Assembly (NCBI GenBank): GCA_002811645.1
Contig: PDIP01000003.1
Location: forward strand, 186,001 to 250,000
Direction of reading: 5' to 3'
Source of the DNA: Corallochytrium limacisporum Hawaii
Lineage: Eukaryota > Protista > Pluriformea
Length of the DNA stretch: 64,000 bases
Part shown: one piece after another, positions 1-64,000 of the stretch
How the letters are laid out: each line of letters starts with the position of its first letter
Position numbering within the stretch: the stretch's first letter is position 1
The notes under the pieces: model-generated
What the model was told of the DNA's origin: nothing
The model's database searches: none
The model's input: only the letters and a program-made list of their open reading frames with translations
Position numbers and translations under genes: made by a program

Positions 1-2
1 TG

Positions 3-1370
3 CTGCGCGGCGAGGAAGAGATTCGGGACGGTGGCATGCGGGGCAAGGGAGTAGAAATTCTGCACATTTACGGCGATGCGCTCTATCAGCATGGGACACA
101 GATTCCACCGCCAAAGGGCATGACTCCCCCATTCCCATACGACCGTACTGTGGAGATCACGGACCCAGGAGCTGGTGCTGACGAAGGTGACCAGGGGGGC
201 GAGGAAGAAGAGACGACTTCCGGAGCCACCGAGGGAATGGAGAAGATGGACCTGAACAAAACTGAAGCGACCACAGACCAAGCTGATGATACTGTAAATG
301 ACACAGGAGATGTCCCAGACTATACATCAATGAGCATGGACGAGCTGATCGAAGTAACTTTTCTGCAGTCCTGCAAGTACGCCATTAAGGACCGGGACCT
401 CCCTGTTCTATCCAGCAACTTCAAGGCACTGTACATGAAGGCGAACTGTCCGAAGGGTACATCACTGGATTTTAAGAAGAGTTCATGGAAGAAGCTGGGT
501 AAACTGCTGGAGCACATGGAAAAGGAGGGCGTGGTAAGAATGGAGAACGTTTCTAAGGGGGTGGATCAGGTTGCGCACATCAATCGCATGCACGATCTGA
601 TTCGGGCGCATCGTCGAATTCCAGAGACCGAGGGCGGCGGAGTAAACGGAGAACCTGGTGCCAACATGGCTGCAGATCTAAATCTTGCACCACAGATGAC
701 CAACCGCAAGGAAGCTCTGCTTGCGAACCGTCCGAACATGAGCGTGGAGTTGCTCTTTCAGCCAAAGAAGGAACTATTGCCCATTCTCAAAACTGACGAC
801 CGCAAGGCACTGTTTTCAGCCAAGGACTTAAAGACTGCCCTGGATGACTACATTCGGGAAGAACAACTACCAGATCCGTCCAACAAACGGATGGTTCGCT
901 TGAATCCGCATCTGGCGGTTCTAGTCAAGAAGAACGAGGGCGATGTTGCATCCTTGAGTCGGGCTGAGGTCAGCGAACGCTTCGTCGACATGTGCAAGGC
1001 GCATCATGTGCTCCACATTGAGGGCCGAGATCCAGTGGTACGCAAGGGTCAGCCTCACACCATCACCATAACCATTGAAAAACGCACTGGGAACAAGCTC
1101 ATGTCGGTTGTGACCGGATTAGAGCAGTATTTTATTGAACCTAAACTGTTTGCCAGCTATGTGCAAAAACAGGTGGCTGCATCCGTTAGTGTTACAGACC
1201 ATGAGGACAAAGGTGCGGCGCGAGGCAAGGAGAAGGATGGCACACAGGAGGTGCTCGTGCAGGGTGATCACAGCGGCACAATTCAGAGTGCCCTCGTGGA
1301 ACATTTTAAAATCCCTTTGAATGCCAATATCATTCATGTCGTGGACAAGGCGAAGAAAAAGAAAAGATAA
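3..1370 (+). CDS. EIF2D: Translation initiation factor eIF2D/ligatin (5'-truncated by window edge)
   Basis: Frame is open from position 3. End of PUA domain (GKGVEILHIYGDAL), winged helix (LDFKKSSWKKLGKLL), SWIB-like region and C-terminal SUI1 domain (IEKRTGNKLMSVVTGLE...VLVQGD). Confidence 0.9.
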   Translation: MRGEEEIRDGGMRGKGVEILHIYGDALYQHGTQIPPPKGMTPPFPYDRTVEITDPGAGADEGDQGGEEEETTSGATEGMEKMDLNKTEATTDQADDTVNDTGDVPDYTSMSMDELIEVTFLQSCKYAIKDRDLPVLSSNFKALYMKANCPKGTSLDFKKSSWKKLGKLLEHMEKEGVVRMENVSKGVDQVAHINRMHDLIRAHRRIPETEGGGVNGEPGANMAADLNLAPQMTNRKEALLANRPNMSVELLFQPKKELLPILKTDDRKALFSAKDLKTALDDYIREEQLPDPSNKRMVRLNPHLAVLVKKNEGDVASLSRAEVSERFVDMCKAHHVLHIEGRDPVVRKGQPHTITITIEKRTGNKLMSVVTGLEQYFIEPKLFASYVQKQVAASVSVTDHEDKGAARGKEKDGTQEVLVQGDHSGTIQSALVEHFKIPLNANIIHVVDKAKKKKR

Positions 1371-1442
1371 GTCGAATGCGCTGTCTGTCGTGGACAATAC
1401 TGGACAGGCAGGAGGCAAATAGAATTGTGTTTTGCTGTATTG

Positions 1443-1718
1443 TTACACTAAGACTGTGAAATGGGTCATCAATGTAGTCCTGGTTGTCGAACTGCTTTTG
1501 TACTTCTCTAGCAGAGCTCGATAGACGTCCCAGGCGGTTGGTTTCTTGTACTCCGTTTCAGCCATGAAGAGTAGAATTGAATGTGCAGCCTTGTCGATTG
1601 TGGAATATTTGTTGCTAAGAGCCTCAAGAGCACTGCGGGCCTGCTGCCACTTTCCACTAATGTAGTCCTGGACGGCCTGGTTGTAGTGGTCTCGAAACTC
1701 TTCCGTTTCTGGTGTACA
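1443..1718 (-). pseudogene. Start-less remnant resembling the C-terminal helical module of a class III adenylyl cyclase
   Basis: Manual translation: TPETEEFRDHYNQAVQDYISGKWQQARSALEALSNKYSTIDKAAHSILLFMAETEYKKPTAWDVYRALLEK. Matches the recalled F..A...Y..G.W..A...L...D......P..W.GYR.L.EK* pattern. In-frame TGA lies directly upstream and no catalytic domain is present. Confidence 0.55.
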
Positions 1719-3774
1719 TCATGATCAGAGTGTCCAAGACGAATAACAAAACGTTCAATAAACAACTTGGGGATGATCCGTTGATGTAGATGTTCCACAA
1801 GTGGGTATCATATCCGCCGCTGGTTTATGACCACCTTTCAAACGCCGAAAGGGAATTAATTCAAAATAATAATGGCAATTGGGGCTCAGTTTATAATGAA
1901 GAGGCGGGAGGAATTCGTACACCTTTCGAAAACCCCCGCCTCCGTTCCCCCTGTACACGGCCCGCCGGCAGTTTCACCACAGGAAAGAGGGGCGGCCCCG
2001 GGGCAGCTGAGGGGTTGGGGGATGCGGGGACTTGGTTTGGCCTGGTTGTGAAGAGCGACTCTCTATGCCAACCGTAAAAGTCTTGTTTCCTTCTTCTTCA
2101 CCGTCACATTCGTGGTATACGTTTTGTATGTAGTTTTACATTCACCCGCGTGCGTAGGTTCCCCCTCTTCCAAAGTCAACAGATACTCAACACGATGCAT
2201 ACCAACGTAGTAGTGAATGTACGGCTGGAAAGTGAAATGAAATCGTAGGACTCTTTCAATAAAAATATGGATCGGTGAACCAGAGCGTTTTGCCTTTCTG
2301 TGATTGGTTGGATTGGAGCTGCAGTAGTCAATGTACTGATGAAAAGAGGAATGACGGTGTAACGTTTTGACGTTTCGCCATGCGTTTTCCATGTGTGTTG
2401 TTGGGCCCTTTGATTGTTGTTTGATGTGTGTCCGTTTCGGTTTCACATGGCTTTTTACAAGTTTATAAGGGAAATTATAGCAAGCAGACATTTAAGCGGT
2501 GTCCCTTCCGAAAATACGGTTGAAACAGACTGCCCTCCGGCTTGTCCAACCCAGGTGAGGGGTGGTCGGAACGGTTCGGTCCAGTGGTATTAGGTACTGA
2601 GTCAAGTGGGTAGGGACGTTCGGATGAGCGAACAAACGGTTGATAGCGATGGCGGCCCCCCCCTCGTCCTGGTATGAAACGACGAGTACCTGTTGCTTGC
2701 GGTCGTGGACCCCCCCCCCACTCCCCTCCCCCCCCGGGAGTCTTGGCGCCGTACCGCTGCATATCCATACTGTGCGAGTAGGTAACCTCACGTAAGGAAA
2801 CCAGCCCACCAAGCAGAAACCAGCAGGAAATTGCTCAAATAACAAAAAGAAAAATGGGGCGACGAGTGTTGCGCGCGGGTGAAGAGATCGTCGGCCGCTT
2901 TTTTTCTACAGTTTTACAGCACAAGGAAATGTGAGGAATGGCGTTGATTTCTAACATTCTTGCTCGTTCGCTGCTCGGTGCATTATGGATTCTCCGGAAT
3001 CGAAAACGAAGAAAAAAACGCGGGATGAGACCGTATAGGTTCTATACTCAAGTCGAGGTCATCGACGCGATTGTCAGGAGACACGGCGCAGGTGTCCTTC
3101 TGGTGAGCAGGCCGCCCTTGCTGCTGTGGATGACTGCCAGGTCTGCCCAATGTTCCGAAAACCGCGCGCTCCGAACTGGGTATTCTCACTACTGCTACCG
3201 CTGCCAGGTCCGTGTGCGCGAGCATGTATGTGGAATACTCTGGTGGAGTTAAAACGCAGCTTCAAAGCTGCCTAGAGATTGCATACATTAGCTATTGATT
3301 CGCTGTACCGATGGGGATGATGTGGTGATAACAAGCTCGGTGTATGAACTGGGGCGTAACCTAAGTTTCTCTTTCTAACGGTCTATTTGGGCTCCCGCTC
3401 ATTCTTCACATCACCCGGGAACGTCGGGGTTCACTATATGATTTCCATGTACAGTTGGGCCCCCGGTGCTGTCTGTTTCTTGCACTCAGAGAAAAACAAG
3501 ACAACACTGGGACAGGGGTGACCGATCGGACCCGCTGCTTCCCTTTGGATCCAGGTGGGGCAGCAGGCAGTAGTGAATGACCGTTGGAAATTACACACCT
3601 CAGGCAGCACACTGGGCCCCCGCCGCTGCCTTCCTTTCCAGAAAACGTTGGCTATAGCGACGGTAGGGGGTTGTATGTTTTCGCTTCTGAAGGGAACCCT
3701 TAGCAGGAGCAGCATTTGGCATTGGACTGACGGCACTGCGACCGAAACCACGAACAAAATGCAAACAAAGAATG

Positions 3775-3899
3775 GTAAGCGAGTGTACATGGAGCCCGGA
3801 TACTTTAGTATAGAACCTGCTCCTGTTTGAGGATGTCACAGGTTTTTGAAAGCTGTTGTTGGTCCTGGGTTAGGTAAATCTTACTGATTCTCGCTACAG
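3775..3899 (+). other. Putative 5'-leader intron of calcineurin A
   Basis: GTAAGC donor at 3775, TACTGAT branch-like site near 3882, CTACAG acceptor ending at 3899. Confidence 0.5.
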
Positions 3900-3982
3900 C
3901 TCACGGTAAATCTGGAATATATAGGAAGAGGGATTCAGTACACAGACCGGGACTGTTCAAACAGACTTAACTAATTTCCAAA

Positions 3983-5446
3983 ATGGCTGAAGACAAGCCA
4001 TCAATTCCGAAGATCGGCAAGCCCGACTTTGACACCACTGCTCGTCAGGTCACAAGTGTCCCACCACCTGCTACAAACAGGCTGGAGATGAGTGAGGTGT
4101 ACGGGTCGGACGGCTTGCCCAATATGGATGTTTTGAAGAAGCATTTTGTCGCCGAGGGTCGGCTTGAAGAAGACGTTGCAATGCGTATTGTCAAGGAGAC
4201 TTCCGAAATGCTCCGGGACGAACCGACTCTGCTGGAAGTTGATGCGCCCATCACCGTGTGCGGAGATGTGCACGGTCAGTTCTACGACCTCATGAAGCTG
4301 TTTGAGGTTGGTGGTCACCCAAAGCACACCCGGTACCTGTTTTTGGGAGATTATGTTGACCGCGGATACTTCTCTTGTGAATGTGTTCTGTATCTGTGGG
4401 CTTTGAAGAAATGCTACCCAGACCACATTTATCTTTTGCGGGGTAACCACGAGTGCAGGCATTTGACAGATTACTTTACCTTCAGCCTGGAATGTCGGTA
4501 TAAGTACAGCGAAGAGCTCTATGACGTGATCTGCGACTCTTTCGATTGCTTGCCACTGGCAGCCATTATGAATCAGCAATTCCTCTGTGTTCACGGCGGT
4601 CTCAGCCCTGAAATCCAGAACTTGGATGACATTCGTCGCATTGATCGCTTCCGTGAGCCTCCTTCCTACGGTCCTATGTGCGACCTTCTTTGGGCTGACC
4701 CCATCGAGGACTTTGGCAATGACGCCACTGCGGAATTTTACACACACAACAACGTCCGAGGTTGCTCGTATTTCTTCAGTTATGCTGCTGCCTGCGCTTT
4801 CCTAGATGCTAACAAGTTGTTGAGTATCATTCGTGCTCACGAAGCCCAGGATGCGGGCTACCGCATGTACCGCAAGAGCGAAAGCAACGGTTTCCCTTCG
4901 GTCATAACCATCTTTTCCGCGCCCAACTACCTCGATGTGTACAACAACAAGGCCGCGGTGCTCAAGTATGAGAACAACATTATGAACATCCGCCAGTTCA
5001 ACTGCTCACCGCACCCTTACTGGCTACCAAACTTCATGGATGTCTTCACCTGGTCACTACCCTTCGTGGGAGAAAAGGTCACGGACATGTTGGTGGCGAT
5101 CTTGAACATTTGCAGCACGGAAGAGCTCGAAGAGGGTGAAGAAGAGGTACCCAAATCAGAGCTGGAGAAGCGGCGCGATGTTATCAGAGGGAAGATTCTG
5201 GCCGTGGGACGTATGGCCCGTATGTTCAGCACATTAAGGGAGGAGTCTGAATCCATCCTGCAGCTCAAGGGTCTTGCACCGAACCAGCAGATTCCAAAAG
5301 GTATGCTTATGCGTGGTAAGGAGGGTATCAAGCATGCCATCAATACCTTCGAGGAGGCCAAGGAGCTTGACCGTGAGAATGAAAAAATGCCTCCTCCTCG
5401 CAGCAGCCGGGGATCTATGTCAGAAATCAACAAGCTGTCCGGTTAG
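3983..5446 (+). CDS. PPP3C/CNA1: Calcineurin A (PP2B catalytic subunit)
   Basis: GDVHG, GDYVDRG and RGNHE motifs; SAPNYLD; CnB-binding helix [16 protein letters not shown]; calmodulin-binding segment; autoinhibitory [16 protein letters not shown]. Confidence 0.98.
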
Positions 5447-5593
5447 ATAACATGTACGCAGAGCGTCCATTCGCAGTGTCACACAATGAATCATAAATTT
5501 GCACACAAAGCCCTGAAGAAAATGATCAAAATGACATGTAATACAATTCGCCAAGTGCCGGTCGGGCATGATGCTAAGTCGTCTGTTCGTTCT

Positions 5594-5998
5594 TTATTGT
5601 TCTTTACTTGTTGTATACGGTCTTGCTTGGGCTGCCAGGATGTATGTTTCAATAAGGGATGGCGATGTGTCATTCGTAATATCCATCTGCACTGCGGTTA
5701 GCATTGCCAGTTCCTGCATGTAGCCTTGCACGAACGCCTGCAACTCTCCATCGGGGCTCTCCTTGGTGCCGGGTTGGCGTTGCATGACCTCTGTCAATGT
5801 TGTTTTCATCACTTCGGCCGCCTGATGAAGGTCTTTCTGACAAGTTGCAAGATCATCGATCTTCTGCGCTGTGACCTGCTCCTTCATTTCACGTAGGATC
5901 CCAATGAATCTGACCAAAACTTTATCAAAACTCCGCGCCTGGAAGCCAGTGAGCTGACTTCGAAGGTTGCGAAGTGAAAGATCGAGTTCGTCTTCCAT
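5594..5998 (-). CDS. Small helical protein, possibly CINP/C1orf109 family
   Basis: 134-aa ATG ORF, convergent with calcineurin and divergent from Nup214. C-terminal YMQELAMLTAVQMDITNDTSPSLIETYILAAQARPY resembles the recalled CINP C-terminal Y..EL.....V..eL.....P.L...Y.......PY. Confidence 0.55.
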   Translation of the reverse strand: MEDELDLSLRNLRSQLTGFQARSFDKVLVRFIGILREMKEQVTAQKIDDLATCQKDLHQAAEVMKTTLTEVMQRQPGTKESPDGELQAFVQGYMQELAMLTAVQMDITNDTSPSLIETYILAAQARPYTTSKEQ

Positions 5999-6547
5999 CT
6001 GTCCTGATTCGACTCACATCATGTAATCCGAGAACTTCCCTGAGACTTCAAGTGTATTCGTTTCCTTTCTGAACTTTTATGCCCAAACGAGAAGCAAGTA
6101 CGAACTCCTAAATACTCCCAAATACCACAGTTTGACACGCCTGGCTGCTTCAGCTTGGGTCGCAGTAATCTAAGTCATAGGAGCCAAACCCCCCACACAG
6201 CCGCCGGCCCCCATCTCCCCTCATTTTTTCTCACCGCGCGCCGCCCGAGGTCGGGGGGAAGGAGGCAGCAATGCAATTGTGTATTTGTCGCTGGGTGGCC
6301 ACTTTCCTCTGCCCACTGTTTGGGCGCGCGAGGGACGTGAGGTCGGGTCTGCGAATATGCACAACAGTCGAAACTCGTGACTCCAGGATCCCATGGCATG
6401 CAGGTCAAGTATTTCAACCTATGTAAAATGTTATAGCTTGGACGGCATAAAGCTCAAGATGTTTACCATAAAGCGGTTTACGAATAGACAAAGAAGGATG
6501 AGATTCGACGTGAAGGGACACACGTGATCCAAATCACCAAAGATATC

Positions 6548-9500
6548 ATGGCGTCCTCGGAGCGGTTGCAGTTCCGGAAGGCCAGCGAGCAGCAGATTGG
6601 TGACGGATTGTCATCGTATCAGCCAAATGGGTTGTACCGTATGGCAGCTGTTGCGAATCCCTTCGGGTTCGCGGCGGTGATTAAGGATGATACGACAGTT
6701 GGAATCTACGACGTCGATCATCTGGTCGAAACCAAGAAAGCAAAGACAGAACTTTCCATGACGGGTGTATTTGATGAATTACACTATGTTGGATTTGGCG
6801 CCAGCTATGACCCCGTATTATTCCTTGCAGGAACTAAGGGAGGAGCATGGAAGCTGGCCGCCGCACCTATGGCAGAGATTGTCAAAGCCACTTCCAAGTT
6901 TGCTGAAATCGACCTTGATGGAGAAATAGTTAGCATAGCAGCATCGGAAATGAATGCACGAGCGTACTTAGCCACCGTAAACAAGGACAATGTTGCTATG
7001 TTGTATGTATTTAAGAGTGGATCCATTGCGCAGCATCGGCAGGAGTCACGATACGAATTCTCATCAGTCACTTTTGGTGGCCTGGTGGGCGAATACGTCC
7101 TGTACGGCACCACAGATGGAAGCGTGTGCCTTGATGGGGTGGCTAGCTCTAGAAATGAAATGACTGTACAGCAGTTGGAAGATGCTGATCAGCCCGTGTT
7201 CCATGTTCAATATCTCGCCGTAACCAATGAGGTTTGTGCCGTAGTAGGCACTGGAATGGATGTAAACGTCTCTATCCTTGCGATCGGAGACAATGCTGAT
7301 GATCTCTTGGTCGAATCGACTATAGAGAGCTTGCTTATGGTCGACGAGCCAGGCGAGGATGGGGAGCCAGTGGGTACATGTAATTTTTTGGAGCTGGGGC
7401 CGATCCCAGAAATTGACGATGCCAATGCCATCATGGTCCTTGGTGGATCGTTCAGTTCAGAGGTAGAATTAATTGGACGCAACCAAGACGGCGAATGGGA
7501 CCGAGTCGAGGTACGCGAGGATGGCATCATCACGTTACCCACTGGCGCTGACCTTGATGATGTGTCATTCTGTGCCGGCTTGGTGGCCGATTTCACGGCC
7601 GAGCAGCCCATACGAAACCTAGACCAGGACGTCGATGAACCGGAGGACTTTCCTCCGGGTGCGCGCGTGGTGCTTGTGACCCAGAAAGGTCTTGCCATAC
7701 CTTACCATTTTATTGATCTAGAGCACTTTATATCCTCTGGATCTCACGAGTTCATGTCTTCACGCAAGTCAATCGGTGGGGGATCGAGACGAGCTTCCCC
7801 GACCCGTGCCTCAAGTTCTTCACCCGATGTAAGGGGACGAGATCCATCACCATACCGCATCAATTTGGATCGCATAACATCACCGCCGCAGGCCCGTCCA
7901 CCCTCGACATCCCAGTCGGACCTGTTTCCGAAGGGCTCCGCACCACCATTGCAGGCCGCTCAGCCTGAGAGAGAAAACCGCTTCAATGCGATCAACCGGG
8001 TTGGCGGTAATGTTCAGCCAGCTGTCAGGGAGACATCGCCGATCGCGGGTATGAGATTTGGTGCACCTAATTTACCGGCAAGGCCCGCTGGAATGGGAAC
8101 AGGTTCCGTACCCCGCCACCAACCTGGTATGAAGCCAATGACCATTCCTCCTACGCCGGAGCAGAAGTCCGCAATGGCCTCGGCTCAAGATTCTCAACAG
8201 GCACAACCCATTGGGTTGGATCTGAACATGCTTAGGAAATACTCAGCACGGGCGCTGTCAACAATTTCAGCGGATACAGTGAAAGCCAAGGACGAAGATC
8301 TGAAACTGATGTCTGAAATAGCCTCTGTGCAACAGGGTTTCAATCAAGTCTTGCAGCAGGCCAATGCGCAAGTGCGGGGCCAGATGAACACAATGCAGTG
8401 GAAGCCGATCTATGATACGGAGAAGGCAATTTTGGTCAATGCACCAAATGCAGATCCTACCACTTCCGGGGTAAAACTCCTACGGGATATACTTGAGAAT
8501 CAAAAGATGGAAGTCACCACTCTTGAACAGGAATTGCTGACACAGTACGAGGATCTCCTGCAGACCAAAACAATCTTGCAGAATCTTCTGGACCCCAACC
8601 GCGTTTCAGTATCTCGGTATGCAGCGCTCGATCCCTCTGTCAGACGCAAGACTGACGCAGCCAAGTTGAAGCTGATGCGCTTGCAATACCAGCAGATCGT
8701 TGATCTCGAGGAATCTGTGCGTCAGCTGCGTGCTACCGTGGAAGCCTCTGCCGCCCAGCGACCCAATAAGAATGTCAGTCGCGAGGAACTCCTGTGCATG
8801 GTCGAAGAGCAGAACCGAGCCGCCCATCAGGAACTGGCCATCGTCAAGGGCGTTCTGGCAGCCTACCATGGATACAGCGTTCAGAGCCCGATGAAGAGCC
8901 TGGATGCACTGAGTGCTAATATGGCAAAGGTATCCCTGAGCTCCCCGTACCCTAAGACAAACAACCAGGTAGCGAAAAACGATATTCGCAGCATGACCAA
9001 GGAATTGAATTTCTCTCATGAGGACAGCGAGGAGCCCACCCTTGATGGTTACGAGCCCCACATAGCTTCTGAGAGACTCAAAGTATTGAGTACGTCATTC
9101 CCGGTGAATCGTGTTCGGGACATCCGCGTGCTCAAAGCCAGCACAAGCCAGCGTGGCTTCACCACTTTCAACGGCCCTCCGCGAGGTGACGTATCGTCTT
9201 ACCTTGATCAACACATACAGAGAGTGAAGGAGCTGCTGGACAAGAGAGGTGCACTGGAAAAAATACCCCTACAAACGGAGATGTTGGGTCCCGCAGTTGA
9301 TCTCACCCGCGAAATTGCCAAGGGTGCGGCAGCTGCGGGAGGCGCAGCGGAGGGCGTGAAGCAAGACTCGTATCCAAAGCAGGATGTGCTCAAAGCACAA
9401 ATGATTGCTCTGAACAATGCCAAGATTGATGCCAAAACCTTGCAGAGGGATGTTGCCAAGGCAGCAGACACTGCAACCAAGCCGTCGGCAAAGGTACCAT

Positions 9501-10780
9501 TGGGCGCACAAATGTCCATGAGACCTGGAGCTGTCGTTTCTGCTCAAGATTCCGTCACCTCGCAGCAGTCTCGCGGATCAATTGACCGCGGCTCAATCGG
9601 GTCCTTGCGGGACCAGAAGGCCAACTTTGGCATGTTGTCGCAGATGAAGAAAGGAGATGGCGCGTTCGCAATGGGATCCCAACAATCTGGCACAAGCATG
9701 AGTTCGATGGCCACGGCCACAGACTCACAGATCAGCAAACCAGCGGCATCCTTCGGCTTAGCGAGTACCGCAAAACCAGAAGCGACAGCGACCAGCGCTG
9801 ACCAAAAAGTCCCTGATCCTGGCGTGGCGAAGCCACCCGCAGCGTTGGCGACCAGTGAGGTACCAAGCTCGGGTAGTGGACCCTTCGGAGCAGCCAGCGC
9901 GGCTTCGATGCAAGGCAAGGCCATGGGTGGTGGCGCCGGTGGGTTCGGCTTTGGTGCGACACCTGCTTTGGCCAAGCCCGAAGGATCGGTTGAAATCAAG
10001 CCGACAGAACCAGCGCAGAAGCCCCAGGACTCCACTCCTCAGCAGCAGCAGAACGACGGCGGCCTCACCTCAATGTTCGGCAGTGGTATGGGTGGGTTTG
10101 GTGCTGCATCAAAACCACCGGACTCCACAGCTGGCGGCGGCATCTTCGGTGGCGCTCCGGCCTCTGGCGGCTCCGTCTTTGGCGGAGTTGCAAAGACAGC
10201 CGAAGCAAAGCCGACCTCCAGCATCTTTGGCAGTGGTACCGGTACCGGCGCCACTGCCACAGCAACAACAACCGGCGGGTTCGGCGCAGGCAAGTCCATG
10301 GGCGGTGGTGTGGGTATATCCAACGCATCACCGTTCGCATCCGGCGGTGGTACTGGTGCTAGCAGTACCGGGACCGGGGGTGCAGCGGCCACACCGAGTT
10401 CCGCCTTTGGGGGCGGTGCGACATTCGGAGGCGGTAGTGCATTCGGCGGGGCAACAAGTTCTGCCTTCGGTGGCAGTGCCTTTGGTGGAGGTGCCGGTGG
10501 AGGAGTCCAACCGTCCTGGGGTGCACCGCCAGCGGCCAACAAGCCTGTTCAGCAACCCGACCATGTCTTCGGCGGCGGAGGCGGTGCGACGTCCTTTGGA
10601 GCGCTTGCTGGAGGCGGCGGCGGAGCTGGTGGTGCGCCTGGCGGTGGCGGTGGCGGCTTCGGAGCATTTGCGTCCCAAGGAGGCGGCGGCGGCTTTGGCG
10701 GACTGGCACAGAGTGCGGCTGGGGGAGCCGCGCCGAGTCGCTTTGCGGGCAATCCGGCCTTCTCGCAGGCACGAAAGTAG
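6548..10780 (+). CDS. NUP214: FG nucleoporin Nup214/Nup159-like
   Basis: First ATG at 6548. N-terminal ~400-aa beta-rich region, central coiled coil, C-terminal FG/SAFG repeats ending FSQARK. Confidence 0.8.
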   Translation: MASSERLQFRKASEQQIGDGLSSYQPNGLYRMAAVANPFGFAAVIKDDTTVGIYDVDHLVETKKAKTELSMTGVFDELHYVGFGASYDPVLFLAGTKGGAWKLAAAPMAEIVKATSKFAEIDLDGEIVSIAASEMNARAYLATVNKDNVAMLYVFKSGSIAQHRQESRYEFSSVTFGGLVGEYVLYGTTDGSVCLDGVASSRNEMTVQQLEDADQPVFHVQYLAVTNEVCAVVGTGMDVNVSILAIGDNADDLLVESTIESLLMVDEPGEDGEPVGTCNFLELGPIPEIDDANAIMVLGGSFSSEVELIGRNQDGEWDRVEVREDGIITLPTGADLDDVSFCAGLVADFTAEQPIRNLDQDVDEPEDFPPGARVVLVTQKGLAIPYHFIDLEHFISSGSHEFMSSRKSIGGGSRRASPTRASSSSPDVRGRDPSPYRINLDRITSPPQARPPSTSQSDLFPKGSAPPLQAAQPERENRFNAINRVGGNVQPAVRETSPIAGMRFGAPNLPARPAGMGTGSVPRHQPGMKPMTIPPTPEQKSAMASAQDSQQAQPIGLDLNMLRKYSARALSTISADTVKAKDEDLKLMSEIASVQQGFNQVLQQANAQVRGQMNTMQWKPIYDTEKAILVNAPNADPTTSGVKLLRDILENQKMEVTTLEQELLTQYEDLLQTKTILQNLLDPNRVSVSRYAALDPSVRRKTDAAKLKLMRLQYQQIVDLEESVRQLRATVEASAAQRPNKNVSREELLCMVEEQNRAAHQELAIVKGVLAAYHGYSVQSPMKSLDALSANMAKVSLSSPYPKTNNQVAKNDIRSMTKELNFSHEDSEEPTLDGYEPHIASERLKVLSTSFPVNRVRDIRVLKASTSQRGFTTFNGPPRGDVSSYLDQHIQRVKELLDKRGALEKIPLQTEMLGPAVDLTREIAKGAAAAGGAAEGVKQDSYPKQDVLKAQMIALNNAKIDAKTLQRDVAKAADTATKPSAKVPLGAQMSMRPGAVVSAQDSVTSQQSRGSIDRGSIGSLRDQKANFGMLSQMKKGDGAFAMGSQQSGTSMSSMATATDSQISKPAASFGLASTAKPEATATSADQKVPDPGVAKPPAALATSEVPSSGSGPFGAASAASMQGKAMGGGAGGFGFGATPALAKPEGSVEIKPTEPAQKPQDSTPQQQQNDGGLTSMFGSGMGGFGAASKPPDSTAGGGIFGGAPASGGSVFGGVAKTAEAKPTSSIFGSGTGTGATATATTTGGFGAGKSMGGGVGISNASPFASGGGTGASSTGTGGAAATPSSAFGGGATFGGGSAFGGATSSAFGGSAFGGGAGGGVQPSWGAPPAANKPVQQPDHVFGGGGGATSFGALAGGGGGAGGAPGGGGGGFGAFASQGGGGGFGGLAQSAAGGAAPSRFAGNPAFSQARK

Positions 10781-11037
10781 CAAAACTGGAATGATCGACA
10801 ATTCAACATATATATAAGTGTCATTAGAAAGAGACTGATTCTCCTGTGTATTTAAGTAAAAGACTTGAAAGTTTGAAATGCAAGGGAAAAGAATATGATG
10901 AAGAAGGAGTATACCATGTTGAAGAGTGAAGGAAAGTATGCAGAGGATTTCAAGAGATCAGTTTCAGGCTCCAGGATTTGCTAGTTGTTAATGTCCCTGG
11001 GACCACGCTAGTGAAGAGACAGATTGAGGCTCTCTAT

Positions 11038-11613
11038 TCAAATCTTCTCGAGCTTCTGACCCACGACCTTCTGGTTGCGACTGCTCAGTTCTTCCCGTCC
11101 TGAGGTCTTGTAATCATAGGTACACGCATGCCGTTCCGCAGCCTTGTGCTTGTCGCAAAAGACATACCCACACTTGCATTTGTTTGTGGTCTGGCTGACC
11201 AACGGCACCTTGGCCCGACACTCGAAACACCGTCCTTTGTTCTTTTGCACGGGTGTGCCGCCCTCGGTTGCCGCCGCAGAGCTGGCATCATCTGATGACA
11301 CCGATCCCCCTGATGGACTCGGCACGTCGAGCTTATTCCCTGCGCTGTCGATCTTTAGGACGCTGATCGTACCATTGTCCTTGTTATCTGTAGTGTCTTT
11401 TCCGGTGGCAGAGGCGAGTTCTGCAGAAACTTTGCCCGACACGGGACCAGTCCCTGATGCCTTCGCATCAGCTCCTGCGGATTTAATCCACTTTCCGTAG
11501 CATACACTGCACATGTCATTTGTGTCGGGTCGGCCAAAGAAAGTCTGGCACATGCTACAGAGCGTGGGCTCCGTGCTCGTTGGGTTGGTAGATTCGGTCG
11601 GATTTGCGGCCAT
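11038..11613 (-). CDS. A20/AN1 zinc-finger protein (ZFAND3/5/6, SAP family)
   Basis: A20 finger CSMCQTFFGRPDTNDMCSVC and AN1 finger CFECRAKV...CKCGYVFCDKH...HAC, ending KLEKI. First ATG at 11613. Confidence 0.92.
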   Translation of the reverse strand: MAANPTESTNPTSTEPTLCSMCQTFFGRPDTNDMCSVCYGKWIKSAGADAKASGTGPVSGKVSAELASATGKDTTDNKDNGTISVLKIDSAGNKLDVPSPSGGSVSSDDASSAAATEGGTPVQKNKGRCFECRAKVPLVSQTTNKCKCGYVFCDKHKAAERHACTYDYKTSGREELSSRNQKVVGQKLEKI

Positions 11614-11654
11614 TGTGCTCCGTTGAGAATGAATGCTTTTGTTTTGTTTGTCGC

Positions 11655-12030
11655 CTGCCAAATTCGATTTCGAAGTGGGTCAGCTCTTCCTATTGGTGAC
11701 CTTGATTATAGAACTTATCCTCAGTGGATATTATGCCCAATTCACTGAGTTATTTTAAGCCGACCAGCTAAGTCACAATGTACTATGTGGAGTCCTTGTG
11801 CTCCACCGCGATGCTCGTTGTTCAAAATATATCCTTGATTGCCTATTGCCTCCCAACTCTGAGGCCACTCAATAAATATTCAGACACGTCGTCTTTAAAA
11901 CTTTGTCTTCGCCGTTTCAAACGCAGCAATGTGCCCATGACAGCAACGGCTGACTCCGTCTAATTTCTGGTGGTTCTATTTAAGTATGATGTTAAGCTCT
12001 TTAGCAGACAACAAAATTCATACCACTTAC
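11655..12030 (-). other. Putative 5'-leader intron(s) of the A20/AN1 gene
   Basis: Minus-strand GTAAGT at 12030, GCTGAC branch at 11684-11679, GCAG acceptor at 11655. An alternative CTTAAC...ATAG acceptor lies at 11976. Confidence 0.5.
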
Positions 12031-12680
12031 CATGTGTACACTTCTGGACCGTGAGCAGAAAGGTTCTCAGGCCCCTTGTTGGCGGCCAACCAAGAAAAAG
12101 CAAAAGAAAAGTAACATACTATGCAACATGACGCTCTCCACTTCCCTGCGCTGGTGGACGAGAACGGGGGTTGTGGCCCCCCCCCCTCCGGGGCGATCCT
12201 CCCCCGCTGCCTTTGTGTTCAAAGCACTGCTGCCGCTTCGGCGGGGCCTTTTCTCACTGGCCCACAGAAACCGCCTGCCCTCACACTTTCAGTTTTCTTT
12301 TTGCAAGTCCTTCTCAGCCCCGCACCCGTCTCATATTTTTTTTTTTTGGGCCCAGGGTCTGCGGCGCCCCGGGAGGGCGGGGGGGCCAGAGCGAAGGGAA
12401 CAGGCCTTGGAGAAACAGGGCCCACAAAAAAAACCAATGACCAAGCGAGCGAGCGAGAGAGCTGGGCCCACAATCAGCCAGCCCGGCACCAGCGCCCAGC
12501 CAGGCAGGCAGCAGCAGCACCGCCACCGATCCGCTGCGCTCTTGCGGGCGGGCTCTCGCGGCGTTCACTCTACTCTTTCTCCCGCGGCCCCCGGGGCGGA
12601 GGAAGGCCTACTACCGTCCCTGGCTGCTTGCTGAGACTGCGCTCCAAATTTCTCTGCTCGCTCTCTTTCACTGCCTTTGT

Positions 12681-12703
12681 CCCCCCCCCCCCCGGGGGGG
12701 GGG
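12681..12703. promoter_or_regulatory. C13-G10 homopolymer palindrome in divergent promoter
   Basis: Read directly from sequence. Lies between the divergent A20/AN1 and ACBD6 genes. Confidence 0.5.
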
Positions 12704-13028
12704 AGTTGGGCACATACACACCGGCGAGATGTTGGGGCAGGAAAAATAACGATTGAGTCATTAGGACAGGGGACAAAGGGAAGGAGAGTGGATGAGCAAA
12801 GGGAAGCCAAGGAAATGAAAGGGGGGAGCAAGGACAAAGGAGTCGTATGCCGCGAAGAAAAGGGTATGTACACTGACTATGACCGATCCCTGGTCGGCCA
12901 CCGCAACCTCTCCGACATACCACTCTTTTTGTCCGTCCGGGTGTTTTCATCGATTCTTTCATCGCATTCTAATGTTGGCTGTCAATATTTTTTTTTAATA
13001 ACGGCTGACCCTGACAGTATTTGAGAAT

Positions 13029-13078
13029 CACACACACACACACCTCTACAGTTGCTGACTTGTGTGTGTGTGTGTGTG
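13029..13078. repeat. Inverted microsatellite (CA)7-spacer-(TG)9
   Basis: CA run at 13029-13043 and TG run at 13061-13078 can form a 15-bp stem. Confidence 0.8.
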
Positions 13079-13718
13079 CCCAACAGGCGAGGACGAAGGC
13101 GGTACTGCACCATAAGCGCCGACCACGCCCCGGGTCCCGAGAGAAAAAAATGTAAACCTCGGGGCAAGGAGCGTGGGGGCTCGGGGGAGGGAGGGAAGAA
13201 AGAGGGAAGGGAGAGGAAGGGGAGGGGGGAAGGGAGGCAGCCAGACAAAGAGCTTAGACCAAGTATCACACACGTCGGTGTTGGGCCAGCACACTGCCAC
13301 GAAGGGGAGAGGCCTCAAAGTTTGCGCGGGTTCCAACAGCAACAGTCACCCAAGGGCGACGGCCAGTGTGATGATTTGAACATCTTTGGCCGAGCATTGT
13401 TGATTCACAGAGGAGAGTTTTTGGGTGTGTCTTGAATTCCAAGCCGCGCGCCGACAAATATTGTAGATGGTAGTGCTGAGAGAAGCTGCAAGTAGACAGT
13501 GACTTTCGCAAAGTCAAAACGCATGTTGCAGCCTCTACCAGGTTCAGCGCCGGATCGTACCTGTCGTTGACTTTGCACTACCACTTCTTGGCTTCCCCCT
13601 ACGACCGCAGATAGGACTCACTGGCTACTTCAGAGCTGGGAGTTCTAAATCTTGCTCTGGTCTTGTCCTTCTCAGTACGGAAGGAATAGACCTTAGTTAC
13701 ACAGCATACTATGAGAAC

Positions 13719-14573
13719 ATGATAACAGTCAAGAGCGTAAGAGACACACAAGGATTCTTCGGCATGACTAGCCCTAGTAGCCCCGAACTCTCTTTGGAAG
13801 GGACGGATACTCCATTGCAAGCAGACTTCCAGGTCGCTGAAGCCTATGTCACAATGTGGTTGGCTAGCGGAAATCGGCTAGACAATGATACGTTATTGGA
13901 CTTCTACGCCTTGTACAAGCAGGCAACAGAAGGAAAGAACACAAAACCCAAGCCTAGCTTCTACAAGGTGAAGGAACAGCGCAAGCATGCTGCCTGGCTG
14001 TCCCTCGGGAGCATGTCGCAGGAGGAGGCCATGGAACACTATGTTGAATTGACTAAAGCTAAGATGGGTTGGGATCCTGAGGAGGATACACAGGCCCATG
14101 CTGCTGCTGCGGCAGAAGGTCGCGATCAGAACACAGGAGCCTTTGGCGTCGCTGTGAGCTCCATGCCGCGGCCAAGTAATATTAGCTCAGCAACCAACAC
14201 TTTTGAATGGTTCCAGGACCTGCCTCGGGACGTCGCAGCTCAGGAACTGCAGGACAAGCTCGCATCTGCGCCGGAATTTATCACTGCCCAGGACTCGATG
14301 GGCATGAGTTTGATCCATTGGGCTGCGGACTGCGGTGATGTAGACAGTGTGCGCGTCCTTCTAGAGAATGGATGCCCCGTAGATTTGTTGGACGATAGTG
14401 GCCAGACCGCTCTGCATATGGCATGTGCCTGCGGACACCCGGATGTCATTAAGCTGCTCATCGAAAATGGTGCCGATCCCTCCACGAAGGATGAGGAAGG
14501 CCAGACGCCTCAGGATTGCATTGATGAGGACTTCACCGACCTCATTGAGCTTCTCAAGACCAAGGCAGCATGA
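13719..14573 (+). CDS. ACBD6: Acyl-CoA-binding plus ankyrin-repeat protein
   Basis: ACBP motif LDFYALYKQATEG...KHAAWLSL...AMEHYV; linker FGVAVSSM; ankyrin repeats (GMSLIHWAADCG, GQTALHMACACG). Start may be 13764. Confidence 0.9.
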   Translation: MITVKSVRDTQGFFGMTSPSSPELSLEGTDTPLQADFQVAEAYVTMWLASGNRLDNDTLLDFYALYKQATEGKNTKPKPSFYKVKEQRKHAAWLSLGSMSQEEAMEHYVELTKAKMGWDPEEDTQAHAAAAAEGRDQNTGAFGVAVSSMPRPSNISSATNTFEWFQDLPRDVAAQELQDKLASAPEFITAQDSMGMSLIHWAADCGDVDSVRVLLENGCPVDLLDDSGQTALHMACACGHPDVIKLLIENGADPSTKDEEGQTPQDCIDEDFTDLIELLKTKAA

Positions 14574-14610
14574 CATTACCATCACAGTATGGACAAAACA
14601 TAAGGCATAA

Positions 14611-15078
14611 TTAGACCAATGTACGTAGTAATATTTTCCTTAACAGCGTGAACCCAGTTGTGATGTCATGATACACGTTCATTCTATCAGCTTTGGAGTC
14701 CCAGGACTTCAGATGTTTTGCTTTGTCTACGTTCGCAATACCAAAGGCTTCTAAACATGATTTTGCTTCTTCTGTACTCTTGGCTGCCTTCTGTACCGCC
14801 TGACAGCACGCTTCGATCTGTTCCTCGAAGAGTGCTTCATCCGTTAGAGTACGTTCCACGAGCACCAGCTCCCTGCTGTGTTGCCATGCTGCACGCATGA
14901 TGATCGTCCCAGCGGCCTTGTCTGAATCAAGTAGAGGCAAAAGTAGACTGTACAATTTGGTGTACTCGCCATGTTTCATATCCTGGGCGGCGAGTTTGCC
15001 CACCTCATTGCGGACTGTTGAGTCTAGCATGGCACCATCACCTTTCAGTGGATTCTTTGCATTACCGTTATGTATCAT
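14611..15078 (-). CDS. Hypothetical alpha-helical protein
   Basis: 155-aa ATG ORF (alternative start 15030) filling the minus-strand slot between ACBD6 and ALG1. No recognised motif. Confidence 0.6.
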   Translation of the reverse strand: MIHNGNAKNPLKGDGAMLDSTVRNEVGKLAAQDMKHGEYTKLYSLLLPLLDSDKAAGTIIMRAAWQHSRELVLVERTLTDEALFEEQIEACCQAVQKAAKSTEEAKSCLEAFGIANVDKAKHLKSWDSKADRMNVYHDITTGFTLLRKILLRTLV

Positions 15079-15652
15079 TCATTTACATGATTTCACCGGA
15101 TGTGATATGAATGCCGTATGCTTTCATTCTCTACACACGTTGATATGGTATTTGGACATTGCGTACAACCGTACATGGCCCACGTCCCTGAGTACCCCTT
15201 CCGTGCCAGGCACCCGCACCCGCGTTTCTTGCTCCCCCTCCCTTTCCGGGGGACCCCCCCCCCCCGGGGTTTTCTCCTCCCAAACCGTTCGGACGCAAAC
15301 AAGAGTGGTGGTACTGCAAAGCCATTCACTACCCGCAGCAGGGCATCTTGGTCCACGGGCAACAGATAGAGGTCGGGAGTCTTCTTACAGCGCGCCAAAA
15401 ACTCATGCTTGGGGTGAGGGGCCCATAAATAACACATCGGTGGGACAGAAGCAAAACTCTTCGCAGGACACACAACAGCGGGTTTTGTCCCCTCGGCACA
15501 AGCGTGCGTGACCATCAACTATTTCAGAGTCAGAGATCAGTCACAGATATTTATGAATACCATCTAAATGCCTTATGGAAAAGAAATTCACGAAGACAGT
15601 GCCAATGCCGGTGTCGGATGCGGAGTTGTAGGCCGCCTTGCTCGATTTCAAG

Positions 15653-17074
15653 ATGGATCTGACTCACTACCGCACAGAGCTGACATGGCTTGCCATATTT
15701 GGCGCCATCTTTTTACCTCTATACTTCGCAAGGGAGTTTCGCAGGGTATCACAGTACGGAAGACCAACTGCTATGGTGCTGGTACTGGGCGACATCGGAC
15801 ACAGCCCCCGTATGAGGTACCATGCACAGAGCCTGCTGGCCCACCAAATGAACGTAGTAGTGGTCGCCTATGCGAAAGAAGGATTGCCGTCAGATCTCAA
15901 ACATCATCGTCTAACACTGCAAGCAGTGAAGCCAGCGTCGAGTCTAGGACCGGGTTGGCCGAAGATTGCATATGTGCTGTGGCTTTTGGTAAAAGCACCT
16001 TTGCAGCTTCTCTACTGTTTCCGGGCTCTGACACAGGCCGGCATCTGCGACATCATCGTCATGCAGAACCCTCCCACCATACCTGCACTGATGGCAGTGC
16101 ATGTGTACCAGTTGGTGACTCCGGATTCGAAGTTGATTATTGACTGGCACAACTATGGGTACACAATTCTGGCAATGAAAACGGGTGTGGACTCAGTGTT
16201 TACCAAGACGGCCGAATGGTATGAATTCGCCTTTGGCAGGCGCGCTCAAGGACACTTCTCTGTAACGCAGGCAATGGCACAGGATCTTGGGGAGCGTGGA
16301 GTGTTCGGAGCACAGGTTTTGTACGATAAGCCAGCACCCCAGTTCAAGATTTTGGCGCCTAAGCGCCAATCCGAGCTGTACAGTCTCCTGGTCAAAAAGT
16401 ACGGCATCGAACCGCGAATCACTCGCCCCAAACATGGGCGCTATGTACTTGTGTCTGGCACATCATGGACTGCAGACGAAGACTTCAGCGTCCTCCTAAA
16501 GGCTCTGTGGCGCTACGAGGTCATGGCACGCCAGAAGTCAGCACGTCAACTTCGTCACTTACACGTTATCATCACGGGGCGGGGTGAAGGTAAACAGGCG
16601 TACCTAAGCGACATCAAAGAGCTCAACGATGAGTGTAAATTCGTCCAATTGGACACTGTCTGGTTGGATCTGGAGGACTACCCACGTCTGCTGAGCTGTG
16701 CAGACATTGGAGTTTCCCTGCACAAGTCTTCATCCGGTCTAGACCTGCCTATGAAGGTGGTGGATCAACTCGGCTGTGGGTTGCCTGTGCTGGCATTCGG
16801 CTACCCTACAATCGCAGAATTAGTCACCGATGGACAGAACGGCCGCACCTTTACGGACGATCTCATGCTCTGTTATCACCTAAGAGAGCTGGCTGATGGT
16901 GACGTTGGCAAAGCTGCATGTGACACTCTGCGCGAAGGCTCTAGGGAATGGCAGAAATCGCGCTGGCAGGCCAATTGGACTGCCACCGCCTGGCCGGTCG
17001 TGCTCTCTCTTCTCGGACGTCGGAAACGCGGTGCCTATGAGAGGGCCTATTTAAAGAAGCTGTTGGACCAGTAG
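15653..17074 (+). CDS. ALG1: Chitobiosyldiphosphodolichol beta-1,4-mannosyltransferase
   Basis: N-terminal TM, VLGDIGHSPRMRYHA, QNPP, IIDWHNYGY, TSWTADEDF, SSSGLDLPMKVVD. Confidence 0.96.
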   Translation: MDLTHYRTELTWLAIFGAIFLPLYFAREFRRVSQYGRPTAMVLVLGDIGHSPRMRYHAQSLLAHQMNVVVVAYAKEGLPSDLKHHRLTLQAVKPASSLGPGWPKIAYVLWLLVKAPLQLLYCFRALTQAGICDIIVMQNPPTIPALMAVHVYQLVTPDSKLIIDWHNYGYTILAMKTGVDSVFTKTAEWYEFAFGRRAQGHFSVTQAMAQDLGERGVFGAQVLYDKPAPQFKILAPKRQSELYSLLVKKYGIEPRITRPKHGRYVLVSGTSWTADEDFSVLLKALWRYEVMARQKSARQLRHLHVIITGRGEGKQAYLSDIKELNDECKFVQLDTVWLDLEDYPRLLSCADIGVSLHKSSSGLDLPMKVVDQLGCGLPVLAFGYPTIAELVTDGQNGRTFTDDLMLCYHLRELADGDVGKAACDTLREGSREWQKSRWQANWTATAWPVVLSLLGRRKRGAYERAYLKKLLDQ

Positions 17075-17899
17075 TCATTCACAGTGGTTATCAAAAATAC
17101 ATTCCCAGACAGAATTTATGGTTGCTTCAGTCTCCCTGCGCGTGGAACATCAATCAGAACAAGTTCCAATCCGTTCAAGTCCACTAACCCCGGCCCAGTC
17201 CCCAGGCCCTTCGCACTTGCAAAGGGCGGCGGGCCCTCTGAACTTTATCCATAGTGCAGGTACTGCTGGCGGGCGTCATTGGGCCTTAACGGGAGCGGGT
17301 TTCAAAAGTGGCGTTAGGACCGCCGGTGAATTGGGAGGCCCCCCCCCCAAACTCGCAGAGTGACAACACCGAGCGAAGAGACAAGACAGAGCGGGGTGTT
17401 TGGGTCAACGGTGCGTTGGTGGGGAGGTGGCCCAAGTGAGTGACTGTGGGAAATTCCGAGAGTGCGAAGGAATATTGGGCACTGCGCAGTTTTTCCCGAT
17501 GGGCGAGAGAGAAATAAGGCGAGCCCCCCCACCCTCCCTGACCACAGTTCCTGCAGAGCAGATGGATGGTTCTCTTCATCGTGATGGGGGAGATCTGATT
17601 CTTTTTAATGGGAGAAAGGTGGCGCACCGGTGCGTGGAAATCCCTTCTGTGCCGTGTGTGGGCTTTTGTGTTGTTCCTATTTCCACTATTGCAATGTTCA
17701 CACGCAATGTAATACTATTCAGCGTGTAGAGACGGTGTATGAGCACACGAGATGGGGCCGGGTTTGGTCGGGCGGCCCCGATAACTGTGAGGCATCGTGA
17801 CCGGTTATGTCAGAAGTTGGACCTTAAATTTCCAGTGAAAGTATCAGGCAATACCGCTCATTGGGTTCAGAGTTCGAGACCAGCTATTTTCCAGAGGCT

Positions 17900-19294
17900 A
17901 TGCAATACCGCAATCTACTGCTCAGTCTACTGGTGGCATTTATTGCAATTGCATTGGTTCACTTTCTGCGGTCATCAGCTTCGCAAGAGCCAGTAGTAAA
18001 CGTTAGTGATCAGATCGGTAACGGTACAAAGAACATCAACATGTCCAGCTTTGTAGAATACTCGGCGGAAAACGAGTTCCCCATTCAAAACATTCCCTGG
18101 GGTATCTTCTCTGTCGATGGGTCTGCTCCTCGCGTGGGTAGCCGCATTGGTGACTTTGTCGTCGATGTCTCTGCTCTCTCTGAGTTCTTCACCGGTCCGG
18201 CCCTGAGCGGCAAAACCAGCGTCTTCTCCGAGGACAGCCTAAACACTTTTATGGGCATGGGATTCGCGGCCTGGCATGAAGCCCGGGAAGTCCTGCAGAA
18301 GCTCTTGTCCAAGGGCTCTGAGCTCGACAAGCAAGCTGGTTTGAAGGCTAAGGTACTGATCCCTGTTTCCCAGGTCACCATGCACATTCCTGCCAAGATC
18401 GGCGATTACACTGACTTCTACAGCAGCTTGGATCACGCAACAAATGTCGGCACCATGTTCCGAGGCAAGGACAACGCCTTGATGCCCAACTGGAAGTATC
18501 TTCCTGTCGGTTATCACGGCCGCAGTAGCAGTGTCTTCGTCACCGGCCAAGATGTCGTGCGTCCCACCGGTCAGAAGCGTCCAAAGGATGATGAGCCTCC
18601 AGTCTTTGGCCCCTGTGCTTTGCTTGACTTTGAACTCGAGTTCGCCTTCTTCACCGGTCCCGGCAACAAGATCGGTGAGCCTATTCCTATTGCAAAGGCT
18701 CACGAACACATCTTCGGTACCGTGCTCATGAACGACTGGAGCGCTCGGGATATTCAAAAGTGGGAGTATGTACCTCTGGGTCCCTTCCTGGCCAAGAACT
18801 TCTGCACTACCATCAGTCCCTGGGTTGTGACCATGGAAGCCCTGGAGCCCTTCAAGGTGGCCAACGCTTCTCAGGACCCCACTCCCTTCGATTATCTGAA
18901 GCATGACGATCCGTACACTTTTGACATTAACCTATTCGTCAGTATCCTGGGCGAAAACATGAAGCAAGCCGGAGTGGTGTGCAAGTCCAATTTCAAGTAT
19001 ATGTACTGGACTATGAAGCAGCAGCTGGCGCACCATACTGTCACTGGATGCAACACCCGGCCCGGTGATTTGATGGCAAGTGGCACCATCTCAGGTCCTG
19101 AGCAGGAGTCCTTCGGCTCTATGCTGGAACTCAGCTGGCGCGGCAGCCGCGAGGTAGATATTGGCGAAGGCCAGACCCGTAAATTCATCAAAGATGGTGA
19201 CACTGTGAGCGTTACGGGCTATTGCCAGGGCGATGGCTACCGAGTCGGTTTCGGTGATGCCAGTGGCAAGGTCCTGCCCGCTGTAAAGTTTTGA
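17900..19294 (+). CDS. FAH: Fumarylacetoacetase (conserved core starts at ATG 18041)
   Basis: [64 protein letters not shown]. Confidence 0.97.
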
Positions 19295-19473
19295 ACGGGC
19301 TACGATTCACAGCCTGTTATTTCGATGTATGATTAAATACCAATGCCACTCATGTGACGTTGTCTATGTTGCACAGACCTATGCTACTATGGCGCACGCG
19401 CGGTGTTACACTGTATGAAGTGGAGTTTACTGCTAATTTCTGATGTGATCTTTACGAATCTCTCTGTGGCCGT

Positions 19474-20079
19474 TTAGCGGTTGTTGCGAAACTCGTTGAA
19501 GAGCTTGTTAAATTCGTGGATATACGGTTTGACCAACTGAGGGTTGGAAGTAACTAGAATGTTCTCGCGATTGTTCAGCACGGCAGAGCGGGTCCAATTG
19601 AAGGATCCAGTAGCCACAATAGTGTTATCGATGATCACGAACTTGTTGTGCATGTGTGCGGGTGAGTTGTCGTGCACAGTGGGAATGCCCTTTCGCTTCA
19701 GGGCCTGGACATCACTACCCTGACTGTCCATCTGGTCGTCGTCAGTCACAATCCGTACTGCAACACCACGCTTGTGAGCAGCCTCAATCTCGTCCGCAAT
19801 TTCATTGCAAGTGATGTTAAACACACAAATGTCCATGGACCGCTTGGCCTTCTTCAGCAGATTCAAAAGTTTAGTCAGAGAGGTCTCGCCGTGCTCGTAC
19901 TTGCAATTGTTACGCCTGCAGCTCTTGCCGTACCTGCAAGGCATACCTTTGTCCGGGAAGAACAGAACATAGTTAATGCCGCCAGAGGACCGTCCGGTCT
20001 GAGCTTCAGGAGCACTACCCTCGCCCGACTCGCCAGCGGGTGCTTTGAAAATGCCTAGCAATTTCGAAAAGAACCCCAT
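19474..20079 (-). CDS. PLD6: Single-HKD PLD-family nuclease/phospholipase (MitoPLD/Zucchini-like)
   Basis: HNKFVIID...TGSFNWT...NRENI. CCCH zinc motif CRYGKSCRRNNCKYEH follows the 'VLFFP' strand, as in animal PLD6. Confidence 0.85.
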   Translation of the reverse strand: MGFFSKLLGIFKAPAGESGEGSAPEAQTGRSSGGINYVLFFPDKGMPCRYGKSCRRNNCKYEHGETSLTKLLNLLKKAKRSMDICVFNITCNEIADEIEAAHKRGVAVRIVTDDDQMDSQGSDVQALKRKGIPTVHDNSPAHMHNKFVIIDNTIVATGSFNWTRSAVLNNRENILVTSNPQLVKPYIHEFNKLFNEFRNNR

Positions 20080-20865
20080 GGTTGCTTGCTCTGTTGTGAC
20101 GTATCGTTACTAATAAGAGTGCACGCATGCTCTGACACACGGCGCACGAATGGTCTGATCCCACTCCAATGTACCAGAAATACCAAACATCTCAGAAACG
20201 AAGGCACATCAGATGAATAGTGGCAAGAGTGCCTTTCATGCACCTTGGTGGCGTTCCTTTGGATTTTCAAACGGTGCCCCCAACCACAACCCCCTTCCCT
20301 GGTCCGTTCCCCGCCCCAGCTTCCTCCCTCCTCGCTCCCAAACTTTTTTTCCCCTTCTGTTCTTCTCTCTAAGTCCTCGTCCGTCTCGCGTGCGCGGCCC
20401 CCCCCCCCTCTTTCCTTCCCTTTGCGCATGGCTAAGCATTACTCCCCCGCCCCCCCCTCCCTCTCGCGGCCAAGGCTTACGCAAAGTGTCCACTGGCGGT
20501 AGGTCTGCTTCCTTTTGCCCTTATTCCTTCGTCTCCTCTCTTTTCTTTGATGCTCTGTGTGCTCTCCAGTGCCCTTGATAATTGCCAGTGCGCTCGGCCT
20601 TAGATGTGAGGTGGTATTACCGAGAAGTTATCTCCCTCCCCGATCTTTCCTGGCTGTGCGTAGTAGTGCAGAGCCCCGTAGTAGGCCCCCACCACCGTTC
20701 GCTACCCTTTTTTCCTGGTCCTCGTGGACCGGGTGGCTGGTATCCAAGACACCGGTGAGTGCTCAAGTCCACTTTCTGCATTCTTGTCAAGTTCGTTTAG
20801 TTCGATACCATAGAGTGAGCAGAATAGATGGCATAAAGTACTCGATCAGAGGCAGTTTGGGGACC

Positions 20866-21288
20866 ATGACGAGTGTCATCGATCGGGTCGATAAGGTCAA
20901 GGTCAGTTCTACTCTGCAACGGAATGTCAAGGAGTTCGGGAAACAGAACCTGATCGATGGAAACCCAGAGACCTGTTGGAACTCTGACGAAGGGGACACC
21001 CAGTTCATTAGACTGACCTTCAAAGAGCCCGTGTCCGCCACAGAGCTGCACTTGACGTTTCAAGGTGGCTTTGTAGGTGAGGTATGCATGGTCCATGGTT
21101 ACACAGATCAGAGGTTTAATGAGGAGGCGTGCAAAAATACTATTTACCCCACAGACACCAATGATTCGCAAAAATTTGCCCTGAACGGTTTCAGCGGTCA
21201 TAAGATTCAGTCAATCCTACTGGAGTTTTTGCAGTTTACAGATTTCTACGGCCGCGTCACCGTCTACGGCATCGACTTGCTCGGTTGA
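20866..21288 (+). CDS. NR2C2AP: Nuclear receptor 2C2-associated protein (TRA16)-like
   Basis: VSSTLQRNVKEFGKQNLIDGNPETCWNSDEG, FQGGFVG, TDFYGRVTVY. ATG at 20866. Confidence 0.9.
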   Translation: MTSVIDRVDKVKVSSTLQRNVKEFGKQNLIDGNPETCWNSDEGDTQFIRLTFKEPVSATELHLTFQGGFVGEVCMVHGYTDQRFNEEACKNTIYPTDTNDSQKFALNGFSGHKIQSILLEFLQFTDFYGRVTVYGIDLLG

Positions 21289-21386
21289 ATGTAAAGAAGA
21301 TGATATCGAAAACAAATGCTTTTGTATATTACAGCAATAATATAAACATGCACGTGAAGGCCGCCTTACCCTCTATGGCCATTCTC

Positions 21387-24300
21387 TCACACATAGCTGC
21401 CGCCGATTTCGATGTCACTGTCGTTCTCACTGCCACTATCGGAATCATCGGCTCCGAGCGTGAAGCCCGACCGCGATCGATCCGGTATACTTGGTCGCGG
21501 AGCATGGGTCACGTCGTCTGCAGAGGTGGTGGGCGTCGCTTCGTGCAGAGACACAACCGGCGGCGGTGACGATGCACTCGCGGCGCGGCCAGGCGATGAT
21601 GAAGACTTGCCCTTCACTGAATCGCGGCGCGAGGGGCCTGGACTCTGGCCGAGGATCGAACTCCGCCGGGCGCTGCTGGCGCCCGCCGGGGAAGGACTGC
21701 GCCTGCGCTCCTTCGATGTCACCTCGTCCCTAGTGGCAGAGTTATCCGAATCCTTTTCCACAGACATGCGCCCCTCGCTGATGCGAGTATTCTTGGCGGC
21801 AACATCTTCCGCTGCTGCCGCAGACGCAGTTGCATGGCCCAGCCAGCTGGGCACTGTGCCGCTTGAGTCTACTAAAGGCGATTTTGTCCTATGCTCTTCC
21901 GGAGTGTGGCTCAGGGTAACGCTACGACCACGGGGACTGACTGCGGAAGACGACGAAGAGTGGTGCAGAGGTGACTGGTGTAATTGCGCAGCCCTTCCTC
22001 TGTCGATACGACTCTGGTTCGCGTACCATTGATCTGACTTCTTCATCAGTGCCGCCAGCTGCGTGGCGCTTGGGCTCGGCCGCATGCTTGCATCAATGTC
22101 TCCAACCTTATGAGCAACGGCCCGCTGGGCAGCCAGAGCAGAGCTAAAGCTCACGTTGCGCTTCATGCCGCCGTCACCACCATCTTCACTCGATTTGTCA
22201 GTGAGAGCCTGCTTATACAAATCCTCCAGGCGGGCCGCGCTCTTCTTCTGTGGTAGTCCGCCATGGTGGGCCTTGCCACGCTCTGGCAGGTTCCGCCTAT
22301 CGTATGCATCAGCCGTACCGTGCTTGAGCGACATAGGCCTGTACTCACCCGCAGGACTTCTGCCAGTGAGCGGGGAGCGACCATGACTGCCAATCGGCGA
22401 TCTGGTACTCTCTGCACGGCGGTCTGAGGGCACAAGACCAGGCGAACTTGGTAATTTGTGGGAGATCGGTCTGGCACCCTGCGATGGGCGCCCCTCAGGA
22501 GGTTTGTTTCTGCTGCGAGTGCTGTCACTCGGTTCACTACCATGCGCCTTGCGTTGCTTCTTGCGCATACGCTCCATTTCGATGCGGTAATATGAGTTGA
22601 GAATCTCGTCCTCGGCCTCTGTCTCTGCACAACTGCCGGCGGCGTCCCAGGTCAAGCGGTTACTGACTGCACCAGCAACAGCCAGTGGCGCCTGTACATT
22701 TTGGGGCTGGGAACCTAGCAGCGCTTCTACATTTTCCTGGTTGACTTCCTCGCTTGTCGATTGATGCCGAGAAACTGCCTCAGCAATAGCAGGGACCACA
22801 TTCGAAGATTGAGAACGGATTTGTCTCTCATGCACCTGGCGATCGTGTGCCATCTCTCCTAGTGTAGATGTGGAGGGTGCAGCTGGAATCATGCTCTCAT
22901 CATCACCCAAGAAGAAGCCCTTATTGGCACTGCCGTTACGACTAGCTTTGCGCAATGAGCGGCTAGATGCATCGCGACGTAAACTACTATCCATGGCGGC
23001 CAGATTGCCGCTGCTGAAGCGCTCTCCCGCATACAAATCTGAATTGTATGACTTCTTACGGGCCTTTGCAATTTCGAACTCGTCTCGGGCACTGAGCTTG
23101 AAGTCACTTGCAGGGGACACGGGCATACCAGAAGATCCTCCGGATATGCCTCTGGATATGTTCATTCCCAAATTGCTCTCTACGGCCTTGAAGCTATTGG
23201 CACCGCCGCCATATATGCCAAGGAGTGCACCATTAAGTTGCAAGCCTCCACCAGCCCCTATGGCCTGTGCCTCCAGTTGACGTGCTGCAGCCATGTCAGC
23301 AGCTTCTTCACGAACCAGCTTATCAAAGGCGCTAATGATTTCAGTTTTGTGTGCTTCAGGATTCCTCTGCAGGAGGGGCCGCATACGCTTGCGATCAAAT
23401 TCCTCAAAGAAATCGTGCCAATTATGCAATTGATTGCCAGCAATGGCGTCTACACTGACGGTAAAGTGCTCCATGGCTCTTGGCAATACCTTGGCAGCGA
23501 TGCCACCGCGGACGTCAGTAGGTGCCAGTCGAATGTGCAGCCACTTCAAGAGCGGCTTGATGGTGGAGCCTTGCACGAACACAGTAAAGAGAATGACAGC
23601 CTGTGTGGTGGTGACGATGGCATCTCTCTCACCTCCGACTTGTTCTTCAGTCAAAATGAAAGCCAACGCGAAAGCAATGGCACCGCGTAAGCCACCATAA
23701 GCCATGACAAACTGGTCAGTTACCAGGATCTTCTTAATACGCAGAGAGTTGGCCCAAGCACTCAAGGTGACAATACCGATGATTCGATACCCCAGAGAGA
23801 AGAAAATTGTCCATGCCACAAACTCGATCTGAAAGTCGTGTTCATCTGTGACCAATGAAATACCCAGGTACATGAACACGATCGTTTCACTTGTACTGGC
23901 CAACATCTTTAGCAAGTACCGTACAGTGACCTGTGAATTGTCTCCCAAGTTGTTTCCAGCATAATGCTGCAACACAATGCCTGCGAATAGAATACCCAAA
24001 ATGCCGGAGAACTCGAACAGCTCACAAAGTAGGTAGCTCAGATAACCCGTTGTGAGAATGACCAAGGGTTCAACGACAGGGATACGCTCCGTAAACTTCG
24101 TAATATATGAGCCAAACACACCGATGACTAAACCAATGGCCACACCTAGAAGGGACACGACAAAGAACGATGCAACAGCTGGACCGATTTGATCAGTCGG
24201 AATAGTACCCTGGGTAGAAAATGTTGTGAATGTGTTGTACAAGACAACTGAAACGGCATCATTAAGAACCGATTCCCCAAAAACCAACATATACAGCAGT

Positions 24301-24884
24301 TCATTCACATGAATCTCTTCGAAGATTGCGATTACAGCGACGGGATCCACAGCTGATATCAAGGAGGCAAATACCATAGTGTCCACAAAATCTAGGTCGA
24401 TATTGCCTGTGAGACCCGCCTGCTGAACTCCGTACAATGAAAGGCCCATTGCGAACGTATTGAACAACGTATTCAATACCGCAAAGTTCAAAATTGTCCA
24501 CAAATTGTCAAAGAAAAGCTTGGGATTGATGAAATATCCCGCTTCGAAGATAATAGGTGGCAAAAGGAAGAGGAAGAATACGTTTGAATCGAACCCGATC
24601 CTCTCGTTGGTGCCGCTAGGCATCAAGATTAAGCCAACTACTACACCCAATGTGATAAGCAGACACGACTCCGGAAGTAAAGAAGCAAGCTTGCCTGGTT
24701 GGTGGAATACAAGACGGGCTAAAATGCTAAGCAATATGAATACAACAATTGCGAAAGGCACCTGGACCTCCTCCCAGTTGAGACCAACAAGGTGGATCTT
24801 ACCGTCTTCGCTTTCGCTGGCATGAGCCACACTTATTGTAGTGGCCACAACTGCCCAGCGTATGCAATCCCGATGGTATCCCAT
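21387..24884 (-). CDS. SLC9A: Na+/H+ exchanger, NHE1-5 (plasma-membrane) type, with long disordered tail
   Basis: Signal peptide, PESCLLI, FFLFLLPPIIFEAGY, SAVDPVAV, FGESVLNDAV, AYGGLRGAIAFAL, followed by a ~650-aa Ser/Arg-rich tail. Confidence 0.95.
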   Translation of the reverse strand: MGYHRDCIRWAVVATTISVAHASESEDGKIHLVGLNWEEVQVPFAIVVFILLSILARLVFHQPGKLASLLPESCLLITLGVVVGLILMPSGTNERIGFDSNVFFLFLLPPIIFEAGYFINPKLFFDNLWTILNFAVLNTLFNTFAMGLSLYGVQQAGLTGNIDLDFVDTMVFASLISAVDPVAVIAIFEEIHVNELLYMLVFGESVLNDAVSVVLYNTFTTFSTQGTIPTDQIGPAVASFFVVSLLGVAIGLVIGVFGSYITKFTERIPVVEPLVILTTGYLSYLLCELFEFSGILGILFAGIVLQHYAGNNLGDNSQVTVRYLLKMLASTSETIVFMYLGISLVTDEHDFQIEFVAWTIFFSLGYRIIGIVTLSAWANSLRIKKILVTDQFVMAYGGLRGAIAFALAFILTEEQVGGERDAIVTTTQAVILFTVFVQGSTIKPLLKWLHIRLAPTDVRGGIAAKVLPRAMEHFTVSVDAIAGNQLHNWHDFFEEFDRKRMRPLLQRNPEAHKTEIISAFDKLVREEAADMAAARQLEAQAIGAGGGLQLNGALLGIYGGGANSFKAVESNLGMNISRGISGGSSGMPVSPASDFKLSARDEFEIAKARKKSYNSDLYAGERFSSGNLAAMDSSLRRDASSRSLRKASRNGSANKGFFLGDDESMIPAAPSTSTLGEMAHDRQVHERQIRSQSSNVVPAIAEAVSRHQSTSEEVNQENVEALLGSQPQNVQAPLAVAGAVSNRLTWDAAGSCAETEAEDEILNSYYRIEMERMRKKQRKAHGSEPSDSTRSRNKPPEGRPSQGARPISHKLPSSPGLVPSDRRAESTRSPIGSHGRSPLTGRSPAGEYRPMSLKHGTADAYDRRNLPERGKAHHGGLPQKKSAARLEDLYKQALTDKSSEDGGDGGMKRNVSFSSALAAQRAVAHKVGDIDASMRPSPSATQLAALMKKSDQWYANQSRIDRGRAAQLHQSPLHHSSSSSAVSPRGRSVTLSHTPEEHRTKSPLVDSSGTVPSWLGHATASAAAAEDVAAKNTRISEGRMSVEKDSDNSATRDEVTSKERRRSPSPAGASSARRSSILGQSPGPSRRDSVKGKSSSSPGRAASASSPPPVVSLHEATPTTSADDVTHAPRPSIPDRSRSGFTLGADDSDSGSENDSDIEIGGSYV

Positions 24885-25367
24885 GGCTCACCAAACCACC
24901 CGTTACTGTTGTCTGGTCGGAATCTATATATATTATTTGCTCAAAGCCCGAGGGCAATGTTACATGCTTCACTCTTCTATCTCCACATGGCTAGTGAATT
25001 CAAACGAAAATTTTACAGTCCCCGATCATGTAGTTTATCTTCGTCGGGTCTCATATTTCTGTCCCATGGATCGCCAGTGAATTGTGGCGCACACGTCCAT
25101 GTAATTGAATACCTCCTCTATCTCCCATTCCCGAGACATATGACCAAATGCGTTCCCATCCGACCATCACCTTGTACCGGAACCACCTCGCGACCAACGA
25201 AGACCCCCATCGTAGTGAGAGGCAGTGGACTTGCAAATAAAAAATGGTGGCGAGACACCGATGATCGCACCAAAGCTGTGTGAGAGAGAAAAAAAATATG
25301 GAGCAGTTAAAGCAAGAAAGCGTTCCAGCAGAATTAGACCGAGAGATCCTGCAGGGCAGAGAGAGAT

Positions 25368-25467
25368 CCTCGCGACGTCCTTGCCCGCCCCTCACCGATT
25401 CCCCCTCCACCTCCCCCCCTCGCGACGTCCTTGCCCGCCCCTCACCGATTCCCCCTCCGCCTCCCCC
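25368..25467. repeat. Tandem duplication, 2 x 50 bp
   Basis: Unit CCTCGCGACGTCCTTGCCCGCCCCTCACCGATTCCCCCTCC(A/G)CCTCCCC at 25368 and 25418, one mismatch. Confidence 0.9.
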
Positions 25468-26074
25468 CCCCCCACCAAAACGCTTCCATCTCTGTCAGTC
25501 ACTGGACTCGGCTCCCCTCGACCGGGCGGTTCAGGCCACCTCCGATACTCGTCCACTGCGACCCACCCAATTATCCACCGCTCCGACGGATCAAAATTCT
25601 TCCGCCCCCCCCCCCTTCCCTCTCCACTTCCCCCTCCGTTCAGGCCACCACTCCCCCTGTGCTGGTGGTGCACCAAACTGGCACCTTGCGGCAAAAGGAG
25701 CGAAACAATGGGCACCGGCGGGGTGACACACATCCGAGAATCGGGAGGGGGATAGGTTCAGAGGAGGATCGCAAATAAAACGGACCGCGCAACCCCCAAA
25801 GTACCCCGTCGCTCGTCGGTCACTAAGGCAAGAGACTCGGAGAAGGTAAGAGAGAGAGCGAGAGGTAGGGAGAAGGAAATGGTGGCGGACGGAGAGGAAC
25901 TGAGTATTTAACTTCCTCCGCCTCCCCCGGCGCGGAGTCCCAGCAACTGTGGAAGAGGGGGGGGTGGGGGGAGACACGCCGGCTTTGGACTTACATAGTG
26001 AAGCCAGCCGTCTTCGCCTTCGGAGAGGAAGACCCGAGGTTGGGAGGGGGAGGGGGAGGGAGGAAGAAGAGGAG

Positions 26075-26099
26075 GCAGGCAGGCAGGCAGGCAGGCAGG
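26075..26099. repeat. (GGCA)n microsatellite in purine-rich promoter tract
   Basis: About six GGCA units read directly. Confidence 0.8.
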
Positions 26100-27029
26100 G
26101 AGGGAAATGGTAGAGACAGGTCCCATTAAGGAACAACCCCTCCCCCGGTGCAACAGCGGCCCCTCCACAAGGATGGATGAATCCACGGGGAATTGTATAG
26201 AGACTACGTAAGTACGCAGTCCTGGTAGGCCTCCCATACGCGAGTACTTCGTCCCCTCCGTCGTTGTTGGCAAAATTTTCTCCTCAGAGAATGGGTGAGT
26301 TTTTTTTTCTTTTGGGCCCTGTGTTGTATGGCGTGACACTGGCCGCGGAGCCGAGCCATCCGAAGGCATACGGCATTACCTAAAGTATGGGTATGGACAT
26401 AAACGAAGTCGTCAAATCTGACGCACACGGTTCACTCAGTTGCATCGGGGTGTAAAGCTCATTTACATTAGTGCAGCTGTGGAACCCGATAGGTTTGGCA
26501 ACACGGGTTAACATGGCTTGCGCACATGCATTGAAGTAGATGATGCAATATCTCATCTGCTGTGCGCGCTCTGTTTCCAGCCCAGAGCATGCCTTGACAC
26601 AATGCATGACGGTGTAAACACACGATCTCACCTTTGTGCCTAGCAGGGCCCTAGATGAAGAATCATCAACATCCATACAATCCACATGAACATCATTCAA
26701 GACTGCATAACACAGAATGAAACGAGCGATCTTCAGGAATCAAGAACCCATGAATGAAAACTCTGGGTTGCGGTTAAGGTGGTGACGATGATGCCCACGC
26801 ATCACTCTCATTGTGAATGTACTACAGAGGTTGTGTCCAAACCACTTTAGACGAAATATTGGGATTCCAGTACTGAATGGGTCGAGGCAGAAGGGCCCAG
26901 CACTCGTGCTAGTGAAGGAAGGGAGGGGGGGCTCGGACGCGGCTTTACTTCTCGGGTCGCGCCCCGGCTGGTTCTCGCATTTTGCGGGGCTTTATCCGGC
27001 ATCCGTTATCGTTGCGGTATGCGGTTCCT

Positions 27030-27212
27030 GTGAGTATGACGGACACGATCAATGGTTGCGCGGTGAACAGGATTGGTGTTTAAGAGATTTTTCATATGAA
27101 ATGCTGAAAATTCCCGATTGTTGCTTCAAATAGAATGTCTTGATTGTGTATGAAAAAGAGAACAACATAAAATTGGTGTGGTTGAGAAGGCATATGTGAC
27201 TAATAAATCTAG
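27030..27212 (+). other. Putative 5'-UTR intron of MAEA
   Basis: GTGAGT at 27030 (or GTATGC at 27017), GACTAAT branch at 27198-27204, CTAG acceptor at 27212, 4 nt before the ATG. Confidence 0.55.
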
Positions 27213-27216
27213 AACA

Positions 27217-28380
27217 ATGGTCCAAATGAGTACGGGCACCGGGGCCCTGGATGGGCCACTGATCAAGGTGCCCCTGGAAGTTGTGAGCCGACAGGAGCGA
27301 TACTGTCAGAAACTAATCGAGAAGGAAATGTCAAATGCAGAGAACATCCTCAAGAATTCGGCAAGAACAGATTCTGATAAGAAAGAAGCACTCAAACAGG
27401 CAGCACACCGTTTGAACTTACTTAAGCGAAAACTTAACCAAACCATGGATAGTAACAGTCAGGATCTAAGGAAATGTCAGAAGCGCATCCTATATCTGAA
27501 GACATGCCCCACAGATGGGGACTCGGACTCAATGGCAGCCGTCAAATGGAACACAAAGCGGCTGAATGTGTACATTGTTGACTACTTACTGCGACAGGGA
27601 TATTATCAAACAGCAGAGAAACTTTCAGATTCTGCGGAAATTGACGCCCTCGTAGACATGGACTTGTACAAAGTCAGTCGTCAAATTGAGGAAGCATTGA
27701 GCAAACGAGTATGCACCGAAGCATTGGCCTGGTGCGTAGAGAATAGGAGCAAACTACGCAAAATCAAGAGCACACTGGAGTTCAATATTCGGGTACAAGA
27801 ATTCGTCGAGTTAATTCGAGCAGACAAGCGGTTGGATGCCATTAAGTATGCACGGAAGCACTTGGCACCGGCTGCGGATAAGAATCTGGCAGAGGTACAG
27901 CAGGCGATGGGGCTCCTGGCTTTTCCAACAAGTACTAGGTGTCGACCGTATTCAGAACTCTACGATGAGAATCGCTGGCAGAAACTTATCGAACAGTTTC
28001 GCATTGACAACTTCAATCTGCATAATATGACCAACGACTCCATGCTCACCATCACACTTCAGGCTGGAATTAGTGCCCTTAAGACACGCATGTGCATGTC
28101 TGGTGATGATGTGAACCCGGACTGTCCTGTTTGCAGTCCATTGATTCACGAATTAGCCGCAGATTTGCCATTCAGTCACAGAATCAACTCCTGTCTGGTG
28201 TGTCGCATAAGCAAGACAATCATGAATGAAGATAATCCGCCCATGGCCCTGCCCAATGGCAATGTCTACGGATACAATGCGCTGGCTGAGATGGCCGCGA
28301 AGAATGACGGCATGCTCGTGGACCCTCGTTCTGGTGAACGCTGTGAATTGAGCGAGGCCCAAAAGGTCTTTATTATGTAA
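27217..28380 (+). CDS. MAEA: CTLH/GID E3 ligase subunit MAEA/Fyv10
   Basis: LisH (IVDYLLRQGYYQTAEKL), CTLH/CRA (ALAWCVENRSKLRKIKSTLEF), CPVC...LPFSH, MNEDNPPMALPNGNVY. Confidence 0.95.
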   Translation: MVQMSTGTGALDGPLIKVPLEVVSRQERYCQKLIEKEMSNAENILKNSARTDSDKKEALKQAAHRLNLLKRKLNQTMDSNSQDLRKCQKRILYLKTCPTDGDSDSMAAVKWNTKRLNVYIVDYLLRQGYYQTAEKLSDSAEIDALVDMDLYKVSRQIEEALSKRVCTEALAWCVENRSKLRKIKSTLEFNIRVQEFVELIRADKRLDAIKYARKHLAPAADKNLAEVQQAMGLLAFPTSTRCRPYSELYDENRWQKLIEQFRIDNFNLHNMTNDSMLTITLQAGISALKTRMCMSGDDVNPDCPVCSPLIHELAADLPFSHRINSCLVCRISKTIMNEDNPPMALPNGNVYGYNALAEMAAKNDGMLVDPRSGERCELSEAQKVFIM

Positions 28381-28485
28381 AGAGGAATACAAATTGGTTT
28401 AGAATGGAATGTATATATTCGGGTCACTAAAAATACAATACCCTGTGATAGACGTTGATGACAAGAGCAACAATGTGACGTGAAT

Positions 28486-30474
28486 TTACTTCTTGTCCTC
28501 AGCCTCACCGTCCTTGGCATTCGTCTGCTCGTCAGAGCCACCGGGAGCACCGCCCTTCTTGTACACAGCCTCGAAGACCTTGAGGGACTTGGCCTGAACG
28601 TCATCACCCAACTTCTTGATCTGCTCAGGTTCCTCGATAGTGGTCATCTGCTCGCGAGCCTTGGCAATCTCGTCGCGCAGTTCCTGCATCTGAGTGGCAT
28701 CCAGCTGATCCTTGAACTCATCCAGATTCTTCTCAGTATCGTGCAGGATAGACTCAGTTGCGTTGGTAACCTCAATCTTCTCCTTGCGCTTCTTATCTCC
28801 CTCAGCGTGTTGCTCAGCCTCGCGCACCATGCGCTCAATATCATCGTTGGACAGACCACCGCTGGACTGAATGACGATCTGTTGCTCCTTGCCAGTGCCC
28901 TTATCCTTGGCGCTCACATGCACAATACCGTTGGCGTCAATGTCAAAAGTGACCTCAACCTGAGGAACACCGCGGGGGGCGGGAGGAATACCGACGAGAG
29001 AGAACTGACCGAGCATCTTGTTGTCGGCAGCCATCTCACGCTCACCTTGGTGAACCTTAATTTCGACCTGGGTCTGGCCATCAGCAGCGGTGGAGAAGAC
29101 CTGGGACTTCTTGGTGGGGATAGTGGTGTTGCGGTTGATCAGACGGGTGAAGACACCACCGAGGGTCTCGATACCGAGGGACAGAGGGGTGACGTCCAAC
29201 AGGAGAACATCAGTCACATCACCTGCCAAAACACCACCCTGGATAGCAGCACCCATGGCAACAGCTTCATCGGGGTTCACACCCTTGGAAGGCTGGCGTC
29301 CGAAGACCTTCTGCACAGTTTCCTGAACCTTGGGCATACGACTCATACCACCGACGAGAATGACTTCACCGATGTCAGACTTGGTTAGGTTGGCATCCTT
29401 GAAGCACTTCTCGCAAGGACCGACAGTGCGCTCAATCAGGTTGTTGACCAAAGCCTCGAAGTTGGCGCGGGTCAGCTTGACATTCAAGTGCTTGGGGCCG
29501 GAAGCATCAGCGGTAATGTAGGGCAGGTTCACATCAGTCTGCATAGAGGAAGACAGCTCAATCTTGGCCTTCTCAGCAGCCTCACGCAAGCGCTGCATGG
29601 CGAACTGATCATTGCTCAGGTCAGCACCAGTGTCCTTCTTGAACTCAGCGGCCAAATGGTCAACCAGGGCCTTGTCAAAGTCTTCACCACCCAGGAAAGT
29701 ATCACCGTTGGTAGCCTTGACCTCGAAGACACCCTTCTGGATCTCCAGAATAGAGATATCAAAGGTGCCACCACCCAAATCGTACACAGCGACAACATTA
29801 TCCTTACCCTTATCCAGACCGTAAGCGAGAGCAGCAGCAGTAGGCTCGTTAATGACACGCAGAACGTTCAAGCCAGAAATCTGACCGGCGTCCTTGGTGG
29901 CCTGGCGCTGAGAGTCGTTGAAGTAAGCGGGAACGGTGACAACGGCGTTGTTCACAGACGTGCCGAGGTAAGCATCAGCGGTCTCCTTCATCTTCATCAG
30001 AATGAAGGCACCAATCTGAGATGGTGAGTAGTCCTTACCCTGGACCTTGACCCAGGCATCACCGTTCTTGCCCTCAATAATCTCATAAGGCACCAATTTC
30101 TTGTCCTTCTGGGTCTCGGAGTCATCGTAGCGGCGACCGATGAGACGCTTGGTGGCGTACACGGTGTTGGTGGGGTTGGTCACAGCCTGACGCTTGGCGG
30201 GTTGACCGACCAGACGCTCGCCGTCCTCGGTGAAGGCAACGACAGAGGGAGTGGTGCGCGCACCCTCAGCGTTCTCAATGACACGGGCGCCCTTACCCTC
30301 CATAACGGCAACACAGGAGTTGGTAGTACCCAGATCGATACCGATGACCTGTCCCTTAACCTCACCGGCGTAGTTGCGCTTCATGCCGTTGAACACGGAC
30401 TGGGCAACAGGTCGGCTGGTCTGAGCAGCACGGCGGGCCGAAAACCCGGCGGACCGAAGAACAGAACCCAACAT
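28486..30474 (-). CDS. HSPA9: Mitochondrial HSP70 (mortalin/Ssc1)
   Basis: Arg/Ser-rich presequence from ATG 30474, [47 protein letters not shown]. Confidence 0.98.
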
Positions 30475-30858
30475 TTTATTAGTACCAGGTTCTTTAAGAT
30501 ATTGATTCAATTGTTAAATTGACCACACTCATCTCATGGAAGACATGTTACAGGTCTGAAATAGCCTGACCCTTCGGGGCATACGAAGGAACCAGACACG
30601 ACAGCTACCTACAAAGTATTCGTGGTTTGCTGCTCGCTGTGGGTGTCAATGTGTTCTCCTGACCCAAGAAAGACGAAAAGGTTCTCCAATCTTTGTTTGG
30701 ATAGCGCAACGTACCCTGCAGGTGCACACGGGGTATTTAAAAGCCCCCCCCTTCCCTTCCTTCCTCCCCTCCTCCGTCTCAAGCCGAAGCCAGTCAGGCC
30801 CCCAACCAACCGGTCTTGCCTCATTTTCCTTCCGGTGCTTCGCCCGTGGCCTGAGGTT

Positions 30859-30920
30859 GTGTGTGCGTGCGTGTGCGTGCGTGTGTCTGTGTCTGTGTCT
30901 GTGTGCCAAGAGTGTGTGTG
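30859..30920. repeat. GT/GC-rich alternating simple repeat
   Basis: gtgtgtgcgtgcgtgtgcgtgcgtgtgtctgtgtctgtgtctgtgtg, in the HSP70/GET3 intergenic region. Confidence 0.75.
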
Positions 30921-31205
30921 CGGCTAAGCGTGGGCTGCTGGCGAGCGCAAAAGAAAAAAAAAATGTGTGTCAGTGGAGTGTCTCGGTCGGGTGTTTCCCA
31001 TGAGACACCGGTATTGACACACACACTCCCGGAACCGGTCCTTCTTCGTGACACTCCCTCCGGGCCCACGGGGTCTGCGGGGGGGAGGGGGCCAGGGTTG
31101 ACCGTGTTTCAAGGCCTGTGCTTTGGGCCGGCGGGACGGGGATTTGAGTTTTTCAAGAAGAAGAAAAAAAAATCGTGCTCTCATTCCCATCCCACTTTGT
31201 TCATA

Positions 31206-31270
31206 GTGAGTATGGGAACGTTGCGACAACACGCGACCGGAAAATATCATTTTACTTAACGGTCGAACAG
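31206..31270 (+). other. Putative 65-nt intron in a leader or non-coding transcript upstream of GET3
   Basis: GTGAGT at 31206, ACTTAAC at 31254-31260, ACAG ending at 31270. Confidence 0.45.
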
Positions 31271-32252
31271 ACTTTGGCGTGTGGGCCTTGGGGTATTGCG
31301 TGCAGGGCTGGCTATTCCTGGGTGACCCTGGTTAGTGTTCCAGAACTTCCCCTCCTCCGCCCACCCCACCCCCCCTTGTGTCCGTTCCGAGTGAATTATA
31401 TGGCAAATGTGCTGTGTCCGAGGACGGTTCCCGACCGAATTGTCGTCGTCTACCGCGCTGCAAGCGACAATTCCTTCAAAATTTGCAGGCCCCGCTAAAA
31501 ACAGGCGACAGATATTCGTCCCATGATGTCCCAATAGTTGGACTTTCCTCATATATTTAGTACCGAAACCAATCCATGTGACTTTCTACTCGCCTGTATC
31601 GTACCAGGTTGTCTGCAAGTTGTGTTTGTCAGCCCGTGTTCAACGACGAGAATGCGACAGCTGCCCTACTGAATGTACTGGATTGTTCGCCGCTCTCATT
31701 GATTTTTCTTCACTGACCGCACACCGCGGTCACGAGCACAGAAGCACCCCATGTGCCGAAGGGTAGTGAGAAAACAGTCCCATGCTATACTGAATATACT
31801 GGTTGGTCCCCAAAGGAAAGGTGAACGCGTTCATTTACTACGTAAACGGGTGGTCATGAGACTATAGCTGAAAACCTAATTAACTTATTTAATAGGGATA
31901 TGTGGCAAAGAGTGACTATGGGTTTCCGCGGAACGTACTATATTCAGGTGGCTTGTATACATGGCCCGTATCCTTCAGGAACGAGCCACCTGAGTACGAA
32001 ACGGGTTCCCATAGTAAAAGTACCACGAGTGCGGGCTAGGGTGACGAGTAGGCGAACACTGTTTGCGGCTGTGGACGCTACTCCCTGCTCTAAGCACGCC
32101 CGACTTCCCAAACAGGTCAATGGACATTGCTTCAAACAACCGATAGTAACATGGGTTTCCCTGGCACTTATTTAACTCAAGCCACCCTCAATAGCCCTGA
32201 GTAGTCAAACCACTCTTTGCTTACGGTAAAGAAACATTTGTGTGGGATTAGA

Positions 32253-33275
32253 ATGACTATGTCTTATGAGGACGAAGAACCTCTGGAGCCTAGTCTCCAA
32301 AACGTACTGGAGCAGGACACCCTGCACTGGATCTTTGTAGGTGGCAAGGGTGGTGTCGGAAAAACAACAACCAGCTGCAGCTTGGCCATTCAGCTTTCGA
32401 AAGTGAGGAAGAATGTGCTACTCATTTCCACAGATCCCGCACACAATTTGAGCGATGCATTCTGCCAGAAGTTCTCTAAGGAACCTCAGCTTGTGAATGG
32501 CTTTGACAACCTATCCTGTATGGAGATTGATCCCCAGGTGGATATGCCGGGCTCTCAAGGTTCCTTGTTTGGTGACATGGGTGGCGAAGAAGGAAAGGCT
32601 ATGATTCAGGAGCTTACTCAAGCACTCCCCGGAATTGATGAGGCCATGAGTTTCGCTGAGGTTATGAAGCTGGTACAGACGATGGAGTACGATGTCATCG
32701 TTTTTGACACTGCTCCCACGGGGCATACTCTGCGTCTGCTGAGCTTCCCGGGTATCTTGGAGCGGGGCATCGGAAAACTCATGCAGCTGAAGAACCGTTT
32801 TGGACCAATGTTGAACCAGGTGCAGCAGATGTTCGGAGGGCAGTTGCCTGGTGGTATGACTGATGAGGTCATGACTCAGCGTTTGGAACAGATGCGTGAT
32901 GTTGTGGTTCAGGTGAACGAACAGTTTAAGGACCCTGATTTGACCACTTTTGTGTGCGTCTGCATTCCAGAGTTTCTGTCTTTGTACGAAACAGAACGCT
33001 TAGTGCAGGAGCTCACAAAGTACGGTATTGACACCCACAACATTGTCGTTAACCAGCTGCTCCCGCCTGATGAGACTGCAAGCGGTTGCAAGCACTGTCA
33101 GGCTCGTCTGCGAATGCAAAACAAGTATCTGTCCCAAATTGTAGACCTCTACGAAGATTTCCATGTCACAAAGCTGCCGCTCCTTGAGTACGAAGTCCGT
33201 GGCACGGATAAGCTGAAGCCTTTCTCGGACAATCTTACACAGCCGTTCTTCAAGGAAGGACAGTTGCCATCATGA
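32253..33275 (+). CDS. GET3: GET3/TRC40 ATPase
   Basis: [56 protein letters not shown], CxxC. Confidence 0.97.
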
Positions 33276-33513
33276 AGACAAAGGAGCCTTCATTATCCAT
33301 CAAGCATTTAATGGCAATGTCGTTAGAATAGAGAGTTTACATATGCATTTGCTGAACCTGCCCTGTGTGTGTCCCAGATTGCCCTTTCAAACAGTCCCTC
33401 CCTCCTCCAACCACAAGGGCATTTTCGGCGTTTGTGATAAGGGGTATTTCAACGACGAAATTTGTTTTGGAAGCGTCACTTCACTGAAGAACAATACGCT
33501 ATATTTCGTAATC

Positions 33514-34044
33514 ATGACTTCCTTCCGGAGATTTTCATGCGACGATCTTTTACATATGGCCAGGGTTAACCTGGATCCATACACTGAAACATATAACCTA
33601 GGGTTCTATCTTCAATATTTGGGAACCTGGCCTGATCTGTTCCGGATCGCCACTTCTGCCAGTGGCCAAATGATGGGCTACGTGATGGGAAAGGTAGAGG
33701 GTGTTGCAAGCGAATGGCATGGACACGTCACCGCAATAACGGTTGCACCATCTTATCGTCGGCTTGGCCTGGCGGACAAACTGATGACCTTCTTGGAACA
33801 GGTCTCAGATAACCGCTACAACGGATATTTTGTGGACCTGTTTGTCCGCATGTCCAATGTGGCTGCCATCAAAATGTATGAGAAACGCGGGTATGTAGTT
33901 TATCGAAGAGTCATTGGATACTACTATGGTACGAATTCAGAAGACGCCTACGATATGCGGTTGGCCCTATCAGCGGACAAGGACAAGAAATCTGTGATCC
34001 CACTTAAGCGGCCAGTGTATCCTGAAGAATTAGAAAAATGGTAG
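33514..34044 (+). CDS. NAA20: NatB catalytic subunit
   Basis: MTSFRRFSCDDL..VNLDPYTETY, WHGHVTA, YRRLGLA, FVDLFVR, EDAYDMR. Confidence 0.96.
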   Translation: MTSFRRFSCDDLLHMARVNLDPYTETYNLGFYLQYLGTWPDLFRIATSASGQMMGYVMGKVEGVASEWHGHVTAITVAPSYRRLGLADKLMTFLEQVSDNRYNGYFVDLFVRMSNVAAIKMYEKRGYVVYRRVIGYYYGTNSEDAYDMRLALSADKDKKSVIPLKRPVYPEELEKW

Positions 34045-34100
34045 GTGCCGAATCGCGGAATAACTTCATTAATGTACATCGATTATTTAATAACTATATT

Positions 34101-34436
34101 TTATGCTAAGATTGACTTCAAAGCTGCCTTAAGGTCACCTTTATGCTCGCGTAGACGGCGTGCCGCCTTGGTTTCAGACTCCTCAGCCTGCGCTGCGAGA
34201 AGTTCTACATCCTCCTGCTTGACGTCAATCTTCAGCAGTTGTGCTTCGTACGCAGCTGCAGCTTTTTCTTCTTCCGCAACTTCCTTCATCAACTCCTTTA
34301 GGCGCTCATCAGCTTGCTCACTGCTACCGATCGTTGCCTCCTCAGCATAGTCAGTGACCTTCTCCAGGTCTGCTGCCCCAGAATCATGCTTCTTCTGCTG
34401 ATCCTGCACTTCCTGTTCTGGTTCTTCGGCTGCCAT
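34101..34436 (-). CDS. HYPK: Huntingtin-interacting protein K (NatA regulator)
   Basis: KHDSGAADLEKVTDYAEE signature and C-terminal UBA-like EDVELL...ARRLREHKGDLKAAL. Confidence 0.92.
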   Translation of the reverse strand: MAAEEPEQEVQDQQKKHDSGAADLEKVTDYAEEATIGSSEQADERLKELMKEVAEEEKAAAAYEAQLLKIDVKQEDVELLAAQAEESETKAARRLREHKGDLKAALKSILA

Positions 34437-34792
34437 TTTGTCCAAATGAAAAAGTTGAGGATGTACTCGAAGGATTATATGCTCTTTGCTGTTCCATTGC
34501 CGCCCGTCGGGTAGTTAGTGTTTTGCCTGAAATACCCCGGGGCACACCGTGGACACGCGGAAACAGTGAGTAGGGAGAGGAGGGACTTCCTGATGAAGAG
34601 GGCCGAATGGGGGCGCACCAGGAACAAATTCAATGCTAGGAGAGGGAAGTTAGACTTTATGTTGACGCCCAAGATCACACGATGCACACGCAACGACAAG
34701 ATATTTAAGTCACCCTGAAAAAGACAGAGCGTGATATTGTGATACCCTTCGTCGGGTCAGCCTGCAGGCAAGCTGAACCCGACAATGTGACG

Positions 34793-34963
34793 GTAAGTAC
34801 ACATGATATTCAAGGGCCGTGCGCGATTTAACCAAGCTAATGATCATGATGATTATTAACACCAATTAACCTCTAAGAAGTAATGATGCGGCGCGACATC
34901 TTTAGCTCCCGGTGAATAGCCTACTAACTTTATTTTTTTTCTCTGCTCTTTATCGTTTTCTAG
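34793..34963 (+). other. 171-nt spliceosomal intron in an apparently non-coding plus-strand transcript (snoRNA host)
   Basis: GTAAGT at 34793, TACTAAC at 34922-34928, long pyrimidine tract, TAG at 34961-34963. Both flanking genes are on the minus strand. Confidence 0.75.
34803..34920 (+). ncRNA. Candidate box C/D snoRNA, U61/SNORD61-like guide for 18S rRNA
   Basis: CCTCTAAGAAGT (34870-34881) is the exact complement of conserved 18S ACUUCUUAGAGG and is followed by 1 nt plus ATGA (D/D'). ATGATGA box at 34846-34852. Intronic location. Exact ends uncertain. Confidence 0.65.
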
Positions 34964-35621
34964 AATTCGTCTTTGATTTAGGCTTTGAGTCGGCAGTGGA
35001 AGCTCCAGATCCCGCCGCATGAGCGGCAGCGAAAATCGCCTGCTGGAGCTCGGCTGCGGTTACCTCTAGGGCCTTGGCACGTGAACCGATCACTTCCATC
35101 AATGCCAAAGCGCATTTTTCATTGTATTTCAGTGGAGGGACTTCCTTGGCCGCTTCCAGGGCTTCATACACTTCATCAGCAAAGAAGGCGTAGCGATCCG
35201 GAGCAGCCACTTGCATCAATGCAGTTGCGGTGGCAGGACCGACTCCTGTGAGTTGAGTAAGCGTCTTCAGGCACCCTTTGGCATCGTCAATGTTCTTGAA
35301 TGCCTCTGTGGTCACAGATTTGACAGTTTTCGCATCATTGCGGCGAATCAAAGCCATCAGAGTCGGGCGAAACTTACCCCGAGAAAGCTTCCATTGCATC
35401 AGCCTTTCAAGCTCAGACTTTTCAATATACTTCGGCTTCCGTTTTGCCACTATTCCAGGCAGTGTCTCATGTAGCCATGCATCGAGTTCGATTAGTGTGT
35501 CTCCATTCTTCTTCGCAGAAGCTAAGGCAGAGATGCATGTTTTGTATCCGTCAAGGGATGTCCTGACCGCAGCCAAGTCAGCGTCCTTCCAAAGCTTTAC
35601 AGCTCCTGTGCGTCCAGGCAT
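34950..35621 (-). CDS. Helix-hairpin-helix DNA-glycosylase-like protein (uncharacterised eukaryotic family)
   Basis: ELERLMQWKLSRGKFRPTL, HhH motif LTGVGPATATALM, downstream FFADE. Confidence 0.8.
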   Translation of the reverse strand: MPGRTGAVKLWKDADLAAVRTSLDGYKTCISALASAKKNGDTLIELDAWLHETLPGIVAKRKPKYIEKSELERLMQWKLSRGKFRPTLMALIRRNDAKTVKSVTTEAFKNIDDAKGCLKTLTQLTGVGPATATALMQVAAPDRYAFFADEVYEALEAAKEVPPLKYNEKCALALMEVIGSRAKALEVTAAELQQAIFAAAHAAGSGASTADSKPKSKTNSRKR

Positions 35622-36020
35622 GTTGACTGAATGTGCGCGAACTCCAATGTTCCAATGTAATCGGACTTTAAACTTTTTATTATCGACCGTGCGTAAATAC
35701 CAGAAGCATATACTGAGCTACGCGTCCGGGCCCTGAGCGCGAAGGATCCCCCTCCCGTTCTCAGCCCTTGGGGCAGGGACTGGCTGAAGGAAATAACGGG
35801 GGGGCGACAAAAGCCACACTCTCGATTGTCCTCGGTATGGAGTCGAAATGGAGGTACGTACAAGTTATGGTACTTGAAATTTTTGTTCATTAAATCACGT
35901 TATCTATGCACATACACTCTATCATCTTGTAAGACAATGTAATTGAAGATCGAAAATTTGAACTTGAAGGAACCTGACAATGTAAGGGAGAACATATTTT
36001 TTCTGGAACCTTTCTTGAAC

Positions 36021-36635
36021 ATGGTAGAGACAGCAGAAATTAAGCCACTGCAGGGAAAGCAGAGGCTTCGAGTTTGTGTCGTATGTAGTAGTAATAACAA
36101 TCGTAGTATGGAAGCCCATTGTGTGTTGGTAAGACACGGATGGAAAGTCAGATCATTTGGAACAGGCAACTTTGTTCGGTTGCCGGGAGCAAACCGATAT
36201 GAGCAGAACGTGTTCTCGTTCGAAACTACATATGATCACATGTACACCCTCCTCAAAGAAAAAAATGAGCAACTTTATCAGTCTACAGGTATTCTGAAAA
36301 TGTTAGACCGAAACAGAAACTGTAAGCCTCACCCAGAACGCTTCCAAGACTGCTACGAACGCTTCGACGTTGTGATTGCATGCGAAGAGCGCGTGTTTGA
36401 TCAAATCTGTGAGGATTTGGCCTCACGAGAACAAGATGGTACAGAATGGGTACATGTCATTAACATTGATATCAAAGATAACCATGAGGAGGCAGCAATA
36501 GGTGCAGAGCATATCTATGAACTATTGGAGATGATGAATGCCAGCGATGACCTAGATTCTGACATTGAGGGTATTTTGCTGGAGTTCTACCATCGCTTTG
36601 GAAGACCCTTAATGCACCATGTCGGTTTCTACTGA
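36021..36635 (+). CDS. SSU72: RNA Pol II CTD phosphatase
   Basis: VCSSNNNRSMEAH, SFGTG..VRLPG, CEERVFD, DIKDNHEEA. Confidence 0.97.
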   Translation: MVETAEIKPLQGKQRLRVCVVCSSNNNRSMEAHCVLVRHGWKVRSFGTGNFVRLPGANRYEQNVFSFETTYDHMYTLLKEKNEQLYQSTGILKMLDRNRNCKPHPERFQDCYERFDVVIACEERVFDQICEDLASREQDGTEWVHVINIDIKDNHEEAAIGAEHIYELLEMMNASDDLDSDIEGILLEFYHRFGRPLMHHVGFY

Positions 36636-36788
36636 TGTACATGCAGCGGCATGCGCCAGGGCCCTGCTTGGTAAAGACACTCATTATAGCGTACGTACAG
36701 ACGACAGTAATTTTGCATCCATATGATTGAGGTGCTTCATCTTCAGCATTTATTTTTCAGATATTTTTGCTTTGTAGTACAATGACAC

Positions 36789-38075
36789 TTATTCGCCATG
36801 GACAGCCTTGAGCTCCTCAGCGTACTTATCTTTGTTGCGTCCCATGATCTCAACGCAAGGTCCAAGAAGTCGTTCGAAGGCGTCGACATTGAGTGCTGCA
36901 CACTTTACAGTACCCTCAGCGAAAATGCTAGCAGCACGTGGCTTCTTGTCAATGAGAGCCAATTCACCGAAGTACTCACCGGTCTGCAGTTTCTTGACCT
37001 CCTTCATATCTGATGAGCCGTCCTTAGCATTGACTTTGACGGTGACCGTGCCGTCTTCCACGAAGAAAAAGGCATCACCTTCTTCACCCTCACTAATGAT
37101 AGTGTCGCCATCCTGGTAAGTCTTGGTAACCAAAGCATCTGCAACCTTGGAGCGCTCAAAGCTGTCGAGGCCATCGAGCAGAGGGATCTTCTCAAGGAAG
37201 TCTTCGTACATCCGGCGCTTCTTAAATGTCGACGTCATGAGAATGCGACGGAAAGTGACACGATCCAAGGCCCACAGAATACCATCCTCGGTGCAATTAA
37301 TGGTTGCAGCACGAGGTTGGTTATACATGAGCGCGAGTTCACCAAAGGAGCCCTTTTGATTATAGCTGCCAACCTTTTTGAAGCCACCTTCGCCGTCGGG
37401 AATCAGAATTTCGTACACACCCGTCTGAATGATATAGAAGTAATCGCCGTCATCACCGTACTGGATCACGACTTCTCCAGTACTGCAGGTCTTCTCGAAC
37501 ATTGCATCCACGACCTCTTCCACCTGATCATCATCCAGGCCGCTGAAGAGGAAGGACTCCTTAATCGAAGCAAGAACAGCTTCCTTCTGTTCCTGTGTTT
37601 TTGGGTGAACAATGCGCTCACCGACCTCCATTTTACTGGGGTCCATGGACTCTGCAGAGACGCTGACCCTGCGACGTCCAGAGAACGCTTGTGGAGGGAA
37701 ATCGGGGATATCGCCCACGGTGTCGTTGTCCATGTTGTTGTGTTCTCCGTCGTCGCCGTTTGCGTTACCGTTCCTTGCTGGAGGTGCTCCTGAATTTCCT
37801 CCGTTTACAGGTGCACCGCTTGATGCGTTACTGTTGGAAGTGTCACCACTACTGCCCGTAATCGGTGCACGTGCGTTTGGGTTTGTGCTACCGGAGTAGT
37901 CAAAGTTTCCGCCGCCCTTAAGAGTTTGGAAATATTCGGCTGCGAACGCGACAATGTCGTCCGGCTGAGATCTGAGAACCTCGCGAGTAAACTTTGCTAC
38001 AAGGTCCTGAAAACCGTCTGGTACACTCAGGCGCTGTAACCTTTCGTCAACAGCGCTGCTAACTTGTCCGGGCAT
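36789..38075 (-). CDS. PRKAR2: cAMP-dependent protein kinase regulatory subunit, type II-like
   Basis: RII D/D domain (VPDGFQDLVAKFTREVLRSQP), inhibitor site RRVSVSAE, two cNMP cassettes (FGELALMYNQPRAA, FGELALIDKKPRAA). Confidence 0.95.
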   Translation of the reverse strand: MPGQVSSAVDERLQRLSVPDGFQDLVAKFTREVLRSQPDDIVAFAAEYFQTLKGGGNFDYSGSTNPNARAPITGSSGDTSNSNASSGAPVNGGNSGAPPARNGNANGDDGEHNNMDNDTVGDIPDFPPQAFSGRRRVSVSAESMDPSKMEVGERIVHPKTQEQKEAVLASIKESFLFSGLDDDQVEEVVDAMFEKTCSTGEVVIQYGDDGDYFYIIQTGVYEILIPDGEGGFKKVGSYNQKGSFGELALMYNQPRAATINCTEDGILWALDRVTFRRILMTSTFKKRRMYEDFLEKIPLLDGLDSFERSKVADALVTKTYQDGDTIISEGEEGDAFFFVEDGTVTVKVNAKDGSSDMKEVKKLQTGEYFGELALIDKKPRAASIFAEGTVKCAALNVDAFERLLGPCVEIMGRNKDKYAEELKAVHGE

Positions 38076-40917
38076 CAATAGAGTGGCTTATTACTCTCTT
38101 CGGTCCTGGTCTACTGAAAGATCCCGGGAACCCACCAATACAAATTGTTAAGAAGTCGTCAAATGGTTTACCAAAAACCTGTGTGCCATTTCAAATAGTA
38201 AGAGCGACGAGGGCAAGCTCATTGAGGACTTCTGAAAACGCTCCTGCTTTAAATTCTGTTGTTGGCTGCTTCCCACACTACTCGAAAAGGCTACTGAATA
38301 AGTCTTGCCTCAAGCAACCTCACTCCGTACCACCAACGGCAAAGCGCCAATTTTCCACGACTACAGCTGCCAAAGTGAGTCGGCCTTCTTCATCCGAGGA
38401 CCAACGGGTACGAATTCACCCACACCACAGCGCACCCCTCACAACAAGCTCCTTCCCTTCCCTGTACGATAGCCTGCTCCGCGGTTGCACGCAAGCCCTG
38501 CAGTATCCGCGCGCGCCCACTCCCGCCCCCTACGGGGGCCCCAACAGAAGGTCTTAACTTTCCTAAAATTTCTGAGGTGTACCCTCAGCTATTCTCTCTC
38601 GCCCCTCCCCCGCCCCTCCCCTGGGGGCTCTCCTTTGCCTTTTGCTGCCCCTGCCCCGAAAGCGCAGCGAACTCGAAAGGAAAACTTAGGTTCCACGACG
38701 GCGGAAGACGGTCCCCGAGTCAGCAGGAGGGGGACTTATTCTGCGATGAGAATCTCCTTCCCGACCGACCGTTCCAAGGCGAGATGGGATCACGAAGGAT
38801 ATAACGAAGTAATAGGCGCTCACCAAAGGGGGACAAGGGGAACCTTCCCCGTACCCTCCACTGACAGGACAAACAACGAAGATTCTCTCGTGCCCCTACT
38901 GTTTTTGTTTCTCCCAACCTGCAGAAAATGTACCTAGAATTTCGAGCTCAATTGTGATATACGGCAATATCGGCACACCGCACCAGTGCGAGTCCCGCCG
39001 CAGAGCGGAGGAAACACATAACTGACTGTTTTCGAATAGAATTAAAATGGCTTTGTTGTTGTGACTTTTTCGTCACCTCGTATGGACGGAATGCGGAAAA
39101 AGGCGGTAGCTGTGCATGATCGAAACTGGGGCAACGGCAGCGTATGGCACGGTTGAGGGTGCCATATGCGAACGAACACGCTTGTCTTTGTTGTGTTTTA
39201 CGAGATCGACTGAGGCATCATTTGCGCATGTGCAAAGCCTCAACGTACACGGACGGGGACCGGTGATCGATCATGTCTTTGGATACAGGTGCTGACTAGA
39301 ACATATCCAAGCGCCGGTCCAAAACCCGAACATTGGATCGAATTTGTGTTGGCTCGACTAGTTTCAAGTTTAGGAGCGTCACAGATAACGACTGAAACAT
39401 ACGCCTCGGTGACGATCGAGTGATCCTGAAACCCATGCACATGTCAAAGTCGATGACCTGTGCTGAACCTGGCACAGTGGCGTGTGGGTCCCAAACTGTT
39501 CTCGTTTGGAACATGGCCTTGTAAAGTTTGGTTGCAGTGCTGGGTCCGCGGCTGTTATGGCTCTGAAGCGCTACCATCGTAGCATCACAGCATAAGGGAC
39601 GGTTCACATACACAGATATGGAAAACAGACCACAACCGATGTCTCGACGAGCACGGCACTGAAAGATCATTTGCTAGCAAGAAGCTCAACACAAACTTAA
39701 CAAGAGACCCCGGAAAGCATCGTAGGTTCCCCTTTCCCAAGGCTTTGACTGTACCAGGATCCATGCGAGTGATACTGAATGTACCGGAGCGGTGGTCAAT
39801 GTGCTAAACAGATGAGGGGTTCAGCTTTAAATGTTTCATTAACCTTGCCAACGGGTTATTGCGACCGAGGGGGATTTCAGGCGGGTGGGTCAAGCGGAGA
39901 GTATTAGGCATCTAGATGTGGTTGCATCCATCTTAGTGGTACGAATATGTCAGATCCTTGGCGATTCGATACAATTTTGAATGTTTATTTGGAAAAGCTA
40001 GTAATTTTGCTTGAGATGTCAATATAATCATGGCTTGATTGCTTGCATCAGCGCATTGTCAGGTCCAGATGTGTTGGGATAGCGGGAAAGAACTCCCTGG
40101 GTCTGCATCAAAGTCAGGGCAGCCTTCAATGTCCAGCTCCATACGGTCCTCATAAAGTGGACATGTCTTTGTACGGGCTGCAGACGCAAGATTCATAGTG
40201 GAACCCAGTTCCAACAGAGCAAGGAGTACTGTCAGCTATACTGGCGGTCTGGAGTCTGAAGGGACGTCAAACGAGAAATTGGGAAGGAATAGGGATTCAC
40301 GCCCAAAAAAACACTTGAAATACACCCTCAGTTTGCTCTCTCAAGCAAAGGCAGACAGCAGGAGCAAACTCGATGGGAGTGGTACAGTGCAGACTTCAGA
40401 AAGCAAATATGCTCTACATAGGGGAACCTGGACCCGGCTGGAACTGACGGATCAGGAGAGTCGCAAAGCCTATCTGCACAAAGTACCGGTCCTGGCATGC
40501 GACTGCCCTACATAGGGTCAAGCTCGGTGGACTCTGTTGATGATAGCGTATTCAACATTGAACGGAAAGCGACCACTGACGCTGCCAAGATATTACCGGC
40601 TGTGGTCAAAGGAAATCTTGTCCGAATCAAAATATTACGCCGAGATCCACCTGACATCGGTGCACTCAAAGACCGCCGTGAACCTCCTGCCGAACGGTGC
40701 CAGGTTGGTCAAACAGTTCGGCGGCCATCCCCTTGTGCGATGCAGACCATAGTCAACGAAACGATGGACACAATGAAAAGCAAGGAAACTGAGGTAGGCA
40801 GCAATGCTGATGATTTAGATCGCTAGGCGGCCTACATTTGATCGCATCAACGTGATATAATAACCATCAAGCCCAAGGCATAATGTACTGTACAATTCAC
40901 TTGCAAGTGCTACTTCA

Positions 40918-41451
40918 TTACTGTGACGGAAAGTCAGGCTTGCCGCCCTTGCTAGCCTCGGCCAAAGCTGTAATCCACTGATTCAGGTATTGTTTGTCCC
41001 GTGCTCCCGCAAATTCACCAACCGGCTTACCCTTCCAGAACCCAAGAACCTTTGGAATTGCAGCCACCTTGTACTGTGCTGCAAGTTCGTCATTCTCGTC
41101 GACATCGACCTTGGCCAGGACAAAGTCATCTGAGCTGGCTTCCAAAAGTTCGGTTAGCGCGGGGGTTAAAAATCGGCAAGGTGCACACCAGCTGTGCATA
41201 TGATAAAGAGTATACAAATCATCTGGTTAGTATAATCCAATTCATAGTTTCTGAGGGTTCTACCCAATTTGGGTCTCAAATACTTACTCGGCATAGAAGT
41301 CAACGACTACTGGCTTATCGGAATCAATGACCGACTGCCATTCAGCAAAATTGACATCTTTGACTGTAACCTTAGTACGGACTGCCATTACGGTAGGCAC
41401 CGGGGACCGCATGGCCTTTGAAATCGCCCGATTCGCAACGATACGCAGCAT
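40918..41451 (-). CDS. TXN2: Mitochondrial thioredoxin, two exons join(41288..41451,40918..41191), 145 aa
   Basis: Presequence MLRIVANRAISKAMR..., then KPVVVDFYAD^WCAPC after removing a 96-nt intron (GTAAGT at 41287, TACTAAC at 41232-41226, CAG at 41192). Confidence 0.92.
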
Positions 41452-41697
41452 TTTGGAATGTCTATGGGCTTACAAGAAATCCTTTCCCGCTAATCGGTCA
41501 TAGTGTGGCTCGCCCGCGACTGTCAAATACATATCTGCCTCCTCCTAAGTACATGGTGGCCGCACGAGTCTCTGACAGTGTGTCAAACTAGTGGCCGTTT
41601 GAGGCCTTGCTGTCCTCAGTGGCCTTCCAGTCTTCTTTCGTCACCGCCCTCCCCATCGCTATCACTTTTGCCGGTGATTGTGGAGAGCCAAAATAGA

Positions 41698-41760
41698 CCC
41701 CCCCCCGGGGCCGCGGGGGGGGGGAGGGGAACCTCTCTGAGCCCCTGTTTTCGCGCCGAA
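41698..41760. promoter_or_regulatory. Trx2/RFC1 bidirectional promoter: C9...G10 tracts and E2F-type site
   Basis: C9-GGGG-CCGC-G10 at 41698-41724; TTTCGCGCCGAA at 41749-41760. Confidence 0.5.
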
Positions 41761-42060
41761 AGCTGGTGGCTTTTTCTATTACATTCACATTGCCGACCTC
41801 CGCTATGTACAGTGAGGTAAGGAGGAGAGTCCTAATGGGCTGGCGCAGTTTTGCGAAGCGATGCAAGCAACAAGGCCGCGAAATTGCATCGAGGCGTGGT
41901 TGCAGAACTTGCGATTTACCAATGCTGCGGTGATAAGATGCTTGGTGTACAGAAGCTACCAAAAGGAAATCACTCTTCAACCTAAACAGAGGTGGCATTC
42001 ATGACTAAGTCTTGTACGATACGGGCAAGACAACATAGACAGGCAAAAGTTTTGTAGCTC

Positions 42061-44718
42061 ATGCCGGGACCTGCAAAGGAAGAACCAGGTATGGACATAC
42101 GTGGCTGGCTCAGCAAACGCCGGGCGCAAGCTGGTCAGGTCAAGAGCAAGGAGGACGCCGGCCCAAACAAAAGGGCTAAAGTGGAAGAACCGTCTCCGGT
42201 GCGTCGTAGCGCGCGATCTGGTAAGTCTTCAAAGTCCTCTACGCCGCAGAAATTAGAAGCAGCGTCTGTAGAGGACGTTAAACCTAAACAGCCTGTCAAG
42301 AAGGCACCTCTCCCGCCGAAGAAAACGCCATCTCCTGCAAAGAAAACGCCTTCTCCTGCAAAACCTGCCTCTAGGAAGGCTGCAAAAGTCGAAGACATTG
42401 ATGATGGTGACGACTGGGCAGCGGAAGTGACGAAGTCAGCAGCCAAGCCAAAGTCCGGGTATGCAGACTACTTGAAGCGTACTGGGCCCACTGCATTAGG
42501 TACACGGGAGCCACCGAAGGGTTCTCCTGGCTGTTGTGATGGCCTTGTGTTCGTGTTTACGGGTGATCTCGACACTCTGGACAGGGATCAGGCCGGAAAC
42601 ATTGTGAAGAAATACGGTGGACGTGTTACAAGTTCAGTGAGTGGAAAGACCGACTATTTGGTAGTTGGTAACGAACCAGGTCAAAGCAAACTGGCGAAAG
42701 CCAAGAGTCTGCAAGCCAAGGGCGGATGTCTCCAAATGATCGATGAGGACGCCTTTTATGAGTTGATTCCTAGCCGGAAGGGTGATAATGGCAAATCGTG
42801 GCATGATATGGAAAAGCAGGGTGGAGCGTCAGTATCTGAGACGAAGCGCAAGCGGGGAAGGGACGATACTAAGGAGGGCGAAGAACTGCCACAGCCAGCA
42901 GAAAAGAAAGCAAAGGCACGAGCTTCTGGGTCCAAAAGTTCTGGAAAGGTGCCAATTGCGGTGGCTGCTGTATCTTCGGAAGACGACCAACTGTGGGTGG
43001 ACAAATTGAAGCCAAAGGACTTCAGCGAGGTTTTGGGAAACCGAGCAAAGATCCAAAAACTGTTCTTTTGGTTGGAGAAATGGGACGATGTTCATCTTCA
43101 CAAGAGCTACAAACATCCATATCAATTCTCAATGCACAACCGGAATGGTGATCCGAATCGAAAGGCTGTGCTTATCACTGGTCCTCCGGGTATCGGAAAG
43201 ACTACCAGTGCCCATCTAGCGACTCGTCTGGCCGGTCGTGAGCCCTTGGAATTCAACGCTTCCAACACTCGAAGCAAGAAGATGTTGAATGAAGGCACAA
43301 GTTCTGCCATGGTCAACAAGGGTATGACTGAGTTCTTCCATGCAGAGGGCAAGGAAAGTGATGCTCCCGCACGCTCTGTGATTATCATGGACGAAGTCGA
43401 CGGCATGTCATCTGGAGATCGTGGTGGCTTAGCAGCCCTGGGACAGTTGATCAAGACTACCAAGGTGCCCATCATTTGCATTGCCAACGATGCCCAAAGC
43501 TCAAAGATGCGAAGCTTTGTAAATCATTGCTACGATCTAAAGTTTAGCAAGCCAAAGGTTGACGAAGTTGTACCGCGCCTTGCTGGCATTGCTCGAGAGA
43601 TGGGCGTGAAGATTGATAACCCTGGTATCACTCAACTGGTGGAGGGCTTCAACGGAGACATTCGGCAGGTTCTGAACACACTCTCCATGTATAGTCTCAG
43701 TGGAAAGGCCCAAGATTTCGAATCAGTGAAGGCCTACATCGATGACAATCCGAAGAACTCAAAAATGACACCCTTTGATTGCACTCGCCATCTCTTCACT
43801 GCGAGAAGTCTCACTCACAATGACCGTGTAGATCTCTTCTTTATGGACTATGACCTGATGCCCCTGTTTGTCCAGGAGAACTATCTTTCTGGTTTGGGAA
43901 AGCTTGGTGGAGACGAGGTCAAGAAATCAGAAATTACGCATGAAGTGGCTCAGAGCGTTTCTGATGGTGATCTGATCAGTGGGTCGATTCGTATGAATCA
44001 GAACTGGGGTCTCCTGCCTCAGCTTGCCTATGCGGCTGTGGTGCGTCCCACAGTGCTTCACCCGGGCAATGTGGGCATGATTCAGTTTCCCTCCGCGCTT
44101 GGTAAGATGTCAACCACCACGAAGAACAAGCGCATCATCCGGGAAGCGGCCATTCACACACGTTTGAAAACGTCCGCGGGTACACGGGACATGGGTCTGG
44201 ATTATCTTCCGTTCATCAAGGATATCATGTTGCATCGATTGATTCAGAACGGTCCAAATGACTTGGTAGACTTCATGGATACTTACGCACTGACAAAGCA
44301 GGACTTTGACCAAATTGTTGAGTACAATGACTGGAACTACAATGACAAGGAAAAGCAAGCCCTTCAGAAGGCTGGAAAGATTGGACCTGCCTGGACCAGT
44401 GTAGACTCCAAGGTCAAGGCTGGACTGACCCGCCTGTACAACAAGCAGACTCACGTTCTGCCATATGCTCTGGAACAGAAGCCCAAGGGTCGTCGGGGTG
44501 CAGCCCCGGAGGTGGTACCAAAATTGGGTGGGGACAAAGAAGATGAGTACAAATCGGATGAAGAGGAGGCCGAAGGTGGCGATGACCCGATGAATGACCC
44601 GAATATCAAGACGAAGGGCGCACCCAAGGGCAAGGGTGGTTCCTCTCGTGGTGGACGTGGTGGACGTGGTAGTGCTCGTGGGAGTCGAGGCCGTGGACGT
44701 GGACGCGGTCGCAAATAA
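42061..44718 (+). CDS. RFC1: Replication factor C large subunit
   Basis: BRCT (FVFTGDL...YGGRVTSSVSGKTDYLVVG), LWVDK, GPPGIGKTT, EFNAS, MDEVDGMSSGDRGG, RFC1 C-terminal domain, RGG tail. Confidence 0.97.
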   Translation: MPGPAKEEPGMDIRGWLSKRRAQAGQVKSKEDAGPNKRAKVEEPSPVRRSARSGKSSKSSTPQKLEAASVEDVKPKQPVKKAPLPPKKTPSPAKKTPSPAKPASRKAAKVEDIDDGDDWAAEVTKSAAKPKSGYADYLKRTGPTALGTREPPKGSPGCCDGLVFVFTGDLDTLDRDQAGNIVKKYGGRVTSSVSGKTDYLVVGNEPGQSKLAKAKSLQAKGGCLQMIDEDAFYELIPSRKGDNGKSWHDMEKQGGASVSETKRKRGRDDTKEGEELPQPAEKKAKARASGSKSSGKVPIAVAAVSSEDDQLWVDKLKPKDFSEVLGNRAKIQKLFFWLEKWDDVHLHKSYKHPYQFSMHNRNGDPNRKAVLITGPPGIGKTTSAHLATRLAGREPLEFNASNTRSKKMLNEGTSSAMVNKGMTEFFHAEGKESDAPARSVIIMDEVDGMSSGDRGGLAALGQLIKTTKVPIICIANDAQSSKMRSFVNHCYDLKFSKPKVDEVVPRLAGIAREMGVKIDNPGITQLVEGFNGDIRQVLNTLSMYSLSGKAQDFESVKAYIDDNPKNSKMTPFDCTRHLFTARSLTHNDRVDLFFMDYDLMPLFVQENYLSGLGKLGGDEVKKSEITHEVAQSVSDGDLISGSIRMNQNWGLLPQLAYAAVVRPTVLHPGNVGMIQFPSALGKMSTTTKNKRIIREAAIHTRLKTSAGTRDMGLDYLPFIKDIMLHRLIQNGPNDLVDFMDTYALTKQDFDQIVEYNDWNYNDKEKQALQKAGKIGPAWTSVDSKVKAGLTRLYNKQTHVLPYALEQKPKGRRGAAPEVVPKLGGDKEDEYKSDEEEAEGGDDPMNDPNIKTKGAPKGKGGSSRGGRGGRGSARGSRGRGRGRGRK

Positions 44719-45456
44719 GGCTCGGCACTCTGGCCCGTTCATCACTGTAAATTGTAGATCAGCATTATAGATTCTCCGTAAATATCACGGTTTCTTTATC
44801 AGTTCTGTGACTCTACGTGATCATTGACAACCGATGGCTTACTGATTGGCTCTTGTTTTGGAGCCTTAACCTGAGGCAAGCCGAACATATCCTTTTTTTT
44901 TTGGCTTTAGCGTCCAACCTTTAGCGTGTCTCCACATCCCTCCGCTTCTTCCAACTTCTCAGTGGGGACTTAAATCGCCAAACCACCGACATACTGAACG
45001 GAGGAGAAGAGGCCACAGGGGACCCCTTGTTAATGACGTCTCGCTGCGCTCGGACGAGACCCAGCGCAAAAAATCACTGCATGACGAGGAAATCAAAGGC
45101 AGGAAAATTTTCATATATTTAGTACCTGAGCGATGCGGTTGATTTGCAATCGAGAAAGGCGGGCGAAATTTGAGCACCGCCTCTCAGCTGCGGGTCTCAC
45201 CGCTGTGCGCAGGGTACACTCCCATCGATGGGATCGGTCTCAACGCACCGGCGTGATGGATACAGCATCATCAAGCTTAATACAGATGTTTGTAGACTGA
45301 TTGTCGAAAGAGAGTCTTGTTGAGCAAAGTGGTATCTGAAAAATATGCTCTAGGGATGACACGATATATCGGAGACGCACAGTAGCGTTCAGAGTCAGGA
45401 GGGACCAATACCCTGAAGTGCGCCCGGTACAGGATCCAACAAAGACTTTCTCAACT

Positions 45457-46767
45457 ATGTTAGCAACTGTGTCTCAATCTAAAAAGAGCGTGCAGCCTTC
45501 AAAAGTGAAGACACATGTTCCAACCGAGGCTAACTGTAAGATGTTTATGAAGAACATGGTCAAGATCGCGATCAGTTGCATTTTTTATTGTCGGGGACTG
45601 TACAATGCTTGTGAAGATTTCCGTGACTACCATCTTGGTGAGCATTCATTTAAAATCCTAAGATCAGATGGTCCAAGATCTCGAGGACTGGTTGCAGTCA
45701 TTGTGGATGGAGTCTGGGATGCCATAGACAAGAGATACCTGAAAGAATTAACTGTTGGATTCTACACCGACCCCGACAAACCAGAAGCCTGCATAGAAAG
45801 GTATACTCTATCGTTCAGCTACAAGAACCTCATGGGTCCAGAGGCCCAAATGAAGGTTTTGCACAATTGCCAAGAGATTTATCGACGCAAGGGATACACA
45901 TCAGAGAATCTAAACAGGACTGCAATTGGCTTGTTACTAAAGATAATCGACCAGTGTCAAGTGGCTCCGATCCTTGACCAGAACATACAGTTCTTCATTA
46001 AGTTAGATTATCAGAATACGTGTCCACTCACATATGAACCTAAGCACTTTCGCCCTGCTGAGTTTGAAAACGTTTACGTCGATGATGAGGACGCCTACGA
46101 ATGGGACTGTGGCAAGATTAAAAGTAGGACCCACATACTCAAAGCAAATGTCACTCTTGTGGGCCAAAGGGAGATAAGTGTCAATGCAGGATCTGAGACA
46201 TCACTGCCAGCACCGTTGTCGGAAGACCTCGAGATGGTACCTTATTGTGTTCCAACGGTATCCCGTCAGCAGTCCAAAGACTCGGTGGCACATCGAAATA
46301 AGTGCATCTGTGGAAAGAAGGCAAATCGGTCCCGGAAGACCTTCGAGTGCTTCGAATGCAAGTCGTTGTCACATCTAGCATGCTGTGGGTATGTCTTTGA
46401 CGGAGAGATGGAAAATTCTGTATGCAGACATTGTCAAGGTGGTGACATCACACAGGAAGATTTCGACATGGCCTGTCTTCGACGAGTTCTTGACGCCTTG
46501 ATCGACATGCATCATTGCTGCAAAGCCCCTTCTAGCCAATACCTAGAGTCTCTCAACATCGGTCCCCGGAAGAGAGTAAGAGCGATCTGGAGTCAGTTGA
46601 AAGAGAGCATGATTGTGGGGTCTGGCTTCATGGGTGGCAGGGCTAGAAATGAGATCAAGGTAACCGTGCAAGAGCTCAAGGAGATGATTCGAATTGGTAG
46701 ACTCATGACGTACGAGGAAATCGTGCACAAGTCTGAGGAAGCGTCCAGAAAGCGCCAGAAACCTTAA
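45457..46767 (+). CDS. HOP1: Meiotic HORMAD/Hop1 with PHD and winged-helix region
   Basis: HORMA (IAISCIFYCRGL...GVWDAIDKRYL...ERYTLSFSY...PLTYEPKHF), PHD C4HC3 (CIC...CFEC...HLAC...CRHC), then an LRRVL helix. Confidence 0.88.
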   Translation: MLATVSQSKKSVQPSKVKTHVPTEANCKMFMKNMVKIAISCIFYCRGLYNACEDFRDYHLGEHSFKILRSDGPRSRGLVAVIVDGVWDAIDKRYLKELTVGFYTDPDKPEACIERYTLSFSYKNLMGPEAQMKVLHNCQEIYRRKGYTSENLNRTAIGLLLKIIDQCQVAPILDQNIQFFIKLDYQNTCPLTYEPKHFRPAEFENVYVDDEDAYEWDCGKIKSRTHILKANVTLVGQREISVNAGSETSLPAPLSEDLEMVPYCVPTVSRQQSKDSVAHRNKCICGKKANRSRKTFECFECKSLSHLACCGYVFDGEMENSVCRHCQGGDITQEDFDMACLRRVLDALIDMHHCCKAPSSQYLESLNIGPRKRVRAIWSQLKESMIVGSGFMGGRARNEIKVTVQELKEMIRIGRLMTYEEIVHKSEEASRKRQKP

Positions 46768-47970
46768 GGATGCTCAGGTACGGTGCCCCTTTACCGCTCC
46801 AGGCACCCTCCAAGTATTGAGATTGCGAGGACGACGGTGGAGCATATCGATGAAAAGAGAGGGGAAGCAGTGAAATGTGCCGCACCGGCCGGGTGAAATG
46901 TCTCTACTGTTGTGCGCAGGATCGCCACGGAGCTCCTCGGATACACCCAACAACAGGCCCGGAGCAATAGTCGCTGAACCAACCTAACAATATCTTTAGC
47001 ATATGGGTATGGCCAATAGGAGCCAATCTCTATCGCTTAATCAATCGTACCAGTACAGGGGACTTCCTTCGTTTATGAAGCGAGAGTAGTATACACACAA
47101 TAAACCCATTAGAACCGATAGACTGTTACATGCCAGGAGTTTCCTCAGTTCACGCACCCAATAATGAAGCAGACGACTTCGATTGTGCTACCCGAGATAA
47201 AATCAGCGTACATTTCGCGCCCGATTCTGGGCCTTTGTGTATATTGTTGAACAACCAGCATCTCTTCCGTGCACCACCCACTAGCTGTTTCCCGAGTGTC
47301 GGAAAAAGGCTCCCCCCCACTTCCAACATTATTTTCTTCATGTTATTTTTCCCACCACTACTACTGCCTGCCATTGGAAGAAGGACGCAGTGGTACTAGG
47401 TCGACCCTGGTGAAAAACCGCTAACGCGTCGGAGTATTTCTCAGCTGGTTTCTTAGCCGCTATCCCGCCGGCTGCCTGTCCCGGGGATCCCTGATCTTCT
47501 CGCAAACCACACAGAGAAACCCACATGAAAAAGAAGCTCGTGACCTGTTGACGTTTCGTATCCTTAGTGCCAAGTGTATATGTACTGAGCGCTGGTATGA
47601 GTATTTTCCTCCTCCTCAGTGCGGGGGTATGATGTGTCCTCGTTGTGTCCGCTTTCTTCGAGAACCAAGACAGCGAACGCAGAGGACCACAGGGTTTAAC
47701 TATGAACTGGGGATGGTTTTGCCCCCAAATGACTGGTTTCCTGTTGCGGCGAGAGTATTATTAATGACATGATGTACTCACTATTCATATTGTTCAAATC
47801 CAACCATTTGACTACTAATTAAGAGCATGGTCCTCTGTGATATTTAAGCCTGTCTGCAGTAGTGACTTTGCAAACAGCGGAGCAGGTACACGATACCGGA
47901 CTTAGAAACAGATAGACAAAGGAAAATTGTAAAGGCCTTAACAAGTTTGTAAGGATATTCATTCGGCAAG

Positions 47971-48540
47971 ATGTTTGAATGGTTTCAAAACCTTTTGGAC
48001 TGGTTCAAGTCCCTCTTCTTTAATGAAGAAATGGAACTGACCCTGGTTGGTCTGCAGAACAGCGGCAAAACAACGTTTGTGAATGTTATTTCTAGTGGAC
48101 AGTTCATTGAAGATATGATTCCTACGCAGGGTTTCAATATGCGAAAGATTTCAAAGGGAAACGTTACTATCAAGCTTTGGGATATTGGCGGTCAGAAGCG
48201 TTTCCGTAGCATGTGGGAGCGGTACTGCCGGGGTGTAAATTGCATCGTCTACATGGTCGACGCCGCCGACAAAGACAAGTTTGAGCTAAGCAAGCAAGAG
48301 CTGGAGGCTTTGCTGGACAAGCCTCAGCTGGCTGGAATTCCTCTGCTTCTGCTAGGAAACAAGAATGACATTCAGGGTGCCGCCACTGTTGAGGAACTGA
48401 CAGACAAGTTTGAGCTCAGTAAGATTCAGGGACGAGAGGTATGCGTCTACTCGATATCGTGTAAGAACCAACAGAACCTGGACAAGACCCTCCAATGGTT
48501 GACACAGCACTCGAACAAGGCAAAGCAGGGATCGAAGTAA
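47971..48540 (+). CDS. ARL8: Arf-like GTPase Arl8
   Basis: [47 protein letters not shown]. Confidence 0.97.
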
Positions 48541-48727
48541 GATATTCTGCGGCACCTGGCGCTTACACAGCTCTATACATATCTGTACCATTCTCGCACA
48601 CGCGGCTTCTTCATAGAACAATCTAATTACATCTAACATCATTATTGATCGGGGTGACTGACGTGATTTTCTCAAACGGGTGACAAACATGCTAATCGAT
48701 TTAATATCTGATAGATGTGTGTAACGT

Positions 48728-50734
48728 TTAACGGCGATCAGTGGTGCCCTGCTTCCTCTTGCCAGAGTATAGATGTTTGGGCATTTTGGCACCGATGTGA
48801 CGATCGGCTTCGCCAGCTTTACCATACTTGTGGATAGTCTTGCGCTGGGCCATATTCTGCAACTTCTTGGATTGCTTGAGTTGCTCCTTGTTGGCCAGAC
48901 CAGCCTCGGCACGACTAGCAGAGCGAGTACGAATCGCCAGAGCCTGAGAAATGGCAGGGTTGCGGCTTGCGTTGCGAGGGCGGTCCCGGGAAGTGACCAG
49001 GGTCCCAGAGTTGTCGTCATCAACGTCCATGCCATCTCCACCTTTCTTGCTACTACTCTTGGAGCGGTTGGTGGCATCGTCGCGGCGGGTTCGACTGCGG
49101 CCACGTTCGCGGGTCTCAACTGGCTTGACGCCGGAGGGCATGAGGCTCTTGTCGCTGCTGAGAGTGTTGCCAGCAGGACGCTTGTTGCGGGGCACCGGGG
49201 CGACATTACGCTTCTTCTTTTGTCGGTGGAGCTCAATGGCGTGCTTCTTGCGGGCACGAATTTCTTCGGCTTTGGCCTTAACCTCTGCATCCTCTTCAAT
49301 CGTTTCCACTTCATAAAATCCAGATTCTTCCCGCATGCCTTCCTCACGTTCTAATTCGTCCAAACGGTCGAGGAGCTCGGGATCGACGTAGTCAGCAATA
49401 TTCTTACCGTCCATGATTTCAGGCACGACGTCATACTTCCACTCCTCGTTGGCCAGTTGATGATGATCCTTAAGATTGTAGTAGAAATCAGCACCTTCAC
49501 GCTCTTCAATGTCTCGCAAAGTTGGGCGCTTCTTAATAGGCCGGTCGTTCTCATCCTTGAATTTCTTGCCCGCGTTGTGGCGCATGAAAGAATCGGGCAC
49601 GAAGGGAGTGCGGTCAGCGGGGATACCGTTCTCCGGCACCGCGACATGCAGTTTACTCAAAACATCGTTTTCGTTACGGCGACCGGAGCGCAGCTTCTGA
49701 TCCACACGATGGGCTAGGAGCATATCGCAGCACGTGTTCTTGACATCTGCTACATTGATCTCGGCGAGGGTACTCATAGTCAAAACCTTTGCTCCTTCTT
49801 CTTCAATTTGCTTCAAGGCCTCTTGGCGTTCAGGTTTCAAGTTCTCGGGCTTCATGACATCAGTCTTGTTCAAAACAACAGCGATGGGCTTGTTGGCAAA
49901 CAATGGTTTGATACTGTGATACAGAGATACTTGACTCTCGAAACTGAAACCGCACTGTTCACTAATGTCGACCATGAATACAATGCACGCCCGCAAATGA
50001 GCCATGGCAGTGACACTCTGCATTTCAATAGTATTCCTGTCCTCCAGAGGATGATCAAGGATACCGGGAGTGTCGATTACTTGCCAGCGGAGATACTTGT
50101 AATCACTGTGCCCAACGAACAAGGACTTGGTGGTGAAGGCATAGGGCTGTACCTCTACATCTGCCCGAGTCACTTTGTTGATAAAAGAGCTCTTACCGAC
50201 ATTGGGGTAGCCACAAAGGATAAGAGTGCGTGTGTTGGGGTCAATTGACGGCAGACGGCTCAAATGCTGACGAACCTGCTCCAGGTATTCTAAGCTGCTA
50301 GATTGGCGTTTCATGATAGTGCACATGCGCCCGAGGGCAGCACGCTTCAGCTGCTTGCATCGGTACAGGGAATCACCAAACTTCATCAACCGCACGTAGT
50401 CCTTTGCCACGTTATCAATCAACGACTTTGCCATTGCTACCTGTCCCAAGGCCAGCTTGTAGTGATCCTTATCATACAAAACGTTCATCAAGTCCGCGTA
50501 GAACGGATGAATGTCGTCAATCTTGGGGAAGTCCTCCAAAATTGATGTAAGACGGTCGTGCATGTTTTGCTGTGTGAACTTAATCTTCCGCATATAGAAG
50601 TTTCTAATGCGACTGATCTTGTAACCCGGGTGAATGACGGTCGGAGTCTTCCTCTGAGTCTTTGACAACATTATATCAATAAAGTCGTTGCCCGTAGGCA
50701 CGACCTGAATCTTCTTGAAATTATATATCGACAT
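48728..50734 (-). CDS. NOG1: Nucleolar GTP-binding protein 1
   Basis: LSKTQRKTPTVIH, GYPNVGKSS, DTPGILD, PKHLYSGKR..GTTDRR. Confidence 0.98.
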   Translation of the reverse strand: MSIYNFKKIQVVPTGNDFIDIMLSKTQRKTPTVIHPGYKISRIRNFYMRKIKFTQQNMHDRLTSILEDFPKIDDIHPFYADLMNVLYDKDHYKLALGQVAMAKSLIDNVAKDYVRLMKFGDSLYRCKQLKRAALGRMCTIMKRQSSSLEYLEQVRQHLSRLPSIDPNTRTLILCGYPNVGKSSFINKVTRADVEVQPYAFTTKSLFVGHSDYKYLRWQVIDTPGILDHPLEDRNTIEMQSVTAMAHLRACIVFMVDISEQCGFSFESQVSLYHSIKPLFANKPIAVVLNKTDVMKPENLKPERQEALKQIEEEGAKVLTMSTLAEINVADVKNTCCDMLLAHRVDQKLRSGRRNENDVLSKLHVAVPENGIPADRTPFVPDSFMRHNAGKKFKDENDRPIKKRPTLRDIEEREGADFYYNLKDHHQLANEEWKYDVVPEIMDGKNIADYVDPELLDRLDELEREEGMREESGFYEVETIEEDAEVKAKAEEIRARKKHAIELHRQKKKRNVAPVPRNKRPAGNTLSSDKSLMPSGVKPVETRERGRSRTRRDDATNRSKSSSKKGGDGMDVDDDNSGTLVTSRDRPRNASRNPAISQALAIRTRSASRAEAGLANKEQLKQSKKLQNMAQRKTIHKYGKAGEADRHIGAKMPKHLYSGKRKQGTTDRR

Positions 50735-50886
50735 GGTGTCGTAGTTTCTACTCCCCTTGTTGTGTTTGTGCTTGCTTGCTAACTAATATTACAGGTTCTG
50801 GTTTCCGAACTATGCCATACCAAATTTCTTTCGTTCTTTAATATTCGCAAAGGACCACGCGGGTTAAGGACACCGCATGTCATATG

Positions 50887-51093
50887 CTGTGGCGACATTA
50901 GCTTCCTACATAAATTTCGATCGCTCGCTCGTTCAAATACTTTAGCACCTTTTTCCATACTGCTGCCGAGACCTTTTGCGCATTGCCATTTGCCAAACTT
51001 GTCGGTCAACCCCGCATGTGTCAAAGGTGTACTTTTCAGTGCGGGCGTGTTCTTGCCGGAGGCATCGTACGAAGTGCTCCGTCCAGTACTCAC
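50887..51093 (-). other. Putative 5'-UTR intron of NOG1
   Basis: Minus-strand GTGAGT near 51093, GCTAAT branch near 50900, CACAG acceptor near 50887. Confidence 0.45.
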
Positions 51094-51829
51094 ATTAGTT
51101 AGACTGTGGCCCACCGGGCCAGAGACCCACCCGCCTTTCTCTCCTGCCACAGAACCCGCCGCGTGGTGTTTGCGCGCTATCGGGAGTGGACGGCGGCAGC
51201 ACACTCGGGGAGAAGTAGTCTAAGGGGGGGGGGGTGCTGAGAAAGAAAAGATAAAGGGGGGGGGCCTCGGGGCGTGGGGGAACCAGAAAAACTGGCAGCT
51301 TGGACGGTGGAGAGGTCAGTTGAGCAAAGGTTGGCGGGGGGTGCGGGGTGTTGGCCGGGAGGTGGCGGGTCTCCTGCGCCTACTGAACTGAACCTATGCG
51401 TCGCCTTCTCACGCGGGCCAGTGGGGAGGGACGTCTGGGTGGGACTCGGAACCCTTGTGAGGGGTACGTGATAATAACCGATGCCCTGATTATTGAATTC
51501 GGAAAATGATATTGATGAGAGCAGTCGAACACTCGTGCGCGCTACATATTGTGTGCGACCTCGTCCTGGTTGTCCCGGTGAGTTGGGATATTGGGGGAGA
51601 CAGTCAGGGATTCATTCGAGAACGTTGGCTGAAAGCGCGAACAATAACTGATAGTGTTGGAACCTGCCATTGTTTGCCACTGGGAGTAGGCAACAGTTGC
51701 CACGGTTCAATTGGGGACAAGACCAAAATGATCGCCGAGCAATATGTGGCGCACAGTAGTGACGACTATGAAGAGAAGTCCAACTATTGATGTATTTTTT
51801 ATGGTGACCTGCATCTGTCACAATATTCT

Positions 51830-53311
51830 TTACTCGTGGCTTGGTACAGTCGCCAACGCTTCGTCAATGGTTCTGTTCGGGTTGACATTGGAAGGCCGCT
51901 CTCGATGAGTATCTACAGCGTCAATATTTTGCTTGAACTTTTCGATCTTCACCCCGTAAGCTACAGGGTTGAGCTTGATGATCGTATGCAAAGGAACCTT
52001 CTCATAGGGTAATTCCGCTGACGTCCGGTCCAGGAAGTACGATGTGATGCAGCGCAGCACAGCCTGATGCCCTACGACAAGCACATTGTTGGACCGCTCC
52101 AGTTCCATGATCACCGGCTCCAACCGATGAACAAGGTCACGGTAGGACTCGCCTCGAGGATACCTGTATCCAAACTTGTCCGCATCACGGAGAGCAAACT
52201 CAACGGGGAACTTCTCTGCAATCTCTTCATATGTCATGCCGTCACAGGCACCTGCATTGATCTCGTCCAGAGCTGGCCATATTGCAACAGGGTACGCCTG
52301 TTTTGCAGCAGTAGCACGCGCTCTGCGTAGCGTCGACGTCCACACTTTAAGATCCTTAGGCGCATTCTTATTAATCCAATCCCGCAATGCCTCTGCATAC
52401 TTTTCACCGCGCGAACTCAGCCCGGCATCGCCGCCGATGCGACCTAATACATTGTACTCGGATTCACCATGGCGTGAGAGATAGATGGTCTTCGGGCGCA
52501 GCCGCACATTCATCAGGTAGTAGGCCGCCCGACATTGAATGTATCCCTGAATCTTGCTCATTACAAAGCGTTCACCAGCCTCATGGATTTTAATCCAAGA
52601 CTTGTCGGTGTCATGCTCGAAGTCTAGAGGCTCATAGTTCCTTTCGAGATACGCTATGCGTTGATTGAAGTCTGCCTTCGCTGCTGCATTGTCACGGTCT
52701 GCGTACTCTGGACTGGAAAGCTTCACTTCATCCAAATTCATTTGAATGATGCTAGTGTCAGTGCAAACACTCTCAATGTATAGAACCTGTACATGTCCAA
52801 GGCAGGACGACAAATGCTCGTGAATTTGTGCACGTTCGCTCCTACTGACGTTGGCTGCGTCATAGAATGCAACCATACCCGAATCCTTTTCCAAATACTG
52901 ACAAATTTCGTGACATACAGCATTCATGACTTCCTCACGTTTCTTCCTACCTTCTTCTTTGTTGGGATCAAAGTACTCATGGGTGACCGGGCCATATTTT
53001 TGTCGCCGAATATCACCCACGTTGAAAACCTTCGAAGGTATACTTAACCAGTTCAGATAGCGACATACCTTACGTGCCATGAAAGTCTTTCCTCGCGCGG
53101 GAAGACCTACCATAATGCAGACCAATTTGCCAAATTGTTCTTCCAATGCCATGAACTGGTTGTCTTCAAAAAAGTGACCGCCTGTACGCGGTGTTTCAAC
53201 GGGGTCGGCCGGAGTGAAGGTTTTGCTTGCGGGTGAGTCGAACACTTCTGTATGCGTCTTATTGCGACGCACCGTTTCTTCACGGGCTGGGTCGGGTCCT
53301 AGATGGGACAT
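51830..53311 (-). CDS. PFKFB: Bifunctional 6-phosphofructo-2-kinase/fructose-2,6-bisphosphatase
   Basis: Kinase MVGLPARGKT; phosphatase IYLSRHGES, LDEINAG, YRYPRGESY, HQAVLRC. Confidence 0.96.
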   Translation of the reverse strand: MSHLGPDPAREETVRRNKTHTEVFDSPASKTFTPADPVETPRTGGHFFEDNQFMALEEQFGKLVCIMVGLPARGKTFMARKVCRYLNWLSIPSKVFNVGDIRRQKYGPVTHEYFDPNKEEGRKKREEVMNAVCHEICQYLEKDSGMVAFYDAANVSRSERAQIHEHLSSCLGHVQVLYIESVCTDTSIIQMNLDEVKLSSPEYADRDNAAAKADFNQRIAYLERNYEPLDFEHDTDKSWIKIHEAGERFVMSKIQGYIQCRAAYYLMNVRLRPKTIYLSRHGESEYNVLGRIGGDAGLSSRGEKYAEALRDWINKNAPKDLKVWTSTLRRARATAAKQAYPVAIWPALDEINAGACDGMTYEEIAEKFPVEFALRDADKFGYRYPRGESYRDLVHRLEPVIMELERSNNVLVVGHQAVLRCITSYFLDRTSAELPYEKVPLHTIIKLNPVAYGVKIEKFKQNIDAVDTHRERPSNVNPNRTIDEALATVPSHE

Positions 53312-54470
53312 GGTGATCTTTGTTTCTAATTCCACTGACTACCCTATACTACCTCTTGTTACATTGCACTAATTGTTATTTGTTCCTATCACTTCCGTCA
53401 AATCTCCATCGCAACACACTAAATCGTCCCAACATGAAGACGTGAGCAATTTCAAGTAGGTGCTATGAATTACCAGTTATTCACAGCAATCCACCAGCCC
53501 AAATATTCAAAACTGCCAGGTAAAAGTCACCATGGATGACACGACAGTCCCAACTGCAGCCTGACATTGCTAGCCGAACACCGCACTCCTCGTCTTTTCA
53601 TTGCCCTGGGACATAGACAGGAGTCGTGATCCGAACGCGGACCAAAAAATTTGTCCCCATCGGATTCGGCCCCCCCCCCCAGACCACGCAATTTCGAATG
53701 GTAGTTAACGAGCCGCAGGCAGAACGCAAAGGCACAACTCCGCGGAGAACCGACGTAAACCAAAACACTGCCAACGGGTGGGATCCCCACTGACAAAGAA
53801 GCTGACGTGAACCCCACCCCAAAGCCCCAAAGACTGCCAGCGCAAGCGCACACAACATAAACAAAACGACAGGATCTGAGCAGTACATTAGGTATGGGAC
53901 AGCTGCGTACAGGAACTTAAGTCGCAAAAATGGTCGCTCCTCCCCTTGGCTTTCCTTTTCTTCTCGAATTCTTTCTCTTTATTTTTGGCAACTGACAGTT
54001 CCTTAAGTGCCACACATGCCCAGTGTTCATTTTCTTGCCACTGCAATTACTTCTCCAGCGGGTTTGATTGGGGTTGGGACTTGCGGTCCCGGGTACCCTG
54101 CCCGTTGAAATACGTGAAATGGGGTTTGCTGGTGTAAACCCCCCCCCCCGCGGGGGGGGGCGGGGGAACTGGTCCCCTCGGGCCGGGAGGCCCGGTCCCC
54201 CTTCCCCTCGGAGGGGGGGGGTTGGTTTGGGACGATGATGAGATCCCGCTTTGCGCATATTCGGTGCAGGGGCGCAAGCCACATGAGTTATTGATCAGCT
54301 AGGTCGCAACTCTGATCGAAAATCAGCCAGAGTGGTCGGAGATGGTATGTGCGTGCATGTAAGGTGTATGCTATGCTATGTGTAATGTTACGTAGTCAAT
54401 GATGTTGAAATGAGAACGATGATGGACGATGCTGGGGATAACATTGGGCCCTCGTATCAGCGGCCCTCGA

Positions 54471-54947
54471 TTACGAGGACTGCCCTTCTCGAAGGCCTGC
54501 ACTGATGCCTTTGAGTTTGTCTGTTGTCCACCTCAGGGATTCTCCAGTGTTTCGGATGTGCGACTCAGCTTCATTGTAGTAGCTCTGGTGTTGGCCAATT
54601 TGTTCCCGAAGTGGGGTATCCTTGGACGTCACTGGCGCCTTTGACTCCAGGTTTTGAGTCGAGAATAGCTCCGCATCGTGGGCTACTACGTCTCCTATTG
54701 AAGAATTGATATTATCCATAGTCTTAGAAAATATTTCATCAAAGGATTGTAAAGCTTCCTTGAGGTTCGGCCCAGCCTCGTTTGTGGACGGGATATCTTG
54801 CGGTAGAGCCAACTCTGCTTGGCTTTGGACTTCCTTAATGCTTGCAGTGTAAATATCATTTACCGCCTTTTCAATCTGTGCAACAAGTTCTGTTAGAGTT
54901 GGTGCAGACGCGGCTGATCCAGCTGGTTTAGGATTTGTTTCACTCAT
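54471..54947 (-). CDS. Hypothetical three-helix protein (possible Mediator MED29-like)
   Basis: 158-aa ATG ORF divergent from PRP38, with three amphipathic helices separated by linkers. Confidence 0.6.
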   Translation of the reverse strand: MSETNPKPAGSAASAPTLTELVAQIEKAVNDIYTASIKEVQSQAELALPQDIPSTNEAGPNLKEALQSFDEIFSKTMDNINSSIGDVVAHDAELFSTQNLESKAPVTSKDTPLREQIGQHQSYYNEAESHIRNTGESLRWTTDKLKGISAGLREGQSS

Positions 54948-55405
54948 TGTTGCCACTTTATATAGCACGTCAATTCACATTCTTACTCTCGCCTGTTGAG
55001 GATTGCCCACGTTTCGCGGCTTTGAAAGGGTTTTCGAGGTCTAGGTGCTGTCCTATACTAGGAGGACTCAGTAAATTCTGCACATACTGCTTTCAAATAG
55101 CCGTAAGCCGGCTTTGTCCATTTAATGTGTTTTCATTTGTTGTGTCACTTCCTTCGCTGTCCCAGCCAACCGTCCCTCCCGTGCTCTTCGCGCCCCACAC
55201 TGAAGGGCGGGGAGGGCGGCCTTATTTTCGACGGTTTGGGGCCGGGAGAGGCTCGCCGATGAGGGGAAGGGTACTACAGCACCACCGCCTCCGTATGTCA
55301 CGGCTGTCTATCCTTTTCAACACAGGCTGCTGTATTTGACACAATGTAGGGAAATGTCGTTCGATACATGGGTCCAGGCCCTTTAGATTGGGTGCATTCT
55401 CACGC

Positions 55406-56260
55406 ATGCGGATTCCAGAACCCCCCGGGCGTGCCAGGGTGGCAATTAAGATTCCAGGTCGCCTGGAACCGGATAGGCAACGTAAAGCAGTACATGCAAT
55501 TGACCGGGTATTGAGACAGCGCATTCTTGTGTCGGTTTACTTCAAAGAAAAATGTTACGGTCTCAATGCAGCCACTCTTTGTGACCGTGCTGTCGAGCTG
55601 GATTGCTATGGCGGAGTATGGAATGCGACCGGCGCACCCACTGCGTTTCTATGCCTGCTGGAAAGATTAATTCAGCTGGAGCCGGAGCTCGGAATCATAG
55701 AAGAGTACATCCGTCAGGCTGAATTCAAATACTTGAGGATTCTCGGTGCGCTGTATCTGAGAATCGTGGGCACTCCAGTACAAGTGTTCACAGGCATTGA
55801 GCCCCTTCTACAAGACTGGAGGAAGGTGCGTTTCATAGAGCCCAATGGCAAATACGTGGTCACGTATATCGACCAGGTCGCGGATGATATCCTAAGGCTT
55901 TCGACGGTTGCGGGTACCACACTTCCACATTTAAAGAATCGGGTGGACATGGAACTGCAAGATGAGATCGATCCACGTGAATCAGAAATGATGGATCGGC
56001 TGGAAGATCTGGAAGACACTGACGAAGGCGCTACAGAGGCTATGGAGTTTGAGGATAAGCGGACACCTGAAGAGCTCAGTCCTGATCGTCGCAGGGGCGA
56101 TAAATCTGGTCCTGGTCCTCCGTATGATAAGGAAAAGCGTCAGACGGCTGCACAGTCGGTATCCAAGTACAAAGGAAATCGTTCCCTGCTCGGCCCACAG
56201 TCAATCGAAGACTGGAACAAGTTTCGTGCCAAATTGGGGCTCAAACCATTGCGGCCATAG
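55406..56260 (+). CDS. PRP38: Pre-mRNA splicing factor Prp38
   Basis: YFKEKCYGLNA, PTAFLCLL, FKYLRILGALYLRIVG, EPLLQDWRK, C-terminal SIEDWNKFRAKLGLKPL. Confidence 0.9.
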   Translation: MRIPEPPGRARVAIKIPGRLEPDRQRKAVHAIDRVLRQRILVSVYFKEKCYGLNAATLCDRAVELDCYGGVWNATGAPTAFLCLLERLIQLEPELGIIEEYIRQAEFKYLRILGALYLRIVGTPVQVFTGIEPLLQDWRKVRFIEPNGKYVVTYIDQVADDILRLSTVAGTTLPHLKNRVDMELQDEIDPRESEMMDRLEDLEDTDEGATEAMEFEDKRTPEELSPDRRRGDKSGPGPPYDKEKRQTAAQSVSKYKGNRSLLGPQSIEDWNKFRAKLGLKPLRP

Positions 56261-56359
56261 TCCTCTGTGATACCACCTCATAAAATATCGTTATGAAGCA
56301 TCCATGAAGAACAATTTGGGTTGTGGAGTGGAGTAGAAATTTCTCCCTTGCGCTGTCGC

Positions 56360-56454
56360 TTTGAACTCAACTTTGCAAAATCGGCCGGAGTCTAATTTTC
56401 CGTCCATGCTCATTTCAAAGGCCCTTCTAAACGCCCGTAGAATTTGGCGCGAAA
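56360..56454. promoter_or_regulatory. E2F (DHFR-type) site and two CHR-like hexamers upstream of the MT-A70 gene
   Basis: TTTGGCGCGAAA at 56443-56454; TTTGAA at 56360-56365; TTCAAA at 56414-56419. Confidence 0.5.
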
Positions 56455-56695
56455 AATTCCAACATAATTTCATCTCGGCAGCTCTACCTTGGGCCGCCCC
56501 TCTCCCATAGTGCCGTGCATTTTTTGCGAGCAAGACGACGTAGGACCTGAACACAGCAACGTCAAATACAGACAAACAGAAGACATGGCCACGATGGGTA
56601 TTCGGAACCTCGGGGCTATTTACATGTGTCTAAACGAATATTTCGCTATTAGAAAACTATCAGTGTCCTGCAGGGTTGTAGTGTTTCCACTTAAG

Positions 56696-57589
56696 ATGCC
56701 TGGAACAGTAGATGCGCCAAAGATCACTTTCTCGGACACAGAGTTCGAGGAAGAGTTCTACAGTCATGATTTTGGATACATTCAGGAACTGGACGGTTCC
56801 CAGCGTCAGAAATTAGCTGCTCAGACACAGGCTCAGACGAAAAAGTTGCGGAAGGAGATTAAGGACCTGGAACTGTATGTCAGAAATGCGGAAAAGGCAG
56901 CTGTGAAGAAGGGCTCCGAGGCTCCCGCTGAAACCCAACCTAGAGACAAACAGAGCACTGATGGCGGAGATGAAGATGACATGGTAACCACCACTTTCAC
57001 TCCTCCAAAATGGTGTGTGCCCATCAAGGCGAATGTTATCGACTTCGACTTCAAAGCATTGGGCCAGGAAGTTCAGTTTGACGTTATCATGATGGATCCT
57101 CCGTGGCAATTGGCCACCGCGGCTCCGACCCGTGGCATTGCACTTGGATATTCACAGTTGAACGACGAGGCCCTACAGAGATGCCTTGAGCTGGAGCATG
57201 TTCAGTCAGATGGATTCATTTTCATTTGGGTCATCAACAATCGCTTTGCAAAGGCCATCGAGATGATGGAGAAGTGGGGTTACGAGTTCATTGACACCAT
57301 AGATTGGGTCAAGCAAACTGTGAATCGACGATTAGCAAAGTGCCATGGATTCTACCTTCAGCACGCCAAAGAGACCTGCCTAGTCGGTCGAAAGGGCAAC
57401 CCGCCCCAGGGCTGGCACCGGTCGGCAGGTTCGGATATCATTTGGAGCGAACGCCGGGGTAACAGTCAGAAGCCTGACGAAATCTACGAATTGATTGAAC
57501 AGCTGGTGCCCAATGGCAAGTACCTGGAGATCTTCGGGCGCCGGAACAATTTGCGGGACTTCTGGGTTACCATCGGCAACGAGTTGTAA
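56696..57589 (+). CDS. AMT1: MT-A70 N6-adenine methyltransferase, AMT1/MTA1 (DNA 6mA) clade
   Basis: DPPWQLATAAPTRGIALGY, FIWVIN, HGFYLQHAKETCLVG, SQKPDEIYELIEQLVPNGKYLEIFGRRNNL..WVTIGNEL. These differ from the METTL3 motifs (DPPWDIHM, TGHWLNHGKEH). Start could be 56585. Confidence 0.85.
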   Translation: MPGTVDAPKITFSDTEFEEEFYSHDFGYIQELDGSQRQKLAAQTQAQTKKLRKEIKDLELYVRNAEKAAVKKGSEAPAETQPRDKQSTDGGDEDDMVTTTFTPPKWCVPIKANVIDFDFKALGQEVQFDVIMMDPPWQLATAAPTRGIALGYSQLNDEALQRCLELEHVQSDGFIFIWVINNRFAKAIEMMEKWGYEFIDTIDWVKQTVNRRLAKCHGFYLQHAKETCLVGRKGNPPQGWHRSAGSDIIWSERRGNSQKPDEIYELIEQLVPNGKYLEIFGRRNNLRDFWVTIGNEL

Positions 57590-57628
57590 ACGATAGCATG
57601 AGATAAATATGTCAGAAAATCAAACACT

Positions 57629-59290
57629 TTACTTCTTTAACACATCATTGCCGATAAGGCTGCCGTTGAGAGATTGCAGTGGCTCGCTGTAGTACCAAAT
57701 GCGAACAGTATGGTCGTCTGAGCATGTCGCCATCATTCCTCTCGTAGGACACGCGGCTGCTTGATAAGTTGTTCCGCGATGCCCTTTCAGTCTCTGAATC
57801 ACGTTTCCGGACTCCTGATCCCAGATATAGACAACTCCATCCTCAGATCCGGAAGTAATGCAACCCGCGGTGGGGCCAAATCGTGCGCGGATGAAGTTTT
57901 TCGACGAATTCTGATGACCTCGGAAGCGTCGCAATTGTCGCATCATTCGCAGATCCCAAAGCCGGTTGGAATTATCCTTTGTGCTCAGCAAGAGCTTCTG
58001 TCCACTCGGATCCATGTCCATGCCTGTCACTTCAGTGAGATTCTGAGCGATAGTACGAATGTTCAAGCCGCTTCCGATGTCCCAGAATCGGACACTCGCG
58101 TCTTTCGAGGCGGTGATGACGAGGTTACCAAGAGGGTTTGAGACGACCTCGGTGACCGACAGGGAATGGCCTGCAAATGTTTGCACAGTTTCCCTTGTTT
58201 CGACGTCGATAAGTGATGACATCTTATTGTACCCACAGGATAAGATGTGACGATTGCCTGGGTGGTATCGCACATTGTACACATCCCCATCTTGCTGGGT
58301 AATTAAAGTGCTGTCGACCCGTCCGTCTTCCAGATCGTGTAAGTTCCAATGAAGAATGCTACCATCGGCTGAGCCTGTGACCAAGTTCGTGCCCGTTGAA
58401 TTTGAGTTCACAGACCACACTCGAGAACGATGGCCCGGCAGATCTGTATGATTTGCAGGGTCGTCAACACTCCAGATCTTGACAGTGGCATCGCTAGATC
58501 CGCTAGCAAGGTAGCGCCCATTCTCTCCCAAAAACGCAATCGTTTTCACATTTGCGGTGTGTCCCTTGCAGATAGCCTTGCACACATTTGGTAGGACAGG
58601 AGCAAGGTAGTCTCGCAAAGTGGAATTATGCATGGGTATGTGAGTCGGCTGGTAGTCGTTACGGAGCACCTGGTATGCCACTGCCTGCTTGATCAACTTT
58701 TTCAGTCTTCCCCGCTCAATTTCTCCGCTGCCTAAGTCAGAGATATCCTCCCCTTCAAGTAGCTTTTCAAAATGCATCGCGAGCTTCGCCCTTTCAGCTT
58801 GCGCACCTCTCCAGTCCCGGAATTCCGGAGAGTCATGCAAGTTCTTGCATGCCAACAAGTAACAAAGATCATGAAACTGCTTTGCCGGGCAAACACTTTC
58901 CAACGGTTTGAGTTTCTTATTCAGAAATAGCAGACTTTTCTGATATTCCGATGCCTCTATGTTTTCTAAGTATTGTTGCCGATAGATGGCAAACAAAAAT
59001 GCCTTATTGGCTGCTAATGGCAAGCTCTTGATCAAGTTTTCTGCTTCTTCCCATTGCCCATCAAGAATGGCCCGTCTCAGCCGTTTGGTTCTGTTAACTG
59101 CAGCGAATTGGTCCTCGGCCTTGACAGCAGCCTCGTCTTCCAAGACTAAACATGACTGTTGATAACCTTCTTCTCGCAAATATTGAAGAATAGTGCGAAC
59201 CATCTGGTATTTTACATTTGGTTCGTCCATATCAATTGTCTCATCGAGGTTGAGATCGTGAAGCCGATTCTCTGGCCCCTTGTACTCCAT
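57629..59290 (-). CDS. LisH-CTLH-WD40 repeat protein (WDR26/GID7/SMU1-like architecture)
   Basis: LisH (ILQYLREEGY), CTLH (LRRAILDGQWEEA, RQQYLE), RLKKLIKQAVAYQ, seven GH...WD repeats. Confidence 0.88.
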   Translation of the reverse strand: MEYKGPENRLHDLNLDETIDMDEPNVKYQMVRTILQYLREEGYQQSCLVLEDEAAVKAEDQFAAVNRTKRLRRAILDGQWEEAENLIKSLPLAANKAFLFAIYRQQYLENIEASEYQKSLLFLNKKLKPLESVCPAKQFHDLCYLLACKNLHDSPEFRDWRGAQAERAKLAMHFEKLLEGEDISDLGSGEIERGRLKKLIKQAVAYQVLRNDYQPTHIPMHNSTLRDYLAPVLPNVCKAICKGHTANVKTIAFLGENGRYLASGSSDATVKIWSVDDPANHTDLPGHRSRVWSVNSNSTGTNLVTGSADGSILHWNLHDLEDGRVDSTLITQQDGDVYNVRYHPGNRHILSCGYNKMSSLIDVETRETVQTFAGHSLSVTEVVSNPLGNLVITASKDASVRFWDIGSGLNIRTIAQNLTEVTGMDMDPSGQKLLLSTKDNSNRLWDLRMMRQLRRFRGHQNSSKNFIRARFGPTAGCITSGSEDGVVYIWDQESGNVIQRLKGHRGTTYQAAACPTRGMMATCSDDHTVRIWYYSEPLQSLNGSLIGNDVLKK

Positions 59291-60078
59291 TGTGGAAGCC
59301 GAGATCGACGATACGCTGTCAAATTTAAACTATATCATGCCCATGGTATACACACTCTCACCATAAAGGTAACTGTACCTGTCCACGAACTGTCATGTTT
59401 TCAGACCGCTACGCGCCAAAAGTACCCACACACTCCAAACATTTCACGGCACAAGCCCTTTTTCGACCTCCCTGCAAAGTTATAAACTCGTTGCCTTCAT
59501 TACCACAGCAAGTGGTCGCCTTCCTTGACAGTACTCCATGCAACGAGGTCCTAACACACAGGGCTCAGTTTGGGAAGCCCGCAAGAATGTCTTCCTAGAT
59601 AGAGAGAGCACAATTGTCCCGGAGAGGGCGGACTTACAGTAGGACGGACTGTGAACTTTACCTTGCCCAACATCCCCCCCCCCTTTAGCGGCCCAGAAGT
59701 ATCTGGTTGGGGTTAGGGTGTGTCGTGACCTGCTGTTGAAATCCCCTGGCAGTACCGGTTTCAGGGTACCAGTGTCCGTTGACGAGTGTCCTTTCACTAT
59801 ATTGTGGGGGGAGCCTTTCTAGTTGTACACACCCCTGTTTGTGAGTGTACGACGAGCCCCAGGGGCCAGGACACGCGTGAGTGCACACAAGAAGTCCTGC
59901 TCACGACAATGAAAATGACTATTTGAAGAATCGTAGTGGCGAAACGAGACTTGTGAAAGCTCTTGGTTTCGTGTGAGCCTCATAGCAGGTAACATATGGG
60001 AGTATCCAGGTTTTTAATTTGAAAACATGAAGAGTTGTTGGCGTGGAACCGCCAGATAAGCTCATTGGCGTTTTTAAA

Positions 60079-62442
60079 ATGGAACCTCCTAATTATCTGA
60101 GATCGAATGGGACGAGCAATGGAACAAGAAATGGTGCAAAAACGAATGGGATTGGAGGTGCTCCCACGCATGATGGCATTGATCTTGAAGGTTATCGCGC
60201 AAGTTTAGAGACCTCCCAGCTCTTGCCAGAGTCGAAAGTAACGCGACGTGACGAAACTAAACAGCCTCTGTCAGAACGAGGTCCACAAGGACGTAAACGA
60301 AGCACTCAGCGTTTTTATCTCCTTGCCATAATCTTAGCAGCGTCATTATGTACCCGCTTATACCACATTGCTCATCCATCTCGTGTTGTCTTTGATGAGG
60401 TGCACTTTGGAAAGTTTGCAGCATTCTACATCAGAAACGCATATTTCTTCGATGTTCATCCACCTTTGGCAAAGATGATGATTGCAGCCAATGCCTGGAT
60501 GAATGGCTTCGATGGCGACTTTTTGTTCACGCAGATTAATAGGGTCTACAAAGACACTGGGGCGCCCTACGTGCAAATGCGCATATTCGGGGCAGCGTTT
60601 GGCATTATCTTGCCTCCATTGGCGTTTCTTACAGCAGAAACCATGGGCCTTTCTGTTCATGGAGCAACACTGGCCGCGGCTATGGTCCTTTTGGATGACG
60701 CACTTGTGGGACAGAGCAGACTGATCTTCCTGGACAGCTTCCTTCTGGCCTTCACATGCATCGCATTCTATTGTGAAGCGAAATTTTATGAAGCAGAGAA
60801 GAGACGAGAGTTCTCCGGTGCGTGGCTTGGATGGCTTCTGGCGACGGGCATTTTCCTTGGGCTGTCATTGAGTGTCAAGTGGGTCGGCCTATTCATTATC
60901 GCTTATGTGGGATATCGAGTTGTGTATGATCTTGCAATCAAGCTCCACTACGTCCTCATATTGAAGAGGGAGAAATTGGACTGGTTCTTTATCCATTTTG
61001 CAGCTCGTGCAAATTGCTTGATTTTGATTCCACTGTGCTTGTATGCATTTACCTTCTACATTCACTTCAATATTCTTACGGAACCTGGCCCAGGGATTGT
61101 ATTTCACGATGAGAGCGATCAACTGCGACTGAAGGCAAATGTTCCCTGGGGTCCAGACATTATTGATGAAGGATCGGAAATTATGTTGGTCACACGGGCA
61201 AGCCGATGGGCCCTACTGCATTCGCACCCGTTTGTTTTAGAGAAAAAGAGACATCCCGTCACTGCCATGCAGCTCATGGATGAAAGGAATTGGTGGTCTA
61301 TTGAAGTCATCGGAAATGATGTTGTACCCGGACAAGATATCATGGATCAGGATCTAGTGAGAATCAAGCACGTAGAAACGGGCCTTTATGTCAAGGTTGA
61401 CAAGGAGATCAAAGCACCGATGACGAAGGACACTTTTATGGTCTTTCTGGGGGCATACCAGACTGATGAAAGTGATCACATTTTTAGACTGTTTTTTGAG
61501 AAGCCTCAAGACGAGATAATTGTGGGGAACGAGGATGATGAGGATCTGGATGACGTGAAAAGTACAGTCCCTATGACCCAGTTGAGCACCATATTTTACA
61601 TCCAGCATGTAACCACTGGATGTGACCTGGCGGTGGTGCGCGATAATCAGGTCAAGGGAGACGGTCTTAGGGAAATGGAAGTCGTGTGCACCGATCCAGA
61701 TGTGGCAACGAAGAGGAAGATTAAGAACAAGCAAAAAGAATGGACCGTGCAGGGGCATCGCAACAGCATCCGCAAGGAACCAACGGAAATCACGTTCCCA
61801 GAAAAGAAGCATTGGCTGAAGAGGTTCTACGAGATACAAATTATTATGTGGCAAGCAAACAGTCGTATCACTCGTGGGCATCCTTACCGATCTGAACCTT
61901 GGCAATGGATGCCTCTACTCCTCGGTGTCGGATACTGGGTCCAACGTCCCAAGGGGCAACAGATCTTCTTGTTTGGGAATCCCCTGATTTGGTGGACGGC
62001 CCTGGCATTCGTAATCTTGTGGTTCATGCTCGTGACTGTACAGCTGATTCGGGTACGTTCTATCTCTGCCAGGGCTCTCAGTCGGGGACAGAATGCGCTG
62101 GATTCAAATCTGCTGCTGGCTGGCGGATCAGCTCTGTTTGCATGGTTGCTGCACTATTTCCCATTCTATCTTATGGGTAGACAGCTCTTTCTGCACCACT
62201 ACCTGCCTGCATTCTATTTCTCTTTGCTGAATGCAGCTGCGGTGTTCGACATCCTTCTCAAGATGGTCCACTACAGTCGGGCGCGAACGCTAGTGACGGG
62301 GTTGATTATCTTAGTCTATGGTTGGGCGTTTGTGCAGTTTTCGCCTCTGGCTTACGGCACCACCTGCGTTGCTGATTGCCTTGAGAACATCCGCTGGCTT
62401 CCCAGCTGGAACTGGTACGAAATCAAAGAGGTGAAAGCGTAA
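60079..62442 (+). CDS. PMT: Dolichyl-phosphate-mannose:protein O-mannosyltransferase
   Basis: VVFDEVHFGKF, FFDVHPPLAK, SVKWVGLF, MIR region (LHSH, VRIKHVETG), HPYRSEPWQW, GNPLIWW, RQLFLHHYLPA. Confidence 0.95.
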   Translation: MEPPNYLRSNGTSNGTRNGAKTNGIGGAPTHDGIDLEGYRASLETSQLLPESKVTRRDETKQPLSERGPQGRKRSTQRFYLLAIILAASLCTRLYHIAHPSRVVFDEVHFGKFAAFYIRNAYFFDVHPPLAKMMIAANAWMNGFDGDFLFTQINRVYKDTGAPYVQMRIFGAAFGIILPPLAFLTAETMGLSVHGATLAAAMVLLDDALVGQSRLIFLDSFLLAFTCIAFYCEAKFYEAEKRREFSGAWLGWLLATGIFLGLSLSVKWVGLFIIAYVGYRVVYDLAIKLHYVLILKREKLDWFFIHFAARANCLILIPLCLYAFTFYIHFNILTEPGPGIVFHDESDQLRLKANVPWGPDIIDEGSEIMLVTRASRWALLHSHPFVLEKKRHPVTAMQLMDERNWWSIEVIGNDVVPGQDIMDQDLVRIKHVETGLYVKVDKEIKAPMTKDTFMVFLGAYQTDESDHIFRLFFEKPQDEIIVGNEDDEDLDDVKSTVPMTQLSTIFYIQHVTTGCDLAVVRDNQVKGDGLREMEVVCTDPDVATKRKIKNKQKEWTVQGHRNSIRKEPTEITFPEKKHWLKRFYEIQIIMWQANSRITRGHPYRSEPWQWMPLLLGVGYWVQRPKGQQIFLFGNPLIWWTALAFVILWFMLVTVQLIRVRSISARALSRGQNALDSNLLLAGGSALFAWLLHYFPFYLMGRQLFLHHYLPAFYFSLLNAAAVFDILLKMVHYSRARTLVTGLIILVYGWAFVQFSPLAYGTTCVADCLENIRWLPSWNWYEIKEVKA

Positions 62443-62787
62443 ACAGCGCGAATTACGAATTTTCAGGATGCATGAATTCACAGCCCTTAGCATCAGTACC
62501 CTTGTAACGCATTACAATCATATCACGGGGTTAGTTGACATAGACCAACGACACACCTTTCACCGTCCGAACTGAGACCTTTCGGCCACAACCGAGATAA
62601 TACTTGTATCATAGTAAGGCCAGGGAAGCAGGCGCGACCTCTGATTGGCCCTCAGACTCAGAACGAAGATTCCCTAAACGTAGAATATGCTTATACGCAC
62701 ATATAAAATAGGCCCCCGATTATTCTCGGAATCCGGTAGTAAATGTATAGCGGCCCCCTGTACCCTCTTCTGGGTGCCGGGGAAGGT

Positions 62788-62803
62788 CCCCCGGGGGGGG
62801 GGG
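62788..62803. promoter_or_regulatory. C5-G11 tract upstream of the membrane-protein gene
   Basis: Same promoter-associated homopolymer pattern as elsewhere in the window. Confidence 0.45.
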
Positions 62804-63367
62804 CGCCTCGATGGACGGGGGACCCTGGCTGAAATCACTGTCGAGGGATCTGCCACTTACATTCGCTACCGTTGCCAGGGGGAAAGCCCCTCTAGTAGCC
62901 TCCCCAAGAAAGGGAGGGACTCCGTCATTGATTGCCAACGACACCCCGAGTAAATCAAGTCGCTGAGGAGACGCGGTAATTTAGTATACAAAATGGTGTC
63001 GTCTCTGGCGCTGCCTACCCGTACAACGGTGGGTTCCAAGGGAAATCGGCGTGGAAGGAAACGGGGAAGACTCCGGAGTCTTTGGCCACCGTAAAGAAGA
63101 TCACATCCCTTTGTGCTGTGACAAACGACCTACAGAGTATCCATATATTATCTAACGTAGTCACCACGATGGTTCTCAACTGCTGTGGCTTCGGCGAAAT
63201 ATAGAGTATCATATCGTTGCGAGGGTATAAAGAGCGAGACGTTAAAATGGCAGCACCACATGCAACCAAAGGAAGAGAGCATAGCATATGATCGCACGGG
63301 CTTTGTGATCGAAATATTTGTTCCACGGGTGATAGGCTACTCTACGGGACTCAAAAGTGTATTCATC

Positions 63368-64000
63368 ATGAACTTTAGGCACTTACGGGTTCAGCACCTG
63401 CTATTGCTGATCGCAATCTTTGCGGTATCTCTTGGTCGAGTTGACGCCCAAGACGCCCCTTTGTGGCAACAGCTTGAGAAGACCCCTGAGAGTACGGATG
63501 AGGATACTGTCGACGTTGAAGTCAAACCGCTTCCAGAAGAGGCACCTGAACCTGATCGTGACGGACCGCCCGTTTCCGAGGTCCTGGTCATTATTGAGTC
63601 TTACGACGTTGACAGTCTTGCGACGGACGTGGACTTCAAGGCTGTGCTGGAGAGAGTTGTCATGCAAGCCCCCGGTGGCTCCCGGGTCAAGTCCGTAAAT
63701 GTGGTCCGCAATGTGCAGAATGGAGAGAACTTTGAATGTAGCACTCAGATCACGGGCTGGACTGGAGACACGCTGCTGGTCGTTGCTCGGGAGACGTTTG
63801 ACGAAGCGCTCGAACTACAGGCGTTGGTGCAGAATATTGAGGACAACGCTGAACTCTACGACAGCTTCTCCAGTACCAAGAACAATGGCGAGGTCGGCAA
63901 CGGCAAGAAACTTGACGGCGAAGGTGAGGCCACTGGTAGCAACGCCGGTCTCATGGCCGGCTTGATCACCGGTTTGACAGTACTTGCTGTGGGTGCTGTT
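63368..64000 (+). CDS. Type I membrane protein, 3'-truncated (absent from ORF track)
   Basis: Open frame of 211 codons to the window edge: signal peptide MNFRHLRVQHLLLLIAIFAVSLGRVDA, acidic/Pro linker, alpha/beta domain, TM onset AGLMAGLITGLTVLAVGAV. Confidence 0.85.
   Translation, partial: MNFRHLRVQHLLLLIAIFAVSLGRVDAQDAPLWQQLEKTPESTDEDTVDVEVKPLPEEAPEPDRDGPPVSEVLVIIESYDVDSLATDVDFKAVLERVVMQAPGGSRVKSVNVVRNVQNGENFECSTQITGWTGDTLLVVARETFDEALELQALVQNIEDNAELYDSFSSTKNNGEVGNGKKLDGEGEATGSNAGLMAGLITGLTVLAVGAV

What the first reader, a model, noticed from the sequence alone, without database searches (positions are those of the whole stretch)
34793..34963. Hidden non-coding snoRNA host gene: perfect intron, antisense to its neighbours, carrying a U61-like 18S guide
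Seen: between two minus-strand genes (HYPK and the HhH protein), the plus strand has a consensus intron (GTAAGT, TACTAAC, poly-Y, TAG). Its acceptor lies inside the last codons of the HhH gene, and no convincing plus-strand ORF uses it. Inside are ATGATGA and a 12-nt perfect complement to 18S ACUUCUUAGAGG, followed by N+ATGA. Known (recalled): human U61 has the same guide followed by N+CTGA and methylates that uridine; vertebrate intronic C/D snoRNAs end about 70-80 nt from the acceptor (here 77 nt from the ATGA). Inference: an intron-poor unicell keeps an SNHG-like non-coding host fired from the HYPK bidirectional promoter, which also makes antisense RNA over the HhH gene. Box assignment is ambiguous (C=34803/D=34883 or C=34840-46/D=34912), and neither D box is canonical CTGA.
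Basis: partly seen in the sequence, partly recalled or inferred. Interest (0 to 1): 0.82.

Follow-up and report, generated by a model that had tools for sequence, protein, structure and literature searches.

The report
U61-type methylation guide RNA in intron
A rare intron-like stretch in a nearly intron-free protist genome very probably carries a small RNA that guides methylation of one conserved uridine in 18S ribosomal RNA; this arrangement is already known from animals, fungi and other places in this same genome.

Summary
The guide sits in the same register as the Rfam SNORD61 and plant snoU61 consensus. It pairs with the organism's own 18S rRNA by 11 Watson-Crick pairs plus one G.U, and selects U1374, the equivalent of human U1442. 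It is the only such guide in the 24.1-Mb genome.

AUGA 34883-86 is the terminal D box. Its only kink-turn partner is GA 34825-26, inside a degenerate C box GCGAUUU:
- 6-bp terminal stem, 34816-21 with 34887-92;
- 3-nt bulge;
- G.A/A.G, then U.U, then U-A in place of the usual G-C (shuffle P 0.0006 to 0.013).

The perfect AUGAUGA is the internal C' box. U61-type snoRNAs on environmental contigs show the same GAUU/AUGA pairing and spacing, and their terminal stem covaries.

The intron signals match this organism's consensus and are very rare in the genome. However, two RNA assemblies show no contig over exon 1 or the intron and no splice joint. The T-rich tract is also the antisense of the neighbour's poly(A) region. 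The non-coding host transcript therefore remains inferred.

This scan has already reported intron-borne snoRNAs, including non-coding hosts, elsewhere in this genome. Verdict: a probable new member of a known kind, of modest interest.

The parts
34702..34709 (+). TATA-like TATTTAAG, a possible core promoter for the + strand host transcript. The start site would be near 34735 and exon 1 about 55-60 nt long. Inferred only.
   Evidence: Read. No RNA support.
34793..34963 (+). 171-nt intron-like stretch: GTAAGT, then TACTAAC 34922-28, a T-rich tract and TAG 34961-63.
   Evidence: It uses the same signals as the coding intron at 41192-41287. No junction was seen.
34816..34892 (+). Proposed 77-nt box C/D snoRNA of the U61 type.
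34816..34821 (+). 5' strand of the terminal stem (GCCGUG), pairing with 34887-92.
   Evidence: The MFE fold predicts it. The same register covaries in environmental relatives.
34823..34829 (+). Degenerate C box GCGAUUU. G25.A86 and A26.G85 are the sheared pairs, followed by U27.U84 and U28-A83.
   Evidence: shuffle P 0.0006 strict, 0.013 loose. GATT is invariant in alignment A1.
34840..34843 (+). Internal D' box AUGA, followed by the 3-nt spacer UCA.
   Evidence: Layout comparison with the environmental U61-type RNAs. Inference.
34847..34852 (+).
   Evidence: Inference from the layout.
34870..34881 (+). Antisense guide CCUCUAAGAAGU. It pairs with own 18S 1371-82, and the fifth nucleotide before the D box selects U1374.
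   Evidence: It is unique in the genome. It is identical to the SNORD61 and snoU61 consensus guide.
34883..34886 (+). Terminal D box AUGA (non-canonical first base).
   Evidence: The same AUGA is paired with GAUU C boxes in environmental U61-type snoRNAs.
34887..34892 (+). 3' strand of the terminal stem (UGCGGC).
34922..34928 (+). Branch-point consensus TACTAAC. It is one of only two in 128 kb counting both strands; the other lies in the confirmed coding intron.
34910..35639 (-). Transcribed neighbour (223-aa ORF 34950-35621). Its AATAAA is at 34934-29 and its mRNA ends at about 34910, overlapping the branch point and T-tract of the intron in antisense.
   Evidence: Contigs of both runs end at 34910 or 34911. 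Sequence.
34054..34466 (-). HYPK mRNA (CDS 34101 to about 34436), divergent from the putative host transcript.

Best explanation
A box C/D snoRNA of about 77 nt lies on the + strand at 34816-34892. It is the organism's U61/SNORD61-type guide. Its 12-nt antisense element pairs with 18S 1371-82 and places fibrillarin on U1374, the equivalent of human 18S U1442.

The RNA folds into a kink-turn made of:
- a 6-bp terminal stem;
- a 3-nt bulge;
- a degenerate C box, GCGAUUU;
- a D box, AUGA, in which the usual G-C closing pair is replaced by U-A.
AUGA 34840 and UGAUGA 34847 are the internal D' and C' boxes.

The snoRNA sits in a 171-nt spliceosomal-type intron (34793-34963) of a short + strand transcript that cannot code for a protein. 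It is presumably released by splicing, debranching and exonuclease trimming.

Shown: the motifs, the duplex and its register, the kink-turn geometry, uniqueness in the genome, and the rarity of the intron signals.
Inferred: expression, splicing, the extent of the host transcript, and the methylation itself.
My odds: about 0.8 that a real U61-type snoRNA is here, about 0.6 for this box layout, and about 0.55-0.6 that it is released from a spliced non-coding host. The confidence figure given for this explanation (0.6) is for the statement as a whole.
For: Guide and register:
- They are identical to the Rfam SNORD61 consensus and the plant snoU61 consensus.
- The fifth-nucleotide rule selects own 18S U1374. 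SNORD61 targets 18S U1442 (PMC3511933).
- It is the only such guide in the genome.

Kink-turn:
- GA 34825-26 is the only compatible partner for AUGA 34883. It comes with a 6-bp stem at offset 0, a 3-nt bulge, U.U and U-A. Shuffle P is 0.0006 on strict criteria and 0.013 on loose ones.
- The MFE fold contains the stem.
- Environmental U61-type snoRNAs have the same stem, 3-nt bulge, GAUU ... AUGA and stem. Their GA lies 42-44 nt before the guide, against 45 nt here. They score 24-33 bits on snoU61.
- In the alignment with those relatives, the terminal stem in this register is 87.7% paired against 63.8% in shuffles, with 6 pairs showing compensatory changes and 0 of 500 shuffles reaching it.

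Intron:
- GTAAGT, TACTAAC and YAG match the coding intron at 41192-41287 and snoRNA introns elsewhere in the genome.
- Chance expects 0.12 such stretches per window. The genome holds 3 loci of this spacing class, against 31 in the control.
- The D box lies 41 nt before the branch A. The two canonical single-snoRNA introns (L011, L013) have about 55-62 nt by my count from the printed sequences.
Against: - There is no canonical C or D box. The C box keeps only the GAU core, and the flipped-out bulge base is C rather than U.
- The Rfam score is 20.2 bits, below the gathering score of 43, and nothing in the window reaches any gathering score.
- A sequence-only model of the 5' half of the environmental relatives does not find this locus. 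The likeness is in the boxes and spacing, not in demonstrable sequence homology.
- The environmental relatives were found with a pattern that already contained AAUGA, so the D box itself is ascertained by the search. Only its C-box partner is independent.
- Other intronic snoRNAs of this genome have canonical CUGAUGA and CUGA boxes.
- No RNA contig covers 34467-34909 and no splice joint appears in two runs. Those runs are contig assemblies, their RNA nature is a guess, and they would not be expected to keep small RNAs or rare transcripts.
- The T-tract can be explained as the neighbour's poly(A) region read in antisense.
Confidence: 0.6

Rival explanations
1. The snoRNA is real but has a different layout. 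It would be a double-guide RNA of about 90 nt (about 34800-34890) with C box AUGAUAU 34803-09, a first guide 34809-20 against 28S (selecting G1881 before a GCGA D' box at 34823-26), C' box AUGAUGA, the U61 guide and D box AUGA.
For: 34809-20 is a perfect 12-nt complement to 28S 1879-90. It starts right after the C-like box and sits in a valid register, positions 3-14, before GCGA. The expectation for a perfect 12-mer in 171 nt is only about 0.05 (the rate comes).
Against: There is no terminal stem for these boxes. The C6/D1 position would be an A.A mismatch. The kink-turn test finds no partner at 34805. The environmental relatives place the C box 42-44 nt before the guide, not 65 nt. I could not confirm 28S G1881 as a known methylation site.
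Confidence: 0.15
2. The snoRNA is real but is not released by splicing. It would be made from its own promoter or from an unspliced divergent transcript of the HYPK promoter. The intron-like signals would be partly fortuitous, with the T-tract belonging to the neighbour's poly(A) region.
For: No junction or exon contig was found. AATAAA on the minus strand at 34934-29 and the mRNA end at about 34910 explain the T-rich tract. A TATA-like box lies at 34702.
Against: GTAAGT and TACTAAC are both depleted here. TACTAAC occurs twice in 128 kb, both times in an intron context. The full signal is rarer in the genome than its reversed control. Other snoRNAs of this genome are intronic (earlier follow-ups listed).
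Confidence: 0.2
3. It is a chance assembly of motifs or a decayed relic, with no stable RNA and no function.
For: The boxes are non-canonical, the score is below the Rfam threshold, and no RNA evidence exists. Guide-like complements next to NTGA are common, 17 per window.
Against: The joint occurrence of intron signals, guide register at a known site, kink-turn geometry (P 0.0006-0.013) and a layout shared with independent U61-type RNAs is very unlikely by chance. No other guide for this site exists in the genome. Perfect splice signals in a non-coding stretch of an intron-purged genome suggest selection.
Confidence: 0.12
4. The C box is AUGAUCA 34840-46 (or AUGAUGA), the D' box is AUGA 34883 and the D box is GUGA 34912-15, with a terminal stem GCUA/UAGC, giving an 85-nt RNA.
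For: C45-G12 would be a matched pair, and a 4-bp stem 34836-39 with 34917-20 exists.
Against: The geometry is off, with a 2-nt bulge and the stem offset by 1; shuffle P is 0.067. The D box would lie only 12 nt before the branch A, against about 55-62 nt (my count) in the canonical cases L011 and L013. The RNA would overlap the neighbour's mRNA end. The complement before GUGA (34895-907) is in a poor register, reaching only position 5, and has 2 G.U pairs.
Confidence: 0.05

Closest known systems
SNORD61 / U61 (Rfam RF00270; human gene in an RBMX intron, target 18S Um1442)
   Same: The 12-nt guide CCUCUAAGAAGU is identical, with one spacer nucleotide before the D box, so the same uridine is selected. 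Size is similar (72 against about 77 nt). Both have a compact internal D'/C' pair and both are intronic.
   Different: The boxes are GCGAUUU and AUGA rather than AUGAUGA and CUGA. The score is 20.2 bits against a gathering score of 43. The host is non-coding rather than RBMX. The duplex on the organism's own 18S ends in a G.U pair.
Plant snoU61 (Rfam RF01170, same clan CL00067) and the environmental U61-type snoRNAs found here (group A, e.g. L023, L027, L028, L052; group B, e.g. L030, L041)
   Same: The guide and register are the same. Group A, and by eye group B, have the same stem, 3-nt bulge, GAUU ... AUGA and stem kink-turn, and the distance from the C box to the guide is almost the same.
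   Different: There is no significant sequence similarity outside the boxes and the guide. Land-plant snoU61 has canonical GUGAUGA and CUGA boxes. Group A contigs carry plant-type snoRNA neighbours (snoZ196). Group B is a double-guide RNA with a hairpin insert. The taxa of these contigs were not determined.
Non-coding snoRNA host genes (animal UHG/GAS5/SNHG genes; fungal non-coding hosts with one snoRNA per intron). These are named from general knowledge.
   Same: The exons have no ORF, and the only evident payload is an intronic C/D snoRNA.
   Different: No spliced transcript has been shown here. There would be a single intron, and exon 2 would run antisense into the 3' end of a convergent coding gene.
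Other intron-borne C/D snoRNAs of this same genome (L011/L021, L013/L022, L014; earlier scan follow-ups s1-562675 and s1-571264)
   Same: The splice signals are the same (GTAAGT, TACTAAC), as is the principle of a snoRNA in a rare retained intron, including 5' leader and non-coding contexts.
   Different: Those RNAs have canonical CUGAUGA and CUGA boxes. This one has the matched GAUU/AUGA variant.

Membership tests
Box C/D snoRNA | Antisense element of at least 10 nt ending 1-2 nt before a D or D' box, with the fifth nucleotide opposite an rRNA residue | tested here: met
   A 12-bp duplex (11 Watson-Crick plus 1 G.U) occupies positions 2-13 before AUGA 34883 and selects own 18S U1374.
Box C/D snoRNA | Canonical C box RUGAUGA near the 5' end and D box CUGA near the 3' end | tested here: not met
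   The boxes are GCGAUUU and AUGA, and no CTGA occurs in the intron. The perfect AUGAUGA is internal, in the C' position.
Box C/D snoRNA | Kink-turn: terminal stem, 3-nt bulge, tandem G.A/A.G, U.U and a closing pair between the C and D boxes | tested here: met
   6-bp stem, 3-nt bulge, G25.A86, A26.G85, U27.U84 and U28-A83; shuffle P 0.0006-0.013. The stem is predicted by the MFE fold and covaries in relatives.
Box C/D snoRNA | A stable RNA of 60-100 nt bound by Snu13, Nop56, Nop58 and fibrillarin | not testable with these tools
   Only contig assemblies of two runs were on hand. None covers the locus, and such assemblies would not be expected to keep small RNAs.
SNORD61 / snoU61 clan (Rfam CL00067) | Score at or above the family's gathering threshold | tested here: not met
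   RF00270 scores 20.2 bits against 43. It gives no hit at genome scale. Environmental U61-type RNAs also stay below threshold, at 24-33.5 against 55.
SNORD61 / snoU61 clan (Rfam CL00067) | Same guide, same register and same 18S target uridine | tested here: met
   The consensus alignments, the organism's own 18S, and the human target U1442 in PMC3511933.
Spliceosomal intron | 5' splice site, branch point and 3' splice site that fit the organism's own introns | tested here: met
   GTAAGT, TACTAAC and TAG, as in the coding intron at 41192-41287 and the snoRNA introns. The rarity is shown.
Spliceosomal intron | A spliced junction seen in RNA | tested here: inconclusive
   No joint and no contig over exon 1 or the intron in X1 and X2. 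These are contigs, which show presence but not absence.
Non-coding snoRNA host gene | A spliced polyadenylated transcript without an ORF whose intron carries the snoRNA | tested here: inconclusive
   The lack of an ORF was read. The transcript itself was not seen. The first + strand poly(A) hexamer after 34964 is at 35889.

The most novel reading that the evidence does not exclude
U61-type snoRNAs in at least three separate lineages share a co-varying, non-canonical kink-turn: C box xxGAUUx with D box AUGA, so that U-A replaces the usual G-C. The lineages are this holozoan protist, contigs carrying plant-type snoRNA neighbours, and a freshwater-sediment eukaryote. This would be a family-specific alternative box pair, either ancient or repeatedly selected. 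In this genome its carrier would be a dedicated non-coding host whose second exon converges on, and might regulate, the neighbouring gene.
Probability: 0.2. Interest if true: 0.5.

Novelty: new member of a known kind. Interest (0 to 1): 0.35.

Why it matters
It adds one case to the pattern that the few introns kept by an intron-purged relative of animals are often carriers of snoRNAs, here with no coding host at all. It points to a testable rRNA methylation (18S Um1374) shared with animals and plants but not, as far as I recall, with baker's yeast. It is also a natural example of a compensated C/D kink-turn, U-A in place of G-C, that standard snoRNA finders and Rfam thresholds miss. None of this overturns current understanding.

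Tried and rejected
- The Rfam gathering scan of the whole window gave nothing. RF00270 over the genome gave no hit. The RF01960 genome search failed, so I located the 18S by a universal primer pattern instead.
- Pattern searches for canonical intronic snoRNAs were too strict to give a large sample. They returned 1-6 hits against 0-6 in the controls.
- The sequence-only model R1, built from the 5' halves of the environmental U61-type RNAs, did not detect this locus in the window at E up to 10. I therefore do not claim sequence homology beyond the boxes and the guide.
- RNA evidence: the two runs gave no coverage of the locus and no joint. This is no support, but it is not evidence against.
- I tried to map 28S G1881 and the 28S 2865-77 complement to known yeast or human methylation sites from memory. 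The result was not reliable and I dropped it.
- Folding energy of the intron or the snoRNA is not better than shuffles, as is usual for C/D RNAs.
- The notes for 26107-26511 and 38950-40860 in this window were checked for snoRNA guides and none was found.
- A link of exon 1 to the downstream Ssu72 gene is rejected. Its contig starts at 35926 without a joint.
- A paper search for Corallochytrium plus snoRNA found nothing.

Full report
**1. What is in the sequence**

- GTAAGT 34793-98
- ATGATAT 34803-09
- ATGATCA and ATGATGA 34840-52
- CCTCTAAGAAGT 34870-81, then A, then ATGA 34883-86
- GTGA 34912-15
- TACTAAC 34922-28
- a T-rich tract, and TAG 34961-63

No CTGA occurs in the stretch.

The flanking genes both lie on the minus strand. 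One is HYPK, ORF 34101-34445 (Pfam UBA_HYPK, E 1.9e-13). The other is a 223-aa ORF at 34950-35621 with no Pfam hit. The acceptor lies 10-13 nt inside the end of that ORF.

The putative exons cannot code. The only ATG before the donor (34785) is followed at once by TGA, and all three frames stop soon after 34964 (read). I built and searched no joined exon sequence.

**2. The organism and its rRNA**

The assembly has 24,109,830 bases in 286 contigs. Its rDNA is on contig C219: 18S, 5.8S and 28S.

The size, the near absence of introns and two RNA data sets from 2015 fit Corallochytrium limacisporum (24.1 Mb, about 0.0 introns per CDS kb; PMC5560861). This identification is an inference.

The organism's own 18S reads GCUUCUUAGAGG at 1371-82. 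The guide therefore forms 11 Watson-Crick pairs plus a terminal G.U. The word with A occurs only once in the genome, as the guide itself. By the fifth-nucleotide rule the target is U1374.

The Rfam SNORD61 consensus has the same 12 nt followed by one nucleotide and CUGA. So does plant snoU61. SNORD61 is listed as guiding human 18S U1442 from an RBMX intron (PMC3511933; also PMC12288042). No other guide for this site exists in the genome.

**3. Is it more than chance?**

Taken one at a time, the pieces are not rare:
- 12-mers complementary to rRNA occur 45 times in the window, with 41 expected.
- Guides of at least 12 bp next to NTGA occur 17 times.
- Requiring RTGATGA upstream as well leaves 0.15 expected per window and 1 seen, this one.

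The weight comes from their co-occurrence. The composite lies inside one of only two stretches in the window that carry the organism's intron signals.
- Chance expects 0.12 such stretches per window.
- TACTAAC occurs only twice in 128 kb. The other copy is in the coding intron at 41192-41287, which reads GTAAGT..TACTAAC..CAG on the minus strand.
- Genome-wide, GTAAGT-N105-135-TACTAAC-N8-38-YAG has 3 loci against 31 for the reversed control.

The composite also hits the U61 site in the exact register.

**4. Which boxes?**

I tested all kink-turn arrangements. For D = AUGA 34883-86, the upstream sequence offers exactly one partner, GA 34825-26. The arrangement is:
- a 6-bp stem, GCCGUG 34816-21 with UGCGGC 34887-92, starting directly after the D box;
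- a 3-nt bulge, CGC;
- G.A and A.G, then U27.U84, then U28-A83.

Shuffling the upstream 77 nt gives this in 0.06% of trials on the strict criteria and 1.3% on loose ones. The MFE fold contains the stem.

For GUGA 34912 the best arrangement has a 4-bp stem, a 2-nt bulge and a stem offset of 1, with P 0.067. It would also put the D box 12 nt from the branch A. For the C-like box at 34803 there is no stem at all.

My layout is therefore, in order:
- 5' stem strand 34816-21
- C box GCGAUUU 34823-29
- a 10-nt spacer
- D' box AUGA 34840-43
- spacer UCA
- C' box UGAUGA 34847-52
- a 17-nt spacer
- guide 34870-81
- one spacer nucleotide, A
- D box AUGA 34883-86
- 3' stem strand 34887-92

The non-canonical first base of the D box (A) is matched by U at C-box position 6. 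This keeps the pair that is normally G-C.

**5. Independent relatives**

A metagenome scan for the 17-mer made of the guide plus AAUGA returned 88 loci.

Many of them are snoRNAs. Of the 78 hits with enough flanking sequence, 37 have TGATT in the C-box region. They form 13 distinct sequences, two of which look like chance matches and 11 of which were aligned.

- **Group A** reads stem, NGU, GAUUC ... CYGA-UGC-UGAUUx ... guide-A-AUGA, stem.
- **Group B** is a double-guide RNA, read by eye as GAGC-AAG-GAUUA ... AUGA-GCUC.

Group A members score 24-33.5 bits on Rfam snoU61, below its threshold of 55. They lie next to plant-type snoRNAs such as snoZ196. Land-plant snoU61 itself has GUGAUGA and CUGA.

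A programmatic check finds the same geometry (stem of at least 4 bp, 3-nt bulge, GAUU, A1 paired) in 11 of 45 distinct contexts. All 11 are group A. In nine of them the GA lies 42-50 nt before the guide (42-44 in eight, 50 in L058); for L037 and L044 the check reported an internal GA 24 nt before the guide. Here the distance is 45 nt.

In the alignment of this locus with 11 group A sequences, GATT of the C box is invariant. The terminal stem in my register is 87.7% paired, against 63.8% in shuffles and 30-54% when slid. All six stem pairs show compensatory changes, and 0 of 500 shuffles reach the observed values.

Two cautions apply. My pattern contained AAUGA, so the D box is ascertained by the search and only its C-box partner is independent. 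Also, a sequence-only model of the group A 5' halves does not find this locus. The resemblance is one of architecture, and I claim no sequence homology beyond the guide and the boxes.

**6. The intron and the host**

Other introns of this genome carry canonical C/D snoRNAs, with CUGAUGA and CUGA boxes, 11-13-nt guides and terminal stems. In the two single-snoRNA cases (L011, L013) the D box lies about 55-62 nt before the branch A, by my count from the sequences printed. They sit in coding genes and in a 5' leader.

Earlier follow-ups of this scan reported the same elsewhere in the genome, including a non-coding host and transcript-confirmed leader introns. Here the D box lies 41 nt before the branch A and 77 nt before the acceptor.

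The host transcript, however, is not shown. The contigs of runs X1 and X2 cover the neighbouring genes only: 33448-34068, 34054-34466, 34910-35639 and 35926-36618. They leave 34467-34909 empty and show no joints. These are contig assemblies whose RNA nature is a guess. They cannot show absence, and I would not expect small RNAs or rare, unstable transcripts to survive in them.

Both runs end the neighbour's contig at 34910 or 34911, 19 nt past a minus-strand AATAAA at 34934-29. The T-tract of the 'intron' is therefore also the neighbour's poly(A) region in antisense, and it is not independent evidence.

A TATA-like TATTTAAG at 34702 would give an exon 1 of about 55-60 nt. That is inference only. 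'Bidirectional promoter' is untested. The HYPK contig ends at 34466, about 270 nt from that putative start.

**7. Other observations**

The intron holds a perfect 12-nt complement to 28S 1879-90 at 34809-20, directly after the C-like ATGATAT and in register with GCGA 34823-26. This supports the double-guide rival, to which I give 0.15. In my layout it overlaps the 5' strand of the stem and would be a coincidence, with an expectation of about 0.05.

A 13-bp complement with 2 G.U pairs to 28S 2865-77 at 34895-907 is in a poor register.

**8. Verdict**

- The U61-type snoRNA is probable, at about 0.8.
- The box assignment is revised.
- The intron is likely on sequence grounds, at about 0.6.
- The host transcript, the promoter sharing and the antisense role are unproven.
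- The kind of thing is known from animals, fungi and this same genome, so this is a new member of a known kind and of modest interest.

Noticed in passing
window 34809-34820 (+): A perfect 12-nt complement to own 28S 1879-90. It starts right after the C-like ATGATAT and sits in a valid register (positions 3-14) before GCGA 34823-26, which would select 28S G1881. I could not tell whether that is a known methylation site.
   Followed up: partly
window 34838-34858 (+): A near-palindrome around the ATGATCATGATGA repeat folds into a 9-bp hairpin with a UGA loop in every MFE fold. This hairpin would compete with the D'/C' boxes.
   Followed up: no
window 34910-34949 (-): The neighbour's 3' UTR has AATAAA at 34934-29. 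In both RNA assemblies its mRNA ends at 34910 or 34911, overlapping the branch point and T-tract of the + strand intron.
   Followed up: yes
whole window and genome G000: Splice-signal words are depleted. TACTAAC occurs 2 times in 128 kb, where a uniform model expects about 8. GTAAGT occurs 5 and 11 times per strand, where about 16 are expected. The full intron pattern is rarer in the genome than its reversed control (3 loci against 31). This looks like selection against stray splice signals.
   Followed up: partly
L030, L033, L039, L041 and related freshwater-sediment contigs: A conserved double-guide C/D snoRNA. It combines a UCUGUCAAUCC guide before CUGA with the U61 guide before AUGA, and carries a covarying hairpin insert between them. 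The same first guide occurs in this genome's L014 snoRNA, where it targets 18S U1227. The taxon is unknown.
   Followed up: partly
L048 9-93, L052 738-822, L039 3050-3136: The environmental contigs that carry U61-type snoRNAs also carry other plant-type C/D snoRNAs just under Rfam thresholds (snoZ196 at 49.7-52.4 bits, snoR77Y at 43.8 bits). These are snoRNA gene clusters of uncultured eukaryotes.
   Followed up: no
window 33378-35018, run X2: Run X2 differs from the window at about 0.5% of positions, for example 34947 T>G in the T-tract, 34982 and 35018. It probably comes from a second strain. Its contigs do not cover the snoRNA.
   Followed up: no
   Followed up: no
The guide has kept U, giving a G.U pair.
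   Followed up: yes
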